A stretch of DNA of 29,518 bases. It comes from an uncultured Candidatus Saccharibacteria bacterium. GTDB taxonomy: Bacteria; Patescibacteriota; Minisyncoccia; UBA6257; JAUSGH01. Within the stretch, counting starts at the first letter, position 1, and every line of letters begins with the position of its first letter. The notes under the pieces were generated by a model that saw only the letters and a program-made list of their open reading frames with translations, was not told the origin of the DNA and did not search any database. This document shows, one piece after another, positions 1 through 29,518 of the stretch. Location: assembly GCA_964361805.1 (NCBI GenBank), contig CAYICF010000001.1, forward strand, positions 1-29,518, read 5' to 3'. A program made the translations under genes and the position numbers.

Positions 1-2
1 CT

Positions 3-293
3 ATGCTTTCTTCTTTTTTTAATGTCGCGCACGCCGAGGAAATCGTGAATCCGCTGAAGGCGACGACGATCTCGGCCCTTATTCATGATATCTTAAATTT
101 TTTTTACGGCATTACTGCTGGCATTGCAGCGCTCGCTGTTCTCTATGGCGCATTTTTACTCTTAAGCTCTGGCGGCAGAGAGGAGCAGGTGACTAAAGGC
201 CGAAATACAATCGCGTATGCCATGATTGGTATTGTTGGCGTTACGGTTGCGGTTGGACTTGTCGGATTAGTTGCTGATATACTAGGAAAATAG
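3..293 (+). CDS. VirB2/TrbC-like (T4SS-type) pilin, probably 5'-truncated by window edge
   Basis: Two hydrophobic helices separated by SSGG-x-EEQVTKGRNTIAYAMIG loop, same pattern as the next two ORFs. Confidence 0.75.
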   Translation: MLSSFFNVAHAEEIVNPLKATTISALIHDILNFFYGITAGIAALAVLYGAFLLLSSGGREEQVTKGRNTIAYAMIGIVGVTVAVGLVGLVADILGK

Positions 294-353
294 ATTCACT
301 TCATATACATAAAGTCGTTTTATAAATTCAAATAATTAATTACTATGCTTGCT

Positions 354-713
354 ATGAAAAAAATATTTTTAGGAGGAACTTTATTGCTTACCGTTATCTT
401 GCCGCTGCTTGCAATGGCGCAGGGAGACACTCGTGGCTCCGCCGCAAAAATCACCGTGCTTGGTGCGATTACTCCGAAGGATACCTTGGATATTACTGGG
501 CTTCTCAATAATGTTATCAATTTTGTTTTTGCATTATTGCTTGCTGTTTCGGTACTATTTTTCCTTTATGCTGCATGGTTATATCTTAGTAGCGGCGGCG
601 GCGAAAAAGAAACGACTTCGGCAAAAAACTATCTTATCTATGGCGCCATTGGCATTGCGGTAGCGCTTTTCGCCAAAGCAATTCCGAATTTTGTTAGTCA
701 GCTAATTGGCTAG
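354..713 (+). CDS. VirB2/TrbC-like pilin with signal peptide
   Basis: MKKIFLGG...LAMA signal peptide; TM-YAAWLYLSSGGGEKETTSAKNYLIYGAIG-TM; start ATG 354 preferred over 345. Confidence 0.8.
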   Translation: MKKIFLGGTLLLTVILPLLAMAQGDTRGSAAKITVLGAITPKDTLDITGLLNNVINFVFALLLAVSVLFFLYAAWLYLSSGGGEKETTSAKNYLIYGAIGIAVALFAKAIPNFVSQLIG

Positions 714-729
714 ATCTTTTCTTTCTGCA

Positions 730-1065
730 ATGAAACACCTCAAAGGAATTTATTTTTTTGCTCTTTCTCTCGTGCTTCCCGCGCTTGCTGCGGCTGCTCC
801 ACCAACGCTTACGTTCCGCGACAATATCGACAAAAATAAGGTGTTTGATATTATCGATGTGCTTTCGCAATATTTGTTCGCGCTTTTGGTCGCCGTTACT
901 GTCTTCTTCGTGTTGTACGCGGCGTGGCTCTACCTTTCGAGTGGAGGTGAAGCCGAGGCAACCACGAAAGCGCGAAGTTATTTGATCTACGCCGCGATCG
1001 CGATTGCGGTGGGACTGTTTGCTCGCGCATTGCCTGCGATCGTCGATTCCATCATTCCCTCTTGA
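730..1065 (+). CDS. VirB2/TrbC-like pilin with signal peptide (paralog of previous gene)
   Basis: MKHLKG...ALAAA signal peptide; YAAWLYLSSGGEAEATTKARSYLIYAAIA motif nearly identical to previous pilin. Confidence 0.8.
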   Translation: MKHLKGIYFFALSLVLPALAAAAPPTLTFRDNIDKNKVFDIIDVLSQYLFALLVAVTVFFVLYAAWLYLSSGGEAEATTKARSYLIYAAIAIAVGLFARALPAIVDSIIPS

Positions 1066-1118
1066 GCGCATACGACATAAAACAAAAATTTCTTCTTTCT
1101 CGAAGGAGTTTTTGTTTT

Positions 1119-2222
1119 ATGCTGCGACGCTTCCCTATCGAATTTTTTATTCTTATTGTCGTGCCGTTTTTTATTTTTACGACATTTTTTATATTCTCGC
1201 CTGCGGCATTCTCGTCGTTTAGCCTTGTCACGCTCCGCAGCGTGGCGTTTTTACTCTTCTTTGGCGATCTTGCCTTTGTACTTGCGTTCTCCCTTGCCTA
1301 TTTTTATTGTTTCGGAAAATTATTTCACCACTGTACGCAAAAATTCCGCGGCCAACCATCAACGTTCTTCCCGTTTTTAAAAAGCCTCCTCTGTATTGTT
1401 TTGCTTGTCGGTGCACATACAGCGCTCACGGGCACGATTATTGATGCGGTCGGCACGCAATCCCCAGCGCGCGTGCTTGCCGCAAATGCTGCGCTCGAAC
1501 GTTTTGACGTGGCGATGTTTGACGAACAGCCCCTCATTATCATGCAATGGTTTGCGCGCGTTCCTTTTTTTGATACTCTGCTCGTTGCCACCTACACCAA
1601 CCTCGGCATTATCCTTGCGCTGCTTACGCTTGTTTTGCTTTTCAATAAATTATTGTTTCGTCGATTTATCTTAAGTTTTGCACTTACCACGCTTCTCGGT
1701 CTACCGTTCTGGTATTTCTATCCCGCTATTTCTCCAGACGAGCTCTATCGCAAAAACGTCGTTGGCGTCACCGATTTGCTTCCGCTGCACGAACAACTTG
1801 CGCGTACGCCACTCACTGCGAACCTGCTTTCATTTCTTCAATCGCTCGACGGCCATTGGAGCTCGCCGCACATAGGACAATTTGCAGTTACATCGTTCCC
1901 GAGCATGCATGTTGCATGGGGTGTGCTTATTGCTTATTTCGCCACCGCGCTGTGGTGGCCGCTTGGCATTGTGGCTATCCCTTATGCGCTCGCGAACGCA
2001 GCAAGTACGGTGTATACGCTCCAGCACTATGCAGTCGATAGCATTGCTGGAATTATTGTCACGCTCCTCGCGCTCCTTGTTGCCCACTACTGCTTTGTGC
2101 TTGAACGACGCTATTATACGGGCACGCACTGGCAATTCGCGGCGCTCGACGTCATCAAAAAAGATGCCCAAAGCATCTTTGCGATTGTTCGCAATGCGCT
2201 GCTTTTTCGATTGCCGAAGTAG
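1119..2222 (+). CDS. PAP2-superfamily membrane protein, AUR1/IPT1-like (PAP2_3) lipid phosphotransferase/phosphatase
   Basis: Multi-TM protein with FPSMHVAW and QHYAVDSIAG motifs; AAGGAG RBS about 10 nt before ATG 1119. Confidence 0.75.
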   Translation: MLRRFPIEFFILIVVPFFIFTTFFIFSPAAFSSFSLVTLRSVAFLLFFGDLAFVLAFSLAYFYCFGKLFHHCTQKFRGQPSTFFPFLKSLLCIVLLVGAHTALTGTIIDAVGTQSPARVLAANAALERFDVAMFDEQPLIIMQWFARVPFFDTLLVATYTNLGIILALLTLVLLFNKLLFRRFILSFALTTLLGLPFWYFYPAISPDELYRKNVVGVTDLLPLHEQLARTPLTANLLSFLQSLDGHWSSPHIGQFAVTSFPSMHVAWGVLIAYFATALWWPLGIVAIPYALANAASTVYTLQHYAVDSIAGIIVTLLALLVAHYCFVLERRYYTGTHWQFAALDVIKKDAQSIFAIVRNALLFRLPK

Positions 2223-2252
2223 TGATTTTGTTTTATATTATTAAACAGATTT

Positions 2253-2336
2253 GCCCTCGTGGTGGAACTGGCAGACACGTCAGCCTTAGGAGCTGATTCC
2301 CGTAAGGGATTGGAGGTTCAAATCCTCCCGAGGGCA
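2253..2336 (+). tRNA. tRNA-Leu(TAG)
   Basis: Acceptor GCCCTCG/CGAGGGC, anticodon arm TCAGC-CTTAGGA-GCTGA, long variable arm, T-loop TTCAAAT; no encoded CCA. Confidence 0.96.
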
Positions 2337-2344
2337 CACACATA

Positions 2345-2371
2345 AAAATATTCCCGTTTGGGGGATATTTT
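2345..2371 (+). terminator. Hairpin downstream of tRNA-Leu, likely terminator
   Basis: AAAATATTCCC-gtttg-GGGGATATTTT, 11-bp stem with one G-U pair. Confidence 0.55.
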
Positions 2372-2609
2372 ATGTGCTGGAACTTGAATCGGGAAGGGAG
2401 TGTCCAAAGCGCAGCCCACGCAATGCTGGGGCGAGCAGATCATTCGAATCCAGTTGGAATTACCACCAAATTACCTAAAGCCAAAATTTGCCTTGTGTTT
2501 AATTTTCCACAGATTTGCCTCTTGACAAGCTTTACGCTCAGCGCGCATTAACGTTCGCTTCGTCCCACAATCTTTTTGATTTTTTAGAAGACTGTTTTTT
2601 GTCTTTTAT

Positions 2610-2638
2610 TTGACAATAAAATTTACCTCCTTTATATT
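2610..2638 (+). promoter_or_regulatory. Sigma70-type promoter
   Basis: TTGACA (2610-2615), 17-bp spacer, TATATT (2633-2638); predicted start about 2645-2646, at the leader ATG. Confidence 0.75.
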
Positions 2639-2645
2639 GATCATT

Positions 2646-2714
2646 ATGCAACTTGGTCGAATCAACTTTTTTGGGTTTTACTTTTTCTCCACCCCCACAC
2701 AGGTGATTGGCTAA
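2646..2714 (+). CDS. Phe/Tyr-rich attenuator leader peptide MQLGRINFFGFYFFSTPTQVIG (22 aa), likely leaderless
   Basis: Translated by hand; codons TTT TTT GGG TTT TAC TTT TTC at 2667-2687; TAA at 2712-2714 just after the antiterminator strand. Confidence 0.75.
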   Translation: MQLGRINFFGFYFFSTPTQVIG

Positions 2715-2775
2715 GTTGTTTACGCTCGAAAACAATGAACCGCTCCAATCACCTTGGGGCGGTTTTCGTTTTTGA
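2693..2775 (+). terminator. Attenuator: mutually exclusive antiterminator and intrinsic terminator
   Basis: Antiterminator AGGTGATTGG (2701-2710) pairs perfectly with CCAATCACCT (2745-2754), extended by CCCCA/TGGGG; terminator AACCGCTCCA (2738-2747)/TGGGGCGGTT (2755-2764) followed by TTCGTTTTTGATTT. Confidence 0.8.
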
Positions 2776-2801
2776 TTTGTTTGGAACGAGGAGTGCGTCC
2801 G

Positions 2802-3053
2802 ATGAGCGACAAACAGCGTTGCAGTGATGGCGTCCATTCGTACGTCGAAGAATCTCGCGTCGTGCTCCCCGTGCCCGGCGTCTGGGTGCGTAGCGAGAAG
2901 CTGGCGGTTGCTCCATATGTTATCGAGCGACGGTCGGTGTGCGAGCGCTGTGGCGCGACTCAAGAGTCGACGAGGGATTTGTCGCGGCACATCAATCCCT
3001 TTGACCTACCGCCCGACGTTCCCAAGTTTCGAGATTTTGATGGCTCATTTTAG
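2802..3053 (+). CDS. Small hypothetical protein (83 aa), possible Zn-binding (C-x4-H ... CERC)
   Basis: GAGGAG RBS 8 nt before ATG 2802; first gene after the attenuator. Confidence 0.65.
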   Translation: MSDKQRCSDGVHSYVEESRVVLPVPGVWVRSEKLAVAPYVIERRSVCERCGATQESTRDLSRHINPFDLPPDVPKFRDFDGSF

Positions 3054-3069
3054 AAAACGGAGGTGCGTC

Positions 3070-3405
3070 ATGGCTATAACAATCATTGTGACGCTCGAGG
3101 ACGGCGTGCAATGGCACGCGAACAACGTGCTCGCAATGGCCACGAGCCTAGGCCTGCGGGCGGAGATTCAGTCGATCCTCCTCCAAAGCGGCCCGATCGC
3201 CGAGAAGCCGATCGTGCGCGTTATCGCACGTGATGGCATTCTGCCCAACGGAACGATCACGCGGCACGCAAGCGCATTCCCGGCTACCGAGGTTTTCTCC
3301 GGACTTCCAGGCGTCCTGCGCGTCGAAACGCGCGACGAACCCGCTTCAGCCAATCCTAACATCCCGCTCGCCACGACTTCGGTCGCTGGCGAGTTTTTTT
3401 GTTAA
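3070..3405 (+). CDS. Hypothetical protein (111 aa) resembling a stand-alone ferredoxin-like/ACT regulatory domain of type I-beta DAHP synthases
   Basis: GGAGGT RBS; pattern IIVTLEDG...VLAMATSLGLRAEI...IVRVIARDG...EVFSGLPGVLRVE fits beta-alpha-beta-beta-alpha-beta; family assignment from memory only. Confidence 0.5.
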   Translation: MAITIIVTLEDGVQWHANNVLAMATSLGLRAEIQSILLQSGPIAEKPIVRVIARDGILPNGTITRHASAFPATEVFSGLPGVLRVETRDEPASANPNIPLATTSVAGEFFC

Positions 3406-3487
3406 TTTTTTTGGAAAACTTTCACTTTACACTTTCGTGCGGCCGCATGAAAGTGTAAAGTAATTCTTTCTTTCTCCTCTTCGCCGC

Positions 3488-4387
3488 TCATTTTCTCCCA
3501 TGAAATGCACGATGCACTTCTTTGAGCGCTTTATTGGTGACGTGCGTATACACTTGCGTCGTCGAAATACTACTGTGCCCCAAAAGTTCCTGCACCGAGC
3601 GGAGGTCAGCGCCATTACTCAAAAGGTCGGTTGCAAAACAGTGACGCAGGCTGTGTGGTGTTAATCGTTTTCCCGCAATTCCCGCTTTACGCCCATAGTA
3701 TTGAATAAGTCGCTGCACGGTGCGCGGCAGCATTCTCCCGATGATTTCTTGTTTTTTTGATTTTTTGATGCTTACGAATAACGCCTCGTCAGTATCTCCG
3801 CGTTTTCCAAGATATTCTTTGAGTAATTTTTTTGCGTCGTCAGACAAAAACACCAATCGCAGCTTGTCTCCTTTGCCACGCACCGTGAGCTCGCCTTTTG
3901 CGAGATCAATATATCGATCCAGCGTACAAAGTTCTGCCACGCGCAGCCCGGTTGAAAATAACGTGTGTAGTATTGCGCGGTCGCGCAGCGTGCGAAGATT
4001 TGTGCCCGTGGGCGCGGCGAGCAATCGCTCAAGCTCCGCCTCGTCGATGATTTCGATCTGCCGCATACTTGACTTTGGAAGTTCAATCTTTTCTGGCGAC
4101 AAGACGTCGATGTCCTGCTTGATTAAATATTTCAAAAAATTGCGAATGGCGATCACGTAATAACTTTGCGTCGATTTTTTGAGCGGTACGCCACCAGTTA
4201 ATTCGCGCGCGAGCTTTAATCGAAACTGCTTTACCGCGTCGATGGTGATATCTTGCGGCGTTTTTATTCCTACGCTTGCGACAAACCGTTTTAAATATCG
4301 CTCATAATTTTCGCGTGTTTTTACTGATCGATTCTTTTCGATCTCGAGGTAGTCGAGATATTCTTTTACCGCCTGCATTATTTCCAT
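3488..4387 (-). CDS. XerC/XerD-family tyrosine recombinase
   Basis: RDRAILHTLFSTGLRVAEL, GKGDKLRLV, HSLRHCFAT, DLRSVQELLGHSSISTTQVYTHV with catalytic R-K-H-R-H-Y; XerC versus XerD not resolvable. Confidence 0.93.
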   Translation of the reverse strand: MEIMQAVKEYLDYLEIEKNRSVKTRENYERYLKRFVASVGIKTPQDITIDAVKQFRLKLARELTGGVPLKKSTQSYYVIAIRNFLKYLIKQDIDVLSPEKIELPKSSMRQIEIIDEAELERLLAAPTGTNLRTLRDRAILHTLFSTGLRVAELCTLDRYIDLAKGELTVRGKGDKLRLVFLSDDAKKLLKEYLGKRGDTDEALFVSIKKSKKQEIIGRMLPRTVQRLIQYYGRKAGIAGKRLTPHSLRHCFATDLLSNGADLRSVQELLGHSSISTTQVYTHVTNKALKEVHRAFHGRK

Positions 4388-4451
4388 AGCTTTATTCTAT
4401 AACGTCAACCAAAAAAAACCGAGCCGCGCCCGAACTGACGCCCAACAAAAT

Positions 4452-4495
4452 CAGTTATCGTATTATCTCACGATCGTGAGATAATACGATAACTG
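4452..4495. repeat. Perfect 44-bp palindrome with no loop
   Basis: CAGTTATCGTATTATCTCACGA|TCGTGAGATAATACGATAACTG. Confidence 0.97.
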
Positions 4496-4508
4496 GCTCT
4501 TCGTTTGC

Positions 4509-4538
4509 TCGACAAAGCAATACCCGCTAGTATATGAT
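4509..4538 (+). promoter_or_regulatory. Putative ftsH promoter
   Basis: TCGACA, 18-bp spacer, TATGAT; favours ATG 4549 as the start. Confidence 0.4.
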
Positions 4539-4548
4539 GTATAAACTT

Positions 4549-6384
4549 ATGACTAATCTCTACAAGAATATTCTTTGGTCTATTGCGATCTTTTTTGCGG
4601 CCTCATTCATTTTTTCGTTTTTTTTAACGCCGATTGATCCCATTAAACCGCTTACTATTGATCAACTTGCAGCAAAAATTGCTGCTGGTCAGGTAAAGCA
4701 AATTGTCGTCAACGGTCAAGACCTTGCGATCACACTCGCGGATGACACAAAAGCGAAGAGTCGCAAAGAGCTTGAAACGAGCCTTTCTGATACGCTCAAA
4801 AATCTCGGCGTTGATCAACGCTTTTTGCAAAATATTCAGCTTGAAGTACGCGAAGAATCCGGTGCGCGCTTTTGGCTTGGCGTGCTTATTCCTACCGTAC
4901 TCCCGATTATCGTCATTGGCATTATTTTTTGGTTTATCTTTCGCCAAGCAAAAACTGGCGCGAGCCAAGCATTCACGTTTGGGCGCGCGAACTTAAAGCT
5001 TTTTGGTTCGTTTAAAAATCGCGTCACGTTCCGTGATGTTGCGGGCTTAAAAGAAGCAAAACAAGAACTTGAAGAGGTAGTCGATTTTTTGAAAAACCCG
5101 AAAAAGTTTTTGGATATCGGTGCGCGCATTCCACGCGGCGTACTTCTTATGGGTGCGCCCGGTACCGGAAAGACGCTCCTCGCGCGCGCGGTTGCCGGCG
5201 AAAGCGGTGTCCCCTTTTTCCATATCTCGGCCTCTGAATTCGTTGAAATGTTCGTCGGGGTTGGCGCCGCGCGCACGCGCGATGCATTTGAAACTGCAAA
5301 AAAAGCAGCGCCTTCAATCCTCTTTGTTGATGAAATCGATGCAGTCGGCCGCGAACGAGGCACTGGTGTTGGCGGCGGTCACGACGAACGCGAACAAACG
5401 CTGAACCAAATCCTTGTGGAGATGGATGGATTTGAGCGCGATACACACGTGATCGTCCTTGCTGCCACCAATCGCCCCGACGTCTTAGATACCGCACTGC
5501 TTCGCCCTGGACGCTTTGATCGCCGTGTCGTGCTCGATTTGCCAGACATTAATGACCGCGAAGCGATTTTGAAAATTCATGCGAATAATAAGCCCATGGA
5601 AAAAGAAGTTGATTTGAAAAAAATTGCCATACGCACTCCCGGCTTTTCAGGCGCTGACCTTGCAAACATCGTGAATGAAGCGGCGATTCTCGCTGCGCGA
5701 CACAATAAGCGCACCATCAATCAAGAAGATCTTTATCAATCGATCGAAAAGGTGCTTCTTGGTCCTGAGCGCAAAACCCGCGTCGTTGCCGCAAAAGAAC
5801 GCGAGATGATCGCCTATCATGAGGCAGGACATGCGCTCGTCGCCGCGAGCCTCAAACATTCTGACCCAGTGCACAAGATTTCGATCATCAGCCGCGGACA
5901 AACCGGCGGTTATACACTCAAACTCCCCATCGAAGATTTACGCCTCCGCACGCGATCGCAGTTTCTTGCTGACATAGCGACTTCGCTCGGTGGCTACGCT
6001 GCCGAACAATTAATCTTTGGCGAAATGTCGACGGGCGCGTCGAACGATCTTCAACATTCTTCGGATGTTGCCCGACGACTCGTCACGCAATACGGCATGA
6101 GCGAAAAACTGGGGCCGCTCACGTTTGGCAAAACTCAAGAGCTCGTCTTTTTGGGTCGTGAAATAGCGACGGAAAAAAATTATTCGGAATCGATTGCGGC
6201 ACAGATTGATGTTGAAGTGAATACCTTTATTTCGCGCGCGCATAAAACAGCACAAAAAATTTTATCAACGCGCCGCAAGGTACTCGACGCCATCGCTGCG
6301 TTGCTGCTTGAAAAAGAAACAATTGAGCAGGACGAGTTTGCGACGCTGATCAAAAAATTTGATTTGAAACCGCTTGCGGTTTAA
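4549..6384 (+). CDS. ftsH: ATP-dependent zinc metalloprotease FtsH
   Basis: Two TM helices, Walker A GAPGTGKT, Walker [35 protein letters not shown] zinc motif; alternative starts 4534/4537. Confidence 0.98.
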
Positions 6385-6393
6385 TCATCTAAG

Positions 6394-6465
6394 TCGGCTC
6401 GGCAGGAATCGGACCTGCGACCCTCGTCTTATAAGGACGACGCTCTGCCACTGAGCTACGAGCCG
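6394..6465 (-). tRNA. tRNA-Ile(TAT)
   Basis: Minus strand folds as CGGCTCG TA GCTC AGTGGCA GAGC G TCGTC CTTATAA GACGA GGGTC GCAGG TCCGATT CCTGC CGAGCCG A; anticodon TAT, A73, C4-G69. Confidence 0.9.
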
Positions 6466-6675
6466 AAGTAGTCTCTCATTACTTGTAACCCACAAATCAC
6501 CCTCTCTGCAAGAAATGTATTGTGTAATATTACCGAACACGTTCCGTGCCCAAATCCTCCCCTCCTTGTTAACTCACTTATCTTGCCTCCGATTTTTTAT
6601 TCTTGCGGTTCTTTTCGTTGCTTATTATAGTAATAAACATACTACCTATCTCACCCTCGCTTAGGAGTTACTCTC

Positions 6676-7173
6676 GTGGATATACCCGATCGTCGGCGCA
6701 CTATCCTCGATGATTTTGAACAACGTCTCCGCGTACAACATCTCCCTGTTCTTTCCAAGCTTTTTCCGTTGTCTGCTCAATCGATCAAGATGTTTCATGT
6801 GATGATTACTACGATCGCTTCTCGCGCACTTGAAGATCTCTACGTTCGACATCAACTTCACTCTGATCGTCCCGATGACAGCCTCGTCATACATTACGCA
6901 TTTTTGTTTCTCATTTCTGAATTCAATGGAGTGCTTCCGCTTGACTATCCGTTTCTTGTCGTCGGCGCCCATGAACATGATCGAGTTGGCGTTGTGCTTA
7001 AGGCAATGTATCGCGACGACATCCCCGCGCTCCGCGAAGCGACGAATGCGAAGATAATCCCCGTCGTCGATGTTGATCATTTAATCCCTGGGCCGCTCCC
7101 CCATATCAAAACTATCAATTTTCGATATGAGAATTTCGATATCGCCTCCCTTCCTGACGACCCTTGTGCATAA
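6676..7173 (+). CDS. Hypothetical protein (165 aa)
   Basis: AGGAG RBS 8 nt before GTG; followed by a terminator hairpin; no recognised motif. Confidence 0.6.
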   Translation: MDIPDRRRTILDDFEQRLRVQHLPVLSKLFPLSAQSIKMFHVMITTIASRALEDLYVRHQLHSDRPDDSLVIHYAFLFLISEFNGVLPLDYPFLVVGAHEHDRVGVVLKAMYRDDIPALREATNAKIIPVVDVDHLIPGPLPHIKTINFRYENFDIASLPDDPCA

Positions 7174-7234
7174 CACGCATTAGGGTACAGTATGCGTTCG
7201 CCGCCGCGTTGCTTGTGGTCTTTAGAGATTTACC

Positions 7235-7270
7235 CTGCGCCGCTCCTTCGGGAGTAGCGCAGATTTTTGT
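7235..7270 (+). terminator. Intrinsic terminator with cUUCGg loop
   Basis: CTGCGCCGCTCC-TTCG-GGAGTAGCGCAG then ATTTTTGTTT. Confidence 0.7.
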
Positions 7271-7314
7271 TTGATTTATTTCGTCAGATTTTATATCATC
7301 AAGAATAGTAAAAA

Positions 7315-7385
7315 GCGGGTATAGTATAGCGGTAATACATTACCTTGCCAAGGTAAAGCTACGGGTCCGACTCCCGTTACCCGCT
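7315..7385 (+). tRNA. tRNA-Gly(GCC)
   Basis: GCGGGTA/TACCCGC acceptor, TTACC-TTGCCAA-GGTAA anticodon arm, 4-nt variable loop, U73; T-loop TCCGACT. Confidence 0.95.
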
Positions 7386-7437
7386 CAAATTATGCTTAAT
7401 TTGAGTATCTTTATGACTGCTCATCTATAAGGATCGA

Positions 7438-7715
7438 TTATCTGACGCACGACATTGTGGTGAGTCTGCTTGCGCCGAGCGAGAATGTCGCGGCGTCGAG
7501 TTTGCGCTGCACCCACTTTTCACTGCGTCCATATTTTTTTGCTCAATCGGTGTCTGTTTGTCGCTGCCGAATATATTGACGTACAAGCCGTTGAGGAAGG
7601 CGTGTTGGTTTCCGTTTGTGCTGAAATTTATATCCGCACGCCACGCACGTATACGTCTACAACCCTCTCCGTTTTCCGTTCTTTTTCCCAATCCAGTATT
7701 ACACAATATCGCATT
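7438..7715 (-). pseudogene. Degenerate N-terminal fragment of a Zn-ribbon/HTH transposase (IS256 Zn-binding-variant or IS1-like)
   Basis: Hand translation from 7686: KKNGKRRGL*TYTCVACGYKFQHKRKPTRLPQRLVRQYIRQRQTDTD*AKKYGRSEKWVQRKLD; two in-frame stops, no catalytic domain. Confidence 0.6.
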
Positions 7716-7811
7716 TTCAGCCCTACCAGATTATCTATTAAGTTTTATTACGCATAACATGCATGGGCTTATTAAAAAATCCCTACAAGACATAATCTTG
7801 AGGGATGGATG

Positions 7812-8606
7812 TTACCGGAAATCGGGAATGACAATGTTCTGCTCGCAGCCCGAGCCGCGAACGATTTGGGGATGGGAGTGCTTGCATGATCCCTGCGCGC
7901 CGTCGAACCACAAGCCAATCTCGGCGTTCGTGGACGCAAGCATGCGCGCATAAATCGCTGGCTCGAATTCTCCATACGAGCGCTCGTTCGCCTTACTGCT
8001 CGTCATAATGATCCAACGAGAGAGGCGCTCAGCGAACCGACCGCTGTAGCAGCCGCCAATAACAGCAACGCCAAAGCGAGGCTGGATGGCGGAGAGATAG
8101 TCGGTGAGTTCGTGGGGGGTGATGACCCCCTCTTCAATCACGGCGCCGGCAGCACCGCCAGATTGAAGCCGTGTCGCGGGAGTGAATTTGATAAGCCCGT
8201 GAATCCCAGGAGTGGGGATTTGCCAGCGCGGGAAAACGGACCACCTTCCATGACCGCTGAAATGCACCCAGACAACATCTTGCGCATTGACCATGCGAGC
8301 AAGATACGCGAACACAAAATCGATATTCGTCTTGCTCGCGCGCTCGACAACGCCAAGCTGGAAGATATATTGAAACCCCTTGCGTTGCAATGCGGCGACG
8401 GCTAACCGGGAGGAATAAATATGCCGAGTCTCATTGTCTCCGCAAATGACAACACCAAATCCGCGTGGCGCACGATCGTTTTGGGCGGCGAGCGAATCAA
8501 GATGAGCGACGAGTCTCGGCTCCGGCGGCGGCGCGATCGTGCAGCTTGTCGCTGTAAACATCGGGATAACCAACAAGAGGCATCTGATATATGCATGCAT
8601 CGTCAT
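7812..8606 (-). CDS. Putative lipoprotein with clan CD (caspase/C13-like) cysteine peptidase domain
   Basis: Signal ending TATS-C; His motif VWVHFSGHG and Cys motif VIGGCYSG; GGGAG RBS. Confidence 0.7.
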   Translation of the reverse strand: MTMHAYIRCLLLVIPMFTATSCTIAPPPEPRLVAHLDSLAAQNDRAPRGFGVVICGDNETRHIYSSRLAVAALQRKGFQYIFQLGVVERASKTNIDFVFAYLARMVNAQDVVWVHFSGHGRWSVFPRWQIPTPGIHGLIKFTPATRLQSGGAAGAVIEEGVITPHELTDYLSAIQPRFGVAVIGGCYSGRFAERLSRWIIMTSSKANERSYGEFEPAIYARMLASTNAEIGLWFDGAQGSCKHSHPQIVRGSGCEQNIVIPDFR

Positions 8607-8917
8607 TCTCCCAAAATTCGTTATCGATTATCAACGTGCGTCTATGATTAGTATACCGATTTTCCATTTGAAGTACACCACTCTGACGACGTGGTATGCT
8701 CATGGCATGAGTTCAAAAAAAATATACGCAGCACGACTTGATCCTGCAATTGCGGAATATGGTGAAGGGTTGGGGGCGATCATCGCAACGCACAAAGACG
8801 CAAGCGGGAAAGAGTTTGCGTCAAAAACAGCAATATTTAAAGTGAGTGCGCGAGTCGAGGGAGGGTTGGAGATGGATGGATGAGCGTGGAAAATAAAAAT
8901 CGCCGCAACCATATTGG

Positions 8918-9550
8918 TTAGCGGCGGCGAGGTTTGCGTGGGCGAGAGCGAGCAAAGGTTTGACGCTCGAGATTGCCCAGAAACACGAGAGCGTCGCGCC
9001 ACGACTGGTCGTCGCAACCGTGCTCGTCTGGGCGAGGCGTTTTAAGATAGCATCGAATATCGCTCGCGAGTGACGCGCGGTCATCGCTATGAAGGTGCGG
9101 CGCGATGTCGCGGATCCAGTCGCACGTCGCGCCAACGGCAATTGAGTGTCGCCCAAGCGCATATTGAACTGCGGCGGAGAGAAGCCCGACGAGATCATCT
9201 TCTTTGATTTTGGTTTGCTTGTCGTCCGGCGCTTGATGTTGGGCGCAGTGAACGTCGGGGGCTTCGACGAGAACACTAATGAGGCGAAGCCAGCAATCAT
9301 CGTAGCGAGAGGTTTGTGGTCCATAGAGCCACGCGTGACGCTGACGAAGACTTTCAACGATGGCGCCGCGCGCGTTCGCGGAAATATTGTCGGAGAGATA
9401 GCATTCCCGAAGGAGGCGACAGACAAACTCGATCAGGACTTGCTGGTCAGCTCGAATTGCGTAGCGAATCGCAGAGACAAACAGTCGGCCAAGCGTTTCA
9501 CAAGAGATAGGAACGAATTCGAATCGAGGCCGAAGTGGCTTGTGTGCCAT
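8918..9550 (-). CDS. Hypothetical protein with two tandem homologous helical domains
   Basis: GAGGTG RBS before ATG 9550; LFVSAIRYAI...DDCWLRLISVL and LLSAAVQYAL...DDQSWRDALVFL. Confidence 0.65.
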   Translation of the reverse strand: MAHKPLRPRFEFVPISCETLGRLFVSAIRYAIRADQQVLIEFVCRLLRECYLSDNISANARGAIVESLRQRHAWLYGPQTSRYDDCWLRLISVLVEAPDVHCAQHQAPDDKQTKIKEDDLVGLLSAAVQYALGRHSIAVGATCDWIRDIAPHLHSDDRASLASDIRCYLKTPRPDEHGCDDQSWRDALVFLGNLERQTFARSRPRKPRRR

Positions 9551-9585
9551 GATGCACCTCAAAAAACCCGAAGCCTGAAAAACAC

Positions 9586-10746
9586 CTACGCACTCACTCG
9601 TACAAATTTTCGTGGGCCAACCTGTACGAGTCGTTGGGAAGAAAGATCAATCACTGCATCAGAATCTGTTTGTTTGACGTCATCGATTTTTACTCCGCCT
9701 TGTTCAATCAAGCGTCGCGCTTCACTTTTACTCTTTGCAAATTTGATAGCGACGAGCAAGTCAACGACAGAAATACTTTTCACTTTTAACTTTTCACTTT
9801 TCACTTCCGTTGGCTTTTCTTTTCGCGAGAACACGCGTTCAAATTCCGCACGCGCTTTTGCGCCTTCCCCTGCTCCGTGATAGTCGTCAACGATCAATGA
9901 GCCGAGTACAAGTTTTGCAAGCCGAGGATCATGTTCGGTGCGCGGCGCATCAACGCACAAGGTATAATATTCATCGATAAGCGTATCGGGGATGGACATA
10001 ATTTTGCCAAACATCATATCGGGCATTTCAGTGATGCCGATATAATTATCAAGCGACTTCGACATTTTTTGAACACCATCAAGTCCGCGAAGTAGTGGCA
10101 ACGTGATAATATCTTGCTCCGGTAAACCCATGTGTCGTTGCAAGTCGCGTCCCGCAAGTAAATTAAATTTTTGATCTGTCCCGCCAATTTCAACGTCGGC
10201 ATTGATTTTGACAGAATCATAGGCTTGCATTGCAGGATACAACAACTCGAGCAAAGCAACTTCAGTGCCTGCGTGCATTCGTTTTGTAAAATCGTCGCGT
10301 TCAAGAATGCGTTGCGCAGAGAATTGACTGGTGACTGGGAGGATCCATGACCCATCACTAAACCATTCGCTGTTATGATGAATCTCGAGTTGAGAAACAT
10401 CAAAAATTTTGCCGACTTGTGCAAGATAAGTTGCTGCGCTTGCTTCGATCTTCGCCTCGGAAAGCATCGGCCGTGTTTTTGATTTGCCCGAAGGGTCACC
10501 AACGCGCGCAGTGTAGTCGCCGATGATAAGTACAATCTGGTGACCAAGCTGTTGGAACTGTCGAAGCTTTTGCAAAACGACAGTATGTCCAAGATGGAGA
10601 TCGGGAGAGGTTGGATCAACGCCAAACTTCACGCGAAGCTTTTTCCCACTCAAAAGCGAGGCGCGCAAATGGTCTTTGACGATCACCTCTTCGACTCCCC
10701 GCGTAAGGAGCGCGTCAATTTGCTGTTTGTCGGAGTCGATTTTCAT
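9586..10746 (-). CDS. tyrS: Tyrosine--tRNA ligase
   Basis: GVDPTSPDLHLGH (HIGH), LLYPAMQAYD, GGTDQKFN, KMSKS, C-terminal S4 domain; start ATG 10746. Confidence 0.98.
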   Translation of the reverse strand: MKIDSDKQQIDALLTRGVEEVIVKDHLRASLLSGKKLRVKFGVDPTSPDLHLGHTVVLQKLRQFQQLGHQIVLIIGDYTARVGDPSGKSKTRPMLSEAKIEASAATYLAQVGKIFDVSQLEIHHNSEWFSDGSWILPVTSQFSAQRILERDDFTKRMHAGTEVALLELLYPAMQAYDSVKINADVEIGGTDQKFNLLAGRDLQRHMGLPEQDIITLPLLRGLDGVQKMSKSLDNYIGITEMPDMMFGKIMSIPDTLIDEYYTLCVDAPRTEHDPRLAKLVLGSLIVDDYHGAGEGAKARAEFERVFSRKEKPTEVKSEKLKVKSISVVDLLVAIKFAKSKSEARRLIEQGGVKIDDVKQTDSDAVIDLSSQRLVQVGPRKFVRVSA

Positions 10747-10790
10747 ATTTTTAGTAGAGAAACAAACCGCATTCCTTCCCATTTTCCTTT

Positions 10791-11399
10791 CTACTTTCTA
10801 CTTTCTACTTTTGCTTTCAGTACCTCGTCAATCAAGCCATATTCTTTTGCTTCCGCGGCCGTCAAGTGATAGTCTCGGTCGGTGTCTTTTTCAATTTTTG
10901 CGAGCGGCTGACCGGTATGTTTTGCGATGAGCTGGTTAAGTTTGTCTTTTGTTTTCAAGATATGCTTTGCGGTAATTTCAATTTCAATTGCCTGGCCCTC
11001 CGCCCCACCCATCACCTGGTGCAGCATGATTTCAGCATTCGGAAGCGAAATGCGTTTGCCTTTCGCGCCAGCGCCCAGGAGTACTGCGCCCATGGATGCC
11101 GCCATGCCAACACAAATCGTTGAAACGTCGGGCTTCACGTACTGCATGGTGTCGTAAATCGCAAGTCCTGCAGATACCGAACCGCCAGGGCTATTAATAT
11201 AGAGCTGAATGTCCTTTTTCGAGTCTTCGTGCTCCAAAAAAAGTAGTTGCGCAATAATAGTATTCGCGAGCCCATCGTTCACTAGTCCGCCCAAGAAAAT
11301 AATGCGTTCTTTTAAAAGGCGCGAATAAATATCATACGCGCGTTCGCCGTGCATTGATTTTTCAATCACCGTAGGGATTAAATAGTCGTTGTATTCCAT
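10791..11399 (-). CDS. clpP: ATP-dependent Clp protease proteolytic subunit
   Basis: [30 protein letters not shown] (Ser), MLHQ (His), DRD; start [11 protein letters not shown]. Confidence 0.98.
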
Positions 11400-11473
11400 G
11401 TCGTGTATAAAGTTAAAAGTTAAATGTGAAAATGATCTTCTCTGCCATTCTACGTTGCACATTCTACTTGCTA

Positions 11474-12721
11474 CTATTTCGATTGTTGTTCCAGAAAGGC
11501 AAATATCTTCTTATTGAGGAGCACACCATAAATATAATCATAGAACTGACTTGCATCAAGGCCGCGGGTTTCAGATTGATGATGTTTGGATTCCGCTTCA
11601 ACTTCTTCTTTGGTGGGCTCGAGTTCCTCAAGCTTCGCCATTTCGGCGATAACAAGATGCGCCAACACGCGTTTTGTGGCCGCGGGGCGTAAATTTTGCC
11701 GAGCTTTCTCTGGGGCGACGCCAGAACCTTGGATAGTCGCTTTAAATTCTTCCATCATTTGGTCGAGCGTTCGCTCGATGAGCGTCTCGGGAACGTCAAT
11801 CGTTGCTCCGTTCGCAATTTCAGTGATCATGGCAACGCGTTTGCGTTCGGTTTCTTTAGATTGTTTTTCTGCCATGAGCCCTTCGCGGATATTTTTTTGC
11901 ACATCAGCAAGCGTCTTAAATGTTTGCCCAAGCGACGTGGCAAACGCGTCGTCAGCGGGCGAAAGTTGCAGCTCGAAAACATTTTTGATGCGCACGCGAA
12001 ATTCGAGCGTCTTGTTGCGCAAATCAGCCTGCCAGTAGTCTGCGGGCGCTACAAGCGAAAATGAGACTTCGTCTCCTGCTTTGTGTCCCTCGAGGTTTTT
12101 TTCGAACCCAGGGACGAAACGGCCAGCGCCAAATTCAAAGCGATCTTCGGGAATATCGCCGCCCGACAACGACCTTCCGTCGGTCGATGTACGAATTGCG
12201 ACCTCAACAAGATCGCCGGCAGCGACGGGACGCGTGACGGCAATTTGTGGCGCGCGCGATTTGCGGAGCCACAAGAGTGATTGCTCGATGTCAACATCGG
12301 AAACGGACAATTCGCGTTGTTCGGCAAGAATTTTCTTCGCAATCTTTTTATAATCCGGAAGTTTGATTTCCGGGAACAACGAGAGCATCGCGACGTACGT
12401 AAGTCCCGCATCGAGCGCAGGTTTGTCCGTAGAAGTAATTTCGATCGTGGGGCGATCAAGCGCCACCCAGTTTCGTTCTTCTATAATAGAGGCGAGTGTT
12501 ACGCGGATCGATTCTTCGACGGCGCCCTCGATAATTTTCCTTTGATCAAGCGCTGCTTCGGCGAGATGCGCAGGTGCGGTACCTGGTCGGAAGCCCTTGA
12601 GGTCGACCGAGGCAATTGCACGAGCGCGGACGCGATCGAAATGTGGCTTGATATCTGCAGGGTCAAGCGTGACCGTAAGCGCGGCGCGCGATCCTTTTTG
12701 AAGCACGAATGAGGATTTCAT
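11474..12721 (-). CDS. tig: Trigger factor
   Basis: GFRPGTAP ribosome-binding motif, FKBP-like middle domain (GDLVEV...[11 protein letters not shown]), upstream of clpP. Confidence 0.93.
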
Positions 12722-12769
12722 AATGAATCACAGCATAACACAAAGAAGAAAAAAATACACCTCAAAAAT

Positions 12770-13600
12770 TTATTGAGGCGTAAGACGGTGGAGGGTACCA
12801 CGGTGTTCGTCCTCGGTGATCGCGCGGAAGTCGCGAAGGAGATTGAGCTTAGCGCACCAGCGCGGATCACGGAGATCGGCGTCCAAATAGGGGTCGGTGC
12901 CGCTCAGCGCGTCACGATAGAAATAGACGTAGCATGCTTCGACAAACTCCGCCATGTCTTCGTTGTAGTGCTTTGTTGCGTAAGACGTTACAAATCCATC
13001 TCTGGGGAAAACGGAGCGATATCCAAGCGACGACCACGCGCGTCCAACGTAGAGCTTCTCGAGCCAGAGCAGTCGCCACAGCCTATTTTCTTCTATGTCC
13101 TTAGAAAACGAAAGCGCGTGGAGCGCCTCATGACGCATAACGCCATCATAGTACTTCGGCGTAATGATGCAGATAATGCGATCGCTATGGCAATGTGCAA
13201 CGGCGCCGGCACCAGGGAAGCATTGAGTAACCGACGCAACGCCCCAATGACGCGAAGGGGCACCACCGCACTCATCAGCCATTGCCTTGCCAAAGAGCGC
13301 CTCAATGCGTAGGGTTGTGGTGCGATCGAGAGCATCTTCGGTTGATGCGTAGCAGATAATGCCGCGCAAGGCATGTTGGGTTGTGATTGGCGCGGTCAGG
13401 AACTCCTTGCGATAGCGGAAGAACTCGCTTTCAGTTGCGTGGAGCACCGGGACAGCATGTTCGCCGCACGTAATCGTTTGTTCAAAGAGGCGAGGGCGCG
13501 ACTCTGGAAGCGACAGCGGAGCAGGAGGATCAAGGACCGGCGTCCATGAGGAGGTACACCCACAAACAAGAAAAAGTAGGATGGCAAAAACGTGGCGCAT
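12770..13600 (-). CDS. Putative lipoprotein zinc metallopeptidase (HEXXH)
   Basis: MRHVFAILLFLVCG-C lipobox-like signal; RHEALH; FVTSYATKHYNEDMAE third-ligand motif. Confidence 0.75.
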   Translation of the reverse strand: MRHVFAILLFLVCGCTSSWTPVLDPPAPLSLPESRPRLFEQTITCGEHAVPVLHATESEFFRYRKEFLTAPITTQHALRGIICYASTEDALDRTTTLRIEALFGKAMADECGGAPSRHWGVASVTQCFPGAGAVAHCHSDRIICIITPKYYDGVMRHEALHALSFSKDIEENRLWRLLWLEKLYVGRAWSSLGYRSVFPRDGFVTSYATKHYNEDMAEFVEACYVYFYRDALSGTDPYLDADLRDPRWCAKLNLLRDFRAITEDEHRGTLHRLTPQ

Positions 13601-13680
13601 CGGTGTATCCTCGAGTGATTGTCAAAGAAAAACGCCTACACATAGAGCATACTCCAATGCGCTAAACAAAAAAACGTGCT

Positions 13681-14382
13681 TCAAGGTTTGAAGCACGGCT
13701 GAAACTCAAGCGTCACGTAGTCTTCCCAGGTGATCACGCCGTAGGCAAGGAACCAGTGGAGACGATGCAGGTATTCTTTGATGCCAGCGCGATCGAGGCG
13801 CTCGATAGGATTTTGGACATCTTCTTTGTGGCCGGATTTCGCACGATGAATTTTCCAGAGCAACAGATAGACATATCGCCGCCACTCGGCGCGATCTTCA
13901 CCGTCATCTCGCGTGCCATGACGAGACAAAAACCGAAGATGAGGGAAGGCTTGTGTCTCGGGATAATGTTCGATTCCATATTCTCCGCCAGCAGAAGCCT
14001 TCCAATGTTCAACGAGCACTCGTTCGTCCGCAGCAAGGAGGAACAGGGTGTGGCCGTGGTCGATTTCGTGCCAAATAAGCCCGCGGTCGATTTTTCCTCG
14101 CCAAAGACAGATGGTGCGTTCGGCATACGGACCATCCGTGCAAGCGTGGTAGTGGCCGGCAATATCAGGAACAGCATCGATGTTAAAATGGAGGCATCCA
14201 TTCGCGTCTCGAAAGTTATCGCTTTGAACAACGATGCGACGCACATAACGCCAAATGAGGTCTCTGTCTCGTGCTGCAGCAAACGCAAGCGCGTCGCGGA
14301 TAAGCGCAGCTTCTTCCTGATTTGCGCCATCGATTGTTCCCGGCCAGTCATCGATTGAGGCCGGCGGCGTTGGATACAACAC
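13681..14382 (-). CDS. Zinc metallopeptidase-like paralog of the adjacent gene, no signal peptide
   Basis: WHEIDH; FLSRHGTRDDGEDRAE aligns with FVTSYATKHYNEDMAE; GAAGGAGG RBS before GTG 14382/TTG 14379 (track start 14418). Confidence 0.65.
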   Translation of the reverse strand: MLYPTPPASIDDWPGTIDGANQEEAALIRDALAFAAARDRDLIWRYVRRIVVQSDNFRDANGCLHFNIDAVPDIAGHYHACTDGPYAERTICLWRGKIDRGLIWHEIDHGHTLFLLAADERVLVEHWKASAGGEYGIEHYPETQAFPHLRFLSRHGTRDDGEDRAEWRRYVYLLLWKIHRAKSGHKEDVQNPIERLDRAGIKEYLHRLHWFLAYGVITWEDYVTLEFQPCFKP

Positions 14383-14445
14383 GACAGCCTCCTTCGGAAT
14401 AGGGGAACAAGCATGCACAGGCCGCAGATGACGTCCTTTCTATTA

Positions 14446-16476
14446 TTAGAGGAACAATGGCGCGAGCACAAGCGTGAGGGTCGCAAGTAGTTTGATGAGC
14501 ACGTGGAGCGACGGACCAGCGGTGTCTTTGAACGGATCTCCGACCGTATCCCCTGTCACCGCGGCTTTGTGCGCATCAGAGCCTTTGCCGCCATAGTTCC
14601 CTTCTTCAATCCATTTTTTTGCATTGTCCCATGCGCCGCCAGCATTGTTGAAAAGCGTTGCAAGCAAAATTCCGGTAATCGTGCCGACCATAAGGAATCC
14701 GGCCATTGCTTCGGCGCGGAATAAAAGACCAACAACAACCGGAAAGATGACCGCCAATAGTCCGGGAAGAATCATTTCTTTCAAGGCGCCGCGCGTTGTG
14801 ATATCGATCGCGGTCGAGTAATCGGGTTTCTCGGTCCCCTGCATGATGCCAGGATGTTCACGGAACTGGCGACGCACTTCGTTCACGATATAGTACGCAG
14901 CATTACCGACCGCGCGAATGGAAAGAGCTGAAAAAAGAAACACGAGCATCGCGCCAAGCATGGCGCCAATAAACACTTCAATTTTCGCAAGGTCGACGGA
15001 AACAAGTTTGACCTCGGTAAGGTATGCAGAAAACAAAAGAAACGCGGCGAGCGCGGCCGAGCCGATCGCGTATCCCTTCGTCAAAGCTTTCGTTGTGTTT
15101 CCTGCGGTATCAAGCTTGTCCATCACCTTACGAAATTCGCCCGATTCCCCCGCAAGTTGAACGATGCCCGCGCCGTTGTCGGTGATTGGCCCAAAAGTAT
15201 CCATGGCGAGAATATATGCAGCAGTTGCAAGCATGCCCATGGTCGCCGCAGCAGTTCCGAAAAGCCCGCCATCAGGAATTCCTGAGTTGCTTCCGAACCA
15301 ATACGAAGAAAACAGCGCGCCAGAGATAGTAAGAATGGTGAGTCCGGTGGATTCGAGGCCAACAGAGAACCCCATAATAATATTCGTACCATGTCCGGTG
15401 CGCGACGCTGAGGTAATCGAAGAAACAGGGCGGAAACGCGACTCGGTGTAGTACTGGGTGATATACACGAACGCAAGACTCGTCAAAATGCCCACAAGGC
15501 CCGCGCCAAAGAACCACATATTACCGAGCATATATTTCGTCGTGAAATAAAATGCGATAGTTGCGAGCACGAGAGTGACATAGTAGCCACGATTGAGGGC
15601 CGCCATTGGGCTTTCGTCTTCTTTTGCGCGCACCGCGAACACGCCAACAATGGTGGCAAGTAATCCAAGCGCACGAAGCACGAGCGGGAACAAAATTCCT
15701 GAAACGCCAAAATAGGGGAAAAGCGCCGCTCCTAAAATCATTGCGCCGATATTTTCCGCGGCAGTTGATTCAAACAAGTCTGCGCCGCGACCCGCACAGT
15801 CGCCAACGTTGTCACCAACCAAGTCCGCAATCACGGCGGGGTTGCGAGGATCGTCTTCGGGGATGCCAGCTTCTACCTTGCCGACAAGATCGGCGCCGAC
15901 GTCGGCCGCTTTGGTGTAGATGCCGCCGCCGAGCTGTGCAAAAAGAGCGACAAGCGACGCGCCAAATCCGTAGCCGACAAGCAAGATAGGAATCGCCACC
16001 GCGTCATAGCCGAGATATTGATACAAAAGATATAAACCAGAAATACCGAGTAGAGAGAGTGCGACAACGATGAGTCCAGTGATTGCTCCACCACGGAGCG
16101 CGACTTGCAGTGCGGCATTAAAGCCTTGTTTGGAAGCAGCCGCAGAACGAAGGTTGGCTATTGTGGACATCGCCATGCCAACAACTCCGGCAACCGCCGA
16201 CGAAAACGCCCCCAAAAGAAATGCGAGACTTGTTTGCCAACCGAGCGTTGTTTTGTCGAGTGCGGCGTAAACAACAAAGAGTAATATTGCAAGCACGACA
16301 GCAATAATGGCAATCGTCTTGTATTGGCGACTCACGAACGCATTTGCGCCTTCTTTAATAGCGGCAGCAATGCGTTGCATATCCGGCGTGCCAGTCCCCT
16401 GCGCGCTCATCCAGCGCATGAGGAAAGCGACGACAACGAGCGAAACAAGAGAAATAATAACAGGAACGTAAATCAT
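14446..16476 (-). CDS. hppA: Membrane-bound proton-translocating pyrophosphatase, K+-independent type
   Basis: GGGIYTKAADVGADLVGKVE, DNVGD, GNTTKA (Lys at the K+-independence position), GDTVGDPFKDTAGP; many TM helices. Confidence 0.96.
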   Translation of the reverse strand: MIYVPVIISLVSLVVVAFLMRWMSAQGTGTPDMQRIAAAIKEGANAFVSRQYKTIAIIAVVLAILLFVVYAALDKTTLGWQTSLAFLLGAFSSAVAGVVGMAMSTIANLRSAAASKQGFNAALQVALRGGAITGLIVVALSLLGISGLYLLYQYLGYDAVAIPILLVGYGFGASLVALFAQLGGGIYTKAADVGADLVGKVEAGIPEDDPRNPAVIADLVGDNVGDCAGRGADLFESTAAENIGAMILGAALFPYFGVSGILFPLVLRALGLLATIVGVFAVRAKEDESPMAALNRGYYVTLVLATIAFYFTTKYMLGNMWFFGAGLVGILTSLAFVYITQYYTESRFRPVSSITSASRTGHGTNIIMGFSVGLESTGLTILTISGALFSSYWFGSNSGIPDGGLFGTAAATMGMLATAAYILAMDTFGPITDNGAGIVQLAGESGEFRKVMDKLDTAGNTTKALTKGYAIGSAALAAFLLFSAYLTEVKLVSVDLAKIEVFIGAMLGAMLVFLFSALSIRAVGNAAYYIVNEVRRQFREHPGIMQGTEKPDYSTAIDITTRGALKEMILPGLLAVIFPVVVGLLFRAEAMAGFLMVGTITGILLATLFNNAGGAWDNAKKWIEEGNYGGKGSDAHKAAVTGDTVGDPFKDTAGPSLHVLIKLLATLTLVLAPLFL

Positions 16477-16512
16477 AATGACATATTTATTTTTTTAATA
16501 TTTTGCTTTTTG

Positions 16513-17742
16513 TTAGTCGACCAACTTTTTTTCATCATCGTCAGCGGCGCGCTCTCCAGAGACTCCCTCGGCGGTGCCTCCTTGCTGCGTCTCGTCGGGG
16601 CGCGATTGTGAACGCACATCAATTTTCCAACCAGTGAGCTTTGCTGCAAGTCGGACGTTCTGGCCGCCTTTGCCGATTGCAAGACTGAGCTGCGCGTCAG
16701 GAACGTACACCCGCGCTTCATTCCGAGGCAAGAGCTCAACTCCAGTTGCTTTCGCGGGCGACAATGCATTTGCAAGAAATTGTGCCGTATCTTCGGTCCA
16801 TTCAATGATGTCAATTTTTTCTTGCCCAAGCTCATTCGAAAGCGCCATCACACGCGTGCCGCGTTGGCCAACACACGAACCAACCGGATCAATGCCTGCA
16901 GCAACAGCGGCAACAGCGATTTTGGTGCGACTGCCAGGTTCACGGGCAATGCCTTTAATAACGACACTGCCGTCCGCAACTTCAGGAACTTCAATCGCAA
17001 ATAACTTTTCAATAAATTTTGGATGCGCGCGAGAGAGTATGATGCCTGGCGTGCGTGCGTCGTCTTGCACCGCAAGAATATAAAAACGCAATCGTTCGCC
17101 GACGCGATAGTGCTCGGAAGGAATCGCTTCGTTGTAAAAAAGAATGCCAACCGCACGACCCAAATCAATATATACATTCCCCCGCTCCATGCGTTGCACA
17201 ACGCCACTCGTGACTTCTCCTTCGCGATGTTGAAATTCAGCAAGAATCGATTCGCGTTCTGCTTCACGCAGTCGCTGCAAAATAACTTGTTTTGCGGTTT
17301 GCGCGGCAATACGTCCAAAATCTTCGCGGCTCTCAAGCGGGAACAACAGCTCCTCGCCAAGTTGCGCGTCGGATTTTATTGCGCGAGCTTCTTCTATTAA
17401 TATATGGCGGTCGGCATTATACCGAGGAAGTTTTTCCGGGTCGGCAGACTCGCCCGCCGTAGCTTTAGCGAAGGAGGGTTTGTTTTGAGTGGCATCCAAC
17501 ACTTCTTCCTCTTTTGTCGTGTCCACAGTTGTTTCGTCCGCAACCATTTTCACTTGCCAAAATTTCAACTCGCCCGTTTTTGTGTTGAGCTTCGCTTTCA
17601 CAATCTCGCCACGCTTCTCATATTCTTTTTTATACGCAGCAGCGATTGATGACTCAATCGCGTCAAACACTTTTGCCGGATCAATACCCTTTTCTTCCGC
17701 AACCTGTTGCACTGCACGAGTTAAGTTTTTTAAGTCCATCAT
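16513..17742 (-). CDS. nusA: Transcription termination/antitermination factor NusA
   Basis: FGRIAAQTAKQVILQRLREAERE, S1 domain, KH motifs AREPGSRTKIAV and AIGKGGQNVRLAAKLTGWKIDV. Confidence 0.98.
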   Translation of the reverse strand: MMDLKNLTRAVQQVAEEKGIDPAKVFDAIESSIAAAYKKEYEKRGEIVKAKLNTKTGELKFWQVKMVADETTVDTTKEEEVLDATQNKPSFAKATAGESADPEKLPRYNADRHILIEEARAIKSDAQLGEELLFPLESREDFGRIAAQTAKQVILQRLREAERESILAEFQHREGEVTSGVVQRMERGNVYIDLGRAVGILFYNEAIPSEHYRVGERLRFYILAVQDDARTPGIILSRAHPKFIEKLFAIEVPEVADGSVVIKGIAREPGSRTKIAVAAVAAGIDPVGSCVGQRGTRVMALSNELGQEKIDIIEWTEDTAQFLANALSPAKATGVELLPRNEARVYVPDAQLSLAIGKGGQNVRLAAKLTGWKIDVRSQSRPDETQQGGTAEGVSGERAADDDEKKLVD

Positions 17743-17816
17743 ATTTTTTTAAAAAAGTTGGTCGCCTTTCGAAAGCGACCATCGTGCAAGTAGGATACCA
17801 ACGCAAGGCATAAAAG

Positions 17817-18047
17817 TCAATCCTCGATGAGCTTGCCGCAGTGCAAGCAGAATCGCGCTTTGACGGCCAAGAAAAGATGATATAGGTCAGAACACCTCCC
17901 GCCCCACAAAGATTCCCAATCGAGGTCGTCTGCCGCCTCTTCTGGCGTTGGAGCAACAACGGTCGACGATGGGAATAGAGTCCCACACTCAATGCAATGT
18001 TGTGCGCATTCGCCCATCTGATAGCCACACCCTTCGCAGAGTTTCAT
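17817..18047 (-). CDS. Small double-zinc-ribbon-like protein (76 aa)
   Basis: CEGC, CIEC and CLHC motifs; GGAG RBS before ATG 18047. Confidence 0.65.
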   Translation of the reverse strand: MKLCEGCGYQMGECAQHCIECGTLFPSSTVVAPTPEEAADDLDWESLWGGRCSDLYHLFLAVKARFCLHCGKLIED

Positions 18048-18109
18048 TGAAAGACGCTCCAAGTATGTATGGCGTCGCGGAAGAATCTTCTATGCATAGT
18101 AACCTTAAA

Positions 18110-18508
18110 TTAAATATTTTCATAATGACGAACAATCGCAGAAGAATAAAAGTCCTTACTTGCACCAGGAACAAATTTGGGGAGCGATATCGCAACAACA
18201 TCAATGCGCCAGCCCCTTGCATCACAGACAAGCTCCGGATGTTTGTTTGCGTAAAATTGCGCGACGCGTTTCAGTTTTGAAATTTTGTGGGAAGTCATTT
18301 GGTCTTCAGGAAGAATTGCTTCACGACTCCCCTGTGCGGTCATTGTTTTTACCTCAACGAAGACAAGAGTTGAATTGACACATTTTGCTATAATGTCAAG
18401 CTCACCAAACACCATCCGATAGTTACGGTCAACAATTGTATATCCCCTACCAACAAGGTATCGGGATGCAAGATCCTCCCCTATCCTGCCAACGTCACTA
18501 TTTTTCAT
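18110..18508 (-). CDS. yraN: YraN-family (UPF0102) PD-(D/E)XK protein
   Basis: GRIGEDLASRYL, RNYR..FGELDIIA, LVFVEVKT, WRIDVVAI. Confidence 0.9.
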   Translation of the reverse strand: MKNSDVGRIGEDLASRYLVGRGYTIVDRNYRMVFGELDIIAKCVNSTLVFVEVKTMTAQGSREAILPEDQMTSHKISKLKRVAQFYANKHPELVCDARGWRIDVVAISLPKFVPGASKDFYSSAIVRHYENI

Positions 18509-18516
18509 ACAAACAT

Positions 18517-18825
18517 TGTTTCACGTTAAACACAGTCTGTAAAACGCGAACAATGTTTAACGTTAAACACCGCACGTTGTTTGCCGTTAAACACCAACGA
18601 CAAGAAATAAAAAAAGAACCCGAGATATGCGGCAATTTGATAATATTTTTGTATCAAATTGCCGGATAAGAAGAGGAAAATGCTATTTAATCGGCAAATT
18701 GCCGCATTGCCGATTAAATAATCGAAGATACGGGGATTGTTTACCGTGAAACATCGCGCGTAAAACAACGGAGAATGTTTAACGTTAAACACTGTTTTGC
18801 GCAAAAATTTGTTTAACGTGAAACA
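18517..18825. other. Cluster of six parS-like 16-bp palindromes
   Basis: TGTTTCACGTTAAACA 18517, TGTTTAACGTTAAACA 18554, TGTTTGCCGTTAAACA 18578, TGTTTACCGTGAAACA 18738, TGTTTAACGTTAAACA 18776, TGTTTAACGTGAAACA 18810; 1-3 mismatches to TGTTTCACGTGAAACA. Confidence 0.7.
18630..18720. repeat. Two inverted repeats between the parS-like triplets
   Basis: CGGCAATTTGATA-9nt-TATCAAATTGCCG (18630-18664) and TATTTAATCGGCAA-9nt-TTGCCGATTAAATA (18684-18720). Confidence 0.9.
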
Positions 18826-18850
18826 TCGAAAAACGTGAAAATCGAAATAA

Positions 18851-18940
18851 TGTAGGTTTTAATTGACGATTCAGTTATTGGCTTACGAGCGATGTTTTAC
18901 AGTGTTTTACAAGCCAATCGTGTAGGTTTTAATTGACGAT
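18851..18940. repeat. Perfect 20-bp direct repeat, 70-bp period
   Basis: TGTAGGTTTTAATTGACGAT at 18851-18870 and 18921-18940. Confidence 0.92.
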
Positions 18941-18958
18941 CGGCTTATAAAATAGGTG

Positions 18959-19002
18959 TTAAACAAACTGTTAAACAAAAAATTGTTTAACAGTTTGTTT
19001 AA
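18959..19002. repeat. Inverted repeat with 20-bp arms and 4-nt loop
   Basis: TTAAACAAACTGTTAAACAA-AAAA-TTGTTTAACAGTTTGTTTAA. Confidence 0.92.
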
Positions 19003-19093
19003 TGGGGGATTGTAAAAAAATAAAAAAAGTGTTTCTATATGAATCGGCAATCTGCAAATTAAAAAACGCCAATCCTTATAATTTGGAAAGGCG

Positions 19094-19858
19094 TCATTGC
19101 TCGGACCGATGCGCAGCAGCAAGTGTCTTAAGTGCGAACCATGCAGTGGCGAGTTCTTCTGCGCGCGGACGCTGGGTGGTGATATGTCGCTGGAGCAGGA
19201 TTGAAAGGGTACGAAAAACGGGAACACGATCGAAGCCGATAAGCGCATCAATTTGGAGAATGAATTCCAAGAGCAAGAGGAGGCTGATTGGCATCGAGAG
19301 ATGCAATAATTGCGCAAGAAATGGGACGACGAGTAGCGAGCAAAAAATCGGAGCAAGGAGGCGACCGCCGCATTTGGGGTGGACCGTAGATTCGTCCATC
19401 ATTGCGATGGGGTCGATTTGTTTCGTGCGTTCGTAGGAAGCGATCGCCATATGTTCTGCGCCGTGCCACCGTGCAATGCGAAATCGGGTGTATAAAAGAA
19501 AGAGGACGAGGGGAATTGCATTGGCGATAATGCTAGTAACGGCCAGCGCAACAGCGTTTGCATTCGGAGGAACCGGCGGCGCGAGCAAGGCTTGAAGAAT
19601 AACGAACGCGACCAAACAATGAGCAAAGAATCCATTGCCGGCAATGATCATGGAGCACAAGCGGAAGATGCGCGGGACAAAAAAACGCGACCATCCTCGT
19701 GCGACAAGACGATGTTTGGTGAGCGAGCACGAAACCGAATGATCGTTGGGATGATACGTCGCGATGGCGGTAAAACGATCAGATAAAATTCGGATACGTC
19801 GGCACGTCGAATATCCAGAAAGCGTCCCAAGGGGCGGGACAGGGGATTGATCGGCCAT
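19094..19858 (-). CDS. DUF1385 (YqhQ-like) membrane protein, putative metal-dependent enzyme
   Basis: RWHGAEHMAI and HPKCGG motifs, Q.HITT..P near C-terminus; AAAGGAG RBS. Confidence 0.8.
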   Translation of the reverse strand: MADQSPVPPLGTLSGYSTCRRIRILSDRFTAIATYHPNDHSVSCSLTKHRLVARGWSRFFVPRIFRLCSMIIAGNGFFAHCLVAFVILQALLAPPVPPNANAVALAVTSIIANAIPLVLFLLYTRFRIARWHGAEHMAIASYERTKQIDPIAMMDESTVHPKCGGRLLAPIFCSLLVVPFLAQLLHLSMPISLLLLLEFILQIDALIGFDRVPVFRTLSILLQRHITTQRPRAEELATAWFALKTLAAAHRSEQ

Positions 19859-20006
19859 CGCACAAGCTCCTTTTCAAAAAACAAAAAACACTATATCAAT
19901 AATAACAAAAATAAAAAACGGAAGCTAGCAGAAGCCGAGCTCTCGGATGACGCGATCGAATTCTTCCCATGAGCCGACGCGCTGCGCAATCGCGCTAGGA
20001 TTAATG

Positions 20007-20078
20007 TGGGCGGTGCAGGATTTGAACCTGCGACCCTCGCAGTGTAAATGCGATGCTCTGCCGCTGAGCTAACCGCCC
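20007..20078 (-). tRNA. tRNA-Val(TAC)
   Basis: GGGCGGT TA GCTC AGCGGCA GAGC A TCGCA TTTACAC TGCGA GGGTC GCAGG TTCAAAT CCTGC ACCGCCC A. Confidence 0.96.
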
Positions 20079-20236
20079 ATAACATAAGTCGCTCCCGAAC
20101 GAAATGATCATAATATATTTATCCAAATAAAAAAAGGTCGCTTCGTGTGGTTAACTGTATGGTAGATTCCTCACGCAAGTTGTAGTAGGATGAGTGTAGG
20201 AAGGCGACAAAATATATTCTATAAAATCACAAACGT

Positions 20237-20566
20237 ATGCCCTCACGTATTGATCCACATGAATTAGAACGATTAACTCGAGAGCTCGCTGATGAGTCCC
20301 GAGAGCTGATGAAAAAACAAGGCGAGTTTGCGACGCTCAAACGCACGATCGAAGACGCGAAACATGAGCTTGGCGAATTTGAGCGCATGAAATCGCGCAT
20401 GCGCGAACTTGAACAGATGAAAAATAATCTACCGCACCAAGAAGGGGAGCTTCACCGTTTTGAATCAGAAATTCGAGAATTGCAAGGCGATGCAGAAAAA
20501 CGAAAACGCGCGGTGCGCGAGCTTCAACGCCAACTCGACGAACTGAAACGAAAAGGAGTCGCGTAG
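20237..20566 (+). CDS. Coiled-coil hypothetical protein (109 aa)
   Basis: Heptad-rich E/K/R/L sequence over its whole length. Confidence 0.7.
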   Translation: MPSRIDPHELERLTRELADESRELMKKQGEFATLKRTIEDAKHELGEFERMKSRMRELEQMKNNLPHQEGELHRFESEIRELQGDAEKRKRAVRELQRQLDELKRKGVA

Positions 20567-20581
20567 TCTTTGCTGATTCAT

Positions 20582-21043
20582 ATGGCCATGCCTCATCCGC
20601 CAGAGATTCTGAATTATCATGAGATTGTTGACGGTATTTATGTCGGCACTAATCAGTGCTGCCAAACACACTTCAGCGAAGAACTCCTCACCAAAGGAAT
20701 ACGTGCGGATATCTCCCTTGAAAAAGATCGCGTTGACGCGCCTTTTGGTGTCGATTTTTATACATGGATTCCCATCGAAGATCACTCTGCGCCAACCCCA
20801 ACACAATTTGACTTTGGTGTCGCGACGATCACAAAGCTCGTGGCGATGGGGGAAAAAATATATATCCATTGCAAAAACGGACATGGTCGTGCACCGACAC
20901 TTGTTGCGGCATATCTTATCTCCGCGAACGGGGAGAGTCCGGAATCAGCTGAGGCGCTTATCAAACAAGCGAGGCCGGTGATGCACCTGTGGGACGTCCA
21001 GCGCGATGCGTTACAGGCGTTTGCTTTGCGTATGAAAAAATAA
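20582..21043 (+). CDS. Dual-specificity/protein-tyrosine phosphatase family protein
   Basis: IYIHCKNGHGRAPTLVAAYL (HCxxGxxR) and IEDH general-acid loop; start 20582 or 20588. Confidence 0.9.
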   Translation: MAMPHPPEILNYHEIVDGIYVGTNQCCQTHFSEELLTKGIRADISLEKDRVDAPFGVDFYTWIPIEDHSAPTPTQFDFGVATITKLVAMGEKIYIHCKNGHGRAPTLVAAYLISANGESPESAEALIKQARPVMHLWDVQRDALQAFALRMKK

Positions 21044-21055
21044 TTTATTCTCTCT

Positions 21056-21505
21056 ATGCTCAAAAAATTTCTTCTTCTTTGCGTTGTTTGTCTGTCCGCC
21101 GTGCTTATTTATTGGCTTGTAACCCCATTATTCTTTACTAAAACTGTTTCTGAAAAAATGGAGGACATCGTGCCGCCATCTACGCTGTTCACCGTTCTTT
21201 CGCAGGGCGCGTTTTCTGGGCTTGCAGGACACAACGCCGAGGGCACCGCGCAGCTGATCCAAACAAATGGTAAAAATTATATTCGACTCGAAGACGATTT
21301 TCGGGCAACGAATGGTCCGGATCTCTTTGTTTATCTTGGCCGAAGTGGAGCCTCTGCCCCAGATGTACAACTTGCACCACTCAAAGGCAACTCCGGTGGA
21401 CAGAATTATCTCCTCCCCGACAATTTGAACGCCGCCGACTACAACGAAGTCTGGGTGTGGTGCCGTGCGTTTTCAATTCCATTCGGAAAAGCTTTACTTC
21501 GATAG
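21056..21505 (+). CDS. DM13 domain protein with N-terminal membrane anchor
   Basis: NGPDLFVYL, LKGNSGGQNYLLP, VWVWCRAFSIPFG. Confidence 0.88.
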   Translation: MLKKFLLLCVVCLSAVLIYWLVTPLFFTKTVSEKMEDIVPPSTLFTVLSQGAFSGLAGHNAEGTAQLIQTNGKNYIRLEDDFRATNGPDLFVYLGRSGASAPDVQLAPLKGNSGGQNYLLPDNLNAADYNEVWVWCRAFSIPFGKALLR

Positions 21506-21629
21506 ACATGTGCAGTTGACTCACGATTTTATTCCGTTTAATCTCGGAACTGCGATCTTGCTCGTGGTCGTCGCTTTTGTCATTGGACGCACCAAAATTG
21601 ATAAATTCTGATCCTGTTCGACTCCCAGG

Positions 21630-21672
21630 CACAAACAATACAAGCCGCTACGCGCGGCTTGTATTGTTTGTG
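21630..21672. terminator. Bidirectional terminator-like hairpin with 19-bp arms
   Basis: CACAAACAATACAAGCCGC-TACGC-GCGGCTTGTATTGTTTGTG between convergent genes. Confidence 0.7.
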
Positions 21673-21709
21673 TAGTATATCTCAATGTCATGGTGCAGGG
21701 AAAGAATCG

Positions 21710-21934
21710 TCATATCTTCACGAACGAAGATCGGGCTAGTCCACTTCTCAGATTTTGTAGAAATTTTTTACTGTATTTTTTGGTAGCCGCAAAATGGCCC
21801 ACTATTTCATCGGCATTTTTGGTGGGTGGGGGAGAAAATACGTTCTCCGTAAAGACTAGTTTGAGGTATTCAAAACGAAGGCTTTTGTCTACTAATTCTT
21901 GGTATTGTTTTTGCGGAATATTGACTGAAGGCAT
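21710..21934 (-). CDS. Small hypothetical protein (74 aa)
   Basis: Protein-like composition (MPSVNIPQKQYQELVDKSLRFEYL...); function unknown. Confidence 0.55.
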   Translation of the reverse strand: MPSVNIPQKQYQELVDKSLRFEYLKLVFTENVFSPPPTKNADEIVGHFAATKKYSKKFLQNLRSGLARSSFVKI

Positions 21935-22052
21935 AGGGTTATTTCACTACACTACTAGCAATAGTGTATCTTTTTTTAGTCTCGAAGTCAATGTAGCAAC
22001 TCTACATGCTTTTACCACCCTTCCGCTAACACGTTGGTATAGTATACTATAT

Positions 22053-22539
22053 ATGAGCATGCTCACGGGCACTAAGCCTTGGACCACCTATACCTTTGCA
22101 CAAGATCATTTTATGGTTAAGTTTCCTGCGCTTCCGATCCAAGAATCAGCCAATCCACCGATACCAGAAAGCAATCTTACTATGCCTCTGCATCGCTATA
22201 CTGCTCAAGCGCAGGATGGTACGTACTATCAAGTTGACGTACACCAGTGGCCCAGTCAAATGGTTTCCCAGCATGTGCCCAACGATATTTTTCAAGCAAG
22301 TCTTCAGGGTATTTTACAGACTACGCAGGGTACCTTACTCAATAACTACCGCAGTTGCCGTACAGGGGCATCCTGCACTTGACTATGCGATGCACGGGTC
22401 CAATGGGTATACGCGTGGTCGCCTTGTGTTAGTTGGTGAACGAGTCTATGATGTATTTATACTAGGTGCTCAAGATTACCATCAAGACGAGGCAGAGGAT
22501 TTTATAAAAAGTTTTCAGATTGTAGAGTTGAAAAAGTAG
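22053..22539 (+). pseudogene. Frameshifted PsbP/DcrB-like domain gene
   Basis: Frame A WTTYTFAQDHFMVKFPALP...TQGTLL continues in frame B as SITTAVAVQGHPALDY...FIKSFQI; shift at 22338-22341. Confidence 0.65.
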
Positions 22540-22567
22540 GGATGCGGCGATAACTTTATCAAGAGCT

Positions 22568-22810
22568 ATGAACTTTAAGAGCGCCATGTTGAGACGAAAA
22601 AAGCTTATCATCATACTAGGTGGACTCACGAGTATCATCGCCGTGAGTGTTGGATTGGTCATATTCATGCGTAACAATACCATTTCTCAACAAGAAATAA
22701 TACTATCATCCACGCCTTCATTACCCACAAATCTTATTTCTCCTCCTGATTTTACACTTCCGCTCGCTCCACATAAACCCCTGCGACGTGACATAGGAAA
22801 TAAAAATTAA
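22568..22810 (+). CDS. Small single-TM hypothetical protein
   Basis: RRKK followed by a hydrophobic helix and Pro/Ser/Thr-rich tail; 4 nt from the next gene. Confidence 0.5.
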   Translation: MNFKSAMLRRKKLIIILGGLTSIIAVSVGLVIFMRNNTISQQEIILSSTPSLPTNLISPPDFTLPLAPHKPLRRDIGNKN

Positions 22811-22814
22811 ACCT

Positions 22815-24782
22815 ATGCGTAGTACCCTTATTATGATCGTGCTGGTAAGTATGGTGACGTTTGCTCACCCAGCCTTGGGCATTGAGGCAAGCTCTCTTAC
22901 ACAACTCAAAGAAGATATAACCTGGGCACGCCATTTTCTCAATGGATTCACCCTCTATGTTAAAAGCCTGCAGGAAGTAGGATATGAGCAATGGGGGTTT
23001 ACGCCATCCACTACAACCCTCACTACACTAGAAAAACTCCTCAATGATGCTCAGGTAGCAGTAACACACAATAATCCAGCACATGCCTTGGAATTACTGG
23101 AATATTGGGAAGATGTATTTGATGACTATGACCAAGCTATTTCGCAATCATTGCATACTGCCCAAGTGCAGTATCTCAAAGAAGAATGGGTGAACAAAGG
23201 CATCGCTTCCATAGATACATGGCTCGGCGAAATGGAGCAACAAGGTTACTCCATGCAAGAGTGGCGTGCATCCTGGCAACAATTGCGCGATCAATTTGCT
23301 ACTATATACCAAGCATTTTCTTTATTTCCTCCGCGCAGTTCATGGGAAGATGTAGAGCATTGGCAAACAGCTTATTATGATTTTTCTGACGCCATAGAAA
23401 CAATGCTCAATAGTTTGAACTTTGATAGAGAAGCGCAGCAACAGTACTTGCAACAAGTAGAACAATGGTTTCATGAGACCCAAACATTTTTAAATGAAGA
23501 ATACGAAGCAATGGAGCAGGCAATTGCGCAAGGACTTCCTCAGGCTCAAGAAGATCTTGACTTTCTTGTTTCTTTCAAACCTTCGCTCCAGGAACTTGAA
23601 AGCGTATTGCAACAAGGTAACGTATTTAAGGTAGAAACGTTAGTAAGCCAGATTGAGGAATTCGTACAATTATATTCCACACTCCTCCAAGAACGCCTTG
23701 TGTTTTTACAACAACAAGAACAAGAAAATACGAACATTCTGCAAGAATTCCAGGCGTATGCCACCCAGCTCAAAGATACTATCAATAACCAAGAATTCTC
23801 CTCCTACATTGAGGAATCGCTGGCTTCTCTGACACAATGGATACAGCAAGGACAGGAAGCACGGTTAGCGTTTGAACACAACAACGATGTAATCGCCCAC
23901 TATACGGCCATGTATGTATTCACCAATTTTGACACTACCCGCCTCACCTTTCAAGAAGAGCTGGTAAAGGCTTTTCGTGACTTTCAAGGTACACCAGACC
24001 GCGAACAACTCCCGGTGGCCGGAGCGTCTGAAGAATATGAAGAAGAGCTTGCGAATGTGGTGCAGAAAGAACATATTCCCTCTCTTGAGGAAGAAATTTC
24101 CTTTGATCCTGCAGTTGCCGCAGAGATGCGCCAACAACTACCCCAATGGGTAGAAGACTTTTTCCAACAATTTGATGTTGAAAAGGATGGAGAGCTCGAT
24201 CTGGAAGAAGCAGGCCAATTCTATTATTTTGTAGAACAACATATTAAGTATCGCTACGACGATGAAGAAAAAGATGTACACGGAGACCTTCAAACATGGG
24301 TAGGCGATGGGCGACCTGGTGCTGAGTATCGACAACGTCCCGAAGAAACACTGTCTGAAGGAGCAGGAGATTGTGAAGATATGGCAACGCTGCAAGTGGC
24401 CTTTTACCGTTTTTGGGGTATTCCTGCATTTGTTGCTGGTGTGAATGCAGAGGATCCCCAATTCCTCGATCACGCGGTAGCTATTGTGTATATTGGAGAA
24501 ACTCCAGAAGAATACCAAGAACTCTTGGGTGATATGGTCTCCTGGGAATTTGCCGAAGGAGAAACAATACCAATAGGGTATGGTATAGAAGAATTCCCGT
24601 CAGGGTCTTATATGCTGGTAGACAATGCGTACTCTGATACCTTTGGCGCTCTCACGGATGGATTGCCAGAAAATAAGTTTGAAATTTACTGCATCGCGCC
24701 CGATGATGCGCCTTACGATGACGCATGGGACGAATTCTTAGAGGATTGTGCTTCGGTCGCACATTATGAATGGAGTATTTAA
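22815..24782 (+). CDS. Secreted helical protein with C-terminal transglutaminase-like cysteine-protease domain
   Basis: Signal peptide ...HPALG; long Q/E-rich helical region; GAGDCEDMA (Cys), DHAVA (His), LVDN (Asp); EF-hand-like DVEKDGELDLEE. Confidence 0.75.
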   Translation: MRSTLIMIVLVSMVTFAHPALGIEASSLTQLKEDITWARHFLNGFTLYVKSLQEVGYEQWGFTPSTTTLTTLEKLLNDAQVAVTHNNPAHALELLEYWEDVFDDYDQAISQSLHTAQVQYLKEEWVNKGIASIDTWLGEMEQQGYSMQEWRASWQQLRDQFATIYQAFSLFPPRSSWEDVEHWQTAYYDFSDAIETMLNSLNFDREAQQQYLQQVEQWFHETQTFLNEEYEAMEQAIAQGLPQAQEDLDFLVSFKPSLQELESVLQQGNVFKVETLVSQIEEFVQLYSTLLQERLVFLQQQEQENTNILQEFQAYATQLKDTINNQEFSSYIEESLASLTQWIQQGQEARLAFEHNNDVIAHYTAMYVFTNFDTTRLTFQEELVKAFRDFQGTPDREQLPVAGASEEYEEELANVVQKEHIPSLEEEISFDPAVAAEMRQQLPQWVEDFFQQFDVEKDGELDLEEAGQFYYFVEQHIKYRYDDEEKDVHGDLQTWVGDGRPGAEYRQRPEETLSEGAGDCEDMATLQVAFYRFWGIPAFVAGVNAEDPQFLDHAVAIVYIGETPEEYQELLGDMVSWEFAEGETIPIGYGIEEFPSGSYMLVDNAYSDTFGALTDGLPENKFEIYCIAPDDAPYDDAWDEFLEDCASVAHYEWSI

Positions 24783-24805
24783 TGAGGTAATTATTTGGTC
24801 TCCAC
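24359..24805 (+). repeat. 447-bp direct repeat, copy 1
   Basis: AGGAGCAGGAGATTGTG...TTATTTGGTCTCCAC; same ends and identical translation as 25784-26230 (offset 1425). Confidence 0.95.
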
Positions 24806-25651
24806 ATCAATATTGGCCAATTTCCAGATGCCATGTTCAGCAAGATATTCTACAGAAAAATGCAATGACTTTACGGATCCAGGATAATAACCTTGTATCT
24901 TAAGAAAGCCATCAGCATCCAGAGATGCTGGGGAAGACATTACAGGTGTTACGGCGTCCACAAAACCCGTCACATCAATATTTTTCGTAATAAAATCACT
25001 GAAGGCCGTGCGCAATGCAGAAGGGCTTGTTTGCTTTTGCGACTCATTTGCAAGGGCCCCATAAAAGTGAACAAAATTTTGATCCTCGCGTTCTAACCCT
25101 TGATGGTTGGCATAGGAAATTTGTGCATTTTTTAAATCCTTAGCGAACAAGTTCATACTGATAAATACCAAACGCCTTAACTCTTCTTGAGAAGGAATCT
25201 TGTTCTCGTAATTCACAGTCTCGGAAGAACCCGCCGAGGGTATTAATCCACCTATATGAGGTGCAAGACGAAAAATTTTCCACACATCATGCTCTTTCAC
25301 TAATTCAATGGCGATTGGCACCACGCCTCCTTCCTTAGTCGTAATAGTACCTTCAGATATGCCTCTCCCCCCTGTTTCCACATACGTTTTGCTCCAATTG
25401 GCGCTTTCATACTCTTGTAAGGTAGAGTATGCCAAAAAATTCGTAAATTGCTCATACGAGGTTTGAGCTTGAAATTCTCGAGCGGTCATTTGGTATGCGT
25501 TTTCCACATCGCCTGTTTTAATGTGGGTGAAAAAATCATTCGTTGCCTGCCGCACGCCACTCGTGGCATACCACACGAGATTCCATGCCACTACGCCAAT
25601 CACCACTAAGACACCAAGGATAATAAGAATAATACGAAGTGTTTTGTTCAT
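24791..25651 (-). CDS. Membrane-anchored protein with two NTF2-like (DUF4864-like) domains
   Basis: N-terminal TM; DFFTHIKTGDVENAYQMTAREFQ...LVKEHDVWKI and a second ...EYLAEHGIWKL repeat. Confidence 0.7.
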   Translation of the reverse strand: MNKTLRIILIILGVLVVIGVVAWNLVWYATSGVRQATNDFFTHIKTGDVENAYQMTAREFQAQTSYEQFTNFLAYSTLQEYESANWSKTYVETGGRGISEGTITTKEGGVVPIAIELVKEHDVWKIFRLAPHIGGLIPSAGSSETVNYENKIPSQEELRRLVFISMNLFAKDLKNAQISYANHQGLEREDQNFVHFYGALANESQKQTSPSALRTAFSDFITKNIDVTGFVDAVTPVMSSPASLDADGFLKIQGYYPGSVKSLHFSVEYLAEHGIWKLANIDVETK

Positions 25652-25687
25652 ATGTTATTTTATTTTTCTCCGTACCAATGCCCTCCC

Positions 25688-25789
25688 TCATACTACCGCG
25701 TTGGGTAATTCTAGCACATCCATCCAATAGCGCCTAGGATCATGAGGATCAATATACACCGCAATGGTGTGACCTTGGCTGGCAGGAGC
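25688..25789 (-). pseudogene. 3' remnant (33 codons) of a paralog of the DUF3592-like gene at 27786-28586
   Basis: APASQGHTIAVYIDPHDPRRYWMDVLELPNAVV* versus APAKQGQTITVYLDPHHPVRYWMDVLELPNAVV*. Confidence 0.85.
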
Positions 25790-26230
25790 AGGAGATTGTG
25801 AAGATATGGCAACGCTGCAAGTGGCCTTTTACCGTTTTTGGGGTATTCCTGCATTTGTTGCTGGTGTGAATGCAGAGGATCCCCAATTCCTCGATCACGC
25901 GGTAGCTATTGTGTATATTGGAGAAACTCCAGAAGAATACCAAGAACTCTTGGGTGATATGGTCTCCTGGGAATTTGCCGAAGGAGAAACAATACCAATA
26001 GGGTATGGTATAGAAGAATTCCCGTCAGGGTCTTATATGCTGGTAGACAATGCGTACTCTGATACCTTTGGCGCTCTCACGGATGGATTGCCAGAAAATA
26101 AGTTTGAAATTTACTGCATCGCGCCCGATGATGCGCCTTACGATGACGCATGGGACGAATTCTTAGAGGATTGTGCTTCGGTCGCACATTATGAATGGAG
26201 TATTTAATGAGGTAATTATTTGGTCTCCAC
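25784..26230 (+). repeat. 447-bp direct repeat, copy 2 (3' end of the transglutaminase-like gene; ORF 25806-26207 is this fragment)
   Basis: Matches 24359-24805. Confidence 0.95.
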
Positions 26231-26241
26231 GCGTAAACTTT

Positions 26242-26262
26242 ATCCCCGCATACAGCGGGGAT
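26242..26262 (-). terminator. Hairpin terminator after the 490-aa gene
   Basis: ATCCCCGC-ATACA-GCGGGGAT. Confidence 0.55.
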
Positions 26263-26276
26263 TTTCTACCTACTAC

Positions 26277-27749
26277 CTAATCTTTAGAAGCGCAACGATC
26301 GGCAAAATAAGGGTAGAATGTATGCTTCCAAGCCGACAAAATGGACTGAAACTGATGAGACTCATCATCATAACACATAAAGTGTTGTAACGTAGTAATG
26401 GGCTTAATGGGGATAGTAAACGCAAGATTCTTGTCCCAACTCTTGCCGCATGGGTCAACAGTATTTGTACAAAGTTCTGGCTTCCCTATAAGGGCATAGC
26501 ATATATCTCGATCGTCGGAGTTGTTCATAGCTTTACGGCAGAGTTCCTCATCTTTTTGCATGAGGGCCAGAAGGAGAAAACATCCAGACATCATTTCTTC
26601 CTTTTCACGCTCAAGATTATGCTCATGATCATAATTATAATCATTATCATCATAATAATAATCTTCCACATCCGCTTGAGCATGAGCTTGCAGCACCTGC
26701 TTTTCTGAAGGAATAAACTCTTGCTGATAACGCTCACAAACTATAGGATCATTTGTTTGAAATGCAGTATAAGACAATCCATACAGAAGGCATTGAAAAC
26801 GAGCATCCCCTTGTAGCGACATGCATGCATGTGCGTCCTGCTGTACAATCCCTAATACCACAGAAGTTTCAGAAACACTCGGTAGATGTATGGCGCGACT
26901 CGCAACATGGGGGTTGGGAGCTGTGATAAGCTCATGACTAAATGATGTGATAGGCAAACCACTTGGATCTTGCCTTACCCTACCACGCCAGGCGGTAATT
27001 GCATGGTTAATATACAGCGTACTATTGGTGGCGTGATCCAACGCTACATACAATCGAGCAGGAAATACCACCACACCATTGTGATCCGTAACGCGTTTAA
27101 AAAACGTTTCTGGATATGTACCATCAGTGCTTTCCAACATCCTGGGCCCACCACGCGCCCTCCTAGACCCAGAGATAAGGTTGTAGCCCAGAAAATCTTT
27201 CACAATTACGGGTATCCCTATTAATGGCTTTCCAAAAGTATCAGTCACCGTAATGCGCTTTTCGCCAATATATTCAAGTGGCCATACCATATATAATGGA
27301 AGCACCACCAATAAGATAATAAAAAACCAATGCAATGAGTTCCATCGTCTATGAGGCACTAGGGCCTGAGACTGCACTTTAATTTCACTTTTATTCTGAA
27401 CAATGGTAGCACGGATAAACAGAATAAACGCAATGATAGAAATGCTGAAATTCGCCAACACAAAAGGGAATAACAAGATGGAATAGTTTAAAGAGGGCGC
27501 CAATAACGATACCATACCAGGATTCCCGAGCACTGCCAGTATACCAACAATAGGAAACCACCCAGGAACCAGTGGGTACTTTCCGCGTTGTTTACGCAGG
27601 ATAACAATAATATGAGCTGCTACTAAAAGACCAGTATAAAGAGGAGAACGAATGAGACCAAACAGAAAAGAGATGATTACGATGATTACAAAGAACAAAA
27701 AGTAAGTTTTTTCTGCTTTTGCACTGAAAGGCAATGTAGGTGACTGCAT
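26277..27749 (-). CDS. Multi-pass membrane protein with extracellular Cys-repeat domain
   Basis: About 5 N-terminal TM helices; C-terminal DPIVC, DEELC, RDICY, PELC repeats. Confidence 0.75.
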   Translation of the reverse strand: MQSPTLPFSAKAEKTYFLFFVIIVIISFLFGLIRSPLYTGLLVAAHIIVILRKQRGKYPLVPGWFPIVGILAVLGNPGMVSLLAPSLNYSILLFPFVLANFSISIIAFILFIRATIVQNKSEIKVQSQALVPHRRWNSLHWFFIILLVVLPLYMVWPLEYIGEKRITVTDTFGKPLIGIPVIVKDFLGYNLISGSRRARGGPRMLESTDGTYPETFFKRVTDHNGVVVFPARLYVALDHATNSTLYINHAITAWRGRVRQDPSGLPITSFSHELITAPNPHVASRAIHLPSVSETSVVLGIVQQDAHACMSLQGDARFQCLLYGLSYTAFQTNDPIVCERYQQEFIPSEKQVLQAHAQADVEDYYYDDNDYNYDHEHNLEREKEEMMSGCFLLLALMQKDEELCRKAMNNSDDRDICYALIGKPELCTNTVDPCGKSWDKNLAFTIPIKPITTLQHFMCYDDESHQFQSILSAWKHTFYPYFADRCASKD

Positions 27750-27785
27750 ACTTTAATTTTTTTCTCTCCACAACGATGCTCTCCC

Positions 27786-28586
27786 TCATACTACCGCGTT
27801 GGGTAATTCTAGCACATCCATCCAATAACGAACAGGATGATGAGGATCAAGGTACACGGTGATGGTTTGCCCCTGCTTGGCAGGAGCTTCATAGCGAAAC
27901 GATGACCATGAAAATCCCTTCATCAGGCTGTCGCTGCGAAATTCACCAATATTCCCTGTGGTGGGATCTTTCCCTTCACTCACAATAACCCAACGACGGT
28001 ATGCTCCGTTATAAAGCAAAGGAGACCGTTCGACGCGCGTAATGGTCGTGGTAAGTGGCCTTCCATATTTTCTAAACCATGCACATTGTTCTTGTATACG
28101 TTTTCGTTTTCGCGCATACCAACGAGCCAATAATAAAAATACTACTCCTACGGCGCTCGAAAAGAAAATTCCATAGCGCGACGCCTCTAGATCATCGCGC
28201 ATAATAGCTTGCCTCGGATTATCTTTCTGATATAGAATAGGTACCACGGTAGTTGGCGGTAACAACGTAAGATGCTCCACCGGCAGTGCAAAAAATGTAA
28301 ATGATTCTCCCGAGAGCGTAGTAAAACTAATACGAGGTCGATATACAATAATTTCCTCTCGAGGAAATTTCTCGCTTGTTACCCTGCGCCGTTCAATAGG
28401 AATAGGTTGGGAACTACGCTCAGGTATCAACTCTACTACGGTACCGTCCACAAGGATGCCGTCATAAAAAGTACTATACTCGATCAAGTAGAGCACCCCT
28501 CCAAATATACCAAGAATCCCTACTAGTAACAAGAAATAGACCACAATGGGACCTTGGAGAATACGAGCTTTTCCCATATGCGCCAC
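27786..28586 (-). CDS. DUF3592-like membrane protein
   Basis: TM, then DGTVVEL...YRPRISFTTLSGE...VPILYQKDNPRQA, TM, then a second OB-like part ending TITVYLDPHHPVRYWMD. Confidence 0.7.
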   Translation of the reverse strand: MAHMGKARILQGPIVVYFLLLVGILGIFGGVLYLIEYSTFYDGILVDGTVVELIPERSSQPIPIERRRVTSEKFPREEIIVYRPRISFTTLSGESFTFFALPVEHLTLLPPTTVVPILYQKDNPRQAIMRDDLEASRYGIFFSSAVGVVFLLLARWYARKRKRIQEQCAWFRKYGRPLTTTITRVERSPLLYNGAYRRWVIVSEGKDPTTGNIGEFRSDSLMKGFSWSSFRYEAPAKQGQTITVYLDPHHPVRYWMDVLELPNAVV

Positions 28587-28671
28587 TTCATCTATTTTTT
28601 ATATATACCATAAGTAAAGTATACCACAAGTATGCCATATATAGTCACGCATTACAGCCCTGACACCGCAT

Positions 28672-29408
28672 TTACTGTTTACCACCCTTCCGCCAGGATA
28701 AATCTTTCAACAGGGGCCAGTAGATATCGTCTTGTAGAGGTACCTGGAATGCGGTTCTGCCACGCCGTGTGCCAAACTCGATGCCTGGCACATTAGTGAT
28801 AATGGCCAGTGGTGTTTGCTCGGCGCCTTCACCCATCGCTAGGGTTGCAGCAGCCGCAAGGCCATCGGCCATATTGGCGACTTTATCATTGCCCAAGGCA
28901 TATCCAAAAAGACTAGGGCTTCCTTGGTAGGCATGCAAAGGGTTAAACCCATAATGGCCCAAAGAAATGCCCATAGTGCCACGGCGCAAGGGGATAGAGT
29001 GAGAGTCCACTATTAAGATGCCAAGATTTTTTACTTTGTAGATTTTTTTGCCCATTTCCATAAGGTCTGGGCGGTTTTAGTGGGGTTTTGGGGCCACAAG
29101 ATAGTGTAACCATTCATGCTATCAATGCCCGCAGAAGGCATAAGAAGCCCTTGGGTAATGGTATGGAGCACTGGTCTGCCCTTCATGGCACCGCGGGGGA
29201 TATAGCGAGTTGCGTGGCGTATGGCAAGTATATCCTCAGCGTCTTTTGTGGTGGCTTTTACACACCGCCCTTCGTGAATACTCACTACTTTTGAGGTAAC
29301 GGCCAAAATGGAGTTTTCTGGTATGTTCGGCAGCGCTTCTTGTATGGCCGTGAGAAGATTATCTTTGGGTGGCACCAGGATTCTGGTTTTGAGAGGAGTG
29401 ATGAGCAT
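28672..29408 (-). pseudogene. Frameshifted CofE-like (F420-0:gamma-glutamyl ligase family) gene
   Basis: 5' part TSKVVSIHEGR...SAGID...ILWP and 3' part LIVDSHSIPLRRG...MGEGAEQTPLAII joined by a -1 shift at an A7 run (29043-29049). Confidence 0.8.
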
Positions 29409-29460
29409 GGCAGTGTTATTCCTTTCTGGTGCTGTATTCTTAAAATAGTTCGAACGCATT

Positions 29461-29479
29461 TCGCCGCCGCAGGCGGCGA
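29461..29479. repeat. GC-rich mini-palindrome at the window edge
   Basis: TCGCCGCC-GCA-GGCGGCGA. Confidence 0.6.
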
Positions 29480-29518
29480 GGAATTCCCCCCGCTTGCCCG
29501 TCCGAAGCCGAGAGGCGA

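Follow-up and report, generated by a model that had tools for sequence, protein, structure and literature searches.

The enterobacterial leaders pheL-pheA and pheM-pheST (also trpL and hisL) are the closest described counterparts of the element presented here, with which they share a short ORF carrying a run of Phe codons (for pheL biology, see PMC3082878), mutually exclusive 1:2, 2:3 and 3:4 pairings, an intrinsic terminator ahead of the first structural gene, and a stop codon placed so that the terminating ribosome masks segment 2. The present locus differs from them in that its sORF is predicted to be leaderless instead of being led by a Shine-Dalgarno (SD) sequence, its codon run mixes Phe with Tyr and Gly, and its aromatic codons are placed beyond segment 1, in the loop, and not within it. 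Moreover, two orphan genes stand behind it in place of Phe biosynthesis or PheRS genes, in a host where no Phe pathway was found. Likenesses with the leaderless polycysteine sORF attenuators of mycobacteria (Canestrari et al., bioRxiv 10.1101/834739) are a leaderless mRNA opening with AUG, an unannotated first-cistron sORF in which one kind of codon is repeated, and a stalling in this run that remodels the downstream RNA and turns the operon genes on. The differences are the amino acid, the lineage and the nature of the remodelled structure, which is here a U-tailed intrinsic terminator, the SD of gene 1 (2788-2793) being outside the hairpins. In Salmonella, the leader ORF mgtL carries a run of Pro codons. 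Translation of two short ORFs in the Salmonella mgtCBR leader is expected, according to the study, to shape stem-loops controlling transcription into a non-biosynthetic operon (PMC3641672). The mgtL/mgtP leaders (of mgtA and mgtCBR) differ from the present one in their structures, amino acid and termination mechanism, and the lineages are unrelated; by this precedent, amino-acid supply would be a physiological cue.

Patescibacteria (CPR) have tiny genomes and are considered a regulator-poor lineage, and to our knowledge their gene regulation has been little described. We analysed a stretch of 29,518 nt from such a genome (hereafter the window), in which positions 2610-2775 are best explained as promoter plus 5' leader, the operon behind them consisting of two genes (2802-3405; Table 1). 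This leader stretch is T-rich and intergenic and comes after a tRNA gene. Its conservation in a diverged relative makes it very probable that the unit is a genuine switch read by ribosomes, of a kind familiar from textbooks but present in a host where it was not expected. Its reading as a ribosome-mediated attenuator, probably sensing Phe and Tyr, is on balance the probable one. A first reading made from the sequence only (hereafter the sequence-only reading) had proposed a geometry of the pheL/trpL type, and this anatomy was borne out, with support from the diverged copy, where the promoter-to-ATG distance, reading frame, aromatic codons, 5' hairpin and terminator/antiterminator pair all recur. 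The features expected of an attenuator were found: an aromatic sORF in the leader, a terminator before gene 1, an antiterminator, a 1:2 hairpin over the sORF, and a ribosome footprint geometry consistent with exposure of the antiterminator on stalling. Attenuators usually, though not by strict definition, control genes that metabolise the sensed amino acid or charge its tRNA; no such link was found for the present genes.

Table 1. Coordinates of the features of the leader and of the operon in the window
Feature	Position	Strand	Remarks
Sigma-70-type promoter	2610-2638	+	TTGACA 2610-2615, 17-nt spacer, TATATT 2633-2638
Putatively leaderless 22-codon sORF, MQLGRINFFGFYFFSTPTQVIG	2646-2714	+	ATG at predicted transcript start, stop TAA 2712-2714
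Segment 1, 5' strand of 5' hairpin (anti-antiterminator)	2648-2668	+	Codons 1-8; from MFE folds and consensus fold; identical in L030
Regulatory codon run	2667-2687	+	TTT TTT GGG TTT TAC TTT TTC (F F G F Y F F)
Segment 2	2691-2719	+	Pairs with segment 1 (2701-2719) or terminator (2691-2710); includes stop codon
Inner hairpin, inside antiterminator	2715-2736	+	2715-2721/2730-2736
Intrinsic terminator	2737-2775	+	12-bp stem 2737-2748/2754-2765, loop 2749-2753, U-rich tail, outer A-U stem 2726-2733/2768-2775
Segment 3, 3' strand of antiterminator	2745-2763	+	
Segment 4, terminator 3' arm		+	Sequence partly common to segment 3
Gene 1, 83-aa orphan	2802-3053	+	GAGGAG upstream; conserved C7, H12, C47, C50
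Gene 2, 111-aa orphan	3070-3405	+	GGAGG upstream; predicted ferredoxin/ACT-like fold
38-bp palindrome, closes the unit	3424-3461	.	Belongs to a repeat family of the host genome

The comparison set consisted of two full copies, the window and the Logan contig L030, and of one partly visible contig (the X9-run contig) known through a table of differences, from which changes close to the contig ends are left out; a formal covariation analysis is impossible with such a set. Identity between the window and L030 reaches 90% in the sORF and falls to 44% in the terminator and about 50% (DNA) in the cargo genes, while the neighbouring xer gene shows 82% at the protein and 77% at the DNA level. L030 keeps the frame, the stop codon and the 5' hairpin; segment 1 and the aromatic run are unchanged, and segment 2 bears a single change, T2708C. 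The variable part of the sORF is a linker (codons 14-17) carrying one 3-nt in-frame deletion. Outside this linker three point changes were found (2678 and 2687 in the X9-run contig, 2708 in L030), all of them synonymous and at third positions. T2708C leaves an Ile codon and, in the consensus fold, changes a G.U pair of the 5' hairpin into G-C, and G2659, otherwise bulged, is paired in the MFE fold of L030 itself.

The promoter claimed by the sequence-only reading, TTGACA-17-TATATT, has exact coordinates and matches at 11 of 12 positions, ranking first among the 16 promoter-like sites of the first 12 kb, a class that is not itself enriched there (13.5 expected). In L030 TTGACA is retained, followed by a spacer of 18 nt with a diverged sequence and by TATCAT as the -10 element. 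The identity of the two leaders begins at 2642, just ahead of the predicted start. The claim that the ATG coincides with this start also held, as it lies 7 nt past the -10 element, at a distance kept in L030, and we infer that transcription would start at or beside A2646, so that the RNA would open with AUG. Leaderless initiation is plausible in the host organism: among 458 long ORFs of the whole genome, 83 have a first ATG preceded by a TANNNT that ends at a distance of 6-7 nt, while other offsets give about 2%, and these 83 ORFs are enriched in TTG at -35 and depleted in SD-like motifs. A separate promoter for gene 1 was rejected, the gap between the U-tail and the gene 1 start being too small (28-30 nt) in both loci.

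The 22-aa peptide with F-F-G-F-Y-F-F was likewise found as described, in its frame, stop and codons. Six of seven successive residues are aromatic, and at least six F/Y/W in seven residues occur in only 2 of the 6822 ATG-initiated sORFs (10-40 aa) of the whole genome; this is also the only sORF beside a terminator-like site to show one residue five times within seven positions. L030 keeps F F G F Y F with identical codons, and the X9-run contig shows TTT>TTC (2678) and TTC>TTT (2687). A type I toxin or membrane peptide was ruled out, the hydrophobic stretch of the leader peptide being limited to 9 residues.

Folding of the leader retrieved the claimed 10-bp antiterminator exactly, AGGTGATTGG (2701-2710) being the perfect reverse complement of 2745-2754. 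Its extension is longer than the 5 bp first described, 2691-2699 pairing with 2755-2763 to give 18 bp in total and to cover nearly the whole 3' arm. The inner hairpin is present with slightly wider limits than the proposed 2716-2721/2730-2735, and the U-tailed terminator, placed by the sequence-only reading at 2738-2764 with 10 bp, proved to have a 12-bp stem (-25.3 kcal/mol, z -4.5; terminator-like sites, 21 against 17.4 expected, are not enriched as a class in the region). Absent from that reading was the long 5' hairpin 2648-2668/2701-2719 (segments 1:2), which joins the beginning and the end of the sORF and appears in the MFE fold of both loci. Taken alone, this 72-nt hairpin is not above shuffles (z -1.4). 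Its interior is large, weakly paired and pyrimidine-rich.

The duplex between the upstream sequence and the terminator reaches -28.2 kcal/mol, against -14.1 +/- 2.9 in shuffles, none of 2000 attaining the observed value; when the whole terminator is taken as target, 4 of 3000 shuffles do. The site ranks 2nd among those terminator-like sites of the genome, 227 in number, whose upstream sequence is long enough to be scored. The L030 terminator stands at the same place with a different sequence and two compensatory pairs, and is complementary to the same segment 2, forming an antiterminator of 18 bp with bulges around an analogous inner hairpin (GUUGU...ACAAC) with a different loop. This complementarity amounts to -26.6 kcal/mol, reached by 52 of 3000 shuffles with the whole terminator as target, and is not above chance with its 5' half alone (442 of 2000). 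Both conformers of the proposed switch were found. With segment 1 masked they are mutually exclusive and nearly isoenergetic, the antiterminator at -28.5 and the terminator at -30.6 kcal/mol in the window (-28.7 and -29.7 kcal/mol in L030). With the stop region masked, the terminator is the sole remaining fold. At equilibrium with a footprint of -18 to +12 the terminator still dominates (P about 0.9), and an attenuator therefore needs co-transcriptional kinetics. A UTP-sensing coupling of the pyrBI kind was ruled out, since the terminator stem lies 23 nt beyond the end of the sORF, where a translating ribosome cannot invade it.

The sequence features, their alternative folds, the excess over chance and the conservation in L030 are observations; that the sORF is translated, what stalls the ribosome and which way the genes are switched are inferred for the attenuator that we propose. 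The RNA would open with AUG and be loaded by a 70S ribosome without a Shine-Dalgarno sequence. With ample Phe-tRNA and Tyr-tRNA the ribosome would reach the stop codon and mask segment 2, letting the terminator stem (2737-2765) form and the transcript end near 2766-2773; if the sORF were not translated, segment 1 would pair with segment 2 and the terminator would form again. Scarcity of charged tRNA-Phe or tRNA-Tyr would stall the ribosome from codons 8-9 onward (from 2667), where it would mask segment 1 and leave segment 2 free to capture 2745-2763 on emergence, blocking the terminator so that genes 1 and 2 would be transcribed.

The same alternative folds fit equally well an RNA-only switch, an explanation that we regard as rather unlikely, in which the 5' hairpin (2648-2719) would be the sensor of a small ligand or of a protein that the operon itself may encode. 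A stabilised 1:2 pairing would then free 2745-2763 for the terminator, a destabilised one would allow the antiterminator, and the sORF with its Phe codons would be a by-product of a U-rich loop. A near-invariant sensor joined to a changeable expression platform, as seen here in the contrast between sORF and terminator identities, is typical of riboswitches. L030 shows no synonymous change across 17 codons, a constraint beyond coding need that an RNA-only function could explain. Several observations nevertheless argue against it. In both loci the first bases of the conserved RNA are the AUG, exactly where the transcript is predicted to start; frame and stop survive the 3-nt indel, and none of the three point changes outside the linker alters an amino acid. 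The invariant part of the apical loop consists of the aromatic codons, whereas the adjoining loop bases vary, and the weak internal pairing of the 72-nt hairpin is unlike a compact aptamer. Rfam also includes leader-peptide families; a cmscan search of Rfam 15, at gathering scores and at E up to 10, gave only chance-level matches to unrelated families, and no aptamer covariance model of the known riboswitch classes (Rfam 15) matched the leader.

In some operons, a leaky terminator keeps a small first product in large excess over the later ones. By analogy, the leader could be a stand-alone small gene, its 22-aa peptide or an sRNA of about 125 nt acting in trans and genes 1 and 2 being expressed through a constitutive leak of the terminator. 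It is true that a strong promoter and a strong terminator flank a highly conserved 120-nt RNA, and attenuator RNAs and leader peptides may act in trans, as do rnTrpL and peTrpL in Sinorhizobium (PMC7968998, PMC7298713); such a role could add constraint at the nucleotide level. However, this explanation, which we hold to be improbable, leaves unexplained why segment 2 can pair over 18 bp with the terminator in two loci whose terminators differ, and a membrane helix would need a longer hydrophobic stretch than the 9 residues of the peptide. The unit also always stands at the same short distance ahead of gene 1, with no space for a second promoter, and a role in trans is compatible with an attenuator and not exclusive of it. 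An accidental combination of promoter match, Phe-rich frame and terminator in a T-rich intergenic stretch is extremely improbable: Phe codons do arise from T-rich DNA in any frame, and neither promoter-like nor terminator-like sites are enriched as classes in the region, but the joint improbability is high (duplex shuffles, rank of the site, counts of aromatic sORFs), the leader is better conserved than the neighbouring genes and xer, and its conservation in L030 and the X9-run contig contradicts chance.

Both genes behind the putative attenuator were claimed to be orphans, and they remain so: neither has a Pfam, NCBIfam, PHROG or PDB sequence match, nor was any amino-acid-related family found for them by sequence. 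The product of gene 1, 46% identical to its L030 counterpart, is possibly a zinc ribbon, as its conserved Cys and His residues suggest. Gene 2, of which three clusters are known in all, has no Pfam or PDB sequence match at E up to 10. Its AF2 model (pLDDT 71) gave a best Foldseek E value of 2e-3, and a structure search of the Atlas gave ACT-like matches (TM 0.56-0.62), a weak lead to this fold. The Foldseek matches include chains of 1vr6 (E 0.011-0.027, TM 0.43-0.48, 20% identity), considered as a lead to the N-terminal regulatory (ferredoxin-like) domain of Thermotoga-type DAHP synthase; these chains stand among many other ferredoxin/ACT-like folds, for instance S6, IlvN, NikR and MgtC-C. No homologue of gene 2 was found by protein search in 400 genomes of the order, and a metagenome scan with the gene 2 alignment retrieved only a near-identical contig from Hainich.

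The search for homologous leaders called for by the sequence-only reading succeeded in one respect, L030 keeping the Phe-rich sORF, the stems and the two compensatory terminator pairs, and failed beyond it. No homologue was found by DNA search in 60 relatives, nor a homologous leader in 150 relatives with a covariance model of the 5' hairpin (R1), and, scanned with two exact patterns each, neither the species genomes (about 185,000) nor the viral contigs yielded the leader. One match to R1 (genome G071, E 4e-5) was attributed to chance, as it sits within a 410-aa ORF that we take, by the look of its translation, to be a class-V aminotransferase or cysteine desulfurase. In a relative (L022), gene 2, xer and ftsH are syntenic, another gene replaces gene 1 and the contig stops before any leader. 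The leader family is confined to one narrow groundwater lineage, and the names of the near-identical contigs give groundwater filter fractions of 0.1 and 0.2 um as their source.

The host fits the auxotrophic CPR setting that had been supposed. Its genome measures 566 kb at 92% completeness (0.4-1.3 Mb in relatives), ribosomal protein L30 was not found in it, and the filter fractions fit ultra-small cells. It encodes PheRS and T4SS-pilin genes; neither prephenate dehydratase nor chorismate synthase was found in the genome, which implies an external Phe supply that would be worth sensing. The Rho RNA-binding domain was not found in the genome either, and terminator-like hairpins are 2.6-fold enriched after ORF ends. 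That attenuation had not been described in such a lineage agrees with the literature searched, where no paper tying CPR to transcription attenuation was found.

A wider picture may be drawn, which we consider quite unlikely as a whole: an auxotrophic, Rho-less CPR episymbiont would gauge the external aromatic supply, and not biosynthesis, by a leaderless Phe/Tyr attenuator, and would answer shortage with a zinc-ribbon protein and a free-standing ACT-like domain, maybe binding Phe or Tyr, in a minimal nutrient-sensing circuit whose leader RNA may also act in trans. If true, the ribosome itself would be the regulator at almost no coding cost, and the sensor, placed in an auxotroph, would report nutrient delivery instead of biosynthetic need. 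It would also give a handle on two orphan genes answering Phe/Tyr shortage. At about 165 nt, this self-contained element is short and easily tested in a reporter or cell-free system. Native expression switches are named as a missing tool for Patescibacteria in a recent review (PMC11665869), and the leader could serve as such a switch in these organisms.

The promoter, the ATG at the predicted start and the Phe/Tyr-rich short open reading frame (sORF) lie at the positions given in the sequence-only reading, and the observation of these leader features is confirmed. The promoter (2610-2638) matches 11 of 12 positions and is the top-scoring of 16 promoter-like sites in the first 12 kb; no Shine-Dalgarno motif is found upstream of the sORF ATG. 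The antiterminator core, claimed as a perfect 10-bp pairing, is indeed perfect and grows to 18 bp once 2691-2699 pairs with 2755-2763, covering most of the terminator. The U-tailed terminator hairpin is also present, with a stem longer than the 10 bp (2738-2764) first described; including its A-U flanks it reaches -25.3 kcal/mol (z = -4.5). Folding also revealed a long 5' hairpin absent from the sequence-only reading; together with these two pairings it completes the 1:2, 2:3, 3:4 arrangement known from classical attenuators, with segments 1 (2648-2668), 2 (2691-2719), 3 (2745-2763) and 4 (the 3' terminator arm).

Features of the leader and of its cargo genes (window positions unless stated)
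Feature	Position	Strand	Remarks
tRNA-Leu(UAG)	2253-2337		upstream neighbour of the leader
Promoter -35, TTGACA	2610-2615	+	17-nt spacer to -10
Promoter -10, TATATT	2633-2638	+	
sORF ATG	2646	+	7 nt 3' of the -10 hexamer, at the expected transcript start
sORF	2646-2714	+	22 codons; product MQLGRINFFGFYFFSTPTQVIG; stop 2712-2714
5' hairpin (1:2)	2648-2668/2701-2719	+	first codons pair with last codons and stop
Antiterminator core (2:3)	2701-2710/2745-2754	+	AGGTGATTGG (2701-2710), exactly complementary to 2745-2754
Terminator hairpin (3:4)	2737-2748/2754-2765	+	12 bp, then U-rich tail; lengthened by flanking A-U pairs
Gene 1	2802-3053		83 aa; strong ribosome-binding site
Gene 2	3070-3405		111 aa; strong ribosome-binding site
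Gene 1 homologue in L030	217-450 (L030)		46% identical; begins 30 nt beyond the terminator

The sequence-only reading had proposed a search of relatives for a Phe-rich sORF with covarying stems, and the entire unit is present in L030, a 1238-nt Logan contig. It comprises a promoter (TTGACA, 18-nt spacer, TATCAT, seven nt to the ATG), a 21-codon frame MQLGRINFFGFYFTSPTQVIG with TAA in the matching relative position, a terminator unlike that of the window in sequence (7-bp G+C-rich stem, then T6), homologues of gene 1 and of gene 2 (the latter 49% identical) and then a convergent xer. Identity between the two copies is 20% upstream of the -35, 60% in the promoter (in the hexamers and the last bases ahead of the ATG), 90% in the sORF, 44% in the terminator, about 50% at the DNA level in genes 1 and 2, and 77% (82% for the protein) in xer. 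The stretch from 2642 through 2684 is unchanged, and the sORF differences other than that at 2708 are confined to linker codons 14-17, including an in-frame 3-nt deletion. Across 2693-2719 the only change is T2708C, a synonymous one (ATT to ATC) turning a G.U into a G-C pair in the consensus fold of the 5' hairpin, whose bulged G2659 is paired in L030's own minimum free energy fold. In the terminator stem the consensus fold includes two compensatory pairs, along with several changes on one side only.

A third groundwater lineage, represented by a 1027-nt contig of run X9 from a separate study, aligns to 2643-2956 with 45 differences. Three leader changes are listed, 2678 TTT>TTC and 2687 TTC>TTT, both synonymous, and 2688 TCC>CCC in the variable linker, in a table that omits changes close to either end of the alignment and covers 2643-2677 incompletely; from 2775 on, differences occur every few bases. 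The low-coverage scaffold of a sister strain (L026, ENA ERZ1292631) carries about 30 unrelated bases and an N run directly after the Phe codons in place of 2690-2696 and realigns at 2697; misassembly or a variant leader may explain this.

Folding of both conformers, the check first suggested, gave near-equal energies with a ribosome footprint on the first Phe codon: -28.5 kcal/mol for the antiterminator vs -30.6 for the terminator in the window, and -28.7 vs -29.7 in L030. A footprint over the stop codon leaves the terminator alone to form, and an unoccupied RNA forms the 5' hairpin together with the terminator. The L030 leader is likewise predicted to adopt the 5' hairpin plus a terminator, and its conserved segment 2 pairs with this different terminator in an 18-bp helix interrupted by bulges (L030 107-129 with 161-181). 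That complementarity is not above chance for the 5' terminator part only (442 of 2000 shuffles as strong) but exceeds it for the whole terminator (-26.6 vs -18.8 +/- 3.1 kcal/mol; 52/3000). The pheL/trpL-like geometry holds for the layout, the alternative folds and their conservation in L030, but at equilibrium with the stall footprint the terminator is still the majority species (P about 0.9), so that the model needs the antiterminator to form first during transcription, as the trp operon likewise does.

Under the proposed mechanism, when charged tRNA-Phe and tRNA-Tyr are plentiful the ribosome would reach the stop codon and hide 2700-2727, the terminator would form and transcription would end. 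When they are short, stalling at codons 8-9 and following would cover segment 1 and free 2691-2710 to capture 2745-2763, and RNA polymerase would continue into genes 1 and 2. In the absence of translation, the 1:2 hairpin would lead to termination. The first Phe codons should weigh most, since a ribosome halted at a later aromatic codon would leave segment 1 exposed behind it.

Several features bear indirectly on possible translation of the sORF. In the window and L030 alike, the conserved RNA opens with AUG, always 7 nt after the -10; the frame and stop survive the L030 indel, and the three point changes outside the linker (2678, 2687, 2708) are all synonymous third-position ones. Those apical-loop bases of the 5' hairpin that do not vary are the ones of the aromatic codons, and their neighbours in the loop are variable. 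The assembly to which the window belongs also carries a clear genome-wide signature of leaderless mRNAs: 12.7% of long ORFs have a TANNNT whose last base lies 6 nt upstream of their first ATG and 5.5% have one at 7 nt, together 83 of 458 ORFs (e.g. C2:13779-, C3:17257-, C58:1345+, by contig), compared with about 2% for any other offset, and in these ORFs TTG at -35 is commoner (16-24% vs 7%) and SD-like motifs rarer (0-5% vs 14%). Seventeen sORF codons show no synonymous change in L030 although xer is only 77% identical, which implies strong constraint at the RNA level. In the attenuator model this constraint would stem from the overlap of the coding sequence with segments 1 and 2; an RNA switch using identical folds, riboswitch-like or protein-bound, would leave the same 17 codons unchanged, and we consider this rival unlikely.

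With only 28 nt between the U-tail and the start of gene 1, transcription of both cargo genes has to pass through the terminator. A stand-alone gene for a small RNA or a peptide, followed by a leaky terminator, appears quite improbable. Chance is scarcely credible: the upstream 91 nt form a -28.2 kcal/mol duplex with the 5' terminator part (dinucleotide shuffles -14.1 +/- 2.9, 0/2000 as strong; 4/3000 against the whole terminator), this complementarity ranks second among the 227 of 231 terminator-like sites in the genome with upstream sequence long enough for scoring, six aromatic residues in seven occur in only 2 of 6822 ATG sORFs (10-40 aa, six frames, whole genome), and five identical residues per 7-residue window are the sole case among 78 sORFs ending <=60 nt from a terminator-like site.

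The cargo is orphan, as first claimed: neither gene 1 nor gene 2 has a match in Pfam, NCBIfam, PHROG or PDB sequences. Between the window and L030, gene 1 retains C7, H12, C47 and C50 (C-x4-H ... C-x2-C) at 46% identity, suggesting a small zinc-binding protein that possibly binds nucleic acid. The gene 2 family has three clusters only among 1.84 billion representatives, with no further members among 5.8 billion clusters. Its AlphaFold2 model (three-sequence alignment; pLDDT 71) is beta-alpha-beta-beta-alpha-beta, and Foldseek retrieved only general ferredoxin/ACT-like folds (best E 2e-3), including ribosomal protein S6, IlvN and the C-domains of NikR and MgtC, with the N-terminal domain of Thermotoga DAHP synthase (1vr6) at E 0.011 and 20% identity. 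A structure search of the ESM Atlas gave ACT-like clusters (TM 0.56-0.62, for a query model of pLDDT only 0.49). This predicted fold is a lead, too non-specific to support a link to Phe/Tyr.

Gene 2 is followed by a palindrome (3424-3461), convergent xer and ftsH. L022, a relative whose contig ends short of any leader, retains synteny with xer and ftsH, an unrelated 94-aa gene occupying the gene 1 position. The 38-bp palindrome (19-nt arms, 95% complementary) belongs to a family dispersed in the assembly with copies 84-98% identical (C32:218-267, C28:3188-3233, C53:1129-1172, C20:7279-7319 and 7932-7980); it resembles REP or MITE elements and may terminate transcription in both directions. A perfect 44-bp palindrome (4452-4495) between the divergent xer and ftsH, missing from the syntenic intergenic region of L022, could be an insertion or operator-like site. 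The stretch from tRNA-Leu(UAG) to xer appears to be recombinogenic. The 11-nt sequence ACAGATTTGCC is directly repeated, at the tRNA-Leu 5' edge and at 2509-2519 (window 2236-2519), and strain variants (L023, L026) differ by a 27-nt deletion (2486-2512) between ATTTGCC repeats. The tRNA-Leu 3' end (2330-2340) reads GGGCACCA with encoded CCA in the sister contigs L023 and L026, with one C fewer in the window and a third sister contig (L024). Elsewhere, a tRNA-Ile with UAU anticodon lies at 6393-6465, and two adjoining small genes match the T4SS pilin family PF18895 (3-293, E 6e-10; 345-713, E 9e-9).

The assembly totals 566 kb at 92% completeness, with relatives all of 0.4-1.3 Mb. Ribosomal protein L30 (PF00327), the Rho RNA-binding domain (PF07497), prephenate dehydratase and chorismate synthase were not found in it; PheRS is present. 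Downstream of long ORF ends, terminator-like hairpins show a 2.6-fold enrichment. Near-identical contigs were recovered from Hainich groundwater, in its 0.1 and 0.2 um filter fractions. From the small genome, the filter origin and the missing L30, prephenate dehydratase and chorismate synthase, a member of CPR/Patescibacteria unable to make Phe is a fair reading of the host, in keeping with the auxotrophy first supposed.

The leader belongs to no Rfam family, and the literature searched contained no paper on transcription attenuation in CPR, nor any on leader peptides or native riboswitches in Patescibacteria. By mechanism it would work like the pheL, pheM and trpL attenuators. Its predicted leaderless initiation has a parallel in the mycobacterial polycysteine sORFs, which act on translation, not termination (10.1101/834739), and its proposed control of genes outside biosynthesis has one in the Salmonella mgt leaders (PMC3641672). 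Taken with its conservation and alternative folds, which partly support this interpretation, the leader appears to be a real, conserved and switchable element, most likely read by the ribosome at its Phe/Tyr codons.
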